NCBI RefSeq assembly: GCF_053078305.1
Contig: NZ_CP166879.1
Length of the DNA: 64,000 nucleotides
Direction: 5' to 3' (one strand)
Made by a program: the position numbers and the translations under genes. Under the pieces are notes generated by a model that searched no databases, was not told where the DNA came from, and saw only the letters and a list, made by a program, of their open reading frames with translations. Shown piece by piece: positions 1-64,000 of this stretch. Positions within the stretch are counted from its first letter, which is position 1. The number at the start of each line of letters is the position of its first letter.

Positions 1-2325
1 CTGATTGGCGGTGTGCCCGCGATCTTTCAGCCATGCGTTCAGGCAGACGCGGGTTGCCCGCAGTGCTTCACCCTCAGGCCAGCCGGTGATACCCAGACGG
101 GTTGCCAGTTCACCCGCCATCGCCACCAGTGCAAAGCGATTCACAGCCCGGCCCACCTGGTTGCCTGCATCTTTCGGAGTCAGGGCGGCAGCATATTCCT
201 TCATCAGCGATTTTGCCTGTGCCGTTAGTCCGTTAAGATCAGCGGTCAGTGCTTTCAGCCACTCCCGGAACGGCGAACCGTAGTAGCAGGACGTGGCCCA
301 TTCAAGATGCTCTGCCAGAGCCTTGCCGCTGTCGAAGCCGTGCAGCTCCTCAAAAACGCCAAACTTCCCGGAATCGCTGGGGATCTGGATCATCCTGACT
401 TCCATCCCGGCAAAAGTACGCTCACCGGCCTTTGCCGCATGTTCGGTCAGAGATAACTCGCCAGTTGAAAAGAACAACAGGCGCCACTGCTTACGGGTAC
501 GCAGCTCACCGTCCGTACCGGCACGACCCTTGCCCTGACCGTTTGCCAGCATGTAGGCGATACTGCCTGCCTCGCGTCCGTCAACTTCCCGGATCTCATC
601 AAGCATCATGGCGGCATCGTTGCGGCGGCTGGCGCATCCCTCCAGCGCGTTGCCGGTGGCCCGCCATGTCTGCCAGTAGTCAGGCCCGCCGCAGACGGAG
701 GTTGCCGCTTTCATGGTGGTGGTCTTACCGTCTGTCGATTCCCCTTTGAGGTGGTAGCCGCCGCCGTCCATACCAACCAGCCGTAACAGTGGTGCAGCAA
801 AGGCCAGGCTGACAGCAAATGCCACGCGGGAGTTGCCGGTACAGTAGCGGGATACGTTCTCCCGCCATTCCTCTGTTGTACCCGACACGCGGAAATCACG
901 CCCCTGCACGGAAGTGGTCTGGAGAATGACACCCTCTGCACCTTCACCGCTGACCTCATCCTGCAGGACGTAAACCTGACCATGCCAGCCAGTACGGCTG
1001 ACGCAGGTCACGCGGCGTTCCGGTTTACACAGTGAGATATATTCCATCAGGCGTGCGCGTGCCTCACCGGTGGTGCTGATATAAGACAGCCCGTTAACCA
1101 GCAGTACCCGGCGCAGTTCCTCACCACTGCCGCTCAGCATTTCCATCGGCATCGCCCAGCGGCGACGCTCACCCCATGTATCTTCCCATTCCAGCAGTCG
1201 TCCGAAGTTACCGCCATCGGCATCGCAGGTGATTGCCGTAACGCGCAGCGGGCTGCATATTTTGACGTTCTGGATCTCCGTCTCACCGTTGCGCTGTACC
1301 TGCTTTTCATACCAGAGATATTCCTGGGTAAGACGGAACCCGTGCGGCAGTTGCGTGCGGCCTTCCCCGCACAGTACCAGACCGTTGCGAAAGACTTCAC
1401 GGGCACGGGTAATACCGTGCTCCCGATGAAAGTCATTCCAGTCAGCCTTAATCTCTCCTGGTGGCAGCGTCATCCAGCCGCCAACAGCTTTTGCCGCCCG
1501 TTCAGCAAAGGCTCTGCCGGGATTCTCCCCCCCGTCCTGAAAATCGTTATCACCGGCGATGATAATTTTTACCTCAGGCCAGCGTGCCCGCAGCGACTGC
1601 GCCACATTGGGCAGGTTGCCCGCAGATATGGCAGCCACTACGCATCCGGCAGTGAGCTGGCTTACCGTCAGCGCCGTAGCGTAACCTTCGGTAATCACCA
1701 CCTGTACCGGTGGTTCAGACGGTAACGGGCTGAGCGACACAAACGCGCCTTTCATCGTGCTGCCGGGCAGTATGCTTTTTTCACCCGTCGGGGCGATAAG
1801 CTGTGCACCGGTCACGGCTCCGGTGTTGGTCGTGAGTGGTAACAGCAGAGAACCGGCAGGAAAATCCTTACCGCTGATATGCTGCACGCTTCCGGTCAGA
1901 GAGGCTGGGTATCCGGCGAACCCTTTTCCTGTCAGATAGGCGCTTTCTCCCGTGTGGCTCTCTTTCATCAGCGCCGCCACGGTAAGACCCATGTCGCGTT
2001 TAGGGGCTTTTTGTCTGGCAGGCTTAACAGGCAGTTCCTGCACATCCGGCACATTAAGCATCTGCGCCACCTCCTGCGCAGCCTTTCTGACGCTGTAACC
2101 GGTTACGAGCTTAACCAGATCCAGACCGTCACCATTGCCACACTGGCTGCAGATCCACGTCCCGCGCCCGTCAAGGTCATCAAGGCGAAAACGATCCTTG
2201 CCCCCACATTTCGGGCAGGGACCGTGCCTGCCGTTTTCAGGTACATCAATACGCAGCATCTGCAGAATAACGGGCCATTTCCCCCGCGCGGCGGCTGAAA
2301 TCTGCGTAACCGTCTGTATTGTCAT
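1..2325 (-). CDS. Replication protein: Zn-ribbon + Toprim primase fused to a P-loop (DUF927-like) helicase. It is truncated at its 3' end by the window edge, with at least 775 codons visible.
   Basis: It is absent from the ORF track because no stop codon lies inside the window. Manual minus-strand translation from ATG 2325 (ATGA overlap with the upstream ORF stop) stays open to position 1. It starts MTIQTVTQISAAARGKWPVILQML. Motifs seen: CPKC...CSQC zinc ribbon (codons 37-62), Toprim-like VVITEGYATA and IIIAGDNDF, Walker A GESTDGKTT, Walker B MMLDEIRE. The family assignment (P4 alpha / PICI Pri-Rep type) is from memory. Confidence 0.85.
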   Translation of the reverse strand, partial: MTIQTVTQISAAARGKWPVILQMLRIDVPENGRHGPCPKCGGKDRFRLDDLDGRGTWICSQCGNGDGLDLVKLVTGYSVRKAAQEVAQMLNVPDVQELPVKPARQKAPKRDMGLTVAALMKESHTGESAYLTGKGFAGYPASLTGSVQHISGKDFPAGSLLLPLTTNTGAVTGAQLIAPTGEKSILPGSTMKGAFVSLSPLPSEPPVQVVITEGYATALTVSQLTAGCVVAAISAGNLPNVAQSLRARWPEVKIIIAGDNDFQDGGENPGRAFAERAAKAVGGWMTLPPGEIKADWNDFHREHGITRAREVFRNGLVLCGEGRTQLPHGFRLTQEYLWYEKQVQRNGETEIQNVKICSPLRVTAITCDADGGNFGRLLEWEDTWGERRRWAMPMEMLSGSGEELRRVLLVNGLSYISTTGEARARLMEYISLCKPERRVTCVSRTGWHGQVYVLQDEVSGEGAEGVILQTTSVQGRDFRVSGTTEEWRENVSRYCTGNSRVAFAVSLAFAAPLLRLVGMDGGGYHLKGESTDGKTTTMKAATSVCGGPDYWQTWRATGNALEGCASRRNDAAMMLDEIREVDGREAGSIAYMLANGQGKGRAGTDGELRTRKQWRLLFFSTGELSLTEHAAKAGERTFAGMEVRMIQIPSDSGKFGVFEELHGFDSGKALAEHLEWATSCYYGSPFREWLKALTADLNGLTAQAKSLMKEYAAALTPKDAGNQVGRAVNRFALVAMAGELATRLGITGWPEGEALRATRVCLNAWLKDRGHTANQ

Positions 2326-2705
2326 ACTTCCCCCTGATACAACGTCACACCGGTACTGCAGAAGTCATCAAAGGCCGCCGGAAGCGTGCGGTACATCTCC
2401 GCCATCACTTCACAGCCGCGCGCGGTCAGTACCGGCGGCGCGGTCAGCAGTGACGGCTCCAGCATGTCAGTCAGCAGTGCCAGCGCGGCAGCGGCGCCCT
2501 GTGCTTCGCCGTACTCGTTAATCAGTGCGCACTCGATATGCAGCGCAATGGCCATTTCAATACGCTCCACCGTCAGGCTGTGCGGACCATACTGATCACT
2601 GCCAGTTTCGTTCAGCATTTTCTGCCGCCATGCTGAAGCAATAGCCCGTCGGTAAAGCGCGGTGGTCATTTCTGCCGGGAAAATGGAAACCTGCGGCTGG
2701 TTCAT
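2322..2705 (-). CDS. Hypothetical island protein (127 aa)
   Basis: An ORF in the track. Its start overlaps the stop of the upstream ORF (ATGA at 2702-2705), and its stop overlaps the primase ATG. No motif recognised. Confidence 0.6.
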   Translation of the reverse strand: MNQPQVSIFPAEMTTALYRRAIASAWRQKMLNETGSDQYGPHSLTVERIEMAIALHIECALINEYGEAQGAAAALALLTDMLEPSLLTAPPVLTARGCEVMAEMYRTLPAAFDDFCSTGVTLYQGEV

Positions 2706-2986
2706 CTGGCACCTCCTTCAATCAGTGCGCAGCTGTGTGCAATATCCGTCAAATCTGCCCGCAGGTACTCCATCAGCGCGGCGACACCAGGCGCACAGCC
2801 TGCGTCCAGTGCTCCGGCCTGAGACGGGTATTCAGAAAAGAGAAGCTGGAGCATGTCGCAGGCATTTCTTGCGCGGATCAGCTTTCCGAAACCGTCCTCT
2901 GACAACCCATAGGCAAAAGCACCGGTATTGTGTTTTTCAGGCAAAGTGTGGCCCTGAGCACCGTTGTGCCCGTTTGAAATATTCAT
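2702..2986 (-). CDS. Hypothetical island protein (94 aa)
   Basis: An ORF in the track. A GGAG lies 9 nt upstream of ATG 2986. It is translationally coupled to the next gene. No motif recognised. Confidence 0.6.
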   Translation of the reverse strand: MNISNGHNGAQGHTLPEKHNTGAFAYGLSEDGFGKLIRARNACDMLQLLFSEYPSQAGALDAGCAPGVAALMEYLRADLTDIAHSCALIEGGAR

Positions 2987-3017
2987 CGTGAATTACTCCG
3001 TTTTCAGCGGTATTTTG

Positions 3018-3377
3018 TCAGAGAAACTTTGAATAGTGACCGTCGTCAGGCTCAGCAGAACGCCGTATGGTACGCTCCCGCCAGCGGATAAATAGCACAG
3101 ACGGATGCAGTGTCAGCGGGCCGGAACCACTACTGCCTGCAGGAGCTGGTGCAGGCTTAAAGAGCGGTACATCAAACAGGCGCGTATACCGCTGTTCAAA
3201 CCATGCCAGAGGGCAGGAAGAAAGCTGGTTGTCGCTGTCATGACGTATCAGCACTTCACAGCTGAATTCAGGATTAACCAGCGCCACAGAGGGCGAGGCT
3301 TCTATTAATCGGATAATCGTGACCGTCCAGCCACGTTCATGCCGCCAGCGTTCGCCGGGGTGCGGATAATTACGCAT
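3018..3377 (-). CDS. Hypothetical island protein (119 aa from MRNYPHPGERW)
   Basis: ATG at 3377 is preceded by GGAGGTGAAC, a strong SD. The ORF-track start at 3407 has no SD. It overlaps the end of the Icd-like gene by 8 nt. Confidence 0.6.
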   Translation of the reverse strand: MRNYPHPGERWRHERGWTVTIIRLIEASPSVALVNPEFSCEVLIRHDSDNQLSSCPLAWFEQRYTRLFDVPLFKPAPAPAGSSGSGPLTLHPSVLFIRWRERTIRRSAEPDDGHYSKFL

Positions 3378-3546
3378 GTTCACCTCCGCAGGGAATGCGC
3401 CCGGCAAAGCTCAGTACACAGTCCGGGGCAAGTCTGCGCCGCGCTGACCGCTCATTATCTGCGGTGAGCCTTAACATCACAGGACGGGCATTGCGTTGAC
3501 TGCGGTTGATCGCCGCAAATAACCAGGTACACTTCTGTTTAGCCAT
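3370..3546 (-). CDS. Small protein (58 aa) resembling host cell division inhibitor Icd-like proteins of P4-type elements
   Basis: MAKQKCTWLFAAINRSQRNARPVMLRLTADNERSARRRLAPDCVLSFAGRIPCGGEHA. ATG 3546 is preceded by GAGGT. This is the C-terminal part of a spurious 244-aa ORF in the track. The Icd-like call is from remembered family sequences, not a search. Confidence 0.55.
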   Translation of the reverse strand: MAKQKCTWLFAAINRSQRNARPVMLRLTADNERSARRRLAPDCVLSFAGRIPCGGEHA

Positions 3547-3575
3547 CTTCGTTACCTCATATAGCGGATTGGTCA

Positions 3576-3610
3576 GAAGCCCGGTTAGTGTTGCTGCACT
3601 GTCGGGCTTC
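3576..3610 (-). other. Stem-loop in the 5' leader of the icd-like/primase operon
   Basis: GAAGCCCG (3576-3583) pairs with CGGGCTTC (3603-3610) around a 19-nt loop. There is no following U-run, so it is not a typical terminator. Confidence 0.4.
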
Positions 3611-3622
3611 GCACTCACAAGG

Positions 3623-3712
3623 TGAATCGCACCTTTAATTTTAAAGCTACCCTTAAGTGAATCGCACTTCAAGCTTTTTATTATCATTTTTTTTGCGTAT
3701 ACTGAATCGCAC
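3623..3712. promoter_or_regulatory. Divergent promoter/operator region with three direct TGAATCGCAC repeats
   Basis: Exact 10-mers at 3623-3632, 3658-3667 and 3703-3712. The third abuts a TATACT -10 candidate (3698-3703) for the plus-strand RHH gene. On the minus strand the repeats overlap candidate -35/-10 elements of the icd-primase operon. Confidence 0.6.
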
Positions 3713-3733
3713 CTAACGCGAGGAGATCCAGTA

Positions 3734-3919
3734 ATGGCAACGAGTTCAACTAACAACAAGTCGCAGCAACTTAATGCTCGTTTCCCACATGATGTAGTTG
3801 CAGAATTAGAAAGCAACCTTGAAGATGGAGAAACGAAAGCGCAATTCATTGTTACTGCTGTAAAAGGCGAGATTAAACGCCGACAGCGCAGGAAAAATAA
3901 GCCAGAGCAAGGAAGTTGA
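3734..3919 (+). CDS. Small ribbon-helix-helix (Arc/MetJ/CopG-like) DNA-binding protein, 61 aa
   Basis: GAGGAG SD 8 nt upstream of the ATG. The pattern is beta-strand LNARFP, helix DVVAELESNL, helix TKAQFIVTAVKGEIKRR, then a basic tail. A bidirectional hairpin follows. The fold call is inferred from the sequence pattern. Confidence 0.6.
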   Translation: MATSSTNNKSQQLNARFPHDVVAELESNLEDGETKAQFIVTAVKGEIKRRQRRKNKPEQGS

Positions 3920-3982
3920 ATAGAGAAGCCAACAGACGTTCTCTCTGGTCCCATGTTAATTTCAGTAAGCGACAATATTTTT

Positions 3983-4016
3983 AAGCCCACAAATTCATTA
4001 TGTCGGGCTTTTTTAT
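3983..4016. terminator. Bidirectional hairpin between the convergent RHH gene and alpA
   Basis: AAGCCC (3983-3988) pairs with GGGCTT (4005-4010). There is a T-run after it on the plus strand and an A-run before it. The loop is long (16 nt), so confidence is moderate. Confidence 0.5.
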
Positions 4017-4030
4017 TAGTGATTTTCATA

Positions 4031-4246
4031 TCACTCACCACGAGAGGCATATATTTGCTCTTGAATCCAGTGATCAACTTCGCTTTCAACGAATGAAATT
4101 GCACGAGTTCCTATTTTCACCGGACGGGGAAATGTATTGTTTGCAAGCTGTTTGTAAAGCCATGCCTTGCTACGCTGAACGCGTCTTAATACCTCTTTTG
4201 CTGAGATAAGAGTCTGATTATCTGAAAAGCTGTTTGCATATTCCAT
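4031..4246 (-). CDS. alpA: AlpA-family (MerR-like HTH, Vis/excisionase-type) phage regulatory protein, 71 aa
   Basis: MEYANSFSDNQTLISAKEVLRRVQRSKAWLYKQLANNTFPRPVKIGTRAISFVESEVDHWIQEQ is the typical AlpA signature (FP.P.K.G.R...W...EV..W). ATG 4246 is preceded by GGAG. The ORF-track start at 4291 is an extension. Confidence 0.85.
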   Translation of the reverse strand: MEYANSFSDNQTLISAKEVLRRVQRSKAWLYKQLANNTFPRPVKIGTRAISFVESEVDHWIQEQIYASRGE

Positions 4247-4530
4247 CTTGTTACTCCGTGTTCTACTTAAGTTCACGGTGACTTTAAACACTGGGAAAAA
4301 GTGATTCTAGTGATAATGGAATCTATTAAGACAAACATTGATTCTATTGAAAAACAATAATCTCCACTGAAAAAAAGAAGTAATATTCATATGAAAGAAC
4401 ACGGAAAGAAGGAAATGCACAAAACAATAAAATTAATAAAATTCATATAGATAGGATGGAAAATCAAAAAATCATACGTCAAAAGGTATTATTACATTTT
4501 AACGATTCATATTACCTAGGAATTAGCACA

Positions 4531-4607
4531 GTATTACACCGTATTACATCGTATTACCCCCTATAGCCCCTTAGAGCCTCTTGTGGCCCTTCTATTGAGA
4601 GATAGCC
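4531..4607. repeat. 10-bp-phased repeat tract: three tandem GTATTACNNN units followed by RGCC motifs on the same 10-bp register
   Basis: GTATTAC at 4531, 4541 and 4551. AGCC/AGCC/GGCC at 4565, 4575 and 4585, with another AGCC at 4604. Degenerate ATTAC copies lie at 4491 and 4511. The tract lies just 3' of the 212-codon ORF and about 290 bp upstream of alpA. Confidence 0.8.
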
Positions 4608-4622
4608 AGAAAATTAATAAAT

Positions 4623-5261
4623 TCACTCTCCGTATTTTATAATGTCTTTCCCCAGCTTTATTTTCTTATAAAACGTAGCTTTTTTAATCCCTTTCATTAG
4701 AATCTCATTCTCATTACAAAAAGAAACAATATCATTATATATAACACTATTATCGCTATAACTTACCTTTCCATGTCTCTTAAGCAATTCAATTAGTAAA
4801 TAAATTAATTTACAACTATAATTATCCTCATCATCTTTTCTGTACTGCCCTCTACCATTACTCCTTAATTTTTTACCAACTTCACATAATTCACTTCCTC
4901 CTAACGTCATTAGAATATCGCTCCAATCTTTATTTTTTACCTGTTGTCGTAATGCGTTCTCAATTCTCTCCTTAATCTCCACAGGTACAATACCTTCCCT
5001 CTGAAAGATATAAGCAGCAGTTAATAATAAGTTCGCCTCCACTTTTTGCGTGGCGGATACGTTTTTATATTCATTAATTAATTGTAGATTTCTGGTTATT
5101 GCCTTTCTTAATCTAATAACCTCTTTTAATTGAACCTCAGTCAATTCATCATTTTCGGTATCATAGTCAAAACCATTCATAGCAAGCGCCACTTCGTGTG
5201 GCGTTATGTAAGTTAACCTATTAAAATAAAACAAATTATTATCAAATTGAGTATTGTTCAT
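4623..5261 (-). CDS. Orphan AT-rich protein of unknown function (212 aa) with a possible C-terminal helix-turn-helix
   Basis: An ORF in the track. GGAGAG lies 8 nt upstream of ATG 5261, which is only 29 nt after the int stop. Hand-counted lines give about 22-35% G+C. No enzymatic motif recognised. The C-terminal GIKKATFYKKIK resembles resolvase/Hin-type HTH recognition segments. Confidence 0.75.
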   Translation of the reverse strand: MNNTQFDNNLFYFNRLTYITPHEVALAMNGFDYDTENDELTEVQLKEVIRLRKAITRNLQLINEYKNVSATQKVEANLLLTAAYIFQREGIVPVEIKERIENALRQQVKNKDWSDILMTLGGSELCEVGKKLRSNGRGQYRKDDEDNYSCKLIYLLIELLKRHGKVSYSDNSVIYNDIVSFCNENEILMKGIKKATFYKKIKLGKDIIKYGE

Positions 5262-5290
5262 TTAAATCTCTCCGCAGCCCCCAATGGTAA

Positions 5291-6553
5291 TTATTTTCCA
5301 TGCATACGCGCAAAATCATATGGTGTGATAGATCCATTCTTATTAGCATCAATATAATCAGCCCACCATTGCAACATTAATCTTCTTTCTTCAAGATATT
5401 CGGAAGTATGCATATATGAACCTTTCACGTTTTTTCGTTCAACGTGGCTTAACTGTCTTTCAATGGCATCATCATTCCATAGTTTCGACTCACTTAGCGC
5501 ACCACGCGCCATAGTTCTAAACCCATGACCACATACTTCAGTTTTCGTATCATATCCCATTACACGTAAGGCGTTATTTACTGTATTTTCACTCATTACT
5601 TTTTTAGGATCATGATCGCTGGGAAATATAACCTCACCTTTACCACTCAAGGCATGTAAACGTTTAAAAATATCAAATGCTTGTTTGCTAAGCGGAACAA
5701 TATGTTCAGTTTTCATCTTCATCCCACGCTCAGAGTGTTTTACGCCGGGAATAGGCTTACGAATTCCGGGTATTGTCCACTCGCTTCGTTCAAAGTTAAC
5801 CTCACTCCAGCGAGCAAAACGCATCTCACTTGAACGTATAAATGTGAGTAGCGTTAATTCAACGGCAAGCCGTGTCATTAGTCGCCCTTTATAGCGTGAT
5901 AGTCTTTCAAGAAGCTCAGGAATTCTTTTTGGGGGTAGTGCTGGGTGGTGGGTTGCTTTAACGCTTAAAAGCGCTCCAGCCATATCGCATGCAGGATTTG
6001 ATTCAAGCAGGTCATTCTGCACACCAAAACGCATAATTGCGGTTACGCGCTGCATCAGTCGCTGCGCGACATCATGTTTACCTGCCGTATCGACAGCTTT
6101 GATTGGATTGAGAAGCTGGCTGGTTCTCAACGTTCTGGCATCGATTTGACCTATCGAGGGGAAAATATACTGCTCAAGTGTCAGCAGAACACGACGGCTA
6201 TGATCTTCGCTCCAAGTAAGGTTACTTGCGTGCCATTGCCTTGCGATAGTTTCAAATAAATATGCCCCCTCAATTTCAGCTTGTGCCCCCTTTTGCTCAG
6301 CTTTGGGGTCAATACCCTGAGACAACAATTTCTTTGCTGCATCGCGCTTACCCCGCGCTTCAGCCAAAGTGACAGTCGGGTATACACCAAAAGCGAGTCG
6401 ATCTTCCTTTTTGTCAGAGGGGCGGCGATATTTCATGCGCCAGTACTTAGAACCTTTAGGGGAGACCTCAAGATACAAGCCGCCTCCATCAGCCATTTTA
6501 TAAGCTTTCTCTTTCGGCTTTGCGGTCTCTATCTGGCGAGCGTTGAGTTTCAT
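5291..6553 (-). CDS. int: P4-type tyrosine integrase (420 aa from MKLNARQIETAKPKEKAYK)
   Basis: The N-terminal Arm-DNA-binding signature (KLNARQIE..AKP..K.Y...DGGGLYL.V...GSK.W...Y) is present, as are the catalytic R (FIRSSE), HGFR and C-terminal Y (GSYMHTSEYL). It is adjacent to the tRNA 3' end. The ORF-track start at 6574 is a 7-codon extension. Confidence 0.92.
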   Translation of the reverse strand: MKLNARQIETAKPKEKAYKMADGGGLYLEVSPKGSKYWRMKYRRPSDKKEDRLAFGVYPTVTLAEARGKRDAAKKLLSQGIDPKAEQKGAQAEIEGAYLFETIARQWHASNLTWSEDHSRRVLLTLEQYIFPSIGQIDARTLRTSQLLNPIKAVDTAGKHDVAQRLMQRVTAIMRFGVQNDLLESNPACDMAGALLSVKATHHPALPPKRIPELLERLSRYKGRLMTRLAVELTLLTFIRSSEMRFARWSEVNFERSEWTIPGIRKPIPGVKHSERGMKMKTEHIVPLSKQAFDIFKRLHALSGKGEVIFPSDHDPKKVMSENTVNNALRVMGYDTKTEVCGHGFRTMARGALSESKLWNDDAIERQLSHVERKNVKGSYMHTSEYLEERRLMLQWWADYIDANKNGSITPYDFARMHGK

Positions 6554-6607
6554 TTTGGGGGCACAAATCCTCATCGAATTGACATGCCCCCGATTATGCC
6601 CCCAAAA
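6553..6607 (-). promoter_or_regulatory. Inverted repeat and GGGGGCA repeats in the int leader
   Basis: TTTTGGGGGCA (6553-6563) is the exact reverse complement of TGCCCCCAAAA (6597-6607). There is an extra TGCCCCC at 6585-6591. The proximal arm ends on the A of the int ATG. Confidence 0.55.
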
Positions 6608-6717
6608 GAGGGTAGACTACAAGAGACCAACAAAGACCATTAGATACCATACTTTACTTGTTTTTTAAGGATTTTTTTGTATTTAGAGACTTCAGGAAAC
6701 GTCAAAAGAAGTGTTAA

Positions 6718-6802
6718 TGGTGCCGAAGGCCGGACTCGAACCGGCACGTATTTCTACGGTTGATTTTGAATCAACTGCGTCTACCGATTTCGCCACTTCG
6801 GC
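6718..6802 (-). tRNA. leuX: tRNA-Leu (anticodon CAA)
   Basis: The reverse complement reads GCCGAAGTGGCGAAATCGGTAGACGCAGTTGATTCAAAATCAACCGTAGAAATACGTGCCGGTTCGAGTCCGGCCTTCGGCACCA. This is a class II tRNA with a long variable arm, a CAA anticodon and an encoded CCA. It is identical to my memory of K-12 leuX. Confidence 0.97.
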
Positions 6803-6831
6803 ACTGAAGAGGTATGCGGAAAACGTTGTGG

Positions 6832-6860
6832 ATTATACCTGTCGCACGCCACCATGCAAG
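6832..6860 (-). promoter_or_regulatory. Candidate leuX promoter
   Basis: On the minus strand there is CTTGCA (6860-6855), a 17-bp spacer, then TATAAT (6837-6832), 30 nt upstream of the mature tRNA 5' end. Confidence 0.5.
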
Positions 6861-6997
6861 CGCCAGCTTGCTCGCACCTCGCTAAGTGCTGAAATTTTCA
6901 GCATTGCATACAGCGATGTGTAACCTTTGTCACACTCCAGGCACCCCTCCCTGCCATGCTCTACACTTCCCAGACAACACCAGAGAAGGACCAAAAA

Positions 6998-8017
6998 ATG
7001 TCGATGATAAAAAGCTATGCCGCAAAAGAAGCGGGCGGCGAACTGGAACTTTATGAGTACGATCCCGGTGAATTGAAGCCACAAGATGTTGAAGTGCAGG
7101 TGGATTACTGCGGGATCTGCCATTCCGATCTGTCGATGATCGACAACGAATGGGGATTTTCACAATATCCACTGGTTGCCGGGCATGAGGTGATTGGTCG
7201 CGTAGTGGCGCTCGGGAGTGCCGCGCAGGATAAAGGTTTGCAGGTCGGTCAGCGTGTCGGGATTGGCTGGACGGCACGCAGCTGCGGGCATTGCGATGCC
7301 TGTATTAGCGGTAATCAGATCAACTGCGAGCAAGGTGCGGTGCCGACGATTTTGAATCGCGGCGGTTTTGCCGAGAAGTTGCGTGCGGACTGGCAATGGG
7401 TAATCCCACTGCCAGAAAATATCGACATTGAATCTGCTGGGCCGCTGTTGTGCGGCGGTATCACGGTCTTTAAACCACTGTTGATGCACCATATCACTGC
7501 CACCAGCCGCGTCGGCGTGATTGGTATTGGCGGGCTGGGGCATATCGCTATAAAACTTCTGCACGCAATGGGATGCGAGGTGACAGCCTTTAGTTCTAAT
7601 CCGGCGAAAGAGCAGGAAGTACTGGCGATGGGTGCCGATAAAGTGGTGAATAGCCGCGATCCGCAGGCACTGAAAACTCTGGCGGGGCAGTTTGATCTCA
7701 TTATCAATACTGTGAACGTCAGCCTCGACTGGCAGCCTTATTTTGAGGCGCTGACCTATGGCGGTAATTTCCATACGGTCGGTGCGGTTCTCACGCCGCT
7801 GTCTGTTCCGGCCTTTACGTTAATTGCGGGCGACCGCAGCATCTCTGGTTCTGCTACCGGCACGCCTTATGAGCTGCGAAAGCTGATGCGCTTTGCCGCC
7901 CGTAGCAAGGTTGCGCCGACCACCGAACTGTTCCCGATGTCGAAAATTAACGACGCCATCCAGCATGTGCGCGACGGTAAGGCGCGTTACCGCGTGGTGT
8001 TGAAAGCCGATTTTTGA
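6998..8017 (+). CDS. ahr: NADPH-dependent aldehyde reductase (Zn-dependent ADH family), 339 aa
   Basis: [45 protein letters not shown] plus the GHE motif and structural-zinc cysteines. It matches Ahr/YjgB from memory. The ORF-track start at 6956 is an extension. Confidence 0.95.
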
Positions 8018-8020
8018 AAA

Positions 8021-8584
8021 TCATTCGCAGCGCTGATCTGAGGCGCTGCCCTCTTTCGCACATATTCTGTTTTGTCGTATCGCCAGCACAGCCTGCCGAC
8101 ATTGTTCGGTGACATTGGCAATATCATGGTTGATATCAATGCGCACAATATCCTGTTCATCTGCTTGTGGACGCTCCAGCGCCTCAAACTGACTTTTTAG
8201 TAACGCTACCGGCATAAAATGCCCAGCCCGACGCTGCATTCGCGCGAGGATAGTTTCATAGTCGCCATCTAACCAGAGGAAATGAACATGGGGGCTACCC
8301 TTGCGTAAAATATCACGATACTGTTTTTTTAATGATGAACAGACAATAAATCCTGTTTCATTCTTTTTATAAAGACTGTATGAAGCATCATTTAAGCGTT
8401 CCAGCCAGGGAAGTCGATCTTCATCAGATAATGGAATACCCTGCGACATTTTATCTATATTTTTGGCTGGATGAAGATCGTCACCATCAATAAATTTAGC
8501 AGATAATAACGCGGCAACCTTGCTACCAATTAATGTTTTACCACTCCCTGAAACGCCCATCAAAATAAAGCTTTCACCCGCCAT
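8021..8584 (-). CDS. idnK: D-gluconate kinase, thermosensitive
   Basis: 187 aa with P-loop GVSGSGKT. It is divergent from idnD. Matches IdnK/GntV. Confidence 0.95.
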   Translation of the reverse strand: MAGESFILMGVSGSGKTLIGSKVAALLSAKFIDGDDLHPAKNIDKMSQGIPLSDEDRLPWLERLNDASYSLYKKNETGFIVCSSLKKQYRDILRKGSPHVHFLWLDGDYETILARMQRRAGHFMPVALLKSQFEALERPQADEQDIVRIDINHDIANVTEQCRQAVLAIRQNRICAKEGSASDQRCE

Positions 8585-8685
8585 TTAAAATCTCCTGAAT
8601 CATCTTACCTGCTGCGATACTACGCCTGGTGGCATAATAATTTCACGTTTTTTTATTTCTGCTGATAAGAATTACAAGGCACATC

Positions 8686-8701
8686 ACGTTATGCGTAACA
8701 T
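8686..8701. promoter_or_regulatory. GntR/IdnR-type operator in the idnK-idnD divergent region
   Basis: ACGTTATGCGTAACAT is a near-palindrome resembling the ATGTTAC-N2-GTAACAT gluconate operator consensus. A further TGTAAC half-site follows at about 8706. Confidence 0.6.
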
Positions 8702-8800
8702 AGTAATGTAACAATTTTCTGACGTGATCTTCATCACAAATAATGACAATTAAAACCGCTTAAATGCTTCCGAGGTGTCTACCTGACCAGTGAGGAATTT

Positions 8801-9832
8801 ATGCAAGTGAAAACACAGTCCTGCGTTGTTGCGGGCAAGAAAACTGTTGCCGTTACCGAGCAGACGATAGATTGGAATAATAATGGAACATTAGTACAAA
8901 TAACCCGAGGTGGAATTTGCGGTTCCGATTTACATTATTATCAGGAAGGAAAAGTAGGTAATTTCATGATAAAGGCACCGATGGTGTTAGGTCATGAAGT
9001 TATCGGTAAAGTTATTCATAGCGACTCATCAGAATTACATGAAGGGCAAACGGTAGCCATTAATCCGTCTAAACCGTGCGGTCACTGCAAATACTGCATT
9101 GAACATAACGAGAATCAGTGTACAGAGATGCGTTTTTTTGGCAGTGCCATGTATTTCCCTCATGTTGATGGTGGCTTTACCCGTTATAAAATGGTCGAAA
9201 CGTCGCAATGTGTCCCTTATCCGGCCAAAGCTGAAGAAAAGGTTATGGCTTTTGCCGAACCTTTAGCCGTCGCGATTCATGCCGCACATCAGGCCGGCGA
9301 GTTACAGGGCAAGCGAGTATTTATTTCTGGTGTTGGGCCCATTGGCTGCCTGATTGTCAGTGCTGTGAAAACACTGGGGGCCGCGGAAATTGTCTGTGCC
9401 GATGTGAGTCCCCGTTCCCTTTCGCTGGGCAAAGAGATGGGGGCGGATGTGCTCGTAAACCCACAAAACGACGACATGGATCACTGGAAAGCGGAAAAAG
9501 GCTATTTCGATGTCAGCTTTGAAGTGTCCGGTCATCCTTCATCAGTGAATACCTGTCTGGAGGTCACTCGTGCACGCGGCGTAATGGTGCAGGTAGGTAT
9601 GGGAGGCGCGATGGCAGAATTCCCAATGATGACGTTGATTGGTAAGGAGATTTCACTCAGAGGCTCTTTCCGTTTTACCAGCGAATTTAATACCGCAGTG
9701 TCATGGCTGGCGAATGGCGTTATCAATCCACTGCCTTTACTGAGTGCTGAATATCCCTTCACTGACCTGGAAGAGGCGCTACGTTTCGCCGGTGATAAAA
9801 CCCAGGCAGCAAAAGTCCAGCTTGTTTTCTAA
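8801..9832 (+). CDS. idnD: L-idonate 5-dehydrogenase
   Basis: 343 aa Zn-ADH/sorbitol dehydrogenase family (GICGSDLHYY, GHE). Operon position is consistent. Confidence 0.95.
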   Translation: MQVKTQSCVVAGKKTVAVTEQTIDWNNNGTLVQITRGGICGSDLHYYQEGKVGNFMIKAPMVLGHEVIGKVIHSDSSELHEGQTVAINPSKPCGHCKYCIEHNENQCTEMRFFGSAMYFPHVDGGFTRYKMVETSQCVPYPAKAEEKVMAFAEPLAVAIHAAHQAGELQGKRVFISGVGPIGCLIVSAVKTLGAAEIVCADVSPRSLSLGKEMGADVLVNPQNDDMDHWKAEKGYFDVSFEVSGHPSSVNTCLEVTRARGVMVQVGMGGAMAEFPMMTLIGKEISLRGSFRFTSEFNTAVSWLANGVINPLPLLSAEYPFTDLEEALRFAGDKTQAAKVQLVF

Positions 9833-9855
9833 GAGATAAATAAAGGAATAATACA

Positions 9856-10620
9856 ATGAACGATCTATTTTCACTGGCAGGAAAAAATATCTTGATTACC
9901 GGTTCAGCACAGGGCATTGGCTTTTTACTGGCAACCGGCCTGGGTAAATATGGCGCACAAATAATTATTAATGATATTACTGCCGAACGCGCAGAACTTG
10001 CTGTAGAAAAACTCCACCAGGAGGGTATTCAGGCCGTTGCCGCACCTTTTAATGTTACTCATAAACATGAAATTGATGCCGCCGTTGAACATATCGAAAA
10101 GGACATCGGCCCCATTGATGTGCTGGTGAATAACGCCGGTATCCAGCGCCGTCATCCTTTTACTGAGTTCCCTGAACAAGAGTGGAATGATGTGATCGCA
10201 GTAAACCAGACCGCCGTGTTCCTGGTATCGCAAGCGGTAACTCGTCACATGGTTGAACGCAAGGCAGGTAAAGTTATTAATATTTGCTCGATGCAAAGCG
10301 AACTGGGACGTGACACCATCACCCCTTATGCCGCATCGAAAGGGGCGGTAAAAATGCTCACCCGCGGCATGTGCGTCGAGCTGGCGCGCCACAATATTCA
10401 GGTCAACGGTATTGCGCCGGGCTATTTCAAAACAGAAATGACTAAAGCACTGGTTGAGGACGAAGCCTTCACCGCCTGGTTGTGCAAACGGACCCCCGCC
10501 GCACGCTGGGGAGATCCGCAGGAACTGATTGGTGCTGCGGTGTTCCTTTCTTCAAAAGCCTCTGATTTCGTAAACGGCCACCTGTTGTTTGTTGATGGCG
10601 GCATGTTAGTGGCTGTTTAA
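9856..10620 (+). CDS. idnO: 5-keto-D-gluconate 5-reductase (SDR)
   Basis: 254 aa with TGSAQGIG Rossmann motif and the YAASK catalytic motif. Confidence 0.95.
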   Translation: MNDLFSLAGKNILITGSAQGIGFLLATGLGKYGAQIIINDITAERAELAVEKLHQEGIQAVAAPFNVTHKHEIDAAVEHIEKDIGPIDVLVNNAGIQRRHPFTEFPEQEWNDVIAVNQTAVFLVSQAVTRHMVERKAGKVINICSMQSELGRDTITPYAASKGAVKMLTRGMCVELARHNIQVNGIAPGYFKTEMTKALVEDEAFTAWLCKRTPAARWGDPQELIGAAVFLSSKASDFVNGHLLFVDGGMLVAV

Positions 10621-10682
10621 CAGCCCCCCCTACGTGCAGCGCGAAAGCGCTGCTTTTCTGGCACTAATAAGAGATAAAGACT

Positions 10683-12002
10683 ATGCCATTAATCATTATT
10701 GCGGCAGGCGTCGCGCTGCTTCTTATCCTGATGATCGGCTTTAAAGTTAACGGCTTTATTGCCCTCGTTCTGGTAGCTGCCGTCGTCGGATTTGCCGAAG
10801 GGATGGATGCACAGGCCGTCCTGCACTCTATACAAAATGGTATCGGCAGCACGCTCGGCGGGCTGGCAATGATCCTCGGTTTCGGGGCCATGTTAGGCAA
10901 GCTGATTTCTGATACGGGTGCGGCACAACGTATCGCCACTACGCTGATTGCTACTTTTGGTAAAAAACGCGTGCAATGGGCGCTAGTGATCACCGGTCTG
11001 GTTGTGGGCCTCGCCATGTTTTTTGAAGTGGGTTTTGTCCTGCTGTTGCCGTTGGTATTTACCATCGTAGCATCATCAGGATTACCCCTGTTGTATGTTG
11101 GTGTACCAATGGTAGCAGCGCTCTCTGTAACCCACTGTTTTCTGCCGCCACATCCAGGGCCTACTGCCATCGCGACTATCTTTGAGGCTAATCTCGGAAC
11201 GACTTTACTGTATGGATTTATCATTACCATTCCGACAGTTATTGTCGCAGGACCGCTGTTTTCTAAACTGCTAACTCGCTTTGAGAAAGCACCACCGGAA
11301 GGCTTATTTAATCCTCATCTGTTTAGCGAAGAGGAGATGCCCTCCTTCTGGAACAGTATTTTCGCTGCCGTGATCCCGGTCATCCTGATGGCTATCGCCG
11401 CCGTTTGTGAAATTACGTTACCGAAAACTAACACCGTGCGCCTCTTCTTTGAATTTGTCGGTAACCCTGCCGTTGCGCTGTTTATTGCCATTGTTATTGC
11501 GATTTTCACACTGGGCCGACGTAATGGACGCACCATCGAGCAAATCATGGATATCATTGGGGATTCTATAGGCGCTATCGCGATGATTGTGTTTATTATC
11601 GCTGGCGGCGGCGCGTTTAAGCAGGTATTAGTAGATAGCGGTGTCGGGCACTATATTTCACACTTAATGACCGGAACTACACTTTCGCCGTTATTGATGT
11701 GCTGGACTGTTGCGGCGCTGTTGCGTATCGCTCTGGGCTCTGCCACCGTCGCGGCCATTACCACCGCGGGTGTGGTGTTGCCGATTATCAACGTTACCCA
11801 TGCCGATCCCGCTTTAATGGTACTGGCAACCGGTGCGGGCAGCGTGATCGCGTCACACGTAAACGACCCTGGCTTCTGGCTATTTAAAGGGTATTTTAAT
11901 CTGACGGTTGGTGAAACGTTGCGTACCTGGACGGTGATGGAAACCCTTATTTCTATTATGGGTTTGCTGGGGGTGTTAGCCATTAACGCCGTATTGCACT
12001 GA
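10683..12002 (+). CDS. idnT: L-idonate/5-ketogluconate/gluconate transporter (GntP family)
   Basis: 439 aa polytopic membrane protein in the expected operon position. Confidence 0.95.
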   Translation: MPLIIIAAGVALLLILMIGFKVNGFIALVLVAAVVGFAEGMDAQAVLHSIQNGIGSTLGGLAMILGFGAMLGKLISDTGAAQRIATTLIATFGKKRVQWALVITGLVVGLAMFFEVGFVLLLPLVFTIVASSGLPLLYVGVPMVAALSVTHCFLPPHPGPTAIATIFEANLGTTLLYGFIITIPTVIVAGPLFSKLLTRFEKAPPEGLFNPHLFSEEEMPSFWNSIFAAVIPVILMAIAAVCEITLPKTNTVRLFFEFVGNPAVALFIAIVIAIFTLGRRNGRTIEQIMDIIGDSIGAIAMIVFIIAGGGAFKQVLVDSGVGHYISHLMTGTTLSPLLMCWTVAALLRIALGSATVAAITTAGVVLPIINVTHADPALMVLATGAGSVIASHVNDPGFWLFKGYFNLTVGETLRTWTVMETLISIMGLLGVLAINAVLH

Positions 12003-12068
12003 AAGAATAAAATATTGTGATGTAGTTTCGGGGGAAGATTGAAGATTCCCCCGACGTTGGGAGAAGTT

Positions 12069-13067
12069 ATGCGCAATCACAGAATTTCTTTACAGGATAT
12101 CGCTACGCTGGCTGGCGTAACAAAAATGACCGTGAGTCGTTATATCCGCTCGCCGAAAAAGGTGGCAAAGGAAACAGGCGAGCGCATCGCCAAAATTATG
12201 GAAGAGATCAATTATATCCCTAATCGCGCTCCCGGCATGTTGTTGAATGCACAAAGTTATACCCTCGGTATCTTGATTCCGTCATTTCAAAATCAACTCT
12301 TCGCTGACATTCTCGCGGGAATAGAATCCGTCACCTCTGAGCATAATTATCAGACCCTTATTGCTAATTACAATTACGATCGCGATTCCGAAGAAGAGTC
12401 GGTGATTAACCTGCTCTCTTATAACATTGACGGGATTATACTTTCGGAAAAATATCACACCATCAGGACGGTGAAATTTCTGCGTTCAGCCACCATTCCG
12501 GTCGTGGAATTGATGGATGTACAGGGAGAACGGCTGGATATGGAGGTCGGTTTTGATAATCGGCAGGCCGCTTTTGACATGGTGTGTACCATGCTGGAGA
12601 AGCGAGTCAGGCACAAAATTCTGTATCTCGGTTCCAAAGATGACACCCGCGATGAACAGCGTTATCAGGGGTATTGCGATGCGATGATGCTGCATAATCT
12701 TTCCCCATTACGCATGAATCCACGCGCCATCTCATCCATTCATTTAGGAATGCAGTTAATGCGTGATGCCCTTAGCGCAAACCCGGATTTAGACGGTGTA
12801 TTTTGCACCAATGACGATATTGCGATGGGTGCGCTTCTGCTGTGCCGCGAGCGAAACCTCGCCGTGCCAGAACAAATTTCCATTGCGGGTTTTCATGGGC
12901 TGGAGATTGGCAGGCAAATGATCCCAAGCCTCGCCAGCGTAATTACTCCCCGTTTTGATATTGGTCGGATGGCCGCCCAAATGTTGCTGAGCAAAATTAA
13001 AAATAACGATCACAACCACAACACTGTTGACCTCGGGTATCAGATTTATCACGGCAACACGCTTTAG
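12069..13067 (+). CDS. idnR: LacI-family regulator of L-idonate catabolism (332 aa from [12 protein letters not shown])
   Basis: N-terminal LacI HTH ([21 protein letters not shown]). The ORF-track start at 12039 is an extension. Confidence 0.93.
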
Positions 13068-13144
13068 GTTATTTTCTCTTCATTACACGTATTCTCTTTG
13101 CCGGACGTTGCCTATACTCCAGGCAGGAAACTGGAGGAAATCTC

Positions 13145-14647
13145 ATGAGCGACCCCCTGTTAATTGCACGCACGCCGGACACAGAACTGTTTTTACTGCC
13201 GGGAATGGCTAACCGTCACGGGCTGATTACTGGCGCAACGGGGACGGGTAAAACCGTTACGCTGCAAAAACTGGCTGAGTCTCTATCGGAAATCGGCGTG
13301 CCGGTGTTTATGGCTGATGTGAAAGGCGATCTGACCGGTATCGCGCAGGCAGGAACGGCGTCGGAAAAACTGCTCACAAGGCTTAAAAATATCGGCGTCA
13401 ATGACTGGCAACCGCATGCCAATCCGGTGGTGGTGTGGGATATCTTTGGCGAGAAAGGCCATCCGGTGCGGGCGACGGTTTCGGATCTGGGGCCGCTGTT
13501 GCTGGCACGACTGTTGAATCTCAACGATGTGCAATCTGGCGTGCTGAATATCATCTTCCGCATTGCTGATGATCAGGGGCTGTTACTGCTCGACTTTAAA
13601 GATTTGCGGGCGATTACCCAGTACATCGGCGATAACGCCAAATCCTTCCAGAATCAGTACGGAAATATCAGTAGCGCATCGGTTGGTGCCATCCAGCGCG
13701 GGCTGTTATCGCTGGAACAGCAAGGCGCAACACACTTTTTTGGTGAGCCGATGCTGGATATCAAAGACTGGATGCGCACCGATGCCAACGGTAAAGGCGT
13801 TATCAATATCCTCAGCGCCGAGAAGCTTTATCAGATGCCGAAACTGTACGCCGCCAGTCTGCTGTGGATGCTTTCAGAGTTGTATGAACAATTGCCGGAA
13901 GCGGGCGATCTGGAGAAACCAAAACTGGTGTTTTTTTTCGACGAGGCACATCTGCTGTTTAACGATGCCCCGCAGGTACTGCTGGATAAGATTGAGCAGG
14001 TGATAAGGCTTATTCGCTCAAAAGGCGTGGGCGTCTGGTTCGTTTCGCAAAACCCGTCTGATATTCCGGATAATGTGCTCGGCCAGCTCGGTAATCGCGT
14101 TCAACATGCTTTGCGGGCTTTTACGCCCAAAGATCAGAAAGCGGTAAAAGCTGCGGCGCAAACCATGCGGGCCAATCCGGCGTTTGATACCGAAAAGGCG
14201 ATTCAGGAACTGGGCACCGGCGAGGCGTTGATCTCTTTTCTGGATGCGAAAGGAAGCCCTTCTGTGGTGGAGCGTGCGATGGTGATCGCGCCTTGTTCGC
14301 GGATGGGGCCGGTGACGGAAGATGAGCGTAATGGCTTGATTAATCACTCTCCGGTGTATGGCAAGTACGAGGATGACGTGGACCGGGAATCCGCCTATGA
14401 GATGTTGCAAAAAGGCTTTCAGGCCAGTAACGAGCAGCAAAATAACCCCCCCGCGAAAGGGAAAGAGGTAGCGGTGGATGACGGCATTCTTGGTGGATTG
14501 AAGGATATTTTGTTTGGCACTACCGGACCACGCGGCGGGAAGAAAGATGGTGTGGTGCAAACAATGGCCAAAAGCGCCGCTCGCCAGGTAACGAATCAGA
14601 TTGTACGCGGGATGTTGGGGAGTTTGCTGGGGGGGAGAAGAAGGTAA
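13145..14647 (+). CDS. yjgR: DUF853 / HerA-like P-loop ATPase
   Basis: 500 aa with Walker A GATGTGKT and Walker [10 protein letters not shown]. Matches YjgR. Confidence 0.93.
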
Positions 14648-14667
14648 GTCAGGCGAGATTTGTCTTT

Positions 14668-14700
14668 GCCTGATGCGACGCTGGCGCGTCTTATCATGCC
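14668..14700. repeat. REP element
   Basis: GCCTGATGCGACGCTGGCGCGTCTTATCATGCC, a REP-type imperfect palindrome just after the yjgR stop. Confidence 0.8.
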
Positions 14701-14807
14701 CACCCCACAGCAATATATTGAATTTTAATTATTTTTCAGGAATGAACGAAGCACACTTTGCTAACAATAATAAAGGGAGCTTTCGCTCCCTTTATTCGTT
14801 CATTCGG

Positions 14808-15890
14808 TTACGATTTTCTCATTAACAGCCACAGGCTGATTAAGAAGAAGCTGGCGCTTGGCAACAGTGCGCCAATGATCGGCGGGATGCCGTAAACCAA
14901 CGTCAGCGGACCGAAGATCTGGTCCAGTACGTAGAAGACAAAACCGAAGCTAATACCGGTGACCACACGCACACCCATCGGTACGCTACGCAGTGGGCCA
15001 AAGATGAACGACAGCGCCATCAGCATCATCACCGCCACGGATAGCGGCTGGAAGATTTTGCTCCACATGTTGAGCTGATAACGTCCGGCATCCTGACCGC
15101 TCGACTTCAGATACTTCACATAGTTGTGCAAACCGCTGATAGAGAGTGCATCCGGGTCCAGCGCCACCACGCCCAGTTTGTCAGGCGTGAGGTTGGTTTT
15201 CCAGGTGCCGCTCACCGTCTGCGAACCGGTGATCTGTTTCGGATTGGTCAGATCAGATTCATCAACCTGCGACAGACGCCAGACTTTATGTTCCGGGTCA
15301 AACTTCGCAGTAGCGGCATAGCGTACGGATTGCAGACGACGATTCTCGTTAAAGGCATAAATGCTGATGCCACCTAACTCTTCGTCACCTTTAACCCGCT
15401 CAATGTAGACGAAGTTGTTGCCATCTTTCGCCCATAAGCCTTGCTGGGTAGAGAGCAACGAGCCGCCGTACATCGCCTGCGCACGGTAGTTACGCGCCAT
15501 CTGCTCGCCCTGCGGCGCGACCCATTCACCAATCGCCATCGTCAGTAAGACCAGCGGAATGGCGGTTTTCATCACCGACAGCGCAACCTGCATACGGGTG
15601 AAACCAGAAGCCTGCATCACCACCAGTTCGCTGCGCTGCGCCAGCATCCCAAGACCAAGCAACGCCCCAAGCAGAGCCGCCATCGGGAAGAAGATTTGCA
15701 CATCTTTCGGCACGCTCAGCAAGGTATACATTCCTGCGCCTAACGCGTCGTAACTCCCCTGCCCGGCTTTTTTCAGCTGATCGACAAACTTGATAATGCC
15801 CGACAGCGACACCAGCATGAACAGCGTCATCATGATGGTGGTGAAAATAGTTTTACCGATATAGCGGTCAAGTACGCCAAAAGGTTGCAT
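14808..15890 (-). CDS. lptG: LPS export ABC transporter permease
   Basis: 360 aa from MQPFGVLDRYIGK. ATG 15890 overlaps the lptF stop. The ORF-track start uses the upstream GTG. Confidence 0.95.
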   Translation of the reverse strand: MQPFGVLDRYIGKTIFTTIMMTLFMLVSLSGIIKFVDQLKKAGQGSYDALGAGMYTLLSVPKDVQIFFPMAALLGALLGLGMLAQRSELVVMQASGFTRMQVALSVMKTAIPLVLLTMAIGEWVAPQGEQMARNYRAQAMYGGSLLSTQQGLWAKDGNNFVYIERVKGDEELGGISIYAFNENRRLQSVRYAATAKFDPEHKVWRLSQVDESDLTNPKQITGSQTVSGTWKTNLTPDKLGVVALDPDALSISGLHNYVKYLKSSGQDAGRYQLNMWSKIFQPLSVAVMMLMALSFIFGPLRSVPMGVRVVTGISFGFVFYVLDQIFGPLTLVYGIPPIIGALLPSASFFLISLWLLMRKS

Positions 15891-16990
15891 CACACCGCTC
15901 CTTTACGCGAAAAACTGGCGCGCAGGCGGCGGACCGGCACGGTGTCCCAAAGGTTGAGAACAATCGCCAAAGCCAGATAAATCAGGTTAACGGTCCACAT
16001 CCACAGCGTCGGGTCCAGCTTACCTTTACCGCCGTTCGATTTCAGGGAGGTCTGGATCAGGAAGAAAAGTAGATACAGCAGCATGGCTGGCAGCATCGAC
16101 AGTACGCGTCCCTGACGTGGGTTAACCACGCTCAGCGGTACGACCATAAGTGCCATCATAAACACGGTGAATACCAACGTGATACGCCAGTTCAGTTCTG
16201 CGCGAGCACGATCGGTGTCAGTGTTCCACAATGTGCGCATGTCCATCTGGTCGGTATCGTTCGGGTCGAGCGCCACCGCCTGGTGACCAATGATCGCCTG
16301 ATAATCCTGGAAATCCGTAATGCGGAAATCACGTAACAGTGCAGTGCCTTCGAAGCGCGTTCCCTGGTTGAGAGTGACGACCTGGGAGCCGTCGCGCAGC
16401 TGGGTTAAATGTCCGGAATCGGCCACCACCACAGAAGGACGTGCATTACCTTTTGGTCGAATTTGCGCGAGGAACACATCTTTGAAATCGCTGCCGTCAA
16501 CGCTTTCGATGAACAGCACCGAACTGCCATTAGTCGCTTGCTGGAATTGCCCTTGCGCCAGCGCCGCCATGCCAGGGTTCGCTTTCGCTTCTGCTAACAC
16601 TTCATCCTGATGACGCGATGACCACGGTCCCGCCCACATCACGTTAACCGCCGCGACGATTGCCGTGAATACCGCAAGGATCATTGCCGCTTTCACCAGA
16701 ACCGCTTTGCTCAGGCCGCAGGCATGCATTACCGTAATTTCACTTTCGGTATACAGTTTGCCCAGCGTCATCAGCAGCCCGAGGAACAGGCTTAATGGCA
16801 GGATAAGCTGCGCCATTTCCGGCACGCCCAACCCGAGAAGGGAGAGCACCAGATTCGCCGGAATATCGCCGTCAACCGCTGCGCCGAGGATCCTCACTAA
16901 CTTTTGACAGAAGAAGATCAAAAGCAAGATGAAGAGTATCGCCAGCTGGCTTTTGAGCGTCTCCCGCACCAGATATCTTATGATTATCAC
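15890..16990 (-). CDS. lptF: LPS export ABC transporter permease
   Basis: 366 aa, MIIIRYLVRETLKSQLAILF. Matches LptF/YjgP. Confidence 0.96.
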   Translation of the reverse strand: MIIIRYLVRETLKSQLAILFILLLIFFCQKLVRILGAAVDGDIPANLVLSLLGLGVPEMAQLILPLSLFLGLLMTLGKLYTESEITVMHACGLSKAVLVKAAMILAVFTAIVAAVNVMWAGPWSSRHQDEVLAEAKANPGMAALAQGQFQQATNGSSVLFIESVDGSDFKDVFLAQIRPKGNARPSVVVADSGHLTQLRDGSQVVTLNQGTRFEGTALLRDFRITDFQDYQAIIGHQAVALDPNDTDQMDMRTLWNTDTDRARAELNWRITLVFTVFMMALMVVPLSVVNPRQGRVLSMLPAMLLYLLFFLIQTSLKSNGGKGKLDPTLWMWTVNLIYLALAIVLNLWDTVPVRRLRASFSRKGAV

Positions 16991-17253
16991 TTTAAATACG
17001 CCCGTAAAAACTCGTCTTTTGCAGGATTTTAGCTTGTTTCATGGCTTAAACGTCATTTATTCTCTTGAGTCGTCGAAATCGTCGCTAAGATAATTATACT
17101 CAACGGATTCACCTCTCAGATTTTGTTCTGACGTGCCAATGCCGTAATAACGTTAAGATTAACACGAAGTCATCGCAACAGCGGACATGAGTTACGAAAG
17201 CTTGCAATTCTATCTGTAGCCACCGCCGTTGTCTTTAAGATTCAGGAGCGTAG

Positions 17254-18768
<1,515 letters not shown>

Positions 18769-18769
18769 T

Positions 18770-19092
<323 letters not shown>

Positions 19093-19121
19093 ATTTAAAT
19101 CCACCACAAGAAGCCCCATAT

Positions 19122-19565
19122 ATGAAAAACGCGACGTTCTACCTTCTGGACAATGACACCACCGTCGATGGCTTAAGCGCCGTTGAGCAGTTGGTGTGTG
19201 AAATTGCCGCAGAACGTTGGCGCAGCGGTAAGCGCGTGCTCATCGCCTGTGAAGATGAAAAGCAGGCTTACCGGCTGGATGAAGCCCTGTGGGCGCGTCC
19301 GGCAGAAAGCTTTGTTCCGCATAATTTAGCGGGAGAAGGACCGCGCGGCGGTGCGCCGGTGGAGATCGCCTGGCCGCAAAAACGCAGCAGCAGCCCGCGC
19401 GATATATTGATTAGTCTGCGAACAAGCTTTGCAGATTTTGCCACCGCTTTCACAGAAGTGGTAGACTTCGTTCCTTATGAAGATTCTCTGAAACAACTGG
19501 CGCGCGAACGCTATAAAGCCTACCGCGTGGCTGGTTTCAACCTGAATACGGCAACCTGGAAATAA
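19122..19565 (+). CDS. holC: DNA polymerase III chi subunit
   Basis: 147 aa, [46 protein letters not shown]. Its stop overlaps the valS ATG. Confidence 0.96.
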
Positions 19566-22420
19566 TGGAAAAGACATATAACCCACAAGATATCGAACAG
19601 CCGCTTTACGAGCACTGGGAAAAGCAGGGCTACTTTAAGCCTAATGGCGATGAAAGCCAGGAGAGTTTCTGCATCATGATCCCGCCGCCGAACGTCACCG
19701 GCAGTTTGCATATGGGTCACGCCTTCCAGCAAACCATCATGGATACCATGATCCGCTATCAGCGCATGCAGGGCAAAAACACCCTGTGGCAGGTCGGTAC
19801 TGACCACGCCGGGATCGCTACCCAGATGGTCGTTGAGCGCAAGATTGCCGCAGAAGAAGGTAAAACCCGTCACGACTACGGCCGCGAAGCTTTCATCGAC
19901 AAAATCTGGGAATGGAAAGCGGAATCCGGCGGCACGATTACCCGTCAGATGCGCCGTCTCGGCAACTCCGTCGACTGGGAGCGTGAACGCTTCACCATGG
20001 ACGAAGGCCTGTCCAATGCGGTGAAAGAAGTTTTCGTTCGTCTGTATAAAGAAGACCTGATTTACCGTGGCAAACGCCTGGTAAACTGGGACCCGAAACT
20101 GCGCACCGCTATCTCTGACCTGGAAGTGGAAAACCGCGAATCGAAAGGTTCGATGTGGCACATCCGCTATCCGCTGGCTGACGGTGCGAAAACCGCAGAC
20201 GGTAAAGATTATCTGGTGGTCGCGACTACCCGTCCGGAAACCCTGCTGGGCGATACTGGCGTAGCCGTTAACCCGGAAGATCCGCGTTACAAAGATCTGA
20301 TTGGCAAATATGTCATTCTGCCGCTGGTTAACCGTCGTATTCCGATCGTTGGCGACGAACACGCCGACATGGAAAAAGGCACCGGCTGCGTGAAAATCAC
20401 TCCGGCGCACGACTTTAACGACTATGAAGTGGGTAAACGTCACGCGCTGCCGATGATCAACATCCTGACCTTTGACGGCGATATCCGTGAAAGCGCCCAG
20501 GTGTTCGATACCAAAGGTAACGAATCTGACGTTTATTCCAGCGAAATCCCGGCAGAGTTCCAGAAACTCGAGCGTTTTGCTGCACGTAAAGCAGTCGTTG
20601 CTGCGGTTGACGCACTCGGCCTGCTGGAAGAAATTAAACCGCACGACCTGACCGTTCCTTACGGCGACCGTGGCGGCGTAGTTATCGAACCAATGCTGAC
20701 CGACCAGTGGTACGTGCGTGCCGATGTACTGGCGAAACCGGCGGTTGAAGCGGTTGAGAACGGCGACATTCAGTTCGTACCGAAGCAGTACGAAAACATG
20801 TACTTCTCCTGGATGCGCGATATTCAGGACTGGTGTATCTCTCGTCAGCTGTGGTGGGGTCACCGTATCCCGGCATGGTACGACGAAGCAGGTAACGTTT
20901 ATGTTGGCCGCAACGAAGAAGAAGTGCGCAAGGAAAATAACCTCGGTGCCGACGTTGCCCTGCGTCAGGACGAAGACGTTCTCGACACCTGGTTCTCTTC
21001 TGCGCTGTGGACCTTCTCTACCCTAGGCTGGCCGGAAAACACCGACGCACTGCGCCAGTTCCACCCAACCAGCGTGATGGTATCTGGTTTCGACATCATC
21101 TTCTTCTGGATTGCCCGCATGATCATGATGACCATGCACTTCATCAAAGATGAAAATGGCAAACCGCAGGTGCCGTTCCACACCGTTTACATGACCGGCC
21201 TGATTCGTGATGACGAAGGCCAGAAGATGTCCAAATCCAAGGGTAACGTTATCGACCCACTGGATATGGTTGACGGTATTTCGCTGCCAGAACTGCTGGA
21301 AAAACGTACCGGCAATATGATGCAGCCGCAGCTGGCGGACAAAATCCGTAAGCGCACCGAGAAGCAGTTCCCGAACGGTATTGAGCCGCACGGTACTGAC
21401 GCGCTGCGCTTCACCCTGGCGGCACTGGCTTCTACCGGTCGTGACATCAACTGGGATATGAAGCGCCTGGAAGGTTACCGTAACTTCTGTAACAAGCTGT
21501 GGAACGCCAGCCGCTTTGTGCTGATGAACACGGAAGGTCAGGATTGCGGCTTCAACGGTGGTGAAATGACGCTGTCGCTGGCGGACCGCTGGATTCTGGC
21601 AGAGTTCAACCAGACCATCAAAGCGTACCGCGAAGCGCTGGACAGCTTCCGCTTCGATATCGCTGCAGGCATTCTGTATGAGTTCACCTGGAACCAGTTC
21701 TGTGACTGGTATCTCGAGCTGACCAAGCCGGTAATGAACGGTGGCACCGAAGCAGAACTGCGCGGTACTCGCCATACGCTGGTGACTGTACTGGAAGGTC
21801 TGCTGCGCCTCGCGCATCCGATCATTCCGTTCATCACCGAAACCATCTGGCAGCGTGTGAAAGTACTTTGCGGTATCACTGCCGACACCATCATGCTGCA
21901 GCCGTTCCCGCAGTACGATGCATCTCAGGTTGATGAAGCCGCACTGGCCGACACCGAATGGCTGAAACAGGCGATCGTTGCGGTACGTAACATCCGTGCA
22001 GAAATGAACATCGCGCCGGGCAAACCGCTGGAGCTGCTGCTGCGTGGTTGCAGCGCGGATGCAGAACGTCGCGTAAATGAAAACCGTGGCTTCCTGCAAA
22101 CGCTGGCGCGTCTGGAAAGCATCACCGTGCTGCCTGCCGATGACAAAGGTCCGGTTTCCGTTACGAAGATCATCGACGGCGCAGAGCTGCTGATCCCGAT
22201 GGCTGGCCTCATCAACAAAGAAGATGAGCTGGCGCGTCTGGCGAAAGAAGTGGCGAAGATCGAAGGCGAAATCAGCCGTATCGAGAACAAGCTGGCGAAT
22301 GAAGGCTTTGTCGCCCGCGCACCGGAAGCGGTCATCGCGAAAGAGCGTGAGAAGCTGGAAGGCTATGCGGAAGCGAAAGCGAAACTGATTGAACAGCAGG
22401 CTGTTATCGCCGCGCTGTAA
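19565..22420 (+). CDS. valS: Valyl-tRNA synthetase
   Basis: 951 aa with HIGH-type motif ([11 protein letters not shown]), KMSKS and a C-terminal coiled coil. Confidence 0.98.
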
Positions 22421-22442
22421 TCAAAACACAGTGATGAAAACG

Positions 22443-22470
22443 AAGGCCGGAGCATGCTCCGGCCTTTTTT
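22443..22470. terminator. Rho-independent terminator shared by the convergent valS and yjgN
   Basis: AGGCCGGAGC / GCTCCGGCCT stem followed by TTTTTT. Confidence 0.85.
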
Positions 22471-22475
22471 ATCTC

Positions 22476-23672
22476 TTACAGAAATGGTAAAGAAGGCATA
22501 ATTCCCCGTGAAATACTGGCTAAGAATCCTTTATCTGGTTGTTCTTCTTTATTGATTAAAGGAAGGTCATCCAAATCGCCCAGCAAATACGTATTTTTTG
22601 CCTGCCAGTCAATCATCCATATTTTCAGCAGTGGATAAGCCAGACCGCCCGTAATCCCGGATATCACCACCAACGCACACATGCGATAAAGCATACCGTG
22701 GTATGTTAAAGTTGAGCGAAAACGAATACGCCCATCATTCAGTGACAGGTTGCTCATAAAATGATTTCGCAACGACACCGTTAAATAACTGGTGCTAACA
22801 GCAATCCCAAAATAATAGATTAACTGCGCGATTATCATTTTACGTTGCATTTCCATAAATTGCTGTAAATTCTCAATATCATCATTTGCATACACAGAAC
22901 TATCATACGCATTTAATATTTGATCGAAGATAATATAACCAGCAACAGCGAGAAAAGGTAATAAAGCTAAAAATGCGAGGATGGCATATTTTATACAATA
23001 CGCAGTATCTAATTTCACCTTGAAACGATGTATACCGAAACTGGTATTGCTCCAGAGAAAACTCATTACCAGGCTATATAAAGTACCATTAAAAATACCA
23101 ATGGAAACAATACCAACTATTGCCATCAGAACCACAGATATAATAACACTACTTGAACTATTGGCATGTAGCATCTTTGTCGAGATAAAGAAAACAGTCC
23201 CCATCCCAATGGCCATTAAAATCGGCAAGAAAAAGGTTACCCACCAGAACCCTTTCATAGAGCAATTAAAACTAAATCTTACGCCGTTGAGACTAGTCAT
23301 CAAGGCCTGATAACGCAGTCCTTTTGCTGCCATAAATATAAGCAAAACCAACAGTGACAAAGTCAAAACACAGCCAATAAGCGGCATATCTGCTGACACT
23401 GTCATTAAGATTGCGAAATAGAAAAAAACAAAAACAAGACAACTAACAAAAACATTCCCACCGGTAATCCCATAAGAAAATCGTTGTCCGTTAACTTCCA
23501 TATTAGCATAGAGATAACGCTTACATTTCATTAATGCCCATGGTAAATAGATACCTAGCGTTATAATCGTTAACAACACATTCACCACACAAATAAGAAA
23601 ATATCTCTCACCTGTACCATGAAAAACAAACGAATGGGACGGAACATCCATTTCATTAATAACTTGAGCCAT
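22476..23672 (-). CDS. yjgN: DUF898 family inner membrane protein (398 aa from MAQVINEMDV)
   Basis: Polytopic membrane protein matching YjgN. AT-rich. The ORF-track start at 23699 is an extension. Confidence 0.88.
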   Translation of the reverse strand: MAQVINEMDVPSHSFVFHGTGERYFLICVVNVLLTIITLGIYLPWALMKCKRYLYANMEVNGQRFSYGITGGNVFVSCLVFVFFYFAILMTVSADMPLIGCVLTLSLLVLLIFMAAKGLRYQALMTSLNGVRFSFNCSMKGFWWVTFFLPILMAIGMGTVFFISTKMLHANSSSSVIISVVLMAIVGIVSIGIFNGTLYSLVMSFLWSNTSFGIHRFKVKLDTAYCIKYAILAFLALLPFLAVAGYIIFDQILNAYDSSVYANDDIENLQQFMEMQRKMIIAQLIYYFGIAVSTSYLTVSLRNHFMSNLSLNDGRIRFRSTLTYHGMLYRMCALVVISGITGGLAYPLLKIWMIDWQAKNTYLLGDLDDLPLINKEEQPDKGFLASISRGIMPSLPFL

Positions 23673-23864
23673 AAAAATTCCCTGAATTAAAAAATCCATT
23701 GATATAATTTATAGATACAGACAGTAAAATGTTCTGCCACGTTACAATACTCTTATCAGTAATAGGCTGGCAAAAACTTTATTGCTTTATAAGATGCTTG
23801 CGCACGTAAGAAGAGAGTGGTATTAAACAAATGTATAATTACTTTATTTTTATTGGGTTAAACT

Positions 23865-24368
23865 ATGAATAACATTGCGCCGCAATCACCTGTAATGCGT
23901 CGCCTGACGCTGCAGGATAATCCTGCTATTGCCCGCGTCATTCGTCAGGTATCCGCCGAATACGGTCTTACCGCTGATAAAGGCTACACCGTCGCCGATC
24001 CGAATCTTGACGAGCTGTATCAAGTGTATAGTCAGCCGGGTCATGCATATTGGGTGGTTGAGTACGAGGGTGAAGTGGTCGGCGGCGGTGGGATTGCGCC
24101 ATTAGCAGGTAGTGAATCGGACATTTGCGAACTGCAAAAGATGTATTTTCTTCCGGCTATTCGCGGTAAAGGGCTGGCGAAAAAACTGGCCTTAATGGCG
24201 ATGGAGCAGGCACGAGAGATGGGCTTCAAACGCTGCTATCTGGAAACGACCGCTTTTTTAAAGGAAGCCATTGCGCTTTATGAGCATTTGGGCTTTGAGC
24301 ATATCGACTATGCGCTTGGCTGCACGGGCCATGTCGATTGTGAAGTGCGGATGCTACGCGAACTCTAA
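23865..24368 (+). CDS. yjgM: GNAT family N-acetyltransferase
   Basis: 167 aa with acetyl-CoA motif RGKGLAKKL. Confidence 0.92.
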
Positions 24369-24403
24369 AAAAATGCCCGCTAGTATGTGCTATCGGGCAT
24401 TTT
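24366..24403. terminator. Bidirectional terminator between yjgM and rraB
   Basis: ATGCCCG (24373-24379) pairs with CGGGCAT (24394-24400), flanked by an A-run and a T-run. Confidence 0.75.
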
Positions 24404-24413
24404 AATCAATTAA

Positions 24414-24830
24414 TTAGTGGCGAACCCCGTCATCGTCTTCATCGACAAAATCTTCATCGTCGCCGTCTTCGCCGTTGGGATCTTCAAAGTAAGTGCCCCA
24501 ACCGTCGTACTCAACGTCAAATTTCTCCGCCAGCGTCATCAGTTGTTCAACCTGGGCATCGATCAGATCGGCATTCAACGCGCACTCGCTGAGGATGTCG
24601 CAGCAAATCACGATATCACCATCTTCAACTTCCAGCTCTTCTGGATCGGTCACTTCGTAACCGAGTTTAAACGCTTCAACTGCTGCTTTTTCCAGGGTTT
24701 CCAGATCGTCTGCGGAAAGATGGTGTTCGATGGTGTACAGCGCGTCCGGATCGCTGCCATCTTCCAGTAATTCTTCAATAATCAAACGTGTTTCTTCACG
24801 CTGTTCTTCCAGTTGTTCCGGGTTTGCCAT
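24414..24830 (-). CDS. rraB: RNase E inhibitor protein B
   Basis: 138 aa, very acidic, [32 protein letters not shown]. Matches RraB/YjgD. Confidence 0.95.
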
Positions 24831-24927
24831 GGCTCATTCCTCTTAATGTCCTGCCGATACTCATATTGTCACACACCACTGGCATTGCCTCCACCTTTGT
24901 GACAAAGATTTATGCTTTAGACTTGCA

Positions 24928-24966
24928 AATGAATAATCATCCATATAAATTGAATTTTAATTCATT
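24928..24966. promoter_or_regulatory. Tandem ARG boxes (ArgR operator) overlapping the argI promoter
   Basis: AATGAATAATCATCCATA and AAATTGAATTTTAATTCATT fit the TNTGAATWWWWATTCANW consensus. They lie about 25-65 bp upstream of the argI ATG. Confidence 0.8.
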
Positions 24967-24991
24967 GAGGCGTTAGCCACAGGAGGGATCT

Positions 24992-25996
24992 ATGTCCGGG
25001 TTTTATCATAAGCATTTCCTGAAATTACTCGATTTCACGCCAGCTGAACTCAACAGCCTGCTGCAGTTAGCCGCGAAGCTGAAAGCCGATAAGAAAAGCG
25101 GCAAAGAAGAAGCCAAACTCACTGGTAAAAACATCGCGCTCATCTTCGAAAAAGACTCGACCCGTACCCGATGCTCTTTCGAAGTTGCCGCATATGACCA
25201 GGGTGCTCGCGTTACTTATCTCGGCCCAAGCGGCAGTCAGATTGGTCATAAAGAGTCGATTAAAGACACTGCACGCGTGCTGGGTCGCATGTATGACGGT
25301 ATTCAGTATCGCGGCTATGGTCAGGAGATTGTCGAAACACTGGCGGAATACGCTGGCGTGCCGGTATGGAACGGCCTGACCAATGAGTTTCACCCCACGC
25401 AGTTGCTGGCGGATCTCCTCACCATGCAGGAGCATTTACCCGGTAAAGCATTCAACGAAATGACGCTGGTCTATGCAGGTGACGCACGTAACAACATGGG
25501 CAATTCGATGCTCGAAGCTGCGGCGCTTACCGGTCTGGATTTGCGTCTGGTCGCGCCACAGGCATGCTGGCCGGAAGCTGCGCTGGTTACGGAATGCCGC
25601 GCTCTGGCACAGCAAAATGGCGGGAATATTACGCTAACGGAAGATGTAGCCAAGGGAGTAGAAGGTGCTGACTTTATCTATACCGATGTGTGGGTGTCGA
25701 TGGGGGAAGCAAAAGAGAAATGGGCTGAACGCATTGCATTGCTGCGTGATTATCAGGTGAACAACAAGATGATGCAGTTGACTGGTAACCCTGAGGTCAA
25801 ATTCCTCCACTGCCTGCCCGCTTTTCATGACGACCAGACGACGCTTGGCAAGAAAATGGCGGAAGAGTTTGGCCTACATGGCGGAATGGAAGTGACTGAT
25901 GAGGTCTTCGAATCTGCCGCCAGCATTGTATTTGATCAGGCGGAAAACCGCATGCATACCATCAAAGCGGTGATGGTCGCGACGCTCAGTAAATAA
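24992..25996 (+). CDS. argI: Ornithine carbamoyltransferase
   Basis: 334 aa with STRTR, HPTQ and HCLP motifs. Confidence 0.97.
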
Positions 25997-26053
25997 TTGA
26001 TATCGCTATAAAGATGCCGGGAAACACAAAAAACATCCCGGCATCACATTAAT

Positions 26054-27934
26054 TTATGCAGTGATAGTTTTTTTCTTCCAGCCAAATTTTTCTATTGCTA
26101 TACGTAAATTTTCCGGAGGATTTAGTGTATTTAAACGCTGTTGGTCAATAAATGGCGATACATTAACCTCCGATTTCAAGATAGTTTGCATCATTCTAAA
26201 CCTAAGTTTTAATTCATTATTAAGTTTTTCTTCAATAACATCTTTTGGTTGATTTTTCATAATCTCTTCATTAGACTCTTTATTATTAAAATTATACCCT
26301 AACTTATCAAAATAAATCTTTTCATCCTCATAGCTCTTAAGTAACCGAGGGAAGTACCAATTAATCATCTCAGTGTTTTTCATAAAAAAATCATTCATAA
26401 AAATATCATTAACTAAAATACTGACAGGTACTTTATTAAATACTGACTCAACATTATTAAATATTCTTTGTATTAAATATGTTTTTTCTCGATTGCTTAA
26501 GTTAAAATCATTGACATATACAACCAACTTTTTCCAAATCAACTCCTGTAATTCAGGGCTATTTTTATAGGGTTCTTTATCGAGATTGAAAAATAATGTC
26601 TCAGCTACTTTAGACTGATCGCGACGAAAATTAATATGATTTATTACGGAGCATGCATGCTCTATCTTTGCAGAATCATCAAAATATTGCATGCTTTTAT
26701 TAAAACACCACTCCAGTATTTTTACATCATTATTATATGGCAATTCTAAAAAAGTCATCAACATCGAATGGATGACCGGTGTAAGATTAACCTTTGCATC
26801 ATCTAAGGATTCAATAAGAATATGAGACAGGTTAATCATGATGTCATTAATTTCATTGTTACCTTCTTTGTCATTATCAATTCCGTGATCATTTAATTCG
26901 TAGAGCTTATCTATTTCTTCAAGTATACCATTTTCGCCCAGTAAGTATGAAATCGATTCACTACATACATGAGGCATTAATAGCAGATGTTCGTTCCTTA
27001 TTGCTAATAATGCATTATTCAATGATTTTTCTAATAAATCCGTAATCGTAGAATCAACTGAACCTTTACAACTCACCTGCGAATTATTTAAGTCCTGCGA
27101 GTTATTTAACTCCTGCGAATCATTTAACTCCTGTGGATTATTTAACTCCTGTGGATTATTTAACTCCTGCGAATTATTTAACTCCTGCGAATTATTTAAC
27201 TTCTGAGAATTATTTAACTCCTGTATATTATTTAACTCCTGTATATTATTTAACTTCTGTAGGTTATTTAACTTCTGTAGATTATTTAACTTCTGTAGAT
27301 TATTTAACTTCTGTAGATTATTTAACTTCTGTAGATTATTTAACTTCTGTAGATTATTTAACTTCTGATGATTATTTAATAGACGCGCTATTTCCTTGTT
27401 AGCTTCGCGTTGGTAACACGCCAGAACCTTGTTAGTAATCAGGTGTAATGAACTATCATCTTTTCTTTCAAAAGACTTCCCTTCATAACGATTAGTCGAA
27501 CCATCAGATTGTTTAAATATAATGACTGTATGTCCTTCACGAATCCCTTCAGTAGAAGCTGAGGCAAGTGTAATTTCTATCTTCACCTTAGATAAATCCG
27601 CTCGCTCCCCTTCAGGATTATTCATGTAAAACTTCATTTTTTCATTGCCATCAGTATCTTTAGAATAAGATGAGGACTCAATATGAGTCATCATATTTCT
27701 ACCCGCTTCGTTGGAGCGTTTGCTAAAATCCACATAACCCAGGGTAAATATCTTTGCCAAAAACTCCAAAAATGCTCTAGGAGAAAGAATATTGCTTCTG
27801 CTATTCTGCCTCCCGGCAATTCGGGCAAAATCATTCATTCCCACATACCAGGTATCTAAGGCTTCACTTTTTTGTTTAAAATTGTCGGCTAATGTAATGT
27901 GTTGAGAATAATTCAAATCTGATATTTTGCTCAT
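26054..27934 (-). CDS. yjgL: Uncharacterised AT-rich protein with an internal hexapeptide (LNNxQx) repeat array, 626 aa
   Basis: MSKISDLNYSQHITLADNFKQKSEALDTWYVGMNDFARIAG. It matches YjgL in sequence and in its position between argI and tabA. No known domain recognised. Confidence 0.9.
   Translation of the reverse strand: MSKISDLNYSQHITLADNFKQKSEALDTWYVGMNDFARIAGRQNSRSNILSPRAFLEFLAKIFTLGYVDFSKRSNEAGRNMMTHIESSSYSKDTDGNEKMKFYMNNPEGERADLSKVKIEITLASASTEGIREGHTVIIFKQSDGSTNRYEGKSFERKDDSSLHLITNKVLACYQREANKEIARLLNNHQKLNNLQKLNNLQKLNNLQKLNNLQKLNNLQKLNNLQKLNNIQELNNIQELNNSQKLNNSQELNNSQELNNPQELNNPQELNDSQELNNSQDLNNSQVSCKGSVDSTITDLLEKSLNNALLAIRNEHLLLMPHVCSESISYLLGENGILEEIDKLYELNDHGIDNDKEGNNEINDIMINLSHILIESLDDAKVNLTPVIHSMLMTFLELPYNNDVKILEWCFNKSMQYFDDSAKIEHACSVINHINFRRDQSKVAETLFFNLDKEPYKNSPELQELIWKKLVVYVNDFNLSNREKTYLIQRIFNNVESVFNKVPVSILVNDIFMNDFFMKNTEMINWYFPRLLKSYEDEKIYFDKLGYNFNNKESNEEIMKNQPKDVIEEKLNNELKLRFRMMQTILKSEVNVSPFIDQQRLNTLNPPENLRIAIEKFGWKKKTITA
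27074..27379. repeat. 17 x 18-bp in-frame tandem repeat inside yjgL
   Basis: The unit is TTATTTAACTYCTGNRNA on the plus strand. Five consecutive identical copies of CTTCTGTAGATTATTTAA, plus one 1-nt variant, lie at the 27.25-27.36 kb end. The array encodes LNNHQK, (LNNLQK)x6, LNNIQE x2, LNNSQK, LNNSQE x2, LNNPQE x2, LNDSQE, LNNSQD, LNNSQV. Confidence 0.95.
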
Positions 27935-28056
27935 GACGAACTCCTTGAGTTAATAAGAACGTCTAAGCATTACAAATTTTACTCACAAAAAAATATCAAA
28001 AAACGCTCTTTTCACAAACTCGCCGTAAACCTGGAGTTATTTACGGCGAAAAGTCA

Positions 28057-28521
<465 letters not shown>

Positions 28522-28653
28522 TTAATTAAAACAACGTTTCATTTCTAGCGTTATACGAAAAGATGATCAATTCCGCTAGCCTTAACGCGTGAATTATTGT
28601 CTTATCACAACTTATCGGCAGGCGCGTTCCCGCCTTTCGGGTCAAGGCCCGCA

Positions 28654-29247
28654 TCACTCCTTGAGAATAGTTTTTATCGCTCCCCCCGCCAGTGCAGCTG
28701 TTGCACAGAGTTGTTCGAGGGAGTGCCCCTCTCGTGCCTTCGCAGAAAGCCCTGACATCACGGTACTCATAAAATCAGTCACACATTGTGCGCTTTGTGG
28801 ATGCCGCCTGGCGATATAGTCATAAATGGCCGTTTCTGCGGCGTGATAATATTGAACGGCAATATCACGCGCTTGTGGATCATGACTATGAATGCCTTCA
28901 AGAACCATACAGCCAGCGCAGCCGCCGTTTTGGCTATATCTGCGCGCCGCTTCTTTTAATACCTCAGCCAGGCACTCCCCTACCGGACGATCATCACGAA
29001 GAATATCGACAAGCGGAATAGCTTCCGTACCGACATATTCATTGAGTACACGGCTAAATAACCCAGCCTTACTGCCAAAAGCCGCGTAGAGGCTCGGGGG
29101 GTTAATACCAAGATAATCAGTAACTTCAGCAACACTGACAGCATCGAAACCTTTTTGGTGAAAAAGCACTTTTGCCGCAGAGACTGCCTGCTCAGGAGCG
29201 AAACGTCTGGGACGACCTGGAACGCGAGATTGTTTTTTAGTGACCAT
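28654..29247 (-). CDS. bdcR: TetR-family repressor of bdcA
   Basis: 197 aa with TetR N-terminal HTH (GFDAVSVAEVTDYLGINPPSLYAAF). It is divergent from bdcA. Confidence 0.93.
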   Translation of the reverse strand: MVTKKQSRVPGRPRRFAPEQAVSAAKVLFHQKGFDAVSVAEVTDYLGINPPSLYAAFGSKAGLFSRVLNEYVGTEAIPLVDILRDDRPVGECLAEVLKEAARRYSQNGGCAGCMVLEGIHSHDPQARDIAVQYYHAAETAIYDYIARRHPQSAQCVTDFMSTVMSGLSAKAREGHSLEQLCATAALAGGAIKTILKE

Positions 29248-29248
29248 T

Positions 29249-29284
29249 ACAAAACTTGTTGACAGAAAGTTAAAACAGTTTTGT
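29249..29284. promoter_or_regulatory. Candidate BdcR operator in the bdcR-bdcA intergenic region
   Basis: ACAAAACT (29249-29256) and AGTTTTGT (29277-29284) form a perfect 8-bp inverted repeat flanking TTGACA. This is a typical TetR-type operator layout. Confidence 0.55.
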
Positions 29285-29317
29285 AATGCATGTTACATAA
29301 TAAATCAAGGAGTCCTT

Positions 29318-30031
29318 ATGGGCGCTTTTACAGGTAAGACAGTTCTCATCCTCGGTGGCAGTCGTGGAATCGGTGCCGCTATCGTACGTCGTTTCGTCAC
29401 CGATGGGGCCAATGTACGATTCACCTATGCGGGGTCGAAAGATGCCGCTGAACGCCTGGCACAAGAGACGGGAGCGACAGCAGTATTTACAGATAGTGCT
29501 GACAGAGACGCTGTCATTGATGTCGTTCGTAAGAGCGGCGCATTGGATATCCTGGTGGTAAATGCAGGTATTGGCGTCTTTGGCGATGCCCTGGAATTAA
29601 ATGCCGACGATATTGATCGCCTTTTCAAAATCAATATTCATGCTCCTTACCATGCCTCTGTTGAAGCCGCCCGGCAGATGCCCGAAGGCGGGCGCATCTT
29701 AATCATCGGCTCCGTGAATGGCGATCGTATGCCTGTTGCAGGCATGGCTGCTTATGCCGCCAGTAAATCTGCCCTGCAAGGCATGGCGCGCGGGCTGGCC
29801 CGTGATTTTGGACCGCGTGGGATCACCATCAACGTCGTCCAGCCAGGGCCAATTGATACCGACGCTAATCCCGCCAACGGGCCAATGCGCGATATGTTGC
29901 ATGGTTTTATGGCTATCAAAAGACATGGGCAACCGGAAGAGGTCGCTGGTATGGTCGCATGGTTAGCAGGGCCAGAAGCCAGTTTTGTTACCGGCGCGAT
30001 GCATACCATTGATGGCGCGTTTGGCGCATAA
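29318..30031 (+). CDS. bdcA: c-di-GMP-binding biofilm dispersal mediator, SDR family (237 aa from MGAFTGKTVLILGG)
   Basis: GGSRGIG Rossmann motif and YAASK. AAGGAG SD before ATG 29318. The ORF-track start at 29240 is an extension. Confidence 0.93.
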   Translation: MGAFTGKTVLILGGSRGIGAAIVRRFVTDGANVRFTYAGSKDAAERLAQETGATAVFTDSADRDAVIDVVRKSGALDILVVNAGIGVFGDALELNADDIDRLFKINIHAPYHASVEAARQMPEGGRILIIGSVNGDRMPVAGMAAYAASKSALQGMARGLARDFGPRGITINVVQPGPIDTDANPANGPMRDMLHGFMAIKRHGQPEEVAGMVAWLAGPEASFVTGAMHTIDGAFGA

Positions 30032-30161
30032 CCGACTACGCTCAATTAAGCCCAGCCATTATCCATGATGTCTGGGTTTTGTTTACTCACGTCGTCCGCT
30101 AAAAGCGGCTCCCGGTAAATATAAATCTTCTGTTCATGTCGTAAATCTTGAGGATAACCAA

Positions 30162-30557
30162 ATGGTAGAAAGAACCGCTGTTTTCCCTGCTGGCCGACAT
30201 TCACTGTATGCAGAACATCGTTATTCTGCGGCTATTCGTTCCGGCGATTTGCTGTTTGTTTCCGGGCAAGTAGGAAGTCGAGAGGACGGATCACCAGAAC
30301 CCGATTTTCAGCAACAAGTCAGACTGGCATTTGATAATTTGCATGCGACCCTGGCTGCTGCGGGATGCACTTTTGACAATATCATTGATATTACGAGCTT
30401 TCATACCGATCCAGAAAAACAATTCGAAGACATCATGACGGTGAAAAATGAAATATTTAGCACCCCACCTTATCCAAACTGGACGGCGGTGGGTGTTACA
30501 TGGCTGGCAGGCTTTGATTTTGAAATTAAAGTGATAGCGCGCATCCCTGAGCAGTAA
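30162..30557 (+). CDS. yjgH: RidA/YjgF-family (RutC-like) protein
   Basis: 131 aa; matches YjgH. Confidence 0.9.
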   Translation: MVERTAVFPAGRHSLYAEHRYSAAIRSGDLLFVSGQVGSREDGSPEPDFQQQVRLAFDNLHATLAAAGCTFDNIIDITSFHTDPEKQFEDIMTVKNEIFSTPPYPNWTAVGVTWLAGFDFEIKVIARIPEQ

Positions 30558-30783
30558 GCAATAGTGTTAGCCGTTCGTTTTCACACTCCGCCCTATAAGT
30601 CGGATGAATGGAATAAAATGCATATCTGATTGCGTGAAAGTGAAAAAGAAAAAAGCAGGAAATGTCTGCAATTATTGATACCGAACGACAGTCGCCTGCA
30701 GAATCACATCAAATAAAAATGCATATATTTTGACTTATAATTCAAATAAACCGTTTGCGCTGACAAAATATTGCATCAAATGC

Positions 30784-30811
30784 TTGCACCGCTTCTGACG
30801 ATGAGTATAAT
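30784..30811 (+). promoter_or_regulatory. pyrLBI promoter
   Basis: TTGCAC (30784-30789), a 16-bp spacer, then TATAAT (30806-30811). The downstream initiation region AATTTG is known for UTP-sensitive reiterative transcription. Confidence 0.7.
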
Positions 30812-30836
30812 GCCGGACAATTTGCCGGGAGGATGT

Positions 30837-30971
30837 ATGGTTCAGTGTGTTCGACATTTTGTCTTACCGCGTCTGAAAAAAGACGCTGGCCTGCCGTTTT
30901 TCTTCCCGTTGATCACCCATTCCCAGCCCCTCAATCGAGGGGCTTTTTTTTGCCCAGGCGTCAGGAGATAA
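30837..30971 (+). CDS. pyrL: pyrBI operon leader peptide (44 aa)
   Basis: MVQCVRHFVLPRLKKDAGLPFFFPLITHSQPLNRGAFFCPGVRR. It spans the attenuator hairpin. Confidence 0.9.
   Translation: MVQCVRHFVLPRLKKDAGLPFFFPLITHSQPLNRGAFFCPGVRR
30925..30951 (+). terminator. pyrBI attenuator (UTP-sensitive rho-independent terminator)
   Basis: AGCCCCTC AATC GAGGGGCT followed by TTTTTTTT, about 25 bp before the pyrB ATG. Confidence 0.92.
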
Positions 30972-30974
30972 AAG

Positions 30975-31910
30975 ATGGCTAATCCGCTATATCAGAAACA
31001 TATCATTTCCATAAACGACCTTAGTCGCGATGACCTTAATCTGGTGCTGGCGACAGCGGCGAAACTGAAAGCAAACCCGCAACCAGAGCTGTTGAAGCAC
31101 AAAGTCATTGCCAGCTGTTTCTTCGAAGCCTCTACCCGTACCCGCCTCTCTTTCGAAACTTCCATGCACCGCCTGGGTGCCAGCGTGGTGGGCTTCTCCG
31201 ACAGCGCCAATACATCACTGGGTAAAAAGGGCGAAACGCTGGCCGATACCATTTCGGTTATCAGCACTTACGTCGATGCGATAGTGATGCGTCATCCGCA
31301 GGAAGGTGCGGCGCGCCTGGCCACCGAGTTTTCCGGCAATGTACCGGTACTGAATGCCGGTGATGGCTCCAACCAACATCCGACGCAAACCTTGCTGGAC
31401 TTATTCACTATTCAGGAAACCCAGGGGCGTCTGGACAATCTCCACGTCGCAATGGTTGGTGACCTGAAATATGGCCGCACCGTTCACTCCCTGACTCAGG
31501 CGTTAGCGAAGTTCGACGGCAACCGTTTTTACTTCATCGCGCCGGACGCGCTGGCAATGCCGCAATACATTCTGGATATGCTTGATGAAAAAGGGATCGC
31601 CTGGAGTCTGCACAGCTCTATTGAAGAAGTGATGGCGGAAGTAGACATCCTGTACATGACCCGCGTGCAAAAAGAGCGTCTGGACCCGTCCGAGTACGCC
31701 AACGTGAAAGCGCAGTTTGTTCTTCGCGCCAGCGATCTCTACAACGCCAAAGCCAATATGAAAGTACTGCATCCGCTGCCGCGTGTTGATGAAATTGCGA
31801 CGGATGTTGATAAAACGCCACACGCCTGGTACTTCCAGCAGGCAGGCAACGGGATTTTCGCTCGCCAGGCGTTACTGGCACTGGTTCTGAATCGCGATCT
31901 GGTACTGTAA
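30975..31910 (+). CDS. pyrB: Aspartate carbamoyltransferase catalytic subunit
   Basis: 311 aa with STRTR, HPTQ and HPLPR motifs. Confidence 0.98.
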
Positions 31911-31922
31911 GGGGAAATAGAG

Positions 31923-32384
31923 ATGACACACGATAATAAATTGCAGGTTGAAGCTATTAAACGCGGCACGGTAATTGACCATATCCCCGCCCAGATCGGT
32001 TTTAAGCTGTTGAGTCTGTTCAAGCTGACCGAAACAGATCAGCGCATCACCATTGGTCTGAACCTGCCTTCTGGCGAGATGGGCCGCAAAGATCTGATCA
32101 AAATCGAAAATACCTTTTTGAGTGAAGATCAAGTAGATCAACTGGCATTGTATGCGCCGCAAGCCACGGTTAACCGTATCGACAACTATGAAGTGGTGGG
32201 TAAATCGCGCCCAAGTCTGCCGGAGCGCATCGACAATGTGCTGGTCTGCCCGAACAGCAACTGTATCAGCCATGCCGAACCGGTTTCTTCCAGCTTTGCC
32301 GTGCGAAAACGCGCCAATGATATCGCGCTCAAATGCAAATACTGTGAAAAAGAGTTTTCCCATAATGTGGTGCTGGCCAATTAA
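31923..32384 (+). CDS. pyrI: Aspartate carbamoyltransferase regulatory subunit
   Basis: 153 aa with C-terminal Zn site CPNSNC...CKYCEK. Confidence 0.98.
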
Positions 32385-32397
32385 TTGCGGTTGGTAA

Positions 32398-32433
32398 TAA
32401 AAGTCTGGCTCCCTATAATGAGCCAGACTTTTT
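32398..32433 (+). terminator. pyrBI terminator
   Basis: AGTCTGGCT (32402-32410) pairs with AGCCAGACT (32421-32429), followed by TTTT. Confidence 0.85.
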
Positions 32434-32456
32434 ACCGCTGTAATAAAGGAGAAATC

Positions 32457-32843
32457 ATGAGCAAAACTATCGCGACGGAAAATGCACCGGCAGCTATCGG
32501 TCCTTACGTACAGGGCGTTGATCTGGGCAATATGATCATCACCTCCGGTCAGATCCCGGTAAATCCGAAAACGGGCGAAGTACCGGCAGACGTCGCTGCA
32601 CAGGCACGTCAGTCGCTGGATAACGTAAAAGCGATCGTCGAAGCCGCTGGCCTGAAAGTGGGCGACATCGTTAAAACCACCGTGTTTGTGAAAGATCTGA
32701 ACGACTTCGCAACCGTAAACGCCACTTACGAAGCCTTCTTCACCGAACACAACGCCACCTTCCCGGCACGTTCTTGCGTTGAAGTTGCCCGTCTGCCGAA
32801 AGACGTGAAGATTGAGATCGAAGCGATCGCTGTTCGTCGCTAA
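32457..32843 (+). CDS. ridA: Enamine/imine deaminase (128 aa from MSKTIATENAPAAIGPY)
   Basis: Matches RidA/YjgF. AAGGAG SD. The ORF-track start at 32385 is an extension. Confidence 0.96.
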   Translation: MSKTIATENAPAAIGPYVQGVDLGNMIITSGQIPVNPKTGEVPADVAAQARQSLDNVKAIVEAAGLKVGDIVKTTVFVKDLNDFATVNATYEAFFTEHNATFPARSCVEVARLPKDVKIEIEAIAVRR

Positions 32844-32901
32844 TCTTGATGGAAATCCGGGCTATCATGCCCGGATTAAGTCTGATGACAAACGCAAAAT
32901 C

Positions 32902-32990
32902 GCCTGATGCGCTACGCTTATCAGGCCTACGTGATTCCTGCAATTTATTGAATTTGTTGGCCGGATAAGGCATTTACGCCGCATCCGGCA
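32902..32990. repeat. BIME (two REP elements in inverted orientation)
   Basis: GCCTGATGCGCTACGCTTATCAGGCCTAC and GGCCGGATAAGGCATTTACGCCGCATCCGGCA. Confidence 0.88.
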
Positions 32991-33048
32991 TGAACAAAGC
33001 TTACTTTGTCTGCAATCTGAATCGGGGCTATCGTGCCCAGTTTATTCT

Positions 33049-35745
33049 TTATTGCCAGCCGTAACGACGGCTATAGAACCCTTTCACCAACTGGGTTAAT
33101 GTCATATACCCTGCCAGAATCGCAACCAGCCACGGGAAATAGCTTAACGGCAGCGCCTGTAATTGCAGATAACTGGCCAGCGGTGAAAACGGCAATGCGA
33201 TCCCGACAATCATCACGATCACGGTCATGATCATTAACGGCCACGATGCACAGCTCTGAATAAACGGCACACGGCGGGTGCGGATCATATGCACAATCAG
33301 CGTTTGCGACAGTAAGCCCACCACAAACCATCCCGACTGGAACAGCGTTTGCGTTTCCGGCGTGTTGGCATGGAATACCCACCACATCAGGCAAAACGTC
33401 AGAATATCGAAGATCGAGCTGATCGGTCCGAAGAAGATCATAAAGCGCCCCAGATCCGCCGGATTCCAACGCTGCGGCTTTTGAATTTGCTCGTCGTCGA
33501 CGTTATCAAACGGGATCGCCACCTGTGACACATCGTACAGCAGGTTCTGAATAAGCAAGTGTAACGGCAACATCGGCAGGAAGGGCAAGAAAGCACTCGC
33601 CACCAGCACGCTGAACACATTACCGAAGTTAGAGCTCGCCGTCATTTTGATGTATTTCAGCATGTTGGCGAAAGTGCGACGTCCCTCAATAACCCCCTCT
33701 TCCAGCACCATCAGGCTTTTTTCCAGCAGGATGATATCAGCCGCTTCACGGGCAATATCTACCGCGCCGTCCACAGAAATGCCGATATCCGCAGCGCGTA
33801 AGGCGGGCGCATCATTAATACCATCGCCCATAAAGCCAACCACATGCCCTTCGCGCTTCAGTAAGGTCACAATGCGTTCTTTATGCATCGGCGTCAGGCG
33901 GGCAAACAGCGTGGTGCGCTGTGCAAGATTTGCCAGTTCGTCGTCAGATAGCGTTTCAATATCACTACCAATGACCACCTCTCCCGCGTCCAGCCCCACT
34001 TCATGGCACACTTTCGCTGCAACTAACTCACTGTCGCCAGTAAGGATTTTTACGGTAATTCCACTCGCTTTTAATGCCTTCAGTGCCGGAGCGGTTGTCT
34101 CTTTTGGCGGATCAAGGAAAGCAATATATCCTTCGAGGATCAGGTCGGATTCATCCGCCCGCTGGTAATCTCCTTCACGCGCTGGCAGGTATTTCGTCGC
34201 CACCGCAACCACGCGCAGCCCCTGACGATTCAGCGTATCAGTAACCCGCTTAATCTTACGCAGCATGATGTCATCGAGCGGCACAATCTCGCCATTGTGA
34301 CGCACCTGCGAACACACATTGAGGATTTCCTGCAATGCACCTTTGCAAACCAGCTGATGGTGCTCGGTATTTTCTGCCACTACCACCGACATCCGGCGAC
34401 GCTCGAAATCAAACGGAATCTCATCGATTTTTTGCCAACGACTGGCCAGCGAGCGCGCTGACTCTTCATCCGTACCTTCGAGCACCGCTGTATCGAGCAG
34501 GTTTTTAAGTCCGGTCTGATAATGACTGTTCAACCACGCGCTATGCAGCACGCGTTCGCTGGTTTTACCGGAGATATCGGTATGATTCTCCAGCACAATT
34601 TTATCCTGCGTCAGGGTGCCGGTTTTATCAGTGCACAGAATATCCATTGCGCCAAAGTTCTGAATAGCATCCAGATGTTTGACGATCACTTTCTGTTTCG
34701 ACAGCTTTACTGCGCCGCGCGCCAGCGTCGAGGTAACAATCATCGGCAACATTTCCGGCGTTAGGCCTACCGCGACCGAAAGCGCAAACAGCGCCGCTTC
34801 CCACCAGTCGCCTTTGGTGTAACCATTGATTAACAGCACCACCGGTGCCATCACCAGCATAAAGCGAATCAGCAGCATACTGACGCGGCTGATCCCTTGC
34901 TGAAAGGCATTCGGCTCGCTTTCCTGCTCACTAACACGCCCCGCCAGTTGACCAAACCAGGTATTGGCACCTGTAGCAATCACCATTGCTTGTGCCGTGC
35001 CGCTCACCACGGTGGTGCCCATAAAACACAGCGTGTCGCACTCCAGCGGATTGCTGTGCTCCGGCTGGCGAGTGGTAGCGGCTTTTTCTACGGGCAGAGA
35101 CTCACCGGTTAACGACGCCTGAGCGACGAACAGATCCCGCGCCTGCAAGATACGTAAATCTGCCGGGATCATATCTCCCGCCGCCAGTTTTATAATATCG
35201 CCGGGCACCAGCTGGTCGATCGGGATCTCCAGCCAGCCATTTTCGCCTTTGTCGTTAATTACGCGCAGCACCGTCGCGGTATTGCTGACCATCGCTTTCA
35301 GGGCATCTGCCGCTTTAGTGGAACGTGCTTCCTGAATAAAGTTCAGCAACGTTGAAATAGCGACCATTAGCGCGATAACGCCCGCAGCAAATAAATCTTC
35401 CGTGGCGTAAGAAATAGCGCCGAGAATGGTGAGTAAAATATTAAAGGGGTTGCGATAGCAGGCCCATAAATGTACCCACCACGGCGACGGTTGTTGTGCG
35501 GGTAATTTATTTTCACCATGTTGTTCGCGGGCAGATTCCACTTCCGCCTGATTTAACCCTTCCGGATGGGTGTCGAACGTTTTCCACAATTCTTCTTCGG
35601 GCATCACCGCCATTTTCAGGCAATGCGCACTTAAGGACGGCGGGACCACCGTATTCACTGTCTGCTGCGCGCCAGGCAATGGATCACGATGAACCAGACG
35701 GGAAGGTAAATGGCGAGTGAGCCGGGTAAAAATTTCTTTAAACAT
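33049..35745 (-). CDS. mgtA: Mg2+-importing P-type ATPase
   Basis: 898 aa with the phosphorylation motif DKTGTLT, and the TGD and GDGINDAP motifs. Confidence 0.98.
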   Translation of the reverse strand: MFKEIFTRLTRHLPSRLVHRDPLPGAQQTVNTVVPPSLSAHCLKMAVMPEEELWKTFDTHPEGLNQAEVESAREQHGENKLPAQQPSPWWVHLWACYRNPFNILLTILGAISYATEDLFAAGVIALMVAISTLLNFIQEARSTKAADALKAMVSNTATVLRVINDKGENGWLEIPIDQLVPGDIIKLAAGDMIPADLRILQARDLFVAQASLTGESLPVEKAATTRQPEHSNPLECDTLCFMGTTVVSGTAQAMVIATGANTWFGQLAGRVSEQESEPNAFQQGISRVSMLLIRFMLVMAPVVLLINGYTKGDWWEAALFALSVAVGLTPEMLPMIVTSTLARGAVKLSKQKVIVKHLDAIQNFGAMDILCTDKTGTLTQDKIVLENHTDISGKTSERVLHSAWLNSHYQTGLKNLLDTAVLEGTDEESARSLASRWQKIDEIPFDFERRRMSVVVAENTEHHQLVCKGALQEILNVCSQVRHNGEIVPLDDIMLRKIKRVTDTLNRQGLRVVAVATKYLPAREGDYQRADESDLILEGYIAFLDPPKETTAPALKALKASGITVKILTGDSELVAAKVCHEVGLDAGEVVIGSDIETLSDDELANLAQRTTLFARLTPMHKERIVTLLKREGHVVGFMGDGINDAPALRAADIGISVDGAVDIAREAADIILLEKSLMVLEEGVIEGRRTFANMLKYIKMTASSNFGNVFSVLVASAFLPFLPMLPLHLLIQNLLYDVSQVAIPFDNVDDEQIQKPQRWNPADLGRFMIFFGPISSIFDILTFCLMWWVFHANTPETQTLFQSGWFVVGLLSQTLIVHMIRTRRVPFIQSCASWPLMIMTVIVMIVGIALPFSPLASYLQLQALPLSYFPWLVAILAGYMTLTQLVKGFYSRRYGWQ

Positions 35746-36008
35746 AAGGAGTCCCTCCGCACTGTCTGAAACAGTACAGAAATGTCTTCAGGCGTGGCGA
35801 AGCCTTACCTGAAGGTAATAAAGCTGAGCAGGGACGTTAAAACGTCACGGCCTTACGCATCCGGTAACGCCGTGAAAAGACGGGCTTACCGGAAAAGTTT
35901 TAATCTCCGTCGAGGGAGAGGCGTGGGATCAGGTTCCATATAACCTCCGGTAAGTGAAAAAAGCGCCGCAAATAATAAGGAGAATCCAATAATATTCGTA
36001 GCATCTAT
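35746..36008 (-). promoter_or_regulatory. mgtA 5' leader (Mg2+- and proline-responsive attenuation region)
   Basis: A roughly 263-nt untranslated leader lies between the inferred PhoP-dependent start and the mgtA ATG and contains mgtL. Function is from established E. coli/Salmonella work. The start site is inferred from the -10 position. Confidence 0.75.
35886..35939 (-). CDS. mgtL: mgtA leader peptide (17 aa, proline-rich)
   Basis: [17 protein letters not shown]. These are the last 17 codons of an 88-aa ORF in the track. Confidence 0.88.
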
Positions 36009-36032
36009 GGCGATATAATACCTGCTGGCAAC

Positions 36033-36049
36033 TAAACCAACGATAAACC
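36033..36049 (-). promoter_or_regulatory. PhoP box of the mgtA promoter
   Basis: The minus strand reads GGTTTA TCGTT GGTTTA, a direct hexamer repeat with a 5-nt spacer. It lies 12 bp upstream of a TATTAT -10 (36020-36015). Confidence 0.85.
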
Positions 36050-36123
36050 AGACTTTACCCATTGCTGAATGCATGGGTAAAGTTAGGCTCAAATAATTAA
36101 ACAACACGTTACGGGACAACAGG

Positions 36124-37071
36124 ATGCAAAATCGGCTGACCATCAAAGACATCGCGCGCTTAAGCGGCGTGGGGAAATCTACAGTTTCCCGGGTGCTGAA
36201 TAACGAAAGCGGCGTGAGCCAGCGTACGCGCGAGCGTGTTGAAGCAGTGATGAATCAGCATGGATTTTCCCCTTCCCGCTCTGCGCGCGCTATGCGTGGG
36301 CAAAGCGATAAAGTGGTCGCCATCATTGTTACCCGTCTGGATTCGTTGTCAGAAAATCTCGCCGTTCAAACCATGCTGCCAGCGTTCTATGAACAAGGTT
36401 ACGACCCAATCATGATGGAAAGTCAGTTTTCCCCGCAATTAGTTGCCGAACATTTGGGGGTGCTGAAACGGCGTAATATCGACGGCGTAGTGCTGTTCGG
36501 TTTTACTGGCATAACAGAAGAAATGTTAGCCCACTGGCAGTCATCGCTGGTTCTGCTGGCGCGTGACGCAAAAGGCTTTGCTTCGGTCTGTTATGACGAC
36601 GAAGGGGCAATCAAGATCCTGATGCAACGGCTGTATGACCAGGGGCATCGTAATATCAGTTATCTCGGCGTGCCGCACAGTGACGTGACAACCGGTAAGC
36701 GACGTCACGAAGCCTACCTGGCGTTCTGCAAAGCGCATAAACTGCATCCCGTTGCCGCTCTGCCAGGCCTTGCTATGAAGCAAGGCTATGAGAACGTAGC
36801 AAAAGTGATTACGCCTGAAACTACCGCCTTACTGTGCGCAACCGACACGCTGGCACTTGGCGCAAGTAAATACCTGCAAGAGCAACGCATCGACACCTTG
36901 CAACTGGCAAGCGTCGGTAATACGCCGTTAATGAAATTCCTCCATCCGGAGATCGTCACCGTAGATCCCGGTTACGCCGAAGCTGGACGCCAGGCGGCCT
37001 GCCAGTTGATCGCACAGGTAACCGGACGCAGCGAACCGCAACAAATCATCATCCCCGCCACCCTGTCCTGA
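36124..37071 (+). CDS. treR: Trehalose-6-phosphate-responsive LacI-family repressor
   Basis: 315 aa with N-terminal HTH LTIKDIARLSGVGKSTVSRVLN. Confidence 0.96.
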   Translation: MQNRLTIKDIARLSGVGKSTVSRVLNNESGVSQRTRERVEAVMNQHGFSPSRSARAMRGQSDKVVAIIVTRLDSLSENLAVQTMLPAFYEQGYDPIMMESQFSPQLVAEHLGVLKRRNIDGVVLFGFTGITEEMLAHWQSSLVLLARDAKGFASVCYDDEGAIKILMQRLYDQGHRNISYLGVPHSDVTTGKRRHEAYLAFCKAHKLHPVAALPGLAMKQGYENVAKVITPETTALLCATDTLALGASKYLQEQRIDTLQLASVGNTPLMKFLHPEIVTVDPGYAEAGRQAACQLIAQVTGRSEPQQIIIPATLS

Positions 37072-37110
37072 TCGTTTCCTGAACGATAAATTGTGATCTT
37101 CGCTGCGTTT

Positions 37111-37124
37111 CGGGAACGTTCCCG
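37111..37124. promoter_or_regulatory. TreR operator upstream of treB
   Basis: CGGGAACGTTCCCG is a perfect 14-bp palindrome of LacI-family type. A TGTGA motif at 37092 may be half of a CRP site. Confidence 0.7.
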
Positions 37125-37189
37125 TTTTTAAATTTTTCCGCGCAATATATTCTGCAGCCAACCAAAAATGTCATCTGCCATGGGGCTTT

Positions 37190-38611
37190 ATGATGAGCAA
37201 AATAAACCAAACGGATATCGATCGGTTGATTGAACTGGTCGGCGGGCGCGGCAATATTGCGACGGTGAGCCACTGTATTACTCGCCTGCGCTTTGTCCTC
37301 AACCAACCGGCCAATGCCAGACCGAAAGAAATTGAGCAACTCCCCATGGTGAAAGGCTGTTTCACCAATGCCGGGCAATTTCAGGTGGTGATTGGCACCA
37401 ACGTGGGTGATTACTATCAAGCACTGATAGCGTCAACCGGACAGGCGCAAGTTGATAAAGAGCAGGTAAAAAAAGCCGCCCGGCAGAATATGAAATGGCA
37501 TGAGCAGTTGATCTCTCATTTCGCGGAGATCTTCTTCCCGTTGCTGCCCGCGTTGATTAGCGGCGGTTTGATCCTCGGTTTTCGCAATGTGATCGGCGAT
37601 TTGCCCATGAGCAACGGTCAAACGCTGGCGCAAATGTACCCTTCCCTGCAAACGATCTACGATTTTCTGTGGTTGATCGGTGAAGCGATCTTCTTCTACC
37701 TGCCGGTCGGGATTTGCTGGTCAGCGGTGAAAAAAATGGGCGGCACGCCGATCCTTGGTATCGTGCTTGGCGTGACACTGGTTTCCCCCCAGCTGATGAA
37801 CGCTTATCTGCTCGGGCAGCAGCTGCCGGAAGTGTGGGACTTTGGCATGTTCAGCATCGCCAAAGTGGGCTATCAGGCGCAGGTGATCCCGGCACTATTA
37901 GCCGGGCTGGCGCTGGGCGTTATTGAAACTCGCCTTAAACGCATCGTGCCGGATTACCTCTATCTGGTGGTGGTGCCCGTCTGTTCGCTGATCCTCGCGG
38001 TGTTCCTCGCCCATGCGCTGATTGGTCCGTTTGGTCGCATGATTGGCGATGGCGTTGCCTTTGCGGTACGTCACCTGATGACCGGCAGCTTTGCTCCGAT
38101 TGGCGCAGCATTGTTTGGCTTCCTGTACGCCCCGCTGGTGATCACCGGCGTACACCAGACCACGCTTGCTATTGATTTGCAGATGATTCAAAGCATGGGT
38201 GGCACGCCAGTGTGGCCGCTGATTGCGCTGTCGAATATCGCTCAGGGCTCCGCCGTGATAGGCATTATCATTTCCAGCCGCAAGCACAATGAACGCGAGA
38301 TCTCCGTGCCTGCGGCGATCTCCGCCTGGCTTGGGGTCACTGAGCCTGCAATGTACGGCATCAACCTGAAATATCGCTTCCCGATGCTGTGCGCGATGAT
38401 TGGTTCTGGTCTGGCAGGATTGCTATGCGGCCTGAACGGCGTTATGGCTAATGGCATCGGCGTAGGCGGCCTGCCGGGAATTCTCTCGATTCAACCGAGC
38501 TACTGGCAGGTGTTTGCGCTGGCAATGGCTATCGCCATCATCATCCCGATTGTACTCACCTCGTTTATCTATCAGCGGAAATACCGCCTGGGCACGCTGG
38601 ACATTGTTTAA
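37190..38611 (+). CDS. treB: PTS trehalose-specific EIIBC component
   Basis: 473 aa with the EIIB cysteine motif (VSHCITRLRF) and a polytopic EIIC domain. Confidence 0.97.
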   Translation: MMSKINQTDIDRLIELVGGRGNIATVSHCITRLRFVLNQPANARPKEIEQLPMVKGCFTNAGQFQVVIGTNVGDYYQALIASTGQAQVDKEQVKKAARQNMKWHEQLISHFAEIFFPLLPALISGGLILGFRNVIGDLPMSNGQTLAQMYPSLQTIYDFLWLIGEAIFFYLPVGICWSAVKKMGGTPILGIVLGVTLVSPQLMNAYLLGQQLPEVWDFGMFSIAKVGYQAQVIPALLAGLALGVIETRLKRIVPDYLYLVVVPVCSLILAVFLAHALIGPFGRMIGDGVAFAVRHLMTGSFAPIGAALFGFLYAPLVITGVHQTTLAIDLQMIQSMGGTPVWPLIALSNIAQGSAVIGIIISSRKHNEREISVPAAISAWLGVTEPAMYGINLKYRFPMLCAMIGSGLAGLLCGLNGVMANGIGVGGLPGILSIQPSYWQVFALAMAIAIIIPIVLTSFIYQRKYRLGTLDIV

Positions 38612-38660
38612 TTTTCTTCGGGGCGCAATTGCGCCCCCTCGCATTTGCAGGAATAACGTA

Positions 38661-40316
38661 ATGACTAATCTTCCCCACTGGTGGCAAAACGGCGTTATCT
38701 ACCAGATTTATCCAAAGAGTTTTCAGGACACCACGGGTAGCGGCACCGGCGATTTACGTGGCGTTATCCAACGCCTGGACTATCTGCATAAACTGGGCGT
38801 TGATGCCATCTGGCTAACCCCCTTTTATGTCTCTCCCCAGGTCGATAACGGTTACGACGTAGCGAACTATACGGCGATTGATCCCACCTACGGCACGCTG
38901 GACGATTTTGACGAACTGGTGACGCAGGCAAAATCGCGCGGGATTCGTATCATTCTCGATATGGTGTTTAACCATACCTCTACCCAACATGCCTGGTTTC
39001 GCGAGGCGCTGAACAAAGAAAGCCCTTACCGCCAGTTTTATATCTGGCGCGATGGCGAACCAGAAACGCCACCGAACAACTGGCGTTCAAAATTTGGCGG
39101 TAGTGCGTGGCGCTGGCATGCGGAAAGCGAACAGTACTATTTGCATCTCTTTGCACCAGAACAGGCGGATCTCAACTGGGAGAATCCAGCGGTACGCGCA
39201 GAGCTGAAAAAAGTCTGTGAGTTCTGGGCCGATCGTGGGGTCGACGGGTTGCGCCTGGATGTGGTGAATCTGATCTCCAAAGACCCGCGTTTCCCTGATG
39301 ACCTGGATGGCGACGGGCGTCGCTTCTACACCGACGGGCCACGAGCACACGAGTTTTTGCACGAGATGAACCGCGATGTGTTTACGCCACGCGGGTTAAT
39401 GACCGTAGGTGAAATGTCCTCCACCAGTCTTGAGCATTGCCAGCGATACGCGGCACTGACAGGCAGTGAATTATCGATGACCTTTAATTTTCATCACCTG
39501 AAGGTCGATTATCCCGGTGGTGAAAAATGGACGCTGGCTAAACCTGACTTTGTGGCGTTGAAAACATTGTTCCGCCACTGGCAACAAGGAATGCACAACG
39601 TAGCATGGAATGCCTTGTTCTGGTGTAACCACGATCAGCCGCGCATTGTTTCTCGCTTTGGTGATGAAGGTGAATACCGCGTGCCTGCGGCAAAAATGCT
39701 GGCGATGGTGCTGCATGGCATGCAGGGAACGCCGTATATCTACCAGGGCGAAGAGATTGGCATGACTAACCCGCATTTCACGCGCATTACTGACTATCGC
39801 GACGTAGAGAGCCTCAATATGTTTGCCGAGCTGCGCAACGATGGGCGTGATGCCGACGAGTTATTGGCAATCCTCGCCAGTAAATCCCGTGACAACAGCC
39901 GCACGCCCATGCAATGGAGCAACGGCGATAATGCCGGGTTTACGGCTGGCGAACCGTGGATTGGCCTGGGCGATAACTATCAACAAATCAACGTAGAAGC
40001 CGCGTTGGCCGATGATTCCTCGGTGTTTTACACCTACCAAAAGTTAATCGCACTGCGTAAGCAGGAAGCCGTTCTGACATGGGGCAATTACCAGGATCTG
40101 CTGCCAAACAGCCCTGTATTGTGGTGCTATCGCCGTGAATGGAAGGGGCAAACCTTGCTGGTCATTGCCAATCTTAGCCGTGAGATTCAACCCTGGCAGC
40201 CAGAGCAAATGCGCGGCAACTGGCAGCTTGTGATGCATAACTACGAAGAAGCCTCACCACAACCCTGTGCCATGACTTTACGGCCTTTTGAGGCTGTCTG
40301 GTGGTTACAGAAGTAA
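38661..40316 (+). CDS. treC: Trehalose-6-phosphate hydrolase (GH13), 551 aa from MTNLPHWWQNGVIYQIYP
   Basis: GH13 motifs DMVFNH, GLRLDVV and the EM...W region. The ORF-track start at 38514 overlaps the treB end and is an extension. Confidence 0.96.
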   Translation: MTNLPHWWQNGVIYQIYPKSFQDTTGSGTGDLRGVIQRLDYLHKLGVDAIWLTPFYVSPQVDNGYDVANYTAIDPTYGTLDDFDELVTQAKSRGIRIILDMVFNHTSTQHAWFREALNKESPYRQFYIWRDGEPETPPNNWRSKFGGSAWRWHAESEQYYLHLFAPEQADLNWENPAVRAELKKVCEFWADRGVDGLRLDVVNLISKDPRFPDDLDGDGRRFYTDGPRAHEFLHEMNRDVFTPRGLMTVGEMSSTSLEHCQRYAALTGSELSMTFNFHHLKVDYPGGEKWTLAKPDFVALKTLFRHWQQGMHNVAWNALFWCNHDQPRIVSRFGDEGEYRVPAAKMLAMVLHGMQGTPYIYQGEEIGMTNPHFTRITDYRDVESLNMFAELRNDGRDADELLAILASKSRDNSRTPMQWSNGDNAGFTAGEPWIGLGDNYQQINVEAALADDSSVFYTYQKLIALRKQEAVLTWGNYQDLLPNSPVLWCYRREWKGQTLLVIANLSREIQPWQPEQMRGNWQLVMHNYEEASPQPCAMTLRPFEAVWWLQK

Positions 40317-40329
40317 ATCTTCCCTAAGC

Positions 40330-40359
40330 CCCGGTAATGCCGGTCATTCCGGGGTTTTG
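40330..40359 (+). terminator. treBC terminator
   Basis: CCCCGG (40330-40335) pairs with CCGGGG (40350-40355), followed by TTTT. Confidence 0.75.
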
Positions 40360-40460
40360 TCTGTCAGCATGTTGTTTTTGTTGATTTTTCAACCAGCAAA
40401 TTCATTAAAAAATTTACATATCGCTGTAGCGCCCGTCATCCGTACGCTCTGCTTTTTACT

Positions 40461-40505
40461 TTGAGCTACATCAAAAAAAGTTCAAACATCCTTGATGCAA
40501 AGCAC
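40461..40505. promoter_or_regulatory. Two FNR sites of the nrdDG promoter
   Basis: TTGAGCTACATCAA (40461-40474) is near-consensus TTGAT-N4-ATCAA. TTGATGCAAAGCAC (40492-40505) has a weaker right half. The centres are 31 bp apart, as described for nrdDG. Confidence 0.75.
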
Positions 40506-40548
40506 TATATATAGACTTTAAAATGCGTCCCAACCCAATATGTTGTAT
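40503..40548. promoter_or_regulatory. Candidate NrdR boxes
   Basis: CACTATATATAGAC (40503-40516) and CCAATATGTTGTAT (40535-40548) are about 32 bp apart and resemble the acaCwAtATaTwgtgt consensus. They sit upstream of a TATAAT at 40557. Confidence 0.5.
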
Positions 40549-40709
40549 TAATCGACTATAATTGCTACTACAGCTCCCCACGAAAAAGGTGCGGCGTTGT
40601 GGATAAGCGGATGGCGATTGCGGAAAGCACCGGAAAACGAAACGAAAAAACCGGAAAACGCCTTTCCCAATTTCTGTGGATAACCTGTTCTTAAAAATAT
40701 GGAGCGATC

Positions 40710-42848
40710 ATGACACCGCATGTGATGAAACGAGACGGCTGCAAAGTGCCGTTTAAATCAGAGCGCATCAAAGAAGCGATTCTGCGTGCAGCTAAAGCAG
40801 CGGAAGTCGATGATGCCGATTATTGCGCCACTGTTGCTGCAGTTGTCAGCGAGCAGATGCAGGGCCGCAACCAGGTGGATATCAATGAGATCCAGACCGC
40901 TGTTGAAAACCAGCTGATGTCAGGTCCATACAAACAACTGGCTCGTGCTTACATCGAGTACCGTCACGATCGCGACATTGAACGTGAAAAACGCGGTCGC
41001 CTGAACCAGGAGATCCGTGGTCTGGTCGAGCAGACCAACGCCTCGTTACTCAACGAAAACGCCAACAAAGACAGCAAGGTGATTCCAACCCAGCGCGACC
41101 TGCTGGCCGGGATCGTGGCTAAACACTATGCACGTCAGCACCTGCTGCCGCGTGACGTGGTGCAGGCACATGAGCGTGGCGATATTCACTATCACGATCT
41201 CGATTACTCACCGTTTTTCCCGATGTTCAACTGCATGTTGATCGACCTGAAAGGCATGCTGACCCAGGGCTTTAAAATGGGGAACGCCGAGATTGAACCG
41301 CCGAAGTCGATCTCTACGGCAACCGCGGTAACTGCGCAGATTATTGCTCAGGTCGCCAGCCATATTTATGGCGGCACCACCATTAACCGTATCGATGAAG
41401 TGCTGGCACCGTTTGTCACCGCCAGCTACAACAAACATCGCAAGACCGCAGAAGAGTGGAACATCCCGGACGCCGAAGGCTACGCTAACTCTCGTACCAT
41501 TAAAGAGTGCTACGATGCCTTCCAGTCGCTGGAGTACGAAGTAAACACCCTGCACACCGCCAACGGTCAGACGCCGTTTGTAACCTTTGGTTTTGGTCTG
41601 GGCACCAGCTGGGAGTCGCGCCTGATTCAGGAATCTATCCTGCGTAACCGTATCGCAGGCCTCGGTAAAAACCGTAAAACTGCGGTGTTCCCGAAACTGG
41701 TGTTTGCGATTCGCGATGGCCAGAACCATAAAAAAGGCGATCCGAACTACGACATCAAACAGCTGGCGCTGGAGTGCGCAAGCAAGCGCATGTATCCGGA
41801 TATCCTGAACTACGATCAGGTAGTGAAAGTCACCGGTTCGTTTAAAACTCCGATGGGCTGCCGCAGCTTCCTCGGCGTGTGGGAAAATGAAAACGGCGAG
41901 CAGATCCACGATGGTCGTAACAACCTCGGCGTGATCAGCCTGAACCTGCCGCGTATTGCTCTGGAAGCAAAAGGCGATGAAGCCACCTTCTGGAAGCTGC
42001 TGGATGAACGTCTGGTGCTGGCACGTAAGGCGCTGATGACCCGTATCGCTCGTCTCGAAGGCGTGAAAGCGCGCGTGGCCCCGATCCTCTATATGGAAGG
42101 TGCTTGTGGCGTGCGTCTCAATGCTGACGATGATGTTTCTGAAATCTTCAAAAACGGTCGTGCGTCTATTTCGCTGGGTTACATCGGCATCCACGAAACC
42201 ATTAACGCGCTGTTCGGCGGCGAGCATGTTTACGACAACGAGCAGCTTCGCGCGAAAGGTATCGCCATTGTTGAACGTCTGCGTCAGGCAGTGGATCAGT
42301 GGAAAGAAGAAACGGGTTATGGTTTCAGTCTCTACAGCACGCCGAGTGAAAACCTGTGCGATCGCTTCTGCCGTCTCGATACTGCTGAGTTTGGCGTGGT
42401 GCCGGGCGTGACCGATAAAGGTTACTACACCAACAGTTTCCACCTCGATGTGGAGAAGAAGGTGAACCCGTACGACAAGATCGACTTTGAAGCACCTTAC
42501 CCGCCGCTGGCGAACGGTGGTTTCATTTGCTACGGCGAGTATCCAAACATTCAGCACAACCTGAAGGCGCTGGAAGATGTCTGGGATTACAGCTATCAGC
42601 ATGTACCGTATTACGGCACCAATACACCGATTGATGAGTGCTACGAGTGTGGCTTTACCGGTGAGTTCGAGTGCACCAGCAAAGGCTTCACTTGCCCGAA
42701 ATGTGGTAACCATGACGCCTCCCGTGTGTCGGTAACTCGCCGCGTGTGCGGATATTTAGGTAGCCCGGATGCACGTCCGTTTAACGCTGGTAAGCAGGAA
42801 GAAGTTAAGCGCCGCGTTAAACATTTGGGAAATGGGCAGATAGGTTGA
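40710..42848 (+). CDS. nrdD: Anaerobic ribonucleoside-triphosphate reductase
   Basis: 712 aa with an ATP-cone N-terminus, a C-terminal Zn site (CYECGF...CPKCG) and the glycyl-radical motif RVCGYLG. Confidence 0.98.
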   Translation: MTPHVMKRDGCKVPFKSERIKEAILRAAKAAEVDDADYCATVAAVVSEQMQGRNQVDINEIQTAVENQLMSGPYKQLARAYIEYRHDRDIEREKRGRLNQEIRGLVEQTNASLLNENANKDSKVIPTQRDLLAGIVAKHYARQHLLPRDVVQAHERGDIHYHDLDYSPFFPMFNCMLIDLKGMLTQGFKMGNAEIEPPKSISTATAVTAQIIAQVASHIYGGTTINRIDEVLAPFVTASYNKHRKTAEEWNIPDAEGYANSRTIKECYDAFQSLEYEVNTLHTANGQTPFVTFGFGLGTSWESRLIQESILRNRIAGLGKNRKTAVFPKLVFAIRDGQNHKKGDPNYDIKQLALECASKRMYPDILNYDQVVKVTGSFKTPMGCRSFLGVWENENGEQIHDGRNNLGVISLNLPRIALEAKGDEATFWKLLDERLVLARKALMTRIARLEGVKARVAPILYMEGACGVRLNADDDVSEIFKNGRASISLGYIGIHETINALFGGEHVYDNEQLRAKGIAIVERLRQAVDQWKEETGYGFSLYSTPSENLCDRFCRLDTAEFGVVPGVTDKGYYTNSFHLDVEKKVNPYDKIDFEAPYPPLANGGFICYGEYPNIQHNLKALEDVWDYSYQHVPYYGTNTPIDECYECGFTGEFECTSKGFTCPKCGNHDASRVSVTRRVCGYLGSPDARPFNAGKQEEVKRRVKHLGNGQIG

Positions 42849-42863
42849 TCTGCACTAAGCAAA

Positions 42864-43025
<162 letters not shown>

Positions 43026-43037
43026 CCAGGCGAAATA

Positions 43038-43502
43038 ATGAATTATCATCAGTACTATCCTGTCGACATCGTCAACGGCCCCGGCACTCGTTGCACCCTG
43101 TTTGTCTCCGGGTGTGTTCATGAATGCCCCGGTTGCTATAACAAAAGCACATGGCGGGTAAATTCCGGTCAGCCATTTACCAAAGCAATGGAAGACCAGA
43201 TCATTAACGATCTGAATGACACTCGTATCAAACGCCAGGGTATTTCCCTCTCCGGCGGCGATCCGCTGCATCCGCAAAACGTGCCGGATATTCTGAAACT
43301 GGTACAACGCATCCGCGCCGAGTGTCCGGGTAAAGACATCTGGGTGTGGACAGGCTATAAACTCGACGAACTCAACGCTGCGCAAATGCAGGTTGTTGAT
43401 TTGATTAACGTGCTGGTCGACGGCAAATTTGTGCAGGATTTAAAAGACCCTTCCCTGATCTGGCGCGGCAGCAGCAATCAGGTGGTGCATCATTTGCGAT
43501 GA
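43038..43502 (+). CDS. nrdG: Anaerobic RNR activating enzyme (radical SAM), 154 aa from MNYHQYYPVDIVNGPG
   Basis: Cluster motif CVHECPGC. The ORF-track start at 42993 lies inside the REP region. Confidence 0.96.
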   Translation: MNYHQYYPVDIVNGPGTRCTLFVSGCVHECPGCYNKSTWRVNSGQPFTKAMEDQIINDLNDTRIKRQGISLSGGDPLHPQNVPDILKLVQRIRAECPGKDIWVWTGYKLDELNAAQMQVVDLINVLVDGKFVQDLKDPSLIWRGSSNQVVHHLR

Positions 43503-43546
43503 TAAGTTCCCTGTTACCTGAGTGCAGGCAACAGGGAAATGAGGAA

Positions 43547-43936
<390 letters not shown>

Positions 43937-44116
43937 TCACTTCCTTTTTTATTTACACTTCATCCTTCACACTGCCTCATCGACGACTACGCTCATTCGA
44001 CCGGGTCACGTACTGCGAGTACGCTCCCCGGCCCTCATTCACTTTCCGTCTCGATGCAGTGCGAATGATTTTGTGTAATTTTTTAGTTTATAGCGCGGCA
44101 GGTCGCGCCAGTTTTT

Positions 44117-45469
44117 TTACTGTCCGGCGATTTTCATCTCCGGCAACAGCACAGAACCACACTGTATATTACTGCGTGTTTCAATATCGTTACCGACGGT
44201 GACAATATTGCGCCACATATCTTTTAAATTACCTGCGATGGTGATTTCGCTAACCGGATACTGAATTTCGCCGTTTTCTACCCAGAAGCCCGCCGCACCA
44301 CGGGAATAATCACCGGTAATTGCACTCACGCCCTGGCCCATCAATTCCGTCACCACCAGCCCGGTGCCCATCTCTTTGAGCATCTGCTCGAAGCTTAGAC
44401 CTTGTCCGGCAATCCGCCAGTTGTGAATACCGCCCGCATGTCCGGTGCTTTTCAGCCCCAGTTTTCGCGCCGAATAGCTGGTCAGCAGCCACTGAGTCAG
44501 GATGCCATCTTTAATAATATCGCGACGCTCGGTGCGCACACCTTCGCTGTCGAATGGCGTCGACGCCAGCCCTTTCAGCAGATGCGGATGCTCTTCAATG
44601 GTCAGCCAGTCCGGCAGAATTTGTTTACCCAGCGAATCCAGCAGGAAGGTAGATTTACGGTAAACCGATCCACCCGCTATCGCCCCCACCAGATGGCCAA
44701 AAAGCCCGGTTGCCACTTCATTGGCAAAAATGACCGGCGCTTTCATGGTGGAGAGTTTACGCGGTGACAGGCGCGATAAAGTACGGCGAGCACAGTCGGC
44801 CCCAACCCACTCTGGCGTTTGCAGATCGCTCATCGCACGACCAATGGTGTAGGCGTAATCACGCTCCATATCGCCATTTTCTTCGGCAATTACACAGCTG
44901 GAGAGCGAATGACGCGTAGAGCAGTAACCCTGCAACATGCCGTGGCTGTTGCCAAAAACTTTGACACCGTAGTGGCTGTTAAAGCTGCCGCCTTCGGTAT
45001 TGGTAATACGTTTGTCCGCCTGTAATGCTGCCTGTTCTGCGCGGGCCGCCAGTTCAATGGCTTCATCCGGGGAAACTTCCGCAGGGTGGAACAAGTCGAG
45101 ATCCGGTGCGTCAAAGGCCAGCAGCTCTTTGTCTGCCACGCCGGCACAGGGATCTGGCGAGGTATAACGGGCAATATCCAGCGCCGCCTGTACAGTACGG
45201 GCAATGGCCTGCGGGCTTAAATCGGTGGATGATGCGCTACCTTTGCGGTTCTGGTGATAAACAGTGATCCCCAGCGCGCCATCGCTATTGAATTCAACAT
45301 TCTCCACTTCACCATAACGCGTGCTTACGCTAATGCCGGTGGTCTTGCTGACGGCAACTTCCGCACCGTCCGATTTGCCTGAGGCCAACTCCAGCGCAGT
45401 GGAAACTGCTTCTTCCAGAATCTTGCGCTGCGCTTCAACTTGAGAGATTACTTTCATTGCAAGTGCCAT
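44117..45469 (-). CDS. pmbA: Metalloprotease PmbA/TldE
   Basis: 450 aa, [30 protein letters not shown]. Confidence 0.96.
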
Positions 45470-45562
45470 AATGTAGAGAGTTTCTCTGAAGTCTAACAGA
45501 GAACCGTTTTTCAGTGCGCATCTTAACTGGTAACATTAGCCTCTTTTTTTAAGGAGCCTGAG

Positions 45563-46114
45563 ATGACTAAGCAGCCCGAAGACTGGCTCGACGACGTTCC
45601 CGGTGATGACATCGAAGACGAAGACGATGAAATTATCTGGGTCAGTAAAAGTGAAATTAAACGTGATGCCGAGGAGCTAAAACGCCTTGGCGCGGAAATT
45701 GTTGATCTGGGGAAAAACGCGCTGGATAAGATCCCGTTAGATGCGGATCTGCGCGCGGCTATTGAGCTCGCCCAGCGTATTAAGATGGAAGGTCGCCGCC
45801 GCCAGTTGCAGCTCATCGGTAAGATGCTGCGCCAGCGCGATGTAGAGCCTATTCGTCAGGCGCTGGATAAGCTGAAAAACCGTCACAACCAGCAGGTGGT
45901 GCTGTTCCATAAACTGGAAAACCTGCGTGATCGTCTGATCGATCAAGGTGATGACGCCATCGCTGAGGTATTAAATCTGTGGCCCGATGCCGATCGTCAG
46001 CAACTGCGTACTCTGATCCGCAACGCGAAGAAAGAGAAAGAAGGGAATAAGCCGCCGAAATCCGCACGCCAGATTTTCCAGTATCTGCGCGAACTGGCGG
46101 AGAATGAAGGGTAA
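45563..46114 (+). CDS. yjgA: Ribosome-associated DUF615 protein (DarP)
   Basis: 183 aa with an acidic N-terminus. It is divergent from pmbA. Confidence 0.93.
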
Positions 46115-46140
46115 TTTTCGTTGTTGATGTGAGTATGGTT

Positions 46141-46245
46141 TGCCGGATGCGGTGCACCTGTAGGCCTGATAAGACGCATCAAGCGTCGCATCAGGCACTA
46201 TGCTCAAATGCCGGATGCGGCGTGAACGCCTTATCCGGCCTACGC
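46141..46245. repeat. BIME / REP pair
   Basis: TGCCGGATGCGGTGCACCTGTAGGCCTGATAAGACGCATCAAGCGTCGCATCAGGC ... GCCGGATGCGGCGTGAACGCCTTATCCGGCCTAC. Confidence 0.88.
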
Positions 46246-46269
46246 ACACTATATCTGGCTAAGGCCGAA

Positions 46270-47643
46270 TTACTGCGCGGCTTCCGCCTTCTTCGCCAGC
46301 CCATCCAGCAGTTTCTGATGGATCCCACCAAAACCGCCGTTGCTCATCACCAGAATATGGTCGCCAGGCTGAGCGGTTTTCACCACCATATCTGCCAGCG
46401 TATCCACATCGCCACTCCAGTGTGCAGGCTGAACGCAGGCTTCTGCCACTTCTGCCACCTGCCACGGAATATGCGCCGGTTGCAGCAGGAAGACTTCATC
46501 GGCACGACCTAATGAAGGTGCCAAATCGTCTTTGCAGATCCCCATTTTCATGGTATTCGAGCGCGGTTCCAGCACAGCAATAATGCGCGCCGTACCACCA
46601 ACTTTGCCACGCAGCGCCGCCAGCGTTGCCAGAATCGCCGTCGGGTGATGGGCAAAATCGTCATATACCGTGACGCCATTCGCTTCACCACGCAACTCCA
46701 GACGGCGACGAGCATTAATAAACGAACCCAGCGCGTTAGTGGCATCTGCCGGCGCTACACCAACATGGCGAGCCGCTGCAATCGCCATCAGGCCATTGTG
46801 CATATTATGTTCGCCTACCAGCGACCATTTCACTTCGCCCACTTTTTCGCCATCCAGCAAAACTTCCCATTCGGAAGCATCGGTGGTCAGCTTTTTCGCC
46901 TGCCAGTGACCCTGCTCACCCACCAGCTCCTGCTCGCTCCAGCAGCCCATCGCCATGGTCTGTTTCAGGTTGATGTCATTTTCCGGCCAGATAATACGGC
47001 CCTGCCCCGGAACGATACGCACCAGATGGTGGAACTGTTTCTGGATCGCTTTCAGGTCGTCAAAGATATCGGCGTGATCGAACTCAAGGTTGTTGAGGAT
47101 CAGCGTACGCGGGCAGTAATGGACAAATTTAGAGCGTTTGTCGAAGAAGGCGCAGTCGTACTCATCCGCTTCGATAACAAAGAAGTCGCTTTCGCCCAGA
47201 CGCGCCGAAACCTCAAAGTTCCCCGGCACACCGCCGATTACAAAGCCCGGTTTGTAACCACACTGTTCCAGAATCCAGGTCGCCATTCCCGCGGTGGTGG
47301 TTTTGCCGTGTGTACCGGCAACGGCCAGCACCCAGCGGTCGCGCAGCACAAAATCGTGCAGCCACTGTGGACCTGACATATAAGGGATGTTTTTTTCCAG
47401 TACCGCTTCCACACACGGATTTCCACGGGTCATGGCGTTGCCAATAATCACCAGATCCGGCTGCGGGTCGAGCTGGCTGGCATCGTACCCCTGAATCAGC
47501 TCAATGCCTTGCTTCTCAAGTAAGGTGCTCATCGGCGGATACACATTGGCGTCCGAACCCGTTACTTCATGGCCTAACTGGCGCGCCAGCATCGCCAGAC
47601 CGCCCATAAACGTGCCACAAATTCCTAAAATATGAATGCGCAT
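46270..47643 (-). CDS. mpl: UDP-N-acetylmuramate:L-alanyl-gamma-D-glutamyl-meso-DAP ligase (murein peptide ligase)
   Basis: 457 aa, Mur ligase family ([25 protein letters not shown]). Confidence 0.96.
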
Positions 47644-47818
47644 ACGTCACTATCCTTTTTTAATCTGCCGCTCATTTTACGCATATGTCGGGCAAGTGAG
47701 AAACGCATTTCAGGATAATCCGCAATTTGCTGGCGCGATTCACCTGAGCGCAACATTGAGATTATTTGTTAAGATTGTTGCGGTCGCTTTACTCCATAAA
47801 CATTGCAGGGAAAGTTTT

Positions 47819-48817
47819 ATGAAAACGTTAGGTGAATTTATTGTCGAAAAGCAGCACGAGTTTTCTCATGCTACCGGTGAGCTCACTGCTTTGCTGTCGG
47901 CAATAAAACTGGGCGCCAAGATTATCCATCGCGATATCAACAAAGCAGGACTGGTTGATATCCTGGGTGCCAGCGGTGCTGAGAACGTGCAGGGCGAGGT
48001 TCAGCAGAAACTCGACTTGTTCGCTAATGAAAAACTGAAAGCCGCACTGAAAGCACGCGATATCGTTGCGGGCATTGCCTCTGAAGAAGAAGATGAGATT
48101 GTCGTCTTTGAAGGCTGTGAACACGCAAAATACGTGGTGCTGATGGACCCACTGGATGGCTCGTCCAACATCGATGTTAACGTCTCTGTCGGTACCATTT
48201 TCTCCATCTACCGCCGCGTTACGCCTGTTGGCACGCCGGTAACGGAAGAAGATTTCCTCCAGCCTGGTAACAAACAGGTTGCGGCAGGTTACGTGGTATA
48301 CGGCTCCTCTACCATGCTGGTTTACACCACCGGATGCGGTGTTCACGCCTTTACTTACGATCCTTCGCTCGGCGTTTTCTGCCTGTGCCAGGAACGGATG
48401 CGCTTCCCGGAGAAAGGCAAAACCTACTCCATCAACGAAGGAAACTACATTAAGTTTCCGAACGGGGTGAAGAAGTACATTAAATTCTGCCAGGAAGAAG
48501 ATAAGTCCACCAACCGCCCTTATACCTCACGTTATATCGGTTCACTGGTCGCGGATTTCCACCGTAACCTACTGAAAGGCGGTATTTATCTCTACCCAAG
48601 CACCGCCAGCCACCCGGACGGCAAACTGCGTTTGCTGTATGAGTGCAACCCGATGGCATTCCTGGCGGAACAAGCGGGCGGTAAAGCGAGCGATGGCAAA
48701 GAGCGTATTCTGGATATTATCCCGGAAACCCTGCACCAGCGCCGTTCGTTCTTTGTCGGCAACGACCATATGGTTGAAGATGTCGAACGCTTTATCCGTG
48801 AGTTCCCGGACGCGTAA
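47819..48817 (+). CDS. fbp: Fructose-1,6-bisphosphatase class 1 (332 aa from [15 protein letters not shown])
   Basis: Matches Fbp. The ORF-track start at 47636 is a 61-codon extension across the mpl-fbp promoter region. Confidence 0.96.
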
Positions 48818-48824
48818 TCTCCTG

Positions 48825-48851
48825 CGCCTCTCCACACGGAGAGGCGTTTTT
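48825..48851. terminator. Bidirectional terminator between fbp and yjfF
   Basis: GCCTCTCC ACAC GGAGAGGC followed by TTTTT. It overlaps the yjfF stop codon. Confidence 0.85.
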
Positions 48852-49845
48852 ATCGCTGCGCAATGTTGACTCTTGTCACTGGCGAACTCTGACGATTCTC
48901 CCACAGCACCGTTAATCCACGCTGTAATGCTATAAAAATAAACAACAAAATACCGATGGCGATTTTCGTCCACCATGAGCTCAGCGTGCCATCAAAGTTT
49001 ATGTAAGTCTGAATCAGTCCCTGAATCGCCACGCCAAAAAGCGTCCCTAATACCGTTCCAACGCCACCGCTCAAAAGCGTACCGCCAATCACCACTGAGG
49101 CGATAGCGTCCAGTTCCACACCTACGCCCGCCAGCGCATATCCGGCCTGGGTATAAATCGAGAAGACAATCCCCGCCAGCGTTGCCAGTCCGGTGGAGAG
49201 CATATAAATGCGAATAGTAGTGCTACGGGTAGAAATCCCCATCAGGTTTGCCGACGTCGCATTGCCGCCAATGGCGTATACCTGATTACCAAAACGGGTA
49301 CGATGCGCGAGGAATATGCCGATAACCACCACCGCCAGCATCAGCAGCCCCATCGCACTTAAGCGACCGCCGCCAGGGATTTTCCATGCAAGGCTTGAGA
49401 GCGTGTCATAAACAGGATGGTTTATCGGGATCGACTCTTCCGAAACGAGGTAGCTGACGCCGCGCAAAAAGAACATCCCCGCCAGGGTAATGATAAATGC
49501 CGGGATCTTCAGGGCGTCGATCAAAAGCCCCATAAATGCGCCAAAGGCACAGCCCATTACCAGCACCAGCGGAAACGCCAGCAGCGGTGAGAGACCGAAA
49601 TCTCCAATCACTTTTGCCAGAAACACGCCGGTAAAGGCGATCACCGAACCGACGGAGAGATCGATCCCACCGGAGAGGATCACAAAGGTCATGCCAACGG
49701 CAATGATCCCCAGAAAGGCGTTATCGGTCAGGATATTGCAGATCACTCTTGTGGAAGCAAAACCGGGAAACTGGGTCAGGCAGTAAAGATAACCCAACAC
49801 AAAGACGCCGATGGTGATCATCAGTGGCAAATTACGTTTTATCAC
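48850..49845 (-). CDS. yjfF: Galactofuranose ABC transporter permease
   Basis: 331 aa polytopic protein. Its start overlaps the ytfT end by 14 nt. Confidence 0.94.
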   Translation of the reverse strand: MIKRNLPLMITIGVFVLGYLYCLTQFPGFASTRVICNILTDNAFLGIIAVGMTFVILSGGIDLSVGSVIAFTGVFLAKVIGDFGLSPLLAFPLVLVMGCAFGAFMGLLIDALKIPAFIITLAGMFFLRGVSYLVSEESIPINHPVYDTLSSLAWKIPGGGRLSAMGLLMLAVVVIGIFLAHRTRFGNQVYAIGGNATSANLMGISTRSTTIRIYMLSTGLATLAGIVFSIYTQAGYALAGVGVELDAIASVVIGGTLLSGGVGTVLGTLFGVAIQGLIQTYINFDGTLSSWWTKIAIGILLFIFIALQRGLTVLWENRQSSPVTRVNIAQR

Positions 49846-50857
49846 GGCTACGTACTCCTTTAATCAGACTGATAAAGCGTTGCGACTGGACAATCAGCAC
49901 GCAAAGAACCACCACCGCTTTTACAACCTGGTTCATCTCTGGCGGAAAGCCCGAAAGCAAAATTCCGGTGTTCATCCCCTGAATAATCAGCGCCCCCACC
50001 ACCGAAAGTAGCAGGTTAAAGCGCCCGCCCATCAGCGATCCGCCGCCAATCACCACCGCGAGAATGGCGTCCAGCTCCAGCCATAACCCGGCGTTATTGG
50101 CATCGGCACCGCGAATATCCGCCGCCACGATAATGCCCGCAATCGCCGCACACAGCCCGCTCAACACGTAGGTAAGCATGACGATGATCCGCGTGTTTAC
50201 CCCGGCATTTTTTGCCGCCCGAATGTTGATACCAACGGCTTCGATAAACATCCCCAGCGCCGTTTTGCGGGTCAACAGCCAGAACAGGATAAGCGTCAGC
50301 ACCGCGATAATGACCGGCGTTGGCAGGAACAACAGCGATCCACTGCCGAACCATGAGAGATCCGGCGAGTTAAACGTGACGATCTGCCCGGCGGTGATCA
50401 GTTGCGCCACGCCGCGCCCGGCGACCATCAGGATCAGAGTGGCGACAAACGGCTGAATTTTGAGGATCGCTACCAGTATGCCGTTCCACAATCCCGCCAG
50501 GATGCCGGTGCCCAGGGCGCTTAACAAAACAATCGGCAGGCTGAATCCCGCGACCGTCATCGCAGCCGTTGTGGCTCCGGCGATAGCCATCACCGCCCCT
50601 ACGGAGAGATCAATCCCACCGGTGGCGATCACCAGCGTCATGCCAATCGCCAGTAACGCAACGGGAGCTGCACGGTTAAGAATGTCTATGGGGCTACCGA
50701 ACAAACGCCCATCCTGAAGCACCACCTGCCAGAAATGCGGGGCTACCAGGCTATCGACCAGCAGCACCAGCAATAGTGCTACCAGCTGCGGCATCCCCGT
50801 CGGCCAGCGAAAGCGCCTTTTTGGCGTAGTGGTGTCCGGAAGAGATTGAGGCATCAC
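49832..50857 (-). CDS. ytfT: Galactofuranose ABC transporter permease (341 aa from GTG 50857)
   Basis: AAGGAG SD upstream of GTG-ATG at 50857/50854. The choice between the two adjacent starts is uncertain. The ORF-track start at 50878 overlaps ytfR. Confidence 0.9.
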   Translation of the reverse strand: MMPQSLPDTTTPKRRFRWPTGMPQLVALLLVLLVDSLVAPHFWQVVLQDGRLFGSPIDILNRAAPVALLAIGMTLVIATGGIDLSVGAVMAIAGATTAAMTVAGFSLPIVLLSALGTGILAGLWNGILVAILKIQPFVATLILMVAGRGVAQLITAGQIVTFNSPDLSWFGSGSLLFLPTPVIIAVLTLILFWLLTRKTALGMFIEAVGINIRAAKNAGVNTRIIVMLTYVLSGLCAAIAGIIVAADIRGADANNAGLWLELDAILAVVIGGGSLMGGRFNLLLSVVGALIIQGMNTGILLSGFPPEMNQVVKAVVVLCVLIVQSQRFISLIKGVRSRDKT

Positions 50858-50867
50858 ACTGTTCTCC

Positions 50868-52370
50868 TTACGCCGCAATGGCGTTCATGATCGCCGGAAC
50901 GGAAAGCTCTGCCAGCGGGATCTCCGCCACCTGTTTGCGATCGCGCATGATAATCACCCGATCGGCATAGCCCACCAGCTCTTCCAGTTCGGAGGAGATC
51001 ACCAGCAGCGCCAGACCATCGGCGCATAGCGTTTCAATCAGGCGGATGATCTCGGCGTGGGCACCAACATCAATGCCGCGGGTTGGCTCATCGAGGATCA
51101 GAAATTGCGGTCGGGTCAGTAGCCAACGTGAAAGCAACACTTTTTGCTGATTGCCGCCGGAGAGAAATTCAATCGGTTGTTCAGTTGAAGGTGTGCGAAT
51201 GCCAAGCTGGCGGATAAAGCGTTCGGCAATCTCTTGCTGTTCTTTGCGGGAAATGGGACGTAGCCAGCCGCGCTGGGCCTGGAGAGCGAGGATGATATTT
51301 TCCCGCACCGAGGCGGCAGCGATGATGCCATCGGTTTTCCTGTCTTCCGGGCAGAAGCCAATGCCCAGTACCGAAGCCTGATGTGGCGATCGCAGGTTTT
51401 GCGGTTTGCCTTTGATCAACGCAGTGCCGCTGTCAGCAGGTTTGATACCGAAGATCACTTCGGCGGTTTCGGTACGTCCTGATCCCAGCAAGCCAGCCAG
51501 ACCGACGATCTCGCCGGGGCGTACTTCGAGATCAAACGGTGCGATCGTTCCTTTTTTGCCGTAATTTTTGAACGCGGCAACGGGTTTGTCGCTCAACAAT
51601 GTTCGCCCGGCACGCTGTAGCGCGTGGGTATCCAGCTCGCGCCCCAGCATCATTTTTACCAGTTCGATCTGCGGTAGCTCGCACGTTTCCCGACAGCCTA
51701 CGAAACTGCCGTTGCGTAAGACGGTGATCCGATCGCTGACCTGATAGACCTGATCGAGAAAGTGAGTGACAAAAATCAGGCTGACGCCGCGATCGCGCAA
51801 CTGACGCATCAGGTCAAACAGTAACTCCACTTCCTGGGTGTCGAGACTGGCGGTGGGTTCATCGAGGATCAGCACTTTGGCAGAGAGATCGATAGCCCGG
51901 CAAATAGCGACTATTTGCTGCATCGCGACTGAAAAGCGGTTGAGCGGTTCGCGCACGTCGAGGGAGAAACCGTAAGATGCCATCAGTTCGGTGGCGCGCT
52001 TTTCCATCTCTTTGCGGCGTAGAAGGCCGAAGCGTTTGGGTTCGCGGCCTATAAATAGATTATCAGCGACCGACATATTGGGTAGCAGGTTGACTTCCTG
52101 ATAGACGGTGCCAATGCCGAGTTGTTGCGCGTGGGCGGTATTTTTCGGTGAGATAGCCTGGCCTTCCAGCCAGATGGTGCCGCGATCGGCATGGTAAACG
52201 CCGGTAAGTGCTTTGATTAGCGTTGATTTTCCCGCTCCGTTTTCACCGAGCAGCGCCATGATTTCGCCACGGCGCAGGCTGAAATCAACGTTGTCTAACG
52301 CTTTAACGCCGGGGAAAAATTTACTTAATCCTTCGGTGCGGAGGATTTCCTGGTGTTGGTCGTTCGTCAT
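50868..52370 (-). CDS. ytfR: Galactofuranose ABC transporter ATP-binding protein (duplicated ABC domains)
   Basis: 500 aa with Walker A GENGAGKST, the signature LSGGNQQK, and a second degenerate cassette. Confidence 0.95.
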   Translation of the reverse strand: MTNDQHQEILRTEGLSKFFPGVKALDNVDFSLRRGEIMALLGENGAGKSTLIKALTGVYHADRGTIWLEGQAISPKNTAHAQQLGIGTVYQEVNLLPNMSVADNLFIGREPKRFGLLRRKEMEKRATELMASYGFSLDVREPLNRFSVAMQQIVAICRAIDLSAKVLILDEPTASLDTQEVELLFDLMRQLRDRGVSLIFVTHFLDQVYQVSDRITVLRNGSFVGCRETCELPQIELVKMMLGRELDTHALQRAGRTLLSDKPVAAFKNYGKKGTIAPFDLEVRPGEIVGLAGLLGSGRTETAEVIFGIKPADSGTALIKGKPQNLRSPHQASVLGIGFCPEDRKTDGIIAAASVRENIILALQAQRGWLRPISRKEQQEIAERFIRQLGIRTPSTEQPIEFLSGGNQQKVLLSRWLLTRPQFLILDEPTRGIDVGAHAEIIRLIETLCADGLALLVISSELEELVGYADRVIIMRDRKQVAEIPLAELSVPAIMNAIAA

Positions 52371-52399
52371 GGTTTCCCCCGGTGTAAAGCGTGCTCCCA

Positions 52400-52485
52400 G
52401 TAGGCATGATAAGACGCGGTAAGCGTCGCATCAGGCTTCAGTGCACCATCGCCGGATGCGGCGCGAGCGCCTTATCCGGCCTACG
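52400..52485. repeat. BIME / REP pair
   Basis: TAGGCATGATAAGACGCGGTAAGCGTCGCATCAGGC ... GCCGGATGCGGCGCGAGCGCCTTATCCGGCCTAC. Confidence 0.88.
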
Positions 52486-52509
52486 AATCGGCATCAGGCA
52501 TAGCAACCC

Positions 52510-53466
52510 TCAATACCCCATATTTTTCTTCTTCTCTAACTCTTCTTTTGCGGTATCAGGCAGGTAAAGGGTGGATTTGGTTAACGTCAGCTTTTCAGGC
52601 ATGGTGCCGTCTTTTTTGTATTTCTCCAGCGCGTCGAAGGCGGGACCTGCCATATTCGGCGTCAGTTCAACACTGGCGTTCGCTTCGCCATCCATCATCG
52701 CTTTGTAGATGTCCGGTACACCGTCAATGGAACCCGTGAGGATATCTTTGCCCGGTTTCAGGCCCGCTTCTTTAATTGCCTGAATTGCACCAATCACCAT
52801 GTCGTCGTTATGGGCGTAAACCATGCAGATGTTTTTGCCGTTGTTTTCCGCTTTGATAAAGCTCTCCATGACTTCTTTGCCTTTACTGCGGGTGAAGTCA
52901 CCTGACTGCGAGCGGATGATTTTGATATTTGGCGCATTCTTAATGGCTTCGGCAAAGCCTTTCTTACGGTCAATGGCGACGCTGGCCCCAACGGTGCCCT
53001 GCAGCTCCACCACGTTGCATGGTTTGCCATTCACTTCTTTTACCAGCCAGTCACCGATCAACTTGCCTTCGAGGATGTTGTCGGCAGTAACGGTGGTCAT
53101 ATAGAGAGATTTGTCTTTCACATCGATGGAACGGTCGAGCAAGAAGACCGGGATTTCGGCATCTTTCGCCTCTTTTAATACCGGTTCCCAACCTGTCGCG
53201 ACCACCGGAGCGATAAAGATCGCATCCACCCCTTGTGCAACGAAGGAACGTACCGCTTTAATCTGGTTTTCCTGCTTTTGCTGACCATCGGCAATTTTCA
53301 GCGTAATTCCGCGTTTTTCGGCCTCACTTTTCGCCACATTGGTTTCTGCGGCGCGCCAGCCGGATTCCGATCCGACCTGCGAAAATCCTACGGTTAATGG
53401 AGCGGCCAACGCCATAGACGACATGGCTGCCGAGACTGCAGAGACTACAAGTAAGCGTTTCCACAT
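52510..53466 (-). CDS. ytfQ: Galactofuranose-binding periplasmic protein
   Basis: 318 aa with signal peptide MWKRLLVVSAVSAAMSSMALA. Confidence 0.95.
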   Translation of the reverse strand: MWKRLLVVSAVSAAMSSMALAAPLTVGFSQVGSESGWRAAETNVAKSEAEKRGITLKIADGQQKQENQIKAVRSFVAQGVDAIFIAPVVATGWEPVLKEAKDAEIPVFLLDRSIDVKDKSLYMTTVTADNILEGKLIGDWLVKEVNGKPCNVVELQGTVGASVAIDRKKGFAEAIKNAPNIKIIRSQSGDFTRSKGKEVMESFIKAENNGKNICMVYAHNDDMVIGAIQAIKEAGLKPGKDILTGSIDGVPDIYKAMMDGEANASVELTPNMAGPAFDALEKYKKDGTMPEKLTLTKSTLYLPDTAKEELEKKKNMGY

Positions 53467-53775
53467 AGGGTTGTCCTCGTCGGAGTAATTATTATTGGTG
53501 AAAAGATGTTCGCGAAAAAACTATAGACAATTCGTTATGTAACGGATTGCGTTACATCACACTTCAAAAAAGTAAATAAAACGTTAATCACAAGTTTGTA
53601 ATCGCTTTCATCTCACTATGAAAAATGCGGCTACGGTTATGGATTTTCCTGCTCTGCATACCGTCTTAAAACTGGCGAAAAAGGAAAATGAAGACGAAAA
53701 CAAGCGAAGACATTCGGCGCGAGTTGGCTATAATACTCGGCACTTGTTTGCCACATATTTTTAAAGGAAACAGAC

Positions 53776-54306
53776 ATGAGCTTACTCAACGTCCCTGCGG
53801 GTAAAGATCTGCCGGAAGACATCTACGTTGTTATTGAGATCCCGGCTAACGCAGATCCGATCAAATACGAAATCGACAAAGAGAGCGGCGCACTGTTCGT
53901 TGACCGCTTCATGTCCACCGCGATGTTCTATCCGTGCAACTACGGTTACATCAACCACACCCTGTCTCTGGACGGTGACCCGGTTGACGTACTGGTCCCG
54001 ACTCCGTACCCGCTGCAGCCGGGTTCTGTGATCCGTTGCCGTCCGGTTGGCGTTCTGAAAATGACCGACGAAGCCGGTGAAGATGCGAAACTGATTGCTG
54101 TTCCGCACAGCAAGCTGAGCAAAGAATACGATCACATTAAAGACGTTAACGATCTGCCAGAGCTGCTGAAAGCGCAGATCGCTCACTTCTTCGAGCACTA
54201 CAAAGACCTCGAAAAAGGCAAGTGGGTGAAAGTTGAAGGTTGGGAAAACGCAGAAGCCGCTAAAGCTGAAATCGTTGCCTCCTTCGAGCGCGCCAAGAAT
54301 AAATAA
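53776..54306 (+). CDS. ppa: Inorganic pyrophosphatase
   Basis: 176 aa, [32 protein letters not shown], with the DGDPVD motif. Confidence 0.98.
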
Positions 54307-54322
54307 GTTCTTCTGGCGCAAT

Positions 54323-54361
54323 AACCCTGAACGCCGGGCTTCGGTTAGTAAGGGTTTTTTT
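54323..54361 (+). terminator. ppa terminator
   Basis: AACCCT (54323-54328) pairs with AGGGTT (54351-54356), with an inner GC hairpin, followed by TTTTTT. Confidence 0.7.
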
Positions 54362-54385
54362 ATGCCCGCGATAAATAAACACACC

Positions 54386-54736
54386 TTATTCCACCACCGC
54401 CTGCAAGCGTAATAACGCCTCTTCCACCACCTCATCCGCAGCCAGACCAATACGCTTTGCCAGCCGGGCGCGTAGATCCATCATCCGCACCTGATTAACC
54501 AGCACCACGCCGTGCACATCGCCTTCTTCGCAATGTAAAGGAACGCTAAATCCGGCATAACGGGCAAAATTTCCACCCTGCGTAATGGGGGCCACCAGCG
54601 TCATTCCCAGTTGATTAAAGGCTTGAACGGAGAGCACAAGCGCAGGTCGACCAGCACCTTGCTGTTCATGGCTGCTTGCTGGATCAAAGCCAACCAGCAC
54701 AATGTCTCCCCGTTCAAATTCACTTTTCTTTACCAT
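54386..54736 (-). CDS. chpB: Type II toxin, MazF-family endoribonuclease ChpBK
   Basis: 116 aa, MVKKSEFERGDIVLVGFDPASSHEQQGAGRPALVLS (PemK/MazF fold). It overlaps chpS by 7 nt. Confidence 0.95.
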   Translation of the reverse strand: MVKKSEFERGDIVLVGFDPASSHEQQGAGRPALVLSVQAFNQLGMTLVAPITQGGNFARYAGFSVPLHCEEGDVHGVVLVNQVRMMDLRARLAKRIGLAADEVVEEALLRLQAVVE

Positions 54737-54981
54737 ATTTCGTCACCCGCAGGGGTGGATTTACCCCAGACATCCTGCTCGCTAAGTTCCGCGGCGTTCA
54801 TGTCACACTGTGCCAGCAGTTCATCAAGCGAGTAGCGCCTGGAGATGGGTGTCAGAATCAGTTGGTTGTTGCTCACCTGCGCTTCCACGCTCTGCCCCGG
54901 CTGTAAGTTAAGTTCTTTCATTACGATATTGGGAATGACCATACCTGCACTGTTCCCCCATCTTTTTATGGTAATACGCAT
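54730..54981 (-). CDS. chpS: Type II antitoxin ChpBI (AbrB/MazE-type), 83 aa from MRITIKRWGNSAGMVIP
   Basis: SpoVT/AbrB-like motif RWGNS. The ORF-track start at 54987 adds 2 codons. Confidence 0.94.
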   Translation of the reverse strand: MRITIKRWGNSAGMVIPNIVMKELNLQPGQSVEAQVSNNQLILTPISRRYSLDELLAQCDMNAAELSEQDVWGKSTPAGDEIW

Positions 54982-55153
54982 CTGCACCTCCTTAAGTTAT
55001 ACAAAGTATAACTCACGGTGCTACAGGAAACGTTTTACCCCTGCGCATTTGTGAATGCCAGCAGAGTTTTTTATGCGTTAATAGATATGGAAAGCGGCTC
55101 GGAGAGAAAAGCAAAAGGTGAGGGAATTACAAAACAGAATGCGAGTCGTCTCG

Positions 55154-55182
55154 CAAAAAACAACGCCACCCGAAGGTGGCGT
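55154..55182 (-). terminator. Terminator of the tamA-tamB-ytfP operon
   Basis: The minus strand reads ACGCCACC TTCG GGTGGCGT followed by TGTTTTTT, 11 nt after the ytfP stop. Confidence 0.85.
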
Positions 55183-55192
55183 ATGCATAGGG

Positions 55193-55534
55193 TTACTTAT
55201 CCCTGTCTAACCAGTCGCCGCTTTCAATTAGCTTTAATCCATCGACGGGTCGTTGATAAACGTACATCCATGCACTCCCGTACGGCGTCTGAATCAACTG
55301 GCGCGCGTATTCACCGCCCCTGGTGCGCAAGGCATCAAGTTCGGCCAGCGTGGCGTTGTCAATACGATAAACTTCACCGTGTACCGTTCCGTTCCCCGGA
55401 ACTGCGCCTGGATAGTGGCCCAGGCTATACAACTGGTAGTTATCGATACTGAAATCGCCCAGTAACTGGGCATTGGTCATCCAGTGACTGTTGCCTTGTT
55501 TGTGGCGTAAACTGCCGTAGACAAATATTCGCAT
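55193..55534 (-). CDS. ytfP: Gamma-glutamylcyclotransferase-like (AIG2/GGCT) protein
   Basis: 113 aa, MRIFVYGSLRHKQGNSHWM (YGSL motif). Confidence 0.93.
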   Translation of the reverse strand: MRIFVYGSLRHKQGNSHWMTNAQLLGDFSIDNYQLYSLGHYPGAVPGNGTVHGEVYRIDNATLAELDALRTRGGEYARQLIQTPYGSAWMYVYQRPVDGLKLIESGDWLDRDK

Positions 55535-55536
55535 TG

Positions 55537-61088
<5,552 letters not shown>

Positions 61089-61251
61089 TTAAACGGCTTA
61101 ACAAAAATCCAGTAATATGGATTAAAAAGCAGACTAAACCCCAAATATTTCTTATGTTTTACTTTAGACCTATTCACGGTGGTTATTGTGTGCAAATACG
61201 CCTCTTGTTACAACCTTAACCCCAATGACCGATTTTCGGGAGAGCGACACC

Positions 61252-61890
61252 ATGAGTTTATTTGATAAAAAGCATCTGGTTTCCCCCGCCGATGCCCTGC
61301 CTGGACGTAACACCCCGATGCCCGTAGCCACGCTGCATGCGGTCAACGGTCACTCAATGACCAATGTACCTGACGGAATGGAGATTGCCATTTTTGCGAT
61401 GGGTTGTTTCTGGGGTGTGGAGCGTCTGTTCTGGCAGTTACCCGGCGTTTACAGCACCGCCGCAGGCTATACCGGCGGCTATACGCCAAATCCGACTTAT
61501 CGGGAAGTGTGCTCCGGTGATACGGGTCATGCCGAAGCGGTACGCATTGTTTACGATCCTTCCGTCATCAGCTATGAGCAGTTGCTACAGGTATTTTGGG
61601 AGAATCACGATCCCGCCCAGGGAATGCGTCAGGGCAATGACCACGGCACGCAGTATCGTTCAGCGATTTATCCGCTGACCCCAGAACAGGATGCCGCAGC
61701 TCGCGCCAGTCTGGAACGTTTTCAGGCGGCGATGCTTGCCGCCGATGATGATCGTCACATCACCACGGAAATCGCTAACGCCACACCGTTTTATTATGCC
61801 GAAGATGACCACCAGCAATATCTGCATAAAAACCCGTACGGTTACTGCGGAATTGGCGGAATTGGCGTCTGTCTGCCACCGGAAGCATAG
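61252..61890 (+). CDS. msrA: Peptide methionine-S-sulfoxide reductase (212 aa from [11 protein letters not shown])
   Basis: Active-site motif GCFWG. The ORF-track start at 61186 is an extension. Confidence 0.96.
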
Positions 61891-61936
61891 CGTTACGGGT
61901 ACAAATGTAGATTGTTGATAAAGTGCGTTTTGTTTA

Positions 61937-62035
61937 TGCCGGATGCGGCGTAAACGCCTTGCCAGGCCTACAAAATCGTCCAAATTCAATATATTGCAAG
62001 GACTGCGTAGGCCTGATCGGCATAGCGCATCAGGC
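61937..62035. repeat. REP elements
   Basis: TGCCGGATGCGGCGTAAACGCCTTGCCAGGCCTAC ... TAGGCCTGATCGGCATAGCGCATCAGGC. Confidence 0.85.
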
Positions 62036-62212
62036 AGTTTTGCATTTTTCAGCTGTCTGAATTTTAACCCTCTGGCGGCTTTACAGTACCTTACGCTATA
62101 CTAGCCACTGAAAATGCCGGTTCACTTTCTTCGAATCGGCTTTCAATGTGTATTTCACACAAATTAATCAACTTCCCCTTCCGAGGATCTGGCCTGAAAG
62201 GTCGGATAAGAT

Positions 62213-63556
62213 ATGTTAAACAGTATTTTAGTCATACTCTGCTTGATCGCTGTAAGTGCGTTCTTCTCGATGTCCGAGATCTCGCTTGCCGCCTCACGCA
62301 AAATCAAACTTAAACTGCTGGCTGATGAAGGCAATATAAATGCCCAACGCGTTCTGAATATGCAGGAAAATCCCGGCATGTTCTTTACCGTGGTCCAAAT
62401 CGGTCTGAACGCAGTGGCGATTCTCGGCGGTATCGTCGGTGATGCGGCATTTTCTCCAGCTTTTCACAGCCTGTTCTCCCGCTATATGTCGGCAGAGCTC
62501 TCTGAGCAACTGAGCTTTATTCTCTCTTTCTCGTTAGTGACTGGCATGTTTATCCTGTTTGCGGATTTAACCCCGAAACGCATCGGTATGATTGCGCCAG
62601 AAGCGGTGGCTTTGCGTATCATCAACCCGATGCGCTTCTGCCTGTACGTTTGCACCCCGCTGGTGTGGTTCTTCAACGGCCTGGCGAACATGATCTTCCG
62701 TATTTTCAAACTGCCAATGGTACGTAAAGATGACATCACTTCTGATGACATCTACGCGGTAGTGGAAGCCGGTGCGCTGGCGGGCGTGTTACGTAAACAG
62801 GAACACGAGCTGATTGAAAACGTCTTTGAGCTGGAATCCCGTACCGTTCCGTCTTCAATGACACCGCGTGAAAACGTGATTTGGTTTGATCTCCACGAAG
62901 ATGAGCAAAGTCTGAAAAATAAGGTGGCGGAACATCCGCACTCTAAGTTCCTCGTCTGTAATGAAGATATTGACCACATCATCGGCTATGTCGATTCTAA
63001 AGACCTGCTGAACCGCGTGCTGGCTAACCAAAGCCTGGCACTGAACAGCGGCGTACAAATTCGCAACACGCTGATTGTGCCGGATACGTTAACCCTTTCA
63101 GAGGCGTTGGAAAGTTTTAAAACCGCAGGAGAAGACTTCGCGGTGATCATGAACGAGTACGCGCTGGTAGTGGGGATCATCACCCTCAACGACGTGATGA
63201 CCACGCTGATGGGCGATCTGGTCGGTCAGGGACTGGAAGAGCAGATTGTCGCCCGTGATGAGAACTCATGGCTGATTGACGGCGGCACTCCGATTGACGA
63301 CGTCATGCGCGTGCTGGATATTGACGAGTTCCCGCAGTCGGGCAACTACGAAACCATCGGCGGCTTTATGATGTTTATGCTGCGTAAGATCCCGAAACGC
63401 ACCGATTCGGTGAAATTCGCCGGCTACAAATTTGAAGTGGTGGATATCGATAACTACCGCATCGACCAGCTGCTGGTGACCCGGATCGACAGCAAGGCCA
63501 CAGCCCTTTCGCCAAAACTGCCTGACGCTAAAGATAAAGAAGAAAGCGTCGCGTAA
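62213..63556 (+). CDS. ytfL: CNNM/CorC-family membrane protein (DUF21-CBS-CorC_HlyC), reported polyamine exporter PaeA
   Basis: 447 aa with an N-terminal DUF21 TM region, a CBS pair and a C-terminal CorC domain. Confidence 0.94.
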   Translation: MLNSILVILCLIAVSAFFSMSEISLAASRKIKLKLLADEGNINAQRVLNMQENPGMFFTVVQIGLNAVAILGGIVGDAAFSPAFHSLFSRYMSAELSEQLSFILSFSLVTGMFILFADLTPKRIGMIAPEAVALRIINPMRFCLYVCTPLVWFFNGLANMIFRIFKLPMVRKDDITSDDIYAVVEAGALAGVLRKQEHELIENVFELESRTVPSSMTPRENVIWFDLHEDEQSLKNKVAEHPHSKFLVCNEDIDHIIGYVDSKDLLNRVLANQSLALNSGVQIRNTLIVPDTLTLSEALESFKTAGEDFAVIMNEYALVVGIITLNDVMTTLMGDLVGQGLEEQIVARDENSWLIDGGTPIDDVMRVLDIDEFPQSGNYETIGGFMMFMLRKIPKRTDSVKFAGYKFEVVDIDNYRIDQLLVTRIDSKATALSPKLPDAKDKEESVA

Positions 63557-63571
63557 CCCCCATAAACATCA

Positions 63572-63600
63572 ACGGCTCCTGAATCAGGAGCCGTCTTTTT
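63572..63600 (+). terminator. ytfL terminator
   Basis: ACGGCTCCTGA ATCAGGAGCCGT followed by CTTTTT. Confidence 0.88.
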
Positions 63601-63617
63601 ACTGCATAGCACTTTGG

Positions 63618-63824
63618 TTAAGCCATCTCTGTTTGCAGACGCATAACCTGACGGTTAACTTCGGACATCACTGACAAATGCAGCTTATCCTTCACTTTTG
63701 GGATAAGAATCTTACCCTTATCAAATTCAAAAGCGCCAACGTCCTTGATGTATAACCGTCCACGGAACAGGATCTTTACGTACTTCGCCACCTGAAGTGG
63801 GTTGTACCGTTGGAAAATTTTCAT
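63618..63824 (-). CDS. ytfK: DUF1107 small protein (68 aa from [16 protein letters not shown])
   Basis: GGAGATAACA SD before ATG 63824. The ORF-track start at 63890 is an extension. Confidence 0.92.
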
Positions 63825-64000
63825 TGTTATCTCCTGCTGAGTATTACGCCTGTGCGGTGCCACAATCGGCCCAACTATTATGAGGCGCAAATTTTAATGC
63901 TTAGTGACTATAGACTATCCGGGCAATGTTTCCACCGCGTATAACTTTTTTTACCTAAAGGTTACAATTATTCAGAATTATCTTTTTACCGAAGCGCGGT

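Follow-up and report, generated by a model that had tools for sequence, protein, structure and literature searches.

The genes beside an intact leuX in the DNA analysed here raise the question of whether they belong to a phage satellite, to a decayed remnant of one or to an island of a different kind. P4-type satellites take their capsids from P2-like phages and carry anti-phage genes. The window is a stretch of 64,000 nucleotides of contig NZ_CP166879.1 (RefSeq assembly GCF_053078305.1), and comparison at the sequence level suggests, with a probability of about 0.85, that its positions 1-6802 hold the half nearest int of a P4-like satellite of ~12.7 kb integrated in the leuX 3′ end. The window ends inside the alpha-like gene; sid, psu, delta, the cos-like block, the defence slot and the second att were read in relatives, chiefly E. 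coli EC20.

The leuX target and the integration module

The tRNA end of the element holds the following features.

6718-6802, minus strand: leuX, tRNA-Leu(CAA) (single tRNA in ARAGORN; Rfam tRNA, 59.4 bits)
6718-6737: att core TGGTGCCGAAGGCCGGACTC, the last 20 nt of leuX
6555-6605: three P4-type arm repeats, TTGGGGGCACAA (6555-6566), ACATGCCCCCGA (6582-6593) and TTATGCCCCCAA (6594-6605)
5291-6553, minus strand: full-length tyrosine integrase of 420 aa, P4 Int type (Pfam)
4623-5261, minus strand: slot-1 accessory gene, 212 aa, 31% GC (phrog_30524 only)
4531-4560: three GTATTAC repeats at 10-nt intervals, lying between the 212-aa gene and alpA (repeat search)

The leuX gene is intact with its CCA encoded and is the integration target, on the attL side. 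Its flank in the window (ahr, idnK, idnD) is that of the E. coli leuX locus, as in K-12. There the KpLE2 / PR-Y remnant sits at the same tRNA with the same flank (idnD, idnK, ahr, leuX), and an intB pseudogene is followed by IS2 and other genes, without alpA, primase or hijack genes. The sequence-only reading had held that leuX is occupied by an int-alpA-primase element, unlike the intB/IS2 remnant of K-12, and the features listed here and below bear this out. Its inventory of an intact tRNA-Leu(CAA), an integrase 164 bp on, alpA, an Icd-like gene and a Zn-ribbon/Toprim replication protein was recovered in full, the gap from the int ATG (6553) to the tRNA 3′ end being exactly 164 nt (6554-6717), and is extended here by the 212-aa gene, a YlcI/YnfO gene, two small ORFs and a DUF5375 gene.

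The att core is identical to the P4 attP core at 20 of 20 nt in the alignment (P4 record feature 4078-4097). In the alignment the three arm repeats fall on those annotated in P4 as 'attP arm sequence repeats' (3915-3926, 3942-3953 and 3954-3965), and they are presumed to be Int arm-binding sites. Chance is ruled out as the origin of the features of the element by the E-values given throughout and by the conservation of an att core and arm repeats of the P4 type. An inverted repeat was also detected in the region 6555-6605.

The integrase, with Arm-DNA-bind_3, Phage_int_M and Phage_integrase domains (Pfam), is 72% identical to P4 Int in a gap-free alignment of 410 aa and shares 97.6% identity with the Int linked to leuX in Erwinia tracheiphila. 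The 212-aa protein of the adjoining slot 1 had no match in Pfam, NCBIfam or PADLOC, and a fold search with its AF2 model (pLDDT 66.6) gave nothing meaningful. Its homologues fall into 23 clusters, all from Enterobacterales, and the gene is found beside the same int, in the same position, in Erwinia (65% identical) and in Enterobacter intestinihominis (92%). Other relatives carry unrelated proteins of 274-324 aa in slot 1.

Regulatory region and replication operon

Between slot 1 and position 1 the window holds these features.

4031-4246, minus strand: alpA, AlpA-family HTH protein (PF05930, E = 9e-12)
3734-3919, plus strand: YlcI/YnfO-family gene, 61 aa (NF041551, E = 2.8e-18; phrog_949)
3623-3714: three 12-nt repeats TGAATCGCAC(C/T)T, starting at 3623, 3658 and 3703 (repeat search)
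3585-3607: module junction; relatives with other integrases match window 1-3585/3607 at ~98.4% and diverge beyond
3370-3546, minus strand: Icd-like gene, 58 aa (NF033153, E = 4.7e-23)
3018-3377, minus strand: 119-aa ORF (phrog_30862, E = 2e-76)
2702-2986, minus strand: 94-aa ORF (phrog_14861)
2322-2705, minus strand: DUF5375 gene (PF17345, E = 1.7e-13)
1-2325, minus strand: first 775 codons of an alpha-like primase-helicase (Zn_Ribbon_Prim, Toprim_3, DUF927)

AlpA shares 25% identity with P4 orf88 (E = 2e-7) and is the counterpart of orf88/Vis, presumably acting as an excisionase or a transcriptional regulator. The YlcI/YnfO gene is the sole gene on the opposite strand and occupies the Ash/CI immunity position of P4-type elements. 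Between its start and the divergent start of the Icd-like gene lie the three TGAATCGCAC(C/T)T repeats, two of which are palindromic (AAGGTG-N5-CACCTT); they appear operator-like. The module junction coincides with a fall in GC from ~55% to 30-41%.

The Icd-like protein is 52% identical to residues 86-131, the C-terminal part, of the P4 'cI' ORF. Among the ORFs between alpA and alpha neither Phage_ASH (PF10554), which did score in the P4, O157 and Erwinia elements, nor epsilon (PF25738) was detectable, which leaves helper derepression along the P4 route without support, and Rfam gave no CI-RNA-like match. The 119-aa ORF is a weak counterpart of P4 orf151 (25% identity, E = 2e-4), the 94-aa ORF yielded neither a BLASTP alignment with P4 epsilon nor a PF25738 match, and the DUF5375 protein is 40% identical to P4 orf106, its P4 counterpart.

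The alpha-like gene is open up to the window edge at position 1, in agreement with the earlier proposal that the element runs past it, and the full protein counts 890 aa in EC20. Over its N-terminal 316 aa the protein shares 38% identity with P4 alpha. The helicase half of P4 alpha is of the D5_N, DUF5906 and Pox_D5 type, no instance of which is seen in the window protein; this has DUF927 instead (E = 4.5e-91), with a Walker-A-like motif, GESTDGKTT. The DUF927 half matches PDB entries 8tch ('Pathogenicity island protein', E = 1.4e-15) and 5dgk ('Active helicase'), both names being those of the depositors.

The distal half in a near-identical copy

The EC20 copy differs from the window by 9 SNPs over 6,802 nt (99.9% identical). 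The element there spans ~12.7 kb and holds 15 genes, and continues from alpha through ori-like iterons, sid, psu, ogr/delta, a cos-like block and a defence slot to att. Coordinates are those of the EC20 locus (L001).

L001 18508-19251: sid (PF07455, E = 1.7e-9; 24% identical to P4 Sid, E = 5e-13)
L001 17960-18511: psu (PF07455, E = 8e-44; 29% identical to P4 Psu)
L001 17682-17954: ogr/delta (PF04606, Ogr_Delta, E = 7e-16)
L001 15130-17367 (E = 0) and 14283-15125 (E = 1.2e-138): PDC-M38A/B in the cos-proximal slot (PADLOC)

The sequence-only reading placed morphogenesis or interference genes and further defence cargo upstream of position 1. In the 99.9%-identical copies sid, psu, ogr/delta, the cos-like site and a defence slot are indeed found; these lie outside the window itself, and the content of the slot varies. 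Of the two gene sets which that reading proposed to look for, sid, psu, delta and a cos-like site were thus found in EC20, while the PICI set was not: none of the 15 genes had a Pfam match to terS or capsid-morphogenesis genes, packaging-redirection genes gave no Pfam or PHROG match in the copy, and no Rpp-, Ppi- or terS-type gene was seen. Three small ORFs and the 212-aa gene drew no assignment in these searches.

EC20 delta is 45% identical to P4 delta across the zinc finger. Six exact copies of the iteron GTTCCACC lie within 180 bp between alpha and sid, where 0.9 would be expected in 46.8 kb, and this sequence resembles the octamer TGTTCACC, the complement of GGTGAACA as read at P4 9400-9413 in the repeats annotated 'ori type 1'. 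A TGT-N12-ACA motif is found upstream of sid, likewise upstream of P4 sid.

The cos-like block in EC20 reads AGCGAGGCGGGCAGGCGTGCGGGG, where the P4 equivalent is GGCGAGGCGGGGAAAGCAC; it contains GCGAGGCGGG, and the exact P4/P2 19-mer is absent. With the Peduoviridae phage 500465-1 the block has an 18-nt core and further blocks in common, in the region of that phage that separates the replication genes from the portal gene, which is where PMC9122126 places the cos site of P2-like phages. Some 800 E. coli genomes hold the block at 90% conservation or more, and this conservation ends right at the cargo boundary. In the 60-80% band, matches occur in only ~21 E. coli genomes, and these might be helpers. 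No further cos-like copy turned up in the EC20 genome, which gives no sign of a resident helper with a similar cos.

PDC-M38 components A and B are adjacent in EC20, both matched at full length, and form an AbiL-like candidate defence system whose ATPase has AAA_21/AAA_15 domains and weaker AbiLi and AriA similarity. No mention of PDC-M38 was found in the literature searched.

The search for a second att copy, also proposed earlier, succeeded in EC20, where an exact 18-nt copy of the core lies 12.7 kb from leuX and the core plus P′-arm repeats match P4 4151-4174. This distal core is altered by a 1-nt deletion and two extra 8-nt units, the 8-nt unit being present three times, which could impair excision.

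Affiliation, mobility and proposed working

Six of the seven markers of the P4-like set (PMC8628076 / SatelliteFinder) are present, int, alpA and alpha in the window and sid, psu and delta in EC20; the missing one is epsilon/Ash (BLASTP to P4 epsilon, PF25738, PF10554), and PMC8628076 accepts elements that lack one marker, as 'Type B'. The element shares with P4 (NC_001609) the integration into the leuX 3′ end, the identical 20-nt core, the same repeats in both arms, homologues of Int, orf88/AlpA, the Icd-like C-terminal part of 'cI', orf106, the primase N-terminus, Sid, Psu and delta, similar ori octamers and TGT-N12-ACA upstream of sid. Its cos-like block, which resembles the P2 family of cos sites, is followed by an accessory slot, as is the cos of P4.

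The element also differs from P4. P4 is ordered int, gop/beta/cII, cos, psu-delta-sid (divergent), orf88 to alpha, att; the element is ordered int, slot 1, alpA to alpha, ori, sid-psu-delta, cos, slot 2, att, with all of these on one strand. It thus lacks the order typical of the family (int, hotspot, psu-delta-sid, alpA, eps, alpha), which is not demanded by the detection rule (PMC8628076). The helicase domain is DUF927 and not D5_N/DUF5906/Pox_D5, delta is a single 90-aa Ogr unit where that of P4 has 166 aa, the cos core differs, and the YlcI/YnfO gene with its three repeats stands in place of an epsilon or Phage_ASH/CI region. The earlier observation that the int-X-alpA-replication order is not that of P4 holds, and the helicase half departs from P4 too. 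The conclusion that the element is more like CP4-57 and PICIs than P4 is misleading: the P4 type is seen in int, in the att core with its arm repeats, in DUF5375, the Icd-like gene and the N-terminus of the primase, and likewise in the iterons, the late promoter, sid/psu/delta and the cos-like block.

In a P4-like element of classical order from E. coli O157:H7 strain 350 (L005) the delta-psu-sid operon has 92% DNA identity and the cos-like block ~90%; unlike the element in the window it shows P4 order, a divergent hijack operon, a P4-type alpha (D5_N/Pox_D5), a Phage_ASH + Icd ORF, a different integrase and an ABC-three-component cargo. The catalogued P4-like satellites (Moura de Sousa & Rocha 2021, PMC8628076; SatelliteFinder 2023, PMC10085698; Rousset et al. 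2022, PMC9122126; Moura de Sousa et al. 2026, PMC13586616) resemble the element in size (~12.7 kb), in their integration at tRNA genes and in a defence hotspot beside cos whose cargo is swapped rapidly, and the same literature reports psu-less variants and, as in this element, a swap of psu and delta. The arrangements given in the text of PMC8628076 comprise the P4 order (77%), a psu/delta swap (20% of P4-like elements), alpA after alpha (1.2%) and int next to alpha (<1%); the order int-alpA-alpha-sid-psu-delta is not among them. The psu-to-int extraction described in PMC9122126 would probably miss slot 2, because psu has no integrase downstream.

At least 80% of the stretch 1-6802 is present in 201 of 5,426 complete E. 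coli genomes, the closest at 99.9%. The same core, with an alpha protein 96-100% identical, occurs in Shigella, Enterobacter, Citrobacter, Pseudocitrobacter and Pantoea, at tRNA-Arg(CCT) or tRNA-Thr(CGT) besides leuX where a tRNA was found, and psu is missing from many relatives in other genera. PDC-M38 fills the cos-proximal slot of 34 genomes; at least one further relative (L018) has retron St85 there, and other cargo occurs too. Such a near-identical core in at least six genera and at three tRNA sites, with int and cargo modules swapped, is the pattern expected of an active element.

These data bear on how the locus is best understood. A tentative proposal, which we consider unlikely, is that of a distinct hybrid satellite lineage still to be described explicitly. 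In such a lineage the P4 integration and capsid-hijack kit would be joined to a DUF927 helicase as in pathogenicity-island and SCCmec proteins, a protein immunity switch of YlcI/YnfO and three operators would replace CI RNA/Ash, the variable low-GC gene next to int would either encode a regulator that senses the helper or serve as a second defence slot, and the helpers would be rare Peduoviridae with a different cos core and not P2.

It is improbable that the element is a decayed, immobile P4-like remnant, a cryptic island beyond excision or packaging that is kept for useful cargo. The absence of both epsilon and the Ash module, the altered distal att core of EC20 and the lack of a helper-like cos elsewhere in that genome would fit such decay, as would IS1 or IS903 insertions in some copies and a degraded second integrase that follows the element in WCHEC005784, showing that the locus gathers remnants. 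Against this, no ORF in the window part of the element is interrupted and EC20 has a full-length alpha, conservation covers both sets of arm repeats as well as the iterons, the late promoter motif and the cos-like block, the island is ~ten times less diverged from EC20 than its flank (0.13% vs ~1.5%), and the near-identical core is spread over genera and tRNA sites with its modules swapped.

A Gram-negative PICI or CP4-57-type island, mobilised by a lambdoid helper (HK97-type capsid) through induction by AlpA and a protein that redirects packaging, is very improbable: int, the accessory gene, alpA and pri-rep do follow one another on one strand, as in the EcCICFT073 type, and the DUF927 half has its pathogenicity-island match, but the near-identical copies bear sid, psu, ogr/delta and a P2-family cos-like block where a PICI has packaging-redirection, terS or capsid genes of its own and no P4 hijack genes, the int and att module is that of P4, and P4 has homologues of DUF5375, of the Icd-like gene and of the primase N-terminus.

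For the P4-like satellite, we infer a working cycle from these homologies. Int would recombine the 20-nt core, restoring the tRNA, with the arm repeats of both sides as in P4, and AlpA may aid excision or activate the early operon. The alpha-like primase-helicase would copy the excised circle from the iteron origin just past the window, and the Ogr/delta activator would cross-activate late genes. Sid, and Psu, would cause a P2-like helper to build small capsids, and the P2-family cos-like block would let the helper terminase package the satellite, whose cos-adjacent slot would bear an exchangeable anti-phage system. The element is an ordinary member of a rearranged, non-canonical sub-lineage of the P4-like satellites.

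The leuX insertion and its complete copy

The element at leuX belongs to the P4-like satellites rather than to the PICIs or the CP4-57-type islands. The sequence-only reading had described a leuX tRNA followed 164 bp later by a P4-type integrase gene, then alpA, an Icd-like gene and a primase-type replication gene, and coordinates and domain matches confirm each of these.

Features at leuX within the window
6718-6802, minus: leuX, tRNA-Leu(CAA); sole tRNA in the first 12 kb of the window, confirmed by Rfam
5291-6553, minus: integrase, 420 codons; start at 6553, 164 nt past the tRNA 3' end; arm-binding, central and catalytic domains
4623-5261, minus: 212-aa ORF without family match
4031-4246, minus: alpA (PF05930)
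3734-3919, plus: YlcI/YnfO-family gene, the sole opposite-strand gene of the element part
Between the YlcI/YnfO and Icd-like starts: three repeat sites TGAATCGCACCT, putative operators
3370-3546, minus: Icd-like gene (NF033153)
3018-3377, minus: small ORF
2702-2986, minus: small ORF
2322-2705, minus: gene assigned to DUF5375
Start 2325, open at position 1, minus: replication gene (alpha), 775 codons, with primase Zn ribbon, Toprim and DUF927

The flank away from the tRNA 3' end consists of ahr-idnK-idnD, as usual around leuX in E. coli. What comes after the tRNA in K-12 is the intB pseudogene and IS2. At least 80% of the 6.8-kb stretch was found in 201 of 5,426 complete E. coli genomes, the best matches being mostly ST361 isolates that differ from the window there by 9 SNPs.

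The locus of E. coli EC20 (L001; window position = L001 position - 20000) carries the element in full. There alpha is 890 aa long and is followed by a 400-bp spacer, a Sid homologue, Psu, a 90-aa Ogr/delta protein, a 315-bp spacer and a cargo of an AAA ATPase and a 280-aa partner. An exact 18-nt second copy of the leuX 3' end lies at L001 14000-14017, 12.7 kb from the tRNA. The main proposal of the sequence-only reading, a satellite-like island with its remainder upstream of the window, was thus right. The distal att (L001 13982-14017) reads ATGGTGC-GAAGGTGCGAAGGTGCGAAGGCCGGACTCGAAC; its core lacks one C relative to the P4/leuX core and holds the 8-nt unit GTGCGAAG three times. Next comes AATGCCCCTTTTTGTGCCCCCA, alignable with the two P'-arm repeats of the P4 annotation, and on the int side the window has the P4 core, identical over all 20 nt, and three P-arm repeats. 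Judged from these repeats on both sides and from the core, the integration module is that of P4 with both arms complete.

By analogy with EC20, the ~8 kb upstream of position 1 in the source genome is predicted to hold 115 further alpha codons, GTTCCACC iterons and sid(-psu)-delta. Beyond delta would follow a GCGGGCAGGCGTGCGGGG cos core, the cargo slot, CGAAGGCCGGACTCGAAC and then ATGCCCC(T/C)TTTTGTGCCCCCA.

Past the distal att in EC20 (L001 12563-13499), the stretch up to nanS holds an HNH endonuclease gene and the truncated pseudogene of a restriction endonuclease, both probably remnants of an earlier leuX occupant; the equivalent place in strain WCHEC005784 (L018 2542-3680) holds a frameshifted second integrase. 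Further along the window, collinearity with EC20 breaks after ~26.1 kb, past argF (26124-26293, 26054-27934), where identity falls to 81% at a minus-strand ORF of 626 aa; the chromosome is variable at this spot, which has no connection with the element. Rfam matches at gathering level (17815-18009, 18843-19014, 35839-35954, 42864-42934, 46163-46240, 52403-52481 and 61972-62151) are of the kinds usual in E. coli: Ysr276, several naRNA4 (REP-type), a magnesium-responsive Magnesium-II riboswitch, STnc450 and ES036.

Relation to P4 and the classical elements

The sequence-only reading had leaned towards CP4-57 or the PICIs on gene order. This was not borne out, and both were rejected on gene content, which is P4-like.

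Protein identity with P4 (Sid, Psu and delta from EC20)
Int, P4 Int: 72%, gapless alignment
DUF5375, P4 orf106: 40%
Icd-like gene, C-terminus of the P4 'cI' ORF: 52%
AlpA, P4 orf88: 25%
Primase N-terminus, P4 alpha: 38%
Sid, P4 Sid: 24%
Psu, P4 Psu: 29%
delta, P4 delta: 45% over the zinc finger

The element scores six of the seven markers that define P4-like satellites, one missing marker being accepted as 'Type B' in the text of PMC8628076. P4 and the classical O157:H7 element run int, hotspot, cos, a divergent psu/delta/sid operon, alpA to alpha, and att, whereas here all genes but YlcI/YnfO share one strand and an ori-sid-psu-delta-cos-cargo block follows alpha. This arrangement is absent from those in the text of PMC8628076, which gives 77% P4 order, 20% with psu/delta swapped, 1.2% with alpA after alpha and <1% with int next to alpha. 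Alpha with DUF927, directly followed by sid-psu-delta, occurs in at least 322 E. coli genomes. The delta-psu-sid DNA of the O157:H7 element is 92% identical to that of the element despite the P4 order there.

The helicase half of alpha is DUF927, compared with D5_N/DUF5906/Pox_D5 in P4 and O157, and matches the solved chains 8tch ('Pathogenicity island protein') and 5dgk ('Active helicase'), the latter presumably the SCCmec Cch helicase. A literature search pairing DUF927 with P4-like returned no papers. Unlike in P4, delta is a single Ogr unit (EC20 copy). Among the deposited phage records of INPHARED none holds the element, nor a close relative of it or of its alpha.

The immunity region differs as well. 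Phage_ASH is fused to the Icd-like part in P4, the O157 element and the Erwinia relative, whereas the element keeps only the 58-aa Icd-like part, and neither epsilon (PF25738) nor Phage_ASH was matched in it. The divergent YlcI/YnfO gene lies upstream of the Icd-like gene, as do the three repeat sites, which are 12 nt long and in two cases palindromic. As for a CI RNA, when the whole element was scanned against Rfam by E-value, the only matches were the tRNA and, below threshold, a symR-like one (3541-3613, plus strand; 26 bits, gathering score 61). At the module junction, in the leader of the Icd-like gene, the latter overlaps a GC-rich hairpin of 8 bp, GAAGCCCG...CGGGCTTC. Folding of the leader (3540-3740) was not convincing (z = -1.9), and a promoter/terminator scan gave uninformative counts at shuffle level.

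Origin, cos and the cargo slot

In EC20 the octamer GTTCCACC occurs six times without mismatch in 180 bp between alpha and sid, against an expectation of 0.9 for the entire 46.8-kb locus. Repeats labelled 'ori type 1' stand just upstream of sid in the P4 record, and the repeat read there, GGTGAACA, is the complement of TGTTCACC. About 40 nt upstream of EC20 sid, TGTGTCAGCCACGACACA (P4 counterpart TGTGTCAGGGCTGGCACA) has the motif TGT-N12-ACA, through which late promoters of P2 and P4 respond to Ogr/delta.

Downstream of delta lies a cos-like block, AGCGAGGCGGGCAGGCGTGCGGGG, where P4 cos is GGCGAGGCGGGGAAAGCAC; the exact P4/P2 cos 19-mer was absent from the EC20 locus with up to 3 mismatches allowed. 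The block was spotted by eye, and support was added by Peduoviridae phage 500465-1, in which the 150-nt block is matched between the replication genes and the portal gene, with the 18-nt core and three further blocks identical. In P2-like phages the cos site and a defence hotspot are placed in this replication-portal region (PMC9122126). The block is at least 90% conserved in ~800 E. coli genomes and loses its conservation exactly at the cargo edge, as has been described for the P4 hotspot. A whole-genome search found a single copy in EC20, and matches at 60-80% identity occur in ~21 of 5,426 genomes; if the latter represent the helpers, they are far fewer than the satellites with this cos type (~840 genomes).

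By PADLOC, the cargo in EC20 corresponds to the candidate system PDC-M38, with both components matched; a literature search found no paper on this system. The ATPase is AbiL/AriA-like (AAA_21/AAA_15), and this cargo type occurs in only 34 genomes. The leuX copy of WCHEC005784, 98.6% identical, carries retron St85 in the same cos-proximal slot, and in other relatives the slot is filled by a DzbB-like protein or by a portal-like protein and its partner. Cargo is genuinely exchanged at this hotspot, whose content in the source genome is not predictable from relatives with confidence. A hotspot adjoining cos, with rapid turnover, is established (PMC9122126, PMC13586616). The portal-like gene, in the argW copy of E. 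coli isolate 12 (L010 6224-7645), encodes a 351-aa Phage_portal protein (E = 8.5e-17) beside a 120-aa partner, an unusual cargo for a satellite without other structural genes.

Modularity, spread and significance

Relatives with other integrases share window positions 1-3585/3607 at ~98.4% and then diverge, and GC falls at the same junction from 55-60% to 30-41%, so that the int-slot 1-alpA-YlcI block, slot 1 being the position between int and alpA, forms a separate module. Slot 1 here holds the 212-aa gene (31% GC), with 23 homologue clusters of unnamed proteins, all in Enterobacterales. The protein had no match in Pfam, NCBIfam or PADLOC, its best PDB profile hit had E = 0.015, and a mediocre AF2 model (pLDDT 66.6) gave nothing usable in a fold search; a C-terminal HTH was an impression that the searches did not support. 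In Erwinia tracheiphila (L006 6692-8642) a homologue adjoins the same leuX-type int, but Int is 97.6% identical and the 212-aa protein only 65%. This drop, exactly at the boundary of int and the 212-aa gene, points to fast evolution or recombination of the latter. Relatives with other integrases carry unrelated low-GC proteins of 274-324 aa at this position, without Pfam or PADLOC match, only two argW-type ones being related to each other (25% identity). The 212-aa protein could be a regulator travelling with int, or mark a second accessory slot.

The collinear core, with alpha 96-100% identical at the protein level, was also found in Shigella flexneri, Enterobacter soli, E. intestinihominis (with the same int, 212-aa gene and PDC-M38), Pseudocitrobacter, two Citrobacter species and Pantoea stewartii. 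Where a tRNA was detected at those non-E. coli loci, it is tRNA-Arg(CCT) or tRNA-Thr(CGT); the copies in E. coli and Erwinia that have the leuX-type integrase lie at tRNA-Leu(CAA). The window departs from EC20 by 0.13% in the island and by ~1.5% in the flank; this contrast and the distribution of the core indicate recent horizontal spread. In L010 and L012-L017 (most non-E. coli relatives and one E. coli copy) sid is directly followed by delta, without psu, the replication core still being 96-100% identical at the protein level. Mobility, the identity of the helper and the roles of YlcI and the 212-aa gene are inferred.

The kind to which the element belongs is known and heavily catalogued; mildly interesting are the details of its rearranged sub-lineage, namely the DUF927 helicase, the replaced immunity region, the collinear order and the int-linked unassigned gene. 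Current understanding is not overturned. A strain-specific insertion at the classic leuX integration hotspot is explained as a P4-type satellite. Such satellites are major carriers of exchangeable anti-phage systems, and next to cos the relatives that share the core hold PDC-M38, retron St85 or other cargo. The reshuffling of satellite modules is evident, int/att, replication helicase, immunity region, hijack operon and cargo having separate histories. The psu-to-downstream-integrase extraction of PMC9122126 would probably miss the cos-proximal slot here, the integrase being at the element's opposite end. With this arrangement in at least 322 of 5,426 complete E. coli genomes, defence surveys may undercount what the slot carries.

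Follow-up and report, generated by a model that had tools for sequence, protein, structure and literature searches.

A candidate ribbon-helix-helix repressor cassette and a predicted SymR-like antisense RNA at the early operon of a P4-like satellite

The early region of a P4-like satellite of Escherichia coli has, we think with reasonable probability, two-level silencing, in which an Arc/Mnt-like ribbon-helix-helix (RHH) repressor acting on three operators would be combined with a SymR-like antisense RNA. According to this proposal, a 61-aa RHH protein would bind three pseudo-palindromic operators (O1–O3), read by residues 12, 14 and 16 of its beta-strand, and would repress a divergent operon for an Icd-like protein and a primase. 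O2, in the spacer and -35 region of the operon promoter, and O1, at the transcript start, would block transcription of the operon, and O3, on the -10 and start site of the RHH gene itself, would provide negative autoregulation. At the second level, a promoter within the first Icd-like codons would give rise to an RNA of about 75 nt that is perfectly complementary to the start codon and Shine-Dalgarno (SD) sequence and displays an anti-SD in a hairpin loop. This RNA would prevent translation of the leading cistron, which is probably toxic; polarity or coupling could extend the effect to the downstream replication genes. Induction might, speculatively, depend on a helper-phage factor or on AlpA-driven transcription reading in from alpA. 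An autoregulated switch had already been suggested here in a preliminary description of this DNA. The divergent RHH-type gene, the operator-like sites, the joint change of motif and protein and the cassette swaps described below all speak for it, and from them we infer binding and repression.

The satellite and its early region

The first 6.8 kb of the window (the whole 64,000-nucleotide stretch analysed) are one end of a P4-like satellite at tRNA-Leu of E. coli, extending from int into the beginning of the primase gene. The full element is seen in an identical copy at locus L001 (related loci are designated L plus a number), which carries int, AlpA, a TOPRIM/DUF927 primase, a "septation initiation" gene in the sid position, psu and an ogr/delta gene, with tRNA-Leu adjoining. 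The gene set by which P4-like satellites are recognized, namely int, alpA, an alpha-type primase, sid, psu and delta together, is thus present in L001.

The early/replication operon lies on the minus strand and comprises the Icd-like gene, three small ORFs and then the TOPRIM/DUF927 primase gene. The Icd-like stop codon overlaps the start of the next ORF (3377), and the C-terminal part of P4 ORF137, the obsolete "cI", shares 52% identity with the protein. The intergenic region separating this operon from the RHH gene was correctly described as 187 bp long; its exact bounds are 3547–3733, with the Icd-like ATG at 3546 rather than 3547. Downstream of the RHH gene lies a predicted intrinsic terminator, followed by the convergent alpA, which it would serve less strongly in the opposite direction (Table 1). 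AlpA is the known activator in Gram-negative PICIs (PMC6092414).

Table 1. Genes and predicted regulatory features of the early region, in window coordinates.
Feature	Position	Strand	Details
Icd-like gene, 58 aa	3370..3546	-	First cistron of operon; NCBIfam NF033153, 81 bits
Candidate antisense RNA promoter	3506..3533	+	-35 TTGATC (3506-3511), 16-nt spacer, -10 TACACT (3528-3533)
Predicted SymR-like cis-antisense RNA, ~73-77 nt	3541..3613	+	SymR match, covariation, strand asymmetry
Predicted operator O1, AAGGTGAATCGCACCTT	3619..3635	.	Core 3623-3632; ~+2 to +19 of inferred leftward operon promoter
Candidate Icd-like/primase operon promoter	3644..3672	-	-35 TTGAAG (3672-3667), -10 TAGCTT (3649-3644)
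Predicted operator O2, AAGTGAATCGCACTT	3655..3669	.	Core 3658-3667; fills spacer of leftward operon promoter, touches -35
Candidate -10 TATACT of RHH gene promoter	3698..3703	+	CGTATACTG invariant in 12 loci
Predicted operator O3, ACTGAATCGCACCT	3701..3714	.	Core 3703-3712; overlaps last base of RHH gene -10 and likely transcription start
Gene for 61-aa YlcI/YnfO-family protein, putative RHH repressor	3734..3919	+	Strand motif Q12-x-N14-x-R16-F-P
Predicted intrinsic terminator of RHH gene	3984..4015	+	Stem GCCCACA/TGTCGGGC plus T6
alpA (AlpA/Vis-family regulator)	4031..4246	-	Pfam PF05930, 1.4e-11; RefSeq annotation; convergent with RHH gene

A predicted SymR-like antisense RNA

The predicted antisense RNA consists of two hairpins. 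Hairpin A (3542–3573) covers the Icd-like start codon with its 5′ arm and exposes the loop CCUCAUA, an anti-Shine-Dalgarno sequence; a conserved linker leads to hairpin B (3576–3610), which the preliminary description had placed in the leader mRNA of the operon. The 8-bp stem on which that assignment was built (3576–3583/3603–3610) is present and continues into an inner helix of 4–6 bp, but it is the plus strand that forms the hairpin. An attenuator or stability element in a minus-strand leader mRNA, with no antisense RNA at all, is unlikely. Such an element would accommodate the inner part of hairpin B, for which minus-strand pairing is also possible, and the window's hairpin B, which on the plus strand ends without a U-tract, as does K-12 SymR. 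Several lines of evidence nevertheless place the structure on the plus strand. G·U cells number 84 on the plus strand against a single one on the minus strand, and 94% of cells are able to pair on the former against 75% on the latter. In the window, folding yields -31.0 kcal/mol (z -4.6) for the plus and -22.7 kcal/mol (z -2.7) for the minus strand, and the plus-strand advantage amounts to 8–14 kcal/mol, with z values of that strand running from -4.6 to -7.0. Hairpin A mostly does not form on the minus strand, and whereas a plus-strand T-run follows hairpin B in most relatives, a minus-strand U-tract is found in no locus.

An antisense RNA is further favored by covariation and by similarity to SymR. 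RNAalifold returned the two-hairpin structure with 13 compensatory pairs; 12 pairs are altered on both sides, a number attained in none of 500 shuffles. The Rfam SymR model (RF01809) scores the plus strand at 26.3 bits in the window, 33.4 bits in L021 and 31.6 bits in L004, always in the homologous place. These three scores lie below the gathering threshold of 61 bits, and the RNA is therefore labelled SymR-like rather than a member of the family. The SymR model aligns over its full length (1–77); in this alignment the 5′ arm contains the start-codon CAU, and loop A the anti-SD. The SymR layout recurs here in full: a cis-antisense RNA over start codon and SD, a predicted promoter inside the target ORF, and two hairpins. 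The similarity, which is confined to the plus strand, is reciprocal, each model finding the other's locus: RNA model R1, built from satellite loci only, has annotated K-12 SymR as its top match in 14 kb (24.2 bits). The same model matches L028, L029 and EcCICFT073 at 68–75 bits and gives no match on P4; in CFT073 the predicted RNA corresponds to NC_004431 1380773–1380855 (minus strand).

The candidate promoter of this RNA lies inside Icd-like codons 5–14, and its -10 ends 7 nt before AGCCAU. In each of the 17 satellite loci a TAnnnT hexamer precedes the RNA start by exactly 7 nt; in L016, L019, L021 and L023 it is a TGn-extended -10. This geometry, which again disfavors a leader hairpin, equals that of the K-12 symR -10 TAGAAT, an element that has been mutated experimentally (PMC1891008).

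The protein switch had been contrasted with the RNA-based immunity of phage P4. As far as the P4-type RNA is concerned, the contrast stands: C4-type models (RF01695, RF03163, RF01394) gave no match at E<=1 in window positions 1–8000 or at E<=10 in 3450–3760, and no C4, isrK or c4-a1b1 element was matched at E<=0.1 over the whole L001 element, whereas the positive control, phage P4, gave 74.9, 60.8 and 44.1 bits. The contrast is only half right, however, because the element has a predicted RNA layer of a different family, and this antisense RNA appears to have been previously unnoticed.

The small protein, its predicted operators and their specificity

The 61-codon ORF had been treated as a gene, and codon-position statistics agree: differences from 15 relatives are distributed 126/104/431 over codon positions 1/2/3. 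The same statistics speak against a spurious 61-codon ORF and against the long open minus-strand frame 4104–3370 as the true gene, and we rejected both readings. The gene callers for L023 and L024 merge this minus-strand frame into long ORFs, which look artefactual.

The protein falls in the YlcI/YnfO family (NCBIfam NF041551, 65.7 bits against a cut-off of 30, residues 9–50), and RefSeq labels the identical protein likewise. With K-12 YlcI itself the 61-aa protein shares only 27% identity, over 30 residues, and K-12 ylcI adjoins cos and nohD, with no neighbouring promoter switch. The protein is probably an RHH protein. Its strand motif is similar to those of Arc and Mnt, and residues 12, 14 and 16 align with the DNA-contacting residues Q9, N11 and R13 of Arc. 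Foldseek with the 61-aa protein against the PDB gave no significant match, sequence searches for a relative of solved structure gave nothing useful, and tblastn against 50,697 phage records gave no match.

The predicted operators overlap two divergent candidate promoters, with the small RHH-type gene facing the replication operon, and on this point the preliminary description is upheld by the conservation of the promoter hexamers among related loci. The equivalents of the RHH gene -10 in L016 and L021 read CATAAT, with a TTTACA -35. In the window, TATACT does not simply abut the third decamer, as had been reported, but shares one base with it. On the minus strand, TTGA[AG]G-17 nt-TAnnnT is kept across genera though neighbouring bases vary, which suggests that this is the promoter of the Icd-like/primase operon; its 17-nt spacer contains O2. 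Both predicted promoters match the consensus weakly, and a simple promoter scan reported neither, the operon promoter falling below the scan threshold.

At the heart of the three sites are exact copies of TGAATCGCAC, found where they had been reported (the cores in Table 1), all on the plus strand and with spacings of 35 and 45 bp. No further exact copies exist in the 64-kb window or in the complete element of L001, and any 10-mer occurred three times in only 8 of 100,000 shuffles of the 187-bp region. The extended consensus originally given, NGTGAATCGCACYT, misfits the third copy (ACTGAATCGCACCT). The first two sites are better described as pseudo-palindromes, of 17 bp in O1 (AAGGTG-AATCG-CACCTT) and of 15 bp in O2 (AAGTG-AATCG-CACTT).

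The positions of the sites are conserved as well. In approximately 25 related loci, sites are found at -31, -76 and -99 to -112 relative to the ATG of the RHH gene, and the fixed -31/-76 sites recur in Escherichia, Citrobacter, Morganella, Proteus, Dickeya, Pectobacterium, Xenorhabdus, Yersinia, Enterobacter and Cedecea. O3 is fixed at -31 wherever a site was found (-30 in L024; no site was found in L018), and as it lies on the RHH gene's own -10 and likely start, it would be the autoregulatory site. O2 is fixed at -76 in nearly all loci examined, the exceptions being L017 and L018. O1 is invariant in 12 loci, and in L013, L015, L016, L017, L019 and EcCICFT073 it is flipped or shifted to -99 with its arms retained. 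Invariant columns make up 28 of 30 in the operator sites versus 45 of 95 in the remainder of the region. A scan also flagged the O1 palindrome (3619–3635) as a terminator, a reading we rejected: a T-run follows O1 only in the window and L002, so that at best it could serve the antisense RNA as a second, local terminator.

The sequence of the sites varies with the protein. Central operator bases change in step with residues 12 and 14, and R16 and the outer TG..CAC are constant, a correlation drawn from specificity classes that are few and phylogenetically non-independent. Strand residues QLN-R pair with TGAATCGCAC, QKT-R with TGACT(C/T)(C/G)CAC, FMT-R with TGATACACAC, QIG-R with TGAA(G/C/T)..CAC, and ALK-R, in EcCICFT073, with TGTGGCCCAC. 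The RHH protein is 60–93% identical in all 12 loci compared, and the Icd-like protein, AlpA, primase and integrase of those loci are mostly <55% identical or undetectable, the exception being L002, the closest relative (Icd-like 88%; primase 95% over 56% of its length). The decamer motif follows the small protein, and not AlpA, the Icd-like protein, the primase or the integrase. In L028 and L029 the operon and the RNA are retained, but in the place of the RHH gene and the decamers stand a different small-protein gene and a different set of palindromes; the homology of these two loci to the window stops at 3621, immediately before O1. The alternative small proteins may likewise be RHH proteins, to judge from a sequence pattern only; Pfam gave no match on either. 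Whole putative repressor-plus-operator cassettes have been exchanged between otherwise near-identical satellites. The cassette is found, at least in part, in 637 of 5426 complete E. coli genomes, as well as in many further genera and in EcCICFT073.

These comparisons also bear on other possible occupants of the sites. AlpA, or another element or host factor, could be the binding protein and the role of the 61-aa protein could be unrelated, as might be proposed from the AlpA-family genes detected in many loci, the activation of downstream genes by AlpA in EcCICFT073, and the position of K-12 ylcI beside cos and nohD. We regard this as quite improbable: AlpA is <=56% identical or undetectable among loci with identical decamers, the motif varies with positions 12 and 14 of the small protein, L028 and L029 swap the small gene and the repeats together, and one site always falls on the small gene's own -10/start site.

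That the decamers are replication-origin iterons bound by the primase/helicase, as the P4 alpha protein binds ori/crr, is very improbable. They are indeed direct repeats upstream of a replication operon, and the P4 ori, located between vis and sid, likewise precedes the left operon. However, decamers of one class accompany unrelated primases (TOPRIM/DUF927 in the window element, D5_N/Pox_D5 types in L019 and L024, DUF927-only in L023), and the motif is unchanged while primase identity is mostly 31–44% or undetectable, reaching 95%, over 56% of the length, only in L002. Iterons would be expected in two clusters co-varying with the initiator; the element has no second decamer cluster, but does have at least eight separate origin-like iterons (GGTGGAACA/TGTTCCACC) between the primase gene and sid, which resemble the type I iterons of P4 (TGTTCACC). 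The decamers, moreover, coincide exactly with promoter elements. It is just as hard to credit an omega/ParG-like centromere-binding RHH protein with the repeats as partition site for a plasmid state of the satellite, since no ParA-type ATPase is present in the cassette or conserved beside it, the sites number only three and are placed exactly on -35, -10 and +1 elements, and the cassette also occurs in PICIs not known as plasmids.

Comparison with known systems and implications

The cassette of RHH-type gene, predicted operators and predicted RNA is a variant of known regulatory kinds. The immI region of phage P22 comprises mnt, the promoters Pmnt/Pant and arc-ant, with Arc and Mnt as repressors and sar as a cis-antisense RNA over one of the operon's ribosome-binding sites. 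As in immI, a small RHH-type repressor gene diverges from the operon that it would control, the two promoters stand back to back and carry the operators, and a short cis-antisense RNA is predicted over a ribosome-binding site within the operon; Arc, Mnt and the 61-aa protein share the strand motif [QH]-x-N-x-R-x-P. Unlike in P22, there are three operators rather than one per promoter, the operon contains the Icd-like and replication genes rather than an antirepressor, and the RNA is SymR-like rather than sar-like; sequence similarity to the P22 repressors is marginal (hhalign E 7e-4 and 0.05).

In plasmid pMV158, repB is controlled by CopG, an autoregulated RHH repressor, and by antisense RNA II, which blocks translation initiation. 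The label "CopG-like" given earlier to this region is functionally apt, as both systems would have dual RHH and antisense control of replication genes. The copG gene, however, shares a transcript with repB instead of diverging from it, and CopG acts at one pseudo-symmetric operator; no sequence relationship was detected. A comparison with P4 and P1 is also instructive. C4 RNA of P1 controls icd translation, and the CI RNA of P4 is encoded at the corresponding position, with vis (AlpA family) on one side and, on the other, the Icd-like ORF heading the alpha operon. Here too an RNA is predicted to gate the first small cistron of an early operon, but it would be a true cis-antisense RNA from the opposite strand, not a processed sense-strand RNA acting on repeated targets, and a protein repressor is added.

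SymE/SymR, a type I toxin-antitoxin system of K-12 (RF01809), has a ~77-nt RNA whose promoter lies inside the target ORF (PMC1891008). Both RNAs cover the start codon and SD with two hairpins, and share the linker UUGUGRUUAG and the loop GUGUUG..GCAC; both systems would use a transcriptional repressor together with an antisense RNA to control a gene that is probably toxic. The satellite system differs in its target, which is Icd-like rather than the AbrB-fold SymE, in its repressor, which is an element-encoded RHH-type protein rather than LexA, and in its scores of 24–33 bits, well under the gathering score. As with Stl (Rpr), the master repressor of Gram-positive SaPI/PICI satellites, quiescence would be maintained by a repressor whose gene diverges from the excision/replication operon (PMC6092414). 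Stl proteins, unlike the 61-aa RHH protein, are larger helix-turn-helix proteins that are inactivated by helper-phage proteins. Induction of Gram-negative PICIs goes via AlpA, and in EcCICFT073 overexpression of AlpA alone induces the island (PMC6092414). Since EcCICFT073 has the cassette, its RHH protein can be no insurmountable block.

Enterobacterales very commonly harbor P4-like satellites and PICIs, whose cargo includes defence and virulence functions. We know of no mechanism described for the silencing of these elements, apart from P4's own RNA immunity, and to our knowledge the master repressor of EcCICFT073 was never identified. Only tentatively do we propose that a YlcI/YnfO-type RHH gene, three operators and a SymR-like RNA could be the master repression module of Gram-negative satellites. 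Such a module might span P4-like elements, PICIs such as EcCICFT073, and cf-PICIs, might have exchangeable specificity alleles like lambdoid imm regions and take the locus of P4 C4-RNA immunity, and might be overridden by a helper factor or by AlpA-driven antisense read-through of the repressor gene into the operon. If this is true, the chromosomal SymE/SymR would be a relative or remnant of a satellite regulatory RNA. SymR-like RNAs would, with the RNA predicted here, extend past the single chromosomal locus known so far.

A literature search on YlcI/YnfO/DUF3950, on Icd-like proteins, on SymR with prophages and on RHH proteins with satellites found no functional study among the papers covered, and the uncharacterised YlcI/YnfO family now gains a likely function. 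The cassette offers a concrete gene, three predicted binding sites and one predicted small RNA for mutation. The analysis also accounts for the mislabelling of Icd-like proteins as "transcriptional repressor" in phage databases.

Architecture of the switch region

Positions 1-6800 of the window form one end of a P4-like satellite, inserted at a tRNA-Leu gene (6721-6802) and adjoining ahr/idnK/idnD. The identical element of a complete genome (L001) supplies the remainder, namely a sid-position gene, psu, ogr/delta and a cargo hotspot. Beyond the window, L001 4884-7968 encodes an AAA-family ATPase (745 aa) and a neighbouring 280-aa hypothetical protein adjoining delta; at this position, a known P4 defence hotspot, the two are possible anti-phage cargo. 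The int-alpA RNA motif (RF02996) exceeds its gathering threshold on the minus strand of three related loci (L003 7057-7125, L016 7113-7181 and L024 6844-6914) and is absent from the window, where the 212-aa ORF occupies the interval.

Features of the satellite end in the window and of the EcCICFT073 cassette (L031)
Feature	Coordinates	Strand	Remarks
Integrase gene	5291-6574	-	
212-aa ORF	4623-5261	-	between int and alpA
alpA	4031-4246	-	
61-codon ORF	3734-3919	+	sole plus-strand gene of the satellite part in the window
Putative operator O3	3701-3714		
Candidate operon promoter	3672-3667 and 3649-3644	-	two hexamers
Putative operator O2	3655-3669		
Putative operator O1	3619-3635		
Rfam SymR match	3541-3613	+	
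Icd-like gene	3370-3546	-	
Three small ORFs		-	one encodes a DUF5375 protein
TOPRIM/DUF927 primase gene		-	extends past the left edge of the window
EcCICFT073 gene for likely ribbon-helix-helix protein	L031 7474-7653		
EcCICFT073 putative operators	at -99, -76, -31		TGTGGCCCAC twice and TGTCCCCCAC

As the preliminary description claimed, TGAATCGCAC occurs exactly at 3623, 3658 and 3703; no further copy exists in the window or the whole element, and when the 187-bp region was shuffled 100,000 times, 8 shuffles contained any 10-mer three times. Both AAGGTG-AATCG-CACCTT (site 1) and AAGTG-AATCG-CACTT (site 2) are pseudo-palindromic. The extended consensus once given for all three copies is not exact for the third, because its left arm is given up to a candidate -10 element, TATACT.

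All loci keep TTGA[AG]G, a 17-nt spacer and TAnnnT on the minus strand, and these constitute a candidate operon promoter. Given these hexamers, O2 would fill the spacer and touch the -35, and O1 would occupy roughly +2 to +19. The plus-strand sequence CGTATACTG does not vary, and O3 appears to cover the end of the candidate -10 of the 61-codon gene and its start site. The earlier placement of the decamers on divergent promoters is consistent with this arrangement. A simple promoter scan called neither candidate promoter; both are weak matches to consensus.

The 61-codon ORF is a real gene, as had been proposed, with differences from 15 relatives distributed 126/104/431 over codon positions 1/2/3. 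Its product belongs to the YlcI/YnfO family (NF041551, 65.7 bits), for which a literature search found no functional study. In the AF2 model (pLDDT 73) two helices come after an extended N-terminus, and several family members yield sub-threshold matches to Pfam families of ribbon-helix-helix type. An hhalign comparison with Arc aligned QFNLRWP to QLNARFP (E 7e-4, probability 26%), and HFNFRMP of Mnt aligns likewise with the strand of the 61-aa protein. Searches of the PDB by Foldseek and by sequence found no relative. A ribbon-helix-helix fold is likely from the model and these alignments.

In the DLP12 prophage of K-12 (L027 6252-6840), the namesake ylcI directly adjoins cos and nohD, which encodes the small terminase subunit, and lies outside any promoter switch; another related locus, L019, has a Terminase_2 domain fused to a weak DUF3950 match. 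The family may thus have multiple roles. A minus-strand frame at 3370-4104, in frame with the Icd-like gene, is free of stops for 244 codons and spans the alpA 3′ end, the antisense of the 61-codon gene and the entire intergenic region. Gene callers have fused the equivalent frame into ORFs of 495 aa (L023) and 428 aa (L024), which are probably artefactual products of an antisense frame that lacks stops.

Covariation of the small protein with its putative operators

Homologues of the 61-aa protein are plentiful in Enterobacterales (105 by sequence search, 811 by profile search). Comparison of 17 loci from a genome scan, with others obtained by exact protein look-up, revealed a constant layout in which one site starts at -31 (-30 in L024) and another at -76 relative to the ATG in almost every locus; at -76 no site could be recognised in L017, and L018 had none at all. 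The distal site is found at -111 or, in reverse orientation, at -99 or -112. In 12 loci that share a class, no variation is seen in 28 of 30 operator columns, versus 45 of 95 in the remainder of the region. When the proteins of 12 loci were compared, identity was 60-93% for the small protein in all of them. The Icd-like protein, AlpA, primase and integrase mostly fell under 55% or could not be detected, with the exception of the closest relative, L002 (88% for the Icd-like protein; 95% for the primase, over 56% of its length). The cassette also occurs with differing primase families and in PICI-like elements.

A change in the predicted strand is accompanied by a change at the centre of the site. 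Strand Q-L-N-A-R is found with TGAATCGCAC, Q-K-T-A-R with TGACT(C/T)(C/G)CAC, F-M-T-A-R with TGATACACAC, Q-I-G-A-R with TGAA(G/C/T)..CAC, and A-L-K-A-R, in EcCICFT073, with TGTGGCCCAC. The strand Arg is invariant, as are the outer TG..CAC of the sites, and hhalign places the varying strand positions on the residues of Arc known to contact bases.

A probable SymR-like antisense RNA and a proposed two-layer control

The 8-bp stem of the hairpin formerly assigned to the leader of the replication operon is present; that placement was wrong, as the Rfam match, G·U pairs and folding energy put the structure on the plus strand. The match to SymR, the antisense RNA of K-12 symE, is full-length and sub-threshold (26.3 bits), and homologous matches reach 33.4 bits in L021 and 31.6 bits in L004. 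Alignment of 17 loci gave two hairpins with 13 compensatory pairs, and covariation was above that of 500/500 shuffles and every slid control. G·U cells number 84 on the plus strand versus 1 on the minus strand, 94% versus 75% of cells pair, and folding energies in the window are -31.0 (z -4.6) versus -22.7 (z -2.7), the gap being wider in L004 and L021. Hairpin A covers the start codon of the Icd-like gene with its 5′ arm, and the loop of this hairpin, CCUCAUA, forms the anti-Shine-Dalgarno sequence. Most relatives have a T-run after hairpin B, the one originally described; the window and K-12 SymR have none.

A covariance model (R1) built from satellite loci alone and run on 14 kb of K-12 had the annotated SymR as its best match (24.2 bits, rough E 5e-5), and it scored 68-75 bits on loci outside its training set. 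Every locus has a candidate TAnnnT -10 at a distance of exactly 7 nt before the start of the RNA. The symR -10, inactivated in the experiments of Kawano et al. (PMC1891008), has this same spacing. From these sequence comparisons, a cis-antisense RNA is very probably made at 3541-3613; it falls below the Rfam membership threshold and is therefore named SymR-like rather than SymR. The 10-mer TGTCGGGCTT at 3600-3609 and 4001-4010 forms the 3′ arms of hairpin B and of the terminator of the 61-codon gene, and a stretch within the final part of that gene, 3880-3900, has 81% complementarity to 3585-3605.

The best reading of the region is two-layer control of a probably toxic first cistron together with the downstream replication genes. 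A ribbon-helix-helix repressor, itself autoregulated, would act on O1-O3, and the antisense RNA would block initiation on transcripts escaping repression. Each ingredient is of a known kind. Parallels exist in the CopG and RNA II pair controlling repB of pMV158 and in the Mnt and sar pair of P22 immI, as well as in LexA and SymR at symE (PMC1891008). A literature search found no description of the combination, its satellite role or the SymR-like RNA here, and the repressor of Gram-negative PICIs stands as an open question in the field (PMC6092414).

Cassette exchange, EcCICFT073 and P4

Two near-identical satellites, at tRNA-Thr (L028) and tRNA-Arg (L029), share the primase family and the small ORFs, in the same order, with the window, and their Icd-like protein differs at 2 of 58 residues. 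Homology stops exactly at 3621, just ahead of O1. Past this point they encode another small protein with a ribbon-helix-helix-like pattern and other palindromes (GGTAATTACC twice in L028, TGTAATG/CATTACA in L029). Such a swap of protein and palindromes together is, as read from the sequences, the behaviour of an immunity cassette. The alternative divergent genes (57 and 64 aa, of unannotated function) in L028 3558-3872 and L029 3556-3876, with palindromic repeats of their own, suggest that several immunity types exist among satellites.

EcCICFT073, the experimentally studied prototype Gram-negative PICI (PMC6092414), harbors the same cassette (L031, NC_004431.1 1373000-1386000; positions 7474-8053 of that segment), with a YlcI/YnfO gene, an Icd-like gene, putative operators and a SymR-like RNA (R1 match, 68.5 bits). 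Overexpression of AlpA alone is enough to induce this island (PMC6092414); AlpA must therefore override or bypass the putative repressor. We speculate that a bypass could arise when alpA transcription passes a weak terminator and crosses the repressor gene in antisense orientation.

The Icd-like protein shares 52% identity with the C-terminal portion of ORF137, formerly the P4 "cI" (L026, X51522, 8168-8584). The "transcriptional repressor" label given in PHROGs and in certain phage records therefore seems to derive from this obsolete "cI gene product". The P4 slot between vis and ORF137 holds the C4-family CI RNA and its targets (74.9, 60.8 and 44.1 bits). None of these was found in the present element, and R1 found no match in P4; at this position the regulatory cassettes of the two satellite lineages thus differ. 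The origin-type iterons of the element are clustered elsewhere, in the interval from the primase gene to the sid-position gene (L001 10031-10220, beyond the window). This cluster has at least eight GGTGGAACA/TGTTCCACC repeats in both orientations; they resemble the type I ori/crr iterons of P4 (TGTTCACC) with one extra base and likely represent the crr/ori of the satellite.

Follow-up and report, generated by a model that had tools for sequence, protein, structure and literature searches.

A phased decamer array upstream of alpA in a P4-like satellite at leuX, possibly a docking site for an excisionase-type protein

Arrays described upstream of alpA and vis

RDF operators consist of direct repeats with a spacing of one helical turn, and three or more of these need to lie side by side; the RDFs of P2-like phages and of P4 also act on promoters distant from att (PMC7498355). 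In P4, a site for P2 Cox lies upstream of PLL and consists of boxes with the consensus TTAAA(G/C)NC(A/C), 10-11 bp apart; bound Cox wraps the DNA, and its protection covers 70 bp or more (PMC3936717). In PICIs, the helper induces transcription of alpA by way of an inducer that is still unidentified (PMC6092414), a fragment of the alpA promoter from -449 to +50 is helper-induced (PMC11773190), and AlpA activates its own expression (PMC6092414, PMC11773190). Neither of these two reports mentions a repeat array in the PICI alpA promoter or AlpA binding sites.

The sequence of P4 has three tandem decamers (9176-9205) upstream of ORF88/vis that contain TTAAAG and are annotated as "ori type 2 repeat" in X51522. 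From their sequence, we read these decamers as probable P2 Cox boxes. A TGT-N12-ACA between the array and vis is presumably the Delta/Ogr site. To our knowledge, helper sensing and derepression in P4-like satellites are understood mainly from P4 itself.

The present study concerns a tract of 10-bp repeats between alpA and an orphan gene of 212 aa, located in a window of 64,000 nucleotides (the whole stretch of DNA analysed). The tract belongs to a 13.5-kb P4-like satellite integrated at tRNA-Leu (leuX), which encodes a sid-like protein, psu, an Ogr/Delta zinc finger (delta), and a Zn-ribbon/Toprim/DUF927 primase, and has a defence hotspot before attR. The initial annotation had assumed a PICI-type context, but a PICI identity is ruled out by sid, psu, delta, and the DUF927 primase; the PICI gene set lacks the capsid-size and late-control genes of P4. 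The int gene shares 69% DNA identity with P4 int, and the product of alpA has the PHROG label "excisionase and transcriptional regulator." No P2 cos sequence was found in the island with up to three mismatches allowed. There are two copies of TGT-N12-ACA upstream of sid in L001. Our preferred, though tentative, reading of the tract is that it may be a docking or wrapping array for a small DNA-bending excisionase-type protein that binds cooperatively and modulates alpA.

The decamer tract and its surroundings

Six decamers, GTATTACACC GTATTACATC GTATTACCCC CTATAGCCCC TTAGAGCCTC TTGTGGCCCT, follow one another in exact phase at 4531-4590, just as the initial annotation had read them. The autocorrelation of this segment at a lag of 10 bp is 0.72 versus a background of 0.25 +/- 0.06 in the window (z = 7.3), a value reached by none of 5000 shuffles and nowhere in the 64 kb outside the tract. 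No other part of the window has a 10-bp periodicity as strong (z about 7); the tract also ranks first in the window for period-10 alternation of AT and GC, and Tandem Repeats Finder reports a period of 10 with 3.5 copies (score 49) and an additional second period-10 row. Looser units, including the copies of ATTAC at 4491 and 4511 and of AGCC at 4604 that had been pointed out before and are all present, widen the array to 4485-4607, for which the autocorrelation is 0.478 (z = 5.2). The alpA-sense strand has approximately 10-11 readable units, six of them strict decamers and about five looser, all direct repeats in a single orientation with 10-11 bp spacing, and the number of adjacent units exceeds the three needed for cooperative binding by RDFs (PMC7498355). 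The looser copies are shifted by +2 bp (22 bp from 4511 to 4533, 42 bp from 4491 to 4533), so the spacing is approximately 10.5 bp per turn, with 42 bp being about four turns. Each decamer has alternating AT-rich and GC-rich halves, and in our own reading the GTATTAC and RGCC motifs may be variants of one degenerate decamer. The RGCC units correspond to TAAGGGGCT on the alpA strand, where the core at 4561-4590 reads GGGCCACAAG AGGCTCTAAG GGGCTATAG.

The 212-aa gene and alpA are separated by a spacer of 376 bp that is 69% A+T, with an AT-rich stretch adjoining the tract (Table 1). The stop codon of the 212-aa ORF (4623-4625) is 15 nt from the distal end of the tract at 4607, and the strict core is 285-345 bp upstream of the alpA ATG at 4246; the gap of 15 nt and the distance of about 290 bp given in the initial annotation both agree with these positions. 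The array as a whole is approximately 240-360 bp upstream of the ATG, whereas that of P4 is 146-175 bp from its start codon; it is also farther than in L164 and L165, and this distance speaks against a docking array acting on alpA.

Table 1. Features of the int-alpA region of the satellite (positions in the window)
Feature	Position	Strand	Basis
alpA, vis-like winged-helix regulator/excisionase, 71 aa	4031..4246	-	Pfam Phage_AlpA 9e-12; PHROG; annotation
Direct boxes TGATTCTAG (4302), GGAATCTAT (4317), TGATTCTAT (4339)	4302..4347	-	sequence, allele comparison
Looser units, alpA-proximal side, TATTAC at 4490 and 4510	4485..4530	-	sequence
Three GTATTAC decamers (alpA-sense: GTAATAC), lineage-specific, variable copy number	4531..4560	-	sequence, repeat finding
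Conserved core, three decamers CTATAGCCCC TTAGAGCCTC TTGTGGCCCT	4561..4590	-	sequence, conservation
Distal degenerate unit(s), including GATAGCC at 4601-4607	4591..4607	-	sequence
212-aa orphan gene, phrog_30524, predicted all-alpha, possible C-terminal HTH	4623..5261	-	ORF, PHROG, predicted structure
P4-type tyrosine integrase (int)	5291..6574	-	Pfam Arm-DNA-bind_3, Phage_int_M, Phage_integrase
Second 10-bp phased array GGGTAGACTA CAAGAGACCA ACAAAGACCA TTAGATACCA, attL arm, int/leuX core	6610..6649	.	lag-10 signal
tRNA-Leu(CAA), leuX, integration site, attL core at 3' end	6718..6802	-	sequence

On the minus strand, a scan from the 212-aa gene to alpA found no terminator-like site, which bears out the earlier statement that no terminator hairpin separates them. 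RNA folding is no better than that of shuffled sequence (z of 0.03 and 0.84 in the window, -1.4 to +0.4 in relatives), Rfam has no match at the tract, and a terminator or RNA element was rejected on these three counts. A small ORF over the tract (4456-4566, plus strand, 36 aa) was rejected as well, because its frame is shifted by the changes in copy number among relatives, which occur in 10-bp steps and rule out a coding role. Action of the tract at the DNA level is supported by the lack of RNA structure together with the exclusion of a coding role.

A scan of the alpA strand for sigma-70-like promoters found none beside the tract, and this too counts against a docking array. Approximately 200 bp nearer to alpA than the tract are three boxes of the form (T/G)GA(T/A)TCTA that are invariant in all alleles (Table 1); two of the three are TAGAAT on the minus strand and resemble a -10 element. 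Related boxes (ATGGAAT) are found in L294 and L161. Judged by sequence, these boxes are the best candidates for a promoter-proximal operator or promoter of alpA, and the position of such operator-like sequences so much closer to the gene is a further point against the tract in that role. The suggestion in the initial annotation that the tract might decide island induction is not supported.

Conservation and recurrence of the array

Of 5,426 complete E. coli genomes, 204 have the leuX island with the spacer. The initial annotation had proposed aligning the spacer across related islands, and the alignment separates the two halves of the tract. Of the E. coli copies compared, that of NCTC11023 is the most divergent; there the RGCC core is 80% conserved versus 31-56% in the flanks, and the GTATTAC units are conserved at just 55%. 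The number of GTATTAC copies is two in APEC E18005, N9, and L136-L139, three in the window, and six in MDK6L1 and L135/L152, always changing in whole 10-bp units among close relatives, as in a variable-number tandem repeat. From this comparison the GTATTAC units are an expansion within the E. coli lineage, and purifying selection on the RGCC half is supported. Related TAAGGGGCT-type boxes occur in NCTC11023 and in L292-L295, all four of which have the same layout of int, 212-aa gene, array, and alpA, and RGCC units are recognisable in the Erwinia- and Yokenella-type relatives (L292 and L293 were fetched via proteins source-named Erwinia tracheiphila and Yokenella regensburgei). Alternation of AT and GC at approximately 10 bp is kept in relatives despite different box sequences. 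The homologous loci of Symbiopectobacterium are degraded by IS elements and are uninformative.

If replication slippage had built up 10-bp units in a spacer that is not essential, then the phasing would be a by-product of unit length and the tract a functionless minisatellite. The unit-step variation among close relatives and the poor conservation of the GTATTAC units fit such an origin; unrelated GTATTAC-N3 tandem arrays occur in unrelated viral contigs, and sister satellites manage without any array. However, the RGCC half stands out from its flanks by its conservation and is kept in the distant L292-L295, independent lineages have period-10 arrays of different sequence at the same position, and the units of the tract are degenerate rather than fresh identical copies, so we regard the minisatellite as improbable. 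Even if inert, the tract would still be usable as a typing marker for the leuX island.

Distant relatives keep mainly the alternation of TATAA-like and GGGG/CCCC sequence every 10-10.5 bp and, to a lesser extent, any exact box. Together with the high A+T content of the spacer, this could point to flexible or curved DNA that needs no dedicated island protein, where an upstream bend or nucleation of H-NS, IHF, or Fis would silence or insulate alpA. Specific TAAGGGGCT-type boxes are nevertheless kept beyond plain composition, and we consider this explanation very unlikely.

At least six independent satellite lineages, P4 among them, have a comparable period-10 array, each with different boxes, at a distance of 100-350 bp upstream of alpA/vis. 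Measured as the best lag-10/11 autocorrelation in any 50-bp stretch from -60 to -420 of alpA/vis, the array scores 0.78 in the window, 0.60 in P4, 0.68 in L164, 0.67 in L167, 0.65 in L161, and 0.72 in L214. Values of 0.6 or more were reached by 0.6% of AT-rich satellite windows and by 0 of 346 windows of the 64-kb sequence, so that such arrays are far commoner upstream of alpA/vis than in control DNA. The boxes are TTAAAG in P4 and TAAGGGGCT/GTAATAC here; elsewhere they are TTAGTAT, CGAATAGCA, CTGTTAA, and AGAGGCTTC. Extreme periodicity, a conserved core in diverged flanks, and recurrence upstream of alpA/vis in independent lineages are among the observations in favor of a docking array. Sister satellites with a different int-alpA module have no array, so an array upstream of alpA is not obligatory.

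These sister satellites also bear on the suggestion in the initial annotation that the repeats could be iterons. In P4, the type I iterons of ori and crr are bound by the alpha primase and, like the tract, are short repeats that lie upstream of vis with a spacing of 10-11 bp; a replication origin bound by the DUF927 primase-helicase could therefore be imagined at the tract, with the adjacent AT-rich stretch. However, L141-L146 and L159 have a primase that is 99% identical, the DNA that they have in common with the island begins only at approximately 3581-3621, and their unrelated int-alpA module is without the tract. L141, L144, L151, L153, and L157 have neither a GTATTAC/TATAGCC cluster nor a period-10 array. 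Since the primase module occurs without the tract, and since the motifs of the tract cluster nowhere else in the 13.5-kb island and form no second, crr-like cluster, the iteron reading was rejected, and we give a replication origin almost no chance.

Candidate ligands and comparison with known systems

Candidate ligands for the tract are AlpA, a Cox/Apl protein of the helper, the 212-aa protein, and Int. For AlpA, the place to look for shared boxes is att. The array at 6610-6649 in the attL arm ranks second in the window for its lag-10 signal and is conserved in relatives; it sits where P4 is reported to have its Vis boxes (Cali et al. 2004). Phased weight matrices gave a weak reciprocal best match between the tract and attL boxes (z about 4), and in ungapped alignment their similarity was not above background in this lineage or in others. 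Boxes shared by att and the array, which had been matched by eye in the window, L163, and L165 and would have made AlpA the ligand, were rejected for lack of an excess in the ungapped test. This weak similarity is an observation against AlpA as the common ligand of both sets of boxes. The initial annotation had also raised co-variation of the array with the upstream gene, for which there is no signal because the C-terminus of the 212-aa protein is nearly invariant across relatives, as are the AlpA recognition helix and the attL arm region. Among relatives with considerably different arrays the recognition helix of AlpA is identical, an observation that, like the sister satellites without an array, goes against the docking array.

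Int could bind the tract through its N-terminal arm-binding domain if the GGGGC boxes were low-affinity arm-type sites, tying the level of Int to alpA or bridging DNA for excision. With a matrix for arm sites (GGGGGCA[T/C]), three in-phase boxes of the tract, each on the alpA strand, rank 14, 18, and 22 among 13,778 positions, although these matches are not independent because the units copy one another. The tract box TAAGGGGCTAT is similar to the attR arm AAAAGGGGCATC, and extra arm-type copies occur inside int, away from the core, in P4-type elements. On the other hand, the tract boxes score only 6.7-7.7 versus 12-16 for genuine arms (consensus [AG]TGCCCC[CT]; attL, attR, and P4), their spacing is 10 bp versus 12 bp in tandem arm pairs, and they are 2.1 kb from the core versus within about 200 bp. 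In L161, the arm sites (ATGTACCA) are unrelated to the boxes of its own array. Binding by Int is thus a doubtful explanation.

The 212-aa protein would be an operator-binding protein or roadblock if it bound the repeats just past its own gene, gating read-through from int and the 212-aa gene into alpA. The gene and the tract always occur together, in 204 of 204 E. coli genomes with the spacer and in L292-L295; in L161, a distant 212-like gene (23% identity) likewise precedes a period-10 array, and int-alpA modules with another cargo gene have no array. The path from the 212-aa gene to alpA has no terminator. The conserved C-terminus GIKKATFYKKIK spans two predicted helices (pLDDT above 80) that, in our own reading of the model, may resemble a resolvase-type HTH. 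However, the protein has no sequence match in Pfam, PADLOC, or the PDB and no significant fold match in the PDB, and its model is poor overall (pLDDT 66.6). The HTH tail claimed for it in the initial annotation therefore comes down to a sequence pattern and two predicted helices. Arrays upstream of alpA are also found in lineages without a 212-like gene (L163, L164, L165, L167, and L214), and STEC276 matches the 401-bp query containing the tract (4250-4650) at 100% even though IS1 splits its 212-aa gene. A roadblock by this protein seems rather unlikely.

A helper protein would make the array the sensor by which the satellite detects its helper. The Cox/Apl-type excisionase-repressor of a P2-like helper, either infecting or induced, would polymerise on the array and switch alpA on, the boxes would track helpers, and whole-turn units would tune the threshold. 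We hold this to be unlikely; if true, the helper specificity of P4-like satellites could be read from a short DNA array. BLAST with the tract as query returned no relevant match among 50,697 phage records, and the pattern GTATTAC-N3-GTATTAC in IMG/VR was swamped by chance matches. Matches to the triple-box pattern were confined to this satellite lineage and to tandem repeats, unrelated to it, in contigs of giant viruses and of low GC content. That no phage in the searched collections has a similar array, and that the boxes are unlike the P2 Cox box, are again observations against the docking array.

In the docking array that we tentatively prefer, a DNA-level cis element of approximately 10-11 direct units, one per helical turn, would be bound cooperatively by a small protein from the excisionase/recombination-directionality class, with a monomer on each turn, and the bound protein would wrap or bend the DNA. 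Transcription into alpA and the downstream icd-primase operon would be raised or lowered, and derepression of the satellite affected. The GC-box units (RGCC; TAAGGGGCT when read along the alpA strand) may be the selected core for recognition or nucleation, and the GTATTAC units a recent slippage expansion that adds whole turns to the array. Protein binding, the identity of the protein, and its effect on alpA are our inference. A phased, conserved array with lineage-specific boxes is a cheap target for finding a protein that controls induction and possibly a determinant of helper specificity.

The array would then be the positional and architectural counterpart of the P4 Cox-box array, by which the helper P2 switches P4 on. 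In both, direct decamers follow one another in tandem upstream of vis/alpA and face the same side of the helix, both have three or more adjacent boxes, and both alternate AT-rich and GC-rich halves. The boxes themselves are unrelated in sequence (TTAAAG/CNCA versus TAAGGGGCT and GTAATAC): the Cox-box consensus TTAAA(G/C)NC(A/C) has no match in the tract, and its lone match nearby is at 4279 in the alpA leader, with four in the whole 64 kb. P4 also has a TGT-N12-ACA between its array and vis, whereas none is present upstream of alpA in this island, and the upstream neighbor is the divergent sid operon in P4 but the 212-aa gene and int here. Gram-negative PICIs such as EcCICFT073 and EcCIMP1 resemble this island in having alpA downstream of int (here on the same strand) and differ from it in the genes for sid, psu, delta, and the DUF927 primase that are found here.

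Other RDF systems share the same design. The 186 Apl operators (pR-pL and attP), the X1-X1.5-X2 sites of lambda Xis, and the Vis boxes of P4 have at least three direct repeats, one per turn, as the tract does, and RDF operators are located near the first gene of a lytic or derepression operon encoding a small HTH excisionase-type protein. RDF systems repeat their boxes at att, whereas the similarity between tract and attL boxes is weak or not significant, and RDF arrays overlap promoters, whereas none was found at the tract. Of the kinds of array offered in the initial annotation, the Xis/AlpA type is the one that fits documented precedent, in the P2 Cox boxes of P4 and the 186 Apl operators.

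The repeat tract and its island

The tract between the 212-aa orphan gene and alpA (coordinates of all features are tabulated below) is strictly phased at 10 bp. Re-reading of the core gave the six decamers exactly as the initial annotation had them, and Tandem Repeats Finder called 3.5 copies at period 10 (score 49) together with a second period-10 row. The lag-10 autocorrelation of the six decamers is 0.72 against a 64-kb background of 0.25 +/- 0.06 (z 7.3), a value unmatched by any window outside the tract or by 5000 shuffles (0/5000), and the claim of strict phasing is upheld by both measures. For the whole of 4485-4607 the autocorrelation is 0.478 (z 5.2), and among 123-bp stretches elsewhere in the window only 6596-6718, in the attL arm from int to leuX, falls in a comparable range. 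The tract also ranks first in the window for alternation of AT-rich and GC-rich segments with a period of about 10 bp. On the alpA-sense (minus) strand some 10-11 units, by our own division, are legible as AGAAGGGCCAC AAGAGGCTCT AAGGGGCTAT AGGGGGTAAT ACGATGTAAT ACGGTGTAAT ACTGTGCTAAT TCCTAGGTAAT and onward; therefore the two motifs originally distinguished, while present as written, are read here as variants of one degenerate decamer.

Features of the tract and its surroundings
Feature	Coordinates	Strand	Remarks
tRNA-Leu(CAA)	6802 to 6718	minus	
Second 10-bp phased array	6610-6649		int start to leuX core; GGGTAGACTA CAAGAGACCA ACAAAGACCA TTAGATACCA
P4-type Int arm sites, [AG]TGCCCC[CT]	6555-6607		flank int start; also near attR (STEC276 island, L001 3820-3843)
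P4-type integrase (int)	6574 to 5291	minus	
Arm copies within int	6282-6293, 6261-6272		two, strong; found by weight matrix, copies not in its training set
212-aa orphan gene	5261 to 4623	minus	tract comes next
Tract	4485-4607		AGCC again at 4604
Strict core	4531-4590		GTATTACACC GTATTACATC GTATTACCCC CTATAGCCCC TTAGAGCCTC TTGTGGCCCT
RGCC units	4561-4590		
GTATTAC units	4531-4560		GTAATAC on alpA strand
Loose units	4485-4530		further TATTAC copies at 4490 and 4510
Direct (T/G)GA(T/A)TCTA boxes	4302-4347		TGATTCTAG, GGAATCTAT, TGATTCTAT; start spacings 15 and 22 bp
P2 Cox-box consensus match	4279	minus	single; TTAAAGTCA; 33 bp before ATG
alpA	4246 to 4031	minus	Pfam Phage_AlpA, 9e-12
YlcI/YnfO-family gene, 61 aa	3734-3919	plus	divergent; beyond alpA
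Three direct repeats	3623-3714		TGAATCGCAC(C/T)T; start spacings 35 and 45 bp; between YlcI/YnfO-family and icd-like genes
Rfam SymR antitoxin RNA, sub-threshold	3541-3613	plus	26 bits vs gathering score 61, E 0.1
icd-like gene	3370-3546	minus	then DUF5375 gene
Zn-ribbon/Toprim/DUF927 primase			after DUF5375 gene; runs past window start

A 401-bp query that takes in the tract (4250-4650) has a 100% match in strain STEC276, where the island goes on with sid-like, psu and delta genes, has an AAA-ATPase hotspot and a copy of the attR core, and totals 13.5 kb. These genes and the DUF927 primase place the island with the P4-like satellites and not, as had been supposed, with the PICIs. Its gene order (int, alpA, primase, sid, psu, delta) is unlike that of canonical P4, because sid-psu-delta come after the primase and are not divergent from vis. 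The tract-bearing spacer occurs in 204 of 5,426 complete E. coli genomes, essentially full-length in all but three, and the same alpA allele occurs in the same set. In STEC276 the 212-aa gene is interrupted by IS1 (L001 14374-15789), though the 401-bp stretch is identical to the window. Two TGT-N12-ACA sequences, of the kind that a Delta/Ogr-dependent late promoter should have, lie directly upstream of the sid-like gene (L001 9037-9092), and none upstream of alpA. AlpA has 71 aa in the window and 76 aa in relatives, which end with an additional RHENH or RYEQR, so the C-terminus of the window allele is slightly shortened.

Several readings of the tract were rejected. As RNA structure, it gave a fold z of 0.03 (0.84 for a shorter span; -1.4 to +0.4 in relatives); no terminator-like site was found on the alpA strand and Rfam had no match at the tract, in agreement with the claim that no terminator hairpin separates the 212-aa gene from alpA. 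The sole ORF across the tract changes frame with each change in copy number, which excludes coding sequence. The SymR match, antisense to the icd-like gene start, is probably noise.

The suggestion that the tract represents origin iterons is extremely improbable. The satellite is built of modules: IMG/VR elements (L141-L159) share the icd-to-primase block at 90-99% identity, but their int is only 40-47% identical and their alpA-like gene unrelated or only distantly related. Satellites with a 97-99% identical primase share DNA only from about 3581-3621 onward, so the tract is not inherited with the primase. In L141, the one of these whose genes were read individually, int, the cargo gene and the alpA-like gene upstream of that point are all unrelated to those of the window, the gap at the alpA-like gene is only about 100 bp, and there is no period-10 array. 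Tract motifs formed no cluster anywhere in the same-primase loci examined and no second cluster in this island. The start of homology with the primase-sharing satellites lies directly beside the three direct repeats between the YlcI/YnfO-family and icd-like genes, an interval where P4 would carry its early promoter and immunity region. The repeats may be operators of the small YlcI-like protein, in whose sequence we see a likeness to the ribbon-helix-helix fold.

Conservation and arrays in other lineages

The GTATTAC copy number changes among alleles in whole 10-bp steps, with two copies in APEC E18005, N9 and L136-L139, three in the window, as in the majority of E. coli copies, and six in MDK6L1 and L135/L152. 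Against NCTC11023, which diverges most of the E. coli alleles examined, identity is 86% in the promoter-proximal segment (4247-4352), 44% in the middle spacer, 56% in the loose units, 55% in the GTATTAC units, 80% in the RGCC units and 31% in the distal segment (4591-4622). The RGCC half therefore stands out as conserved amid diverged sequence, whereas the GTATTAC units are labile. The alignment across islands proposed in the initial annotation supports conservation of the former but not of the latter. That such a tract is an inert minisatellite is unlikely.

Distant relatives were obtained through homologues of the 212-aa protein (45-66% identical; one with the source name Erwinia tracheiphila, one Yokenella regensburgei), and all keep the layout int, 212-aa gene, spacer (378-510 bp), alpA, DUF927 primase. 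Their spacers carry 8-10 decamers of ATAAGGGGCT / ATAAAGGGTG type, changing midway to TATAAACCCC / TTTAAGCCTT, and have in common with the window TAAGGGGCT-like boxes and a 10-10.5 bp AT/GC alternation. The relatives' junctions, GGGGCTAATAG or GGGGTAATAG, suggest that the E. coli GTAATAC units may have arisen by slippage of the last unit. Use of the tract as flexible or curved DNA by host nucleoid proteins is very doubtful.

Phased arrays were also found upstream of alpA or vis in independent satellite lineages. Most of the eight values lie above dinucleotide shuffles (p <= 0.003); in control DNA, values of at least 0.6 occurred in 0.6% of AT-rich satellite-locus windows and in 0/346 windows of the 64-kb sequence. 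In L163, a distant satellite relative, positions 236-361, about 100 bp past the array, consist of a perfect octamer repeat, (ACCTGCCA) x 15.8.

Best lag-10/11 autocorrelation of any 50-bp stretch at -60 to -420 of alpA/vis; origin iterons of canonical P4-like elements share this interval and can add to the signal (L numbers, satellite loci)
Lineage	Value	Units
Window	0.78	TAAGGGGCT / GTAATAC
L214	0.72	TTAGTAT x3
L164	0.68	CGAATAGCA-type, five units
L167	0.67	AGAGGCTTCT-type
L161	0.65	ATTCAC / TTGCCAT-type
P4	0.60	TTAAAG-containing decamers
L165	0.60	CTGTTAA x3
L163	0.55	CAATATT x3

Candidate ligands

It is rather unlikely that the tract serves the 212-aa protein as an operator or roadblock: the gene always accompanies the tract in this lineage and its product has a conserved C-terminal GIKKATFYKKIK segment with two well-predicted helices, but profile and fold searches gave no match indicating DNA binding and arrays are present in lineages without a 212-like gene. 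Weak arm-type sites for Int are quite improbable. With an arm-site weight matrix (GGGGGCA[T/C]), three in-phase tract boxes rank 14th, 18th and 22nd of 13,778 positions; however, they score about half of genuine Int arms, and in L161 the arm sites are unrelated to the array boxes. The two arm-type copies inside the int of the window have a parallel in P4, whose int contains one.

The AlpA recognition helix is identical across relatives, and the direct boxes at 4302-4347 are invariant in all alleles, which makes these boxes better AlpA or promoter candidates. Two of the three read TAGAAT on the alpA strand, ATGGAAT versions lie at the same place in L294 (a relative) and L161, and the three boxes probably constitute the core promoter or an operator of alpA. 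The attL-arm array, the second-strongest lag-10 signal in the window, is likely an excisionase (AlpA/Vis) site. It is kept as TGGTCT x3 in L292, L293 and L295, less exactly in L294, and occupies what we take to be the position of the P4 Vis boxes, which Cali et al. are said to have described in 2004. It and the tract are reciprocal best matches with phased weight matrices (z ~4); by ungapped alignment their likeness was not above background. A helper Cox/Apl-type protein is a candidate ligand by analogy with P4; the phage collections searched held no phage with boxes matching the tract.

Comparison with known operator arrays

Tentatively, the tract is best read as a helically phased array that would bind a protein in the manner of excisionase operators; to this extent the original interpretation is supported, without its iterons or PICI setting, and that the tract decides island induction, as first proposed, is conjecture. 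Recombination-directionality factors (RDFs) bind operators made of direct repeats with a spacing of one helical turn, binding requires three or more of them side by side, and RDFs of P2-like phages and P4 also control promoters distant from att (PMC7498355). Cox protects at least 70 bp, wraps DNA and activates PLL, so that the P4 prophage is derepressed (PMC3936717). In Gram-negative PICIs AlpA stimulates its own expression, and transcription of alpA responds to the helper by way of a factor yet to be identified (PMC6092414), and an alpA promoter fragment from -449 to +50 was helper-induced (PMC11773190). The single Cox-box match at 4279, in the invariant alpA leader, may be due to chance, because there are four such matches in 64 kb.

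The tract is genuine and conserved, lends itself to experiment, and is relevant to the way in which P4-like satellites and alpA-controlled islands sense helpers. It is similar to known arrays. P4 (X51522) has three tandem decamers CACTTAAAGT CATTTAAAGC CACTTAAAGC at 9176-9205, 146-175 bp upstream of ORF88/vis, labelled 'ori type 2 repeat' in GenBank; they include TTAAAG, with which the published Cox-box consensus, TTAAA(G/C)NC(A/C), begins (PMC3936717), and in our reading would be Cox boxes. By analogy the tract is best filed as a putative member of the Cox-box or RDF operator arrays, and like the P4 array it consists of tandem decamers upstream of the vis/alpA gene of a P4-type satellite.

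Follow-up and report, generated by a model that had tools for sequence, protein, structure and literature searches.

What is the gene that lies between the integrase gene int and the regulator gene alpA of a P4-like satellite at leuX, and does it belong to the exchangeable cargo of the element or to its backbone? P4-like satellites and PICIs are said, in work by Rousset and by Fillol-Salom from 2022, to carry swappable cargo at hotspots. A sequence-only reading of the 64-kb window analyzed here (the whole stretch of DNA under study) had taken the gene in this slot, hereafter gene X, for an orphan and a recently acquired cassette, acting either in defense or as a DNA-binding regulator. Published descriptions of the integration zone consist of int and AlpA and do not mention gene X (PMC6092414, PMC10111431, PMC8628076, PMC13586616), and a literature search by protein accessions, PHROG identifier, and Gram-negative PICI repressor found no work on this gene.

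An AT-rich gene follows int in a P4-like satellite at leuX

The window holds the int-proximal part of a P4-like satellite of ~12.7 kb integrated at leuX (Table 1). We assigned the element to this group on a 99.9%-identical island in strain EC20, where int, alpA, the alpha primase gene, sid, psu, and delta are all annotated, the gene set expected of such a satellite over some 10-15 kb at a tRNA site. The order in EC20 is leuX, int, X, alpA, YlcI/YnfO (on the opposite strand), an icd-like gene, three small ORFs, and the alpha primase gene, followed by sid, psu, delta, a two-gene cassette, and attR, an order that differs from that of canonical P4-like elements (PMC8628076). Recognizable defense cargo, PDC-M38A/B, sits after delta at the far end of the EC20 island, outside the window; gop and beta are absent from the island, and a search of Rfam over positions 3300-6900 returned no RNA family except the tRNA. 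The integrase has arm-binding, central, and catalytic domains. RefSeq starts alpA at an ATG at 4246 (71 aa), while the mechanical ORF starts at a GTG at 4291, and the AT-rich spacer between X and alpA measures 331-376 nt.

The basic description of gene X in the sequence-only reading was borne out. The ORF is intact and encodes 212 aa from an ATG start codon, with a GGAGAG Shine-Dalgarno sequence 6 nt 5' of it, and RefSeq names the corresponding CDS in EC20 "hypothetical protein". The stop codon of int ends at 5291 and X starts at 5261; since this gap is only 29 nt, int and X are probably co-transcribed. The strong AT richness was equally real, with a G+C content of 0.31 for X, 0.29-0.33 for the region 4200-5400, and 0.44 for int, compared to 0.57-0.63 for the primase region (positions 1-2700) and about 0.45-0.50 for the flanking core.

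Table 1. Features of the int-proximal part of the satellite, in window coordinates
Feature	Position	Strand	Evidence or remark
tRNA-Leu(CAA), leuX	6718..6802	-	Satellite integration site, attL side
P4-type tyrosine integrase, int	5291..6574	-	Pfam PF13356, PF22022, PF00589
Gene X	4623..5261	-	ORF, PHROG 30524 match, family alignments, dN/dS, AF2 model
10-bp-phased direct-repeat array	4510..4590	.	Begins about 35 nt past the X stop codon
alpA-proximal repeats, T(C/T)AAT(A/G)GAAT	4296..4372	.	Three to four copies plus inverted GATTCCAT
alpA/vis-type regulator	4031..4291	-	Pfam PF05930, E 1.4e-11

Gene X encodes a predicted helical protein of a small family under purifying selection

The exact X protein occurs on 730 contigs, and its 90%-identity cluster (n=1315, all members named "hypothetical") covers Escherichia, Klebsiella, Salmonella, Citrobacter, and Enterobacter. 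A word-indexed search with X led to 23 clusters, and an exhaustive HMM search of 1.84 billion representatives led to 41 X-family clusters (50% identity) at E<=1e-3, nearly all of 206-241 aa. PHROG 30524 matches X over its full length (E 3.3e-108, residues 1-212 against profile positions 1-220 of 220) and carries no functional annotation. The label "orphan" holds in that no function is annotated, but not in the sense of a gene without relatives.

Both profile searches and structure prediction were run, and no characterized family matched X. Neither the single X sequence nor a 29-member alignment gave anything significant in Pfam, NCBIfam, PADLOC, or PDB sequences, which agrees with the earlier remark that no P-loop, nuclease, HEPN, TIR, protease, or membrane motif could be recognized, and the C-terminal domain searched alone gave nothing significant either. 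Among the 5027 defense-protein models of PADLOC-DB v2, X matched 0 families at E<=1; the library works on these loci, since it detects neighboring cargo elsewhere. A weak PDB match with P4 Psu came at E 0.47, which is chance level, and was gone when a profile was used. With hhalign, the X family showed no relationship to P4 cII (E 0.43), to YfjH, or to the DUF6387 protein, the 228-aa ORF, and the 251-aa ORF found in the int-alpA slot of other elements; the last of these resembles X by eye at its C terminus, a likeness that hhalign did not score as significant.

Allele pairs with unsaturated dS (0.19-0.30) revealed purifying selection on gene X, with dN/dS of 0.05-0.16, and family members are conserved over their full length, motifs included, down to 21% identity. 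AlphaFold2, given 29 sequences, predicted an all-helical protein with a pLDDT of 90.7, in agreement with the helical character read earlier from the sequence. These results bear on the possibility that X is a decaying or meaningless ORF in an AT-rich spacer, as its low G+C, its lack of annotation, and the IS insertions and frameshifted copies described below might suggest. The data on selection and conservation refute this reading, and the confident model argues against it as well, leaving it a negligible probability.

The protein has two domains of different character. Residues 1-112 form an acidic to neutral N-terminal domain (median pI 6.1), which varies more and has a mean pairwise identity of 27%, and residues 113-212 form a basic C-terminal domain (median pI 9.2), which is better conserved, with a mean pairwise identity of 38%. 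In the C-terminal half, a long helical hairpin has the invariant motif G-R-G-x-Y-R-K-x-D-E at its turn, a further helix has K-L-I-x-L-L-x-x-L-L, and an HTH-like helix-loop-helix at the very end has G-I-x-K-(A/S)-T-F-Y-x-K (as G-I-K-K-A-T-F-Y-K-K), a motif that is kept family-wide. As single residues, only P93, G138, and G191 are invariant across the 29 sequences; no catalytic-looking constellation was found among the conserved positions of this alignment, and X has no membrane signature. With three invariant residues only and no PADLOC match, X looks non-enzymatic.

The sequence-only reading had likened the C terminus to a resolvase/Hin-type HTH. This likeness stands at the level of the motif but not at the level of profiles, since the C-terminal ~45 residues gave no significant match to Pfam HTH_7 and its relatives. 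With the window protein, no HTH family in Pfam was reached at E<=1, and over the 29 members weak HTH matches (E 0.01-0.07) appeared in one or two members each, the best being HTH_Tnp_Mu_2 (0.012), AlpA (0.024, 1/29), and HTH_20 (0.053). The terminal motif, as G-x-x-K-S-T-F-Y, aligns with the recognition helix of AlpA at the motif level only, and hhalign of the C-terminal domain against an AlpA alignment gave a probability of 4% over 23 aligned columns.

Gene X stays beside int across satellite architectures

We found X in 204 of 5426 complete E. coli genomes, in 203 of them together with 80% or more of the int-X-alpA-icd stretch. At >=95% identity, the int allele likewise occurs in 204, and none of the 5426 has this allele without X. 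X is also present in all seven IMG/VR loci whose int is >=98% identical. When one representative genome per species was scanned with an X pattern, eight loci in eight different species were recovered, with X after int in every case and int 97-98% identical where intact; X is decayed in three of the eight (Apirhabdus and two Symbiopectobacterium), and int is decayed in two of these three. A few E. coli strains have IS insertions within the X-to-alpA stretch, and symbiont genomes with frameshifted copies of X were also seen.

The linkage extends across P4-like, PICI, and cf-PICI architectures and to X relatives at 21-35% identity. These relatives lie in a capsid-forming PICI that was deposited under the name "phage vB_KppS-Ant", in a PICI whose deposited record is a 12-kb circular plasmid, in a PICI of Klebsiella at der, in an island of Salmonella, and on 35 more IMG/VR contigs. 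We tallied 64 loci, 50 of which have enough upstream sequence, and in 48 of these 50 a co-oriented int ends within about 60 nt of X. The exceptions are L127, with 4.5 kb inserted between int and X, and L014, a decayed symbiont locus; apart from these two, X was never found outside an int-adjacent position in the 50 loci. alpA follows 317-650 nt downstream of X in 40 of the 50, and the int and X ORFs overlap by 1-4 nt in the distant relatives L020, L021, and L022.

Together, these findings argue that X belongs to the backbone, as a conserved gene linked to int within the integration-regulation module, and not to the cargo, a reading to which we give a probability of about 0.85. Gene X stands for a small orphan family of unrecognized fold whose tight link to satellite integrases had not been described before. 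The idea of a recently acquired, variable cassette was not upheld, since X is kept at the same position in all related islands, a pattern that the sequence-only reading had itself set against its proposal. Hotspot cargo varies between related elements at a fixed position; X is present throughout the int clade.

What does vary is the DNA downstream of X. Among int-alpA-ordered satellites more broadly, the int-alpA interval is variable and in some elements empty, which partly upholds the earlier notion of a variable slot, but X itself is constant and cargo lies beyond it. In other elements, which lack X, the interval is occupied by a DUF6387 protein, a 228-aa ORF, a 246-251-aa ORF, or SIR2-HerA (L037). 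In CP4-57, yfjH lies between intA and alpA, as the sequence-only reading had stated, and is on the opposite strand. Elements that have both X and cargo place the cargo after X and before alpA. L130 carries Lamassu LmuA/C/B there, and L140 carries PDC-M48B along with an E1/E2/JAB protein; L129 and L137 have an ORC/CDC6-like ATPase, L103 has a SEC-C protein, and L109 has an IS element. The island in the window has no cargo in this interval. Since the cargo of related satellites lies between X and alpA, X forms the constant int-side flank of a hotspot, and the X-alpA interval marks an int-proximal defense hotspot in satellites with the int-alpA order. This hotspot is distinct from the psu-int hotspot, which is the well-known one, and X is useful as a landmark for such cargo-bearing DNA. 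Canonical P4-like elements at leuX, with an int of about 70% identity, have the start of their classic hotspot directly after int, where a TIR protein, an R-M system, or genes of unknown function are found. P4 itself has cII, a gene unrelated to X, in first place after int.

This arrangement cuts both ways for the proposal that X acts by itself against phages or interferes with the helper, being made constitutively from the int transcript while the island is integrated. The position directly after int is where canonical leuX P4-likes keep their TIR, R-M, or unknown genes and where SIR2-HerA fills the int-alpA interval of L037, and X is AT-rich, with deeply diverged alleles and an unrecognized fold. 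P4 cII, which was tested within the gop-beta-cII defense (PMC9122126), likewise lies close to int, 66 nt after it. On the other hand, bona fide cargo has been added after X and not in its place, X appears to be translationally coupled to int in relatives at 21-35% identity, it shows no catalytic or membrane signature and no PADLOC match, and the island already has a candidate system, PDC-M38A/B, at its real hotspot. Moreover, defense genes normally move between hotspots, whereas X was not found away from int. We consider a defense role unlikely.

int and X have different recent histories

The near clade has two main allele classes. Between them, int shows a dS of 0.12-0.29 and encodes proteins that are 97% identical, while X is saturated in dS and 65% identical, AlpA is 74-78% identical, and alpha is 57% identical. 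Evidently, int has been exchanged or homogenized over otherwise diverged backbones, with a recombination boundary at the int/X junction, and X diverges along with the backbone. On the deep branches, X (27-32% identity) and Int (24-27%) are about equally conserved.

We considered whether X could be an accessory of the integrase, with an architectural or directionality function exerted by shaping attL/attP complexes or by modulating Int. Such a role would explain stoichiometric co-expression with Int and is consistent with the constant int-then-X order, the overlapping ORFs in distant members, and the matched divergence on deep branches. It is difficult to reconcile with the lack of tight co-evolution in the near clade, where 97% identity in Int stands against 65% in X across the recombination boundary, and with the location of the repeat array beyond the int gene, at least ~1.3 kb away from the att core. 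In addition, related integrases work without X, and the excisionase role in these elements is already filled by AlpA/Vis (PMC6092414). We consider an accessory role improbable.

A helical-turn-phased repeat array lies between X and alpA

The repeat array noted earlier directly downstream of X is real. It contains three exact GTAATAC units at 10-bp spacing (4531-4557), flanked by the degenerate units GGCTCTAAGG, GGCTATAGGG, TGCTAATTCC, and GGTAATAT, and it is unique within the window and was matched in 0/100 shuffles. By one criterion used throughout (at least three copies of a 7-mer with at most one mismatch and a period of 9-12), 10 of 11 divergent X-bearing elements have a phased array in the X-alpA interval, compared to about 1% of shuffles and 0 of 10 X-less int-alpA elements, the loci in this comparison not being phylogenetically independent. 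The association has exceptions in both directions: a cargo-bearing X clade (L103, L129, L130, and L140) has X and no phased array, and a comparable 3 x 10-bp array is found upstream of vis/alpA in P4 and in L038, a canonical P4-like element, neither of which has X. From one X clade to another, the unit sequence changes; in the near clade, the units are related (GTAATAC, GGTGATA, and GGTTATA) and the terminal helix of X is nearly identical.

Other assignments of the array were weighed. The array is no arm-type site of Int, since elements with different arrays still share an Int of 97% identity. Type-1 iterons bound by alpha were likewise rejected, since TGTTCCACC clusters only downstream of alpha in the island type of the window, with six exact copies and further one-mismatch copies, all between alpha and sid. 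Since alpha also diverges between the X allele classes, to 57% identity, co-variation of the array with alpha is inseparable from co-variation with X. A locus in E. coli 873.10 that has int, X, and the array without alpA was examined as an array-X recombinant and proved to be the remnant of an IS1-mediated deletion, which makes it uninformative. Closer to alpA, a second set of repeats (Table 1) is kept upstream of alpA even in very distant satellites and is thus more widespread than the phased array; these are probably AlpA boxes together with the alpA promoter. The phased array, in turn, is a candidate operator for X.

The array also raises the possibility that X and the repeats serve to replicate or maintain the element in its excised or plasmid form, with X as an origin-accessory, copy-control, or centromere-like binding protein. 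The P4 ori lies immediately upstream of vis/alpA, and the P4 record annotates its three tandem 10-bp repeats as "type 2" repeats, part of ori, beside the alpha-binding type 1 repeats; the array in the window matches them by position, upstream of vis. Furthermore, cf-PICI-type X elements have both 10-bp tandem repeats and five TGTTCAT type-1-like iterons in the X-alpA interval, and one X-bearing PICI is the 12-kb circular plasmid mentioned above. Against this, P4 has type 2 repeats without X, the alpha-type iterons of our island lie downstream of alpha and away from X, no partner NTPase is present, and X would be expressed together with int and not with the replication genes. A maintenance role is quite doubtful on this evidence.

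A tentative role for X in regulation

We tentatively favor, at somewhat less than even odds, the reading that X is a DNA-binding regulator, co-expressed with Int, of the control region that contains the array. The basic, conserved, HTH-like C-terminal domain and the co-occurrence of X with the array (10/11 versus 0/10) give this reading better support than a role in defense or helper interference. In the proposed mechanism, the basic C-terminal domain of a two-domain, all-helical, non-enzymatic protein would bind DNA through its terminal HTH-like motif, and its target would be the phased repeats downstream of its own gene and upstream of the alpA promoter, which recur at 10 bp, or one helical turn. 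Made together with Int in the integrated state, X may occupy the array as an oligomer, so that the alpA-led lytic/excision operon would be held off or read-through from int would be blocked, while the acidic, variable N-terminal domain could receive a signal.

Since many working satellites lack X, its function is dispensable for the satellite life cycle in general. In EcCICFT073, for instance, alpA apparently comes directly after int and precedes "ORF3" (PMC6092414). A bolder version would make X the repressor-sensor of a subset of Gram-negative satellites, an analogue of Stl with an unrelated, new fold, which would coat the array through its C-terminal domain, silence AlpA-driven excision and replication, and be displaced by a helper protein acting on the fast-evolving N-terminal domain. 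We regard this version as speculative and rather unlikely.

The regulatory reading would matter for how Gram-negative satellites (PICIs, cf-PICIs, and many P4-like elements) are silenced and sense their helpers. AlpA is an activator in these satellites. For Gram-negative PICIs, no master repressor is known (PMC6092414). X offers a concrete candidate for such a control layer, being conserved, of unrecognized fold, and apparently coupled to int, with a phased array nearby just upstream of the alpA promoter. If X has no regulatory role, it is merely another uncharacterized accessory gene of mobile elements.

Comparison with known systems

Among the genes of known satellites, P4 cII (264 aa, "sce7726 family") is most readily compared to X by position, as both are the first co-oriented gene after a P4-type int and follow it at a short gap (66 nt for cII and 29 nt for X). 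A further likeness is that cII is non-essential for the satellite (PMC9122126). However, the two share no sequence or profile similarity (hhalign E 0.43), and cII is itself part of the canonical variable hotspot, while X is a constant flank of variable DNA.

AlpA/Vis, an excisionase/activator of the HTH_17 type (PF05930), shares with X its place in the integration zone of Gram-negative satellites, a recognition-helix-like motif (S/K-S-T-x-Y), and, if the proposal for X is correct, a role as a regulator. X differs in being three times longer (212 aa, where about 60-90 aa and a winged helix would be expected) and, in the predicted model, all-helical without a wing; it fails the Pfam model of AlpA (best E 0.024, in 1/29 members) and is encoded upstream of alpA, with which it coexists. 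The resolvase/Hin-type HTH resembles X in that the recognition helix comes last in the protein and carries a G-I-x-x-S-T-x-Y-like motif.

SaPI Stl and the Gram-positive PICI repressor Rpr are encoded, like X, beside int at the border of the regulatory region, and their two-domain logic of a DNA-binding and a variable domain is paralleled by X, for which DNA binding is predicted. Stl and the lytic operon are transcribed divergently, while X points the same way as that operon; X resembles Stl in neither sequence nor fold, and many Gram-negative satellites have no X. Adaptors of the ParR/ParG type and iteron binders also resemble X in that their genes lie beside a helical-turn-phased array, and on the side of X the repeat sequence changes between lineages. 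X differs from the ParR/ParG-type adaptors in showing no homology to them and in having no partner NTPase, and its binding to the repeats is putative.

Cargo and Defense Systems Next to int

In related satellites, we found that the interval from int, or from the 212-aa gene that follows it (X), to alpA holds known or candidate defense systems (L037, L130, and L140; see table). An int-proximal hotspot exists in satellites of the int-alpA order and differs from the classic psu-int hotspot. Other int-alpA satellites (L030, L031, and L076) carry lone ORFs directly 3' of int that are unrelated to X but co-oriented, and PADLOC returned no match for any of these post-int ORFs. In the near-identical island of strain EC20, the cargo after delta matches the PADLOC candidate system PDC-M38A/B, an AbiL-like ATPase plus partner, over its full length.

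L127 (329-6636) is the sole locus with X away from int, and its int-X gap is filled by genes for a PAAR-DUF4225 protein and a Dit-like tail protein, along with small ORFs. L020 (LR881103.1, 16.5 kb) was deposited as the "induced prophage" "Escherichia phage vB_KppS-Ant"; it encodes int, an X-like gene, alpA, and primase together with capsid, portal, and terminase, which is the content of a capsid-forming PICI (cf-PICI). The entry does not look like a phage.

Features of the island and of comparison loci
Feature	Locus or strain	Coordinates	Strand	Position
SIR2-HerA	L037	7651-10547		between int and alpA
Lamassu	L130	6876-10575		between X and alpA
PDC-M48B with E1/E2/JAB protein	L140	6943-11580		between X and alpA
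PDC-M38A/B	L001 (EC20)	5992-9076		outside window
352-aa DUF6387 protein	L030	1402-2460		starts 141 nt after int
228-aa ORF	L031	4549-5235		starts 194 nt after int
246-251-aa ORF	L076	7295-8035		starts 13 nt after int
IS1A	STEC276 and 3502	window 4292-5290 equivalent		inside X-to-alpA stretch
IS1A	2017.15.01CC	somewhere in 3370-6574		
IS903B	DETEC-S560	somewhere in 3370-6574		
ISKox3	Y5	somewhere in 3370-6574		
T(C/T)AAT(A/G)GAAT (three to four copies and an inverted one)	window	4296-4372		directly upstream of alpA
Sub-threshold SymR match	window	3541-3613	+	icd-alpA interval
YlcI/YnfO-family gene	window	3734-3919	+	between icd and alpA
TGTTCCACC cluster	L001	10961-11361		alpha-sid interval, just left of window start
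Island: int, X, alpA, icd, alpha, sid, psu, delta, cargo, attR	window; L001	1-6802; 5700-18511		

Breakpoints Around X

IS elements break the region around X in several E. coli strains, and its AT-rich stretch seems to be an IS target. The ISKox3 copy of strain Y5 probably splits int, and in strain 873.10 a deletion bounded by IS1 has left only int, X, and the array of 10-bp-phased repeats downstream of X. Comparison with L002, L005, L010, and L012 revealed that divergence shifts sharply at the int/X junction (window 5261-5291): on the int side, dS is 0.12-0.29 and the protein is 97% identical across genera, and on the X side, dS is saturated. This sharp change implies that int has been exchanged or homogenized among diverged satellite backbones.

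Repeats and Opposite-Strand Features

Between alpha, the primase gene, and sid, TGTTCCACC occurs in six exact and several one-mismatch copies in both orientations. The type 1 iteron of P4 reads TGTTCACC. The cluster probably serves as this satellite's alpha-binding ori/crr. No such motif occurs in related elements of the L002/L005 type, in which alpha shows 57% identity. The T(C/T)AAT(A/G)GAAT repeats are kept in loci as distant as those of cf-PICIs and Klebsiella PICIs, where AlpA gives just a short local match (~38% identity, 29 residues); they are likely AlpA boxes that serve autoregulation.

Running opposite to the satellite operons are the YlcI/YnfO-family gene and a sub-threshold Rfam match to SymR (26 bits versus a gathering score of 61). 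A P4 CI-type RNA family was not found in the Rfam scan of window 3300-6900.

Gene Order of the Island

Approximately 204 of the 5426 complete E. coli genomes carry the island's int-X-alpA-icd-alpha-sid-psu-delta arrangement. It is not among the variants given in the survey of P4-like elements (PMC8628076), where the canonical order runs from int through the hotspot, psu, delta, and sid to the alpha side.
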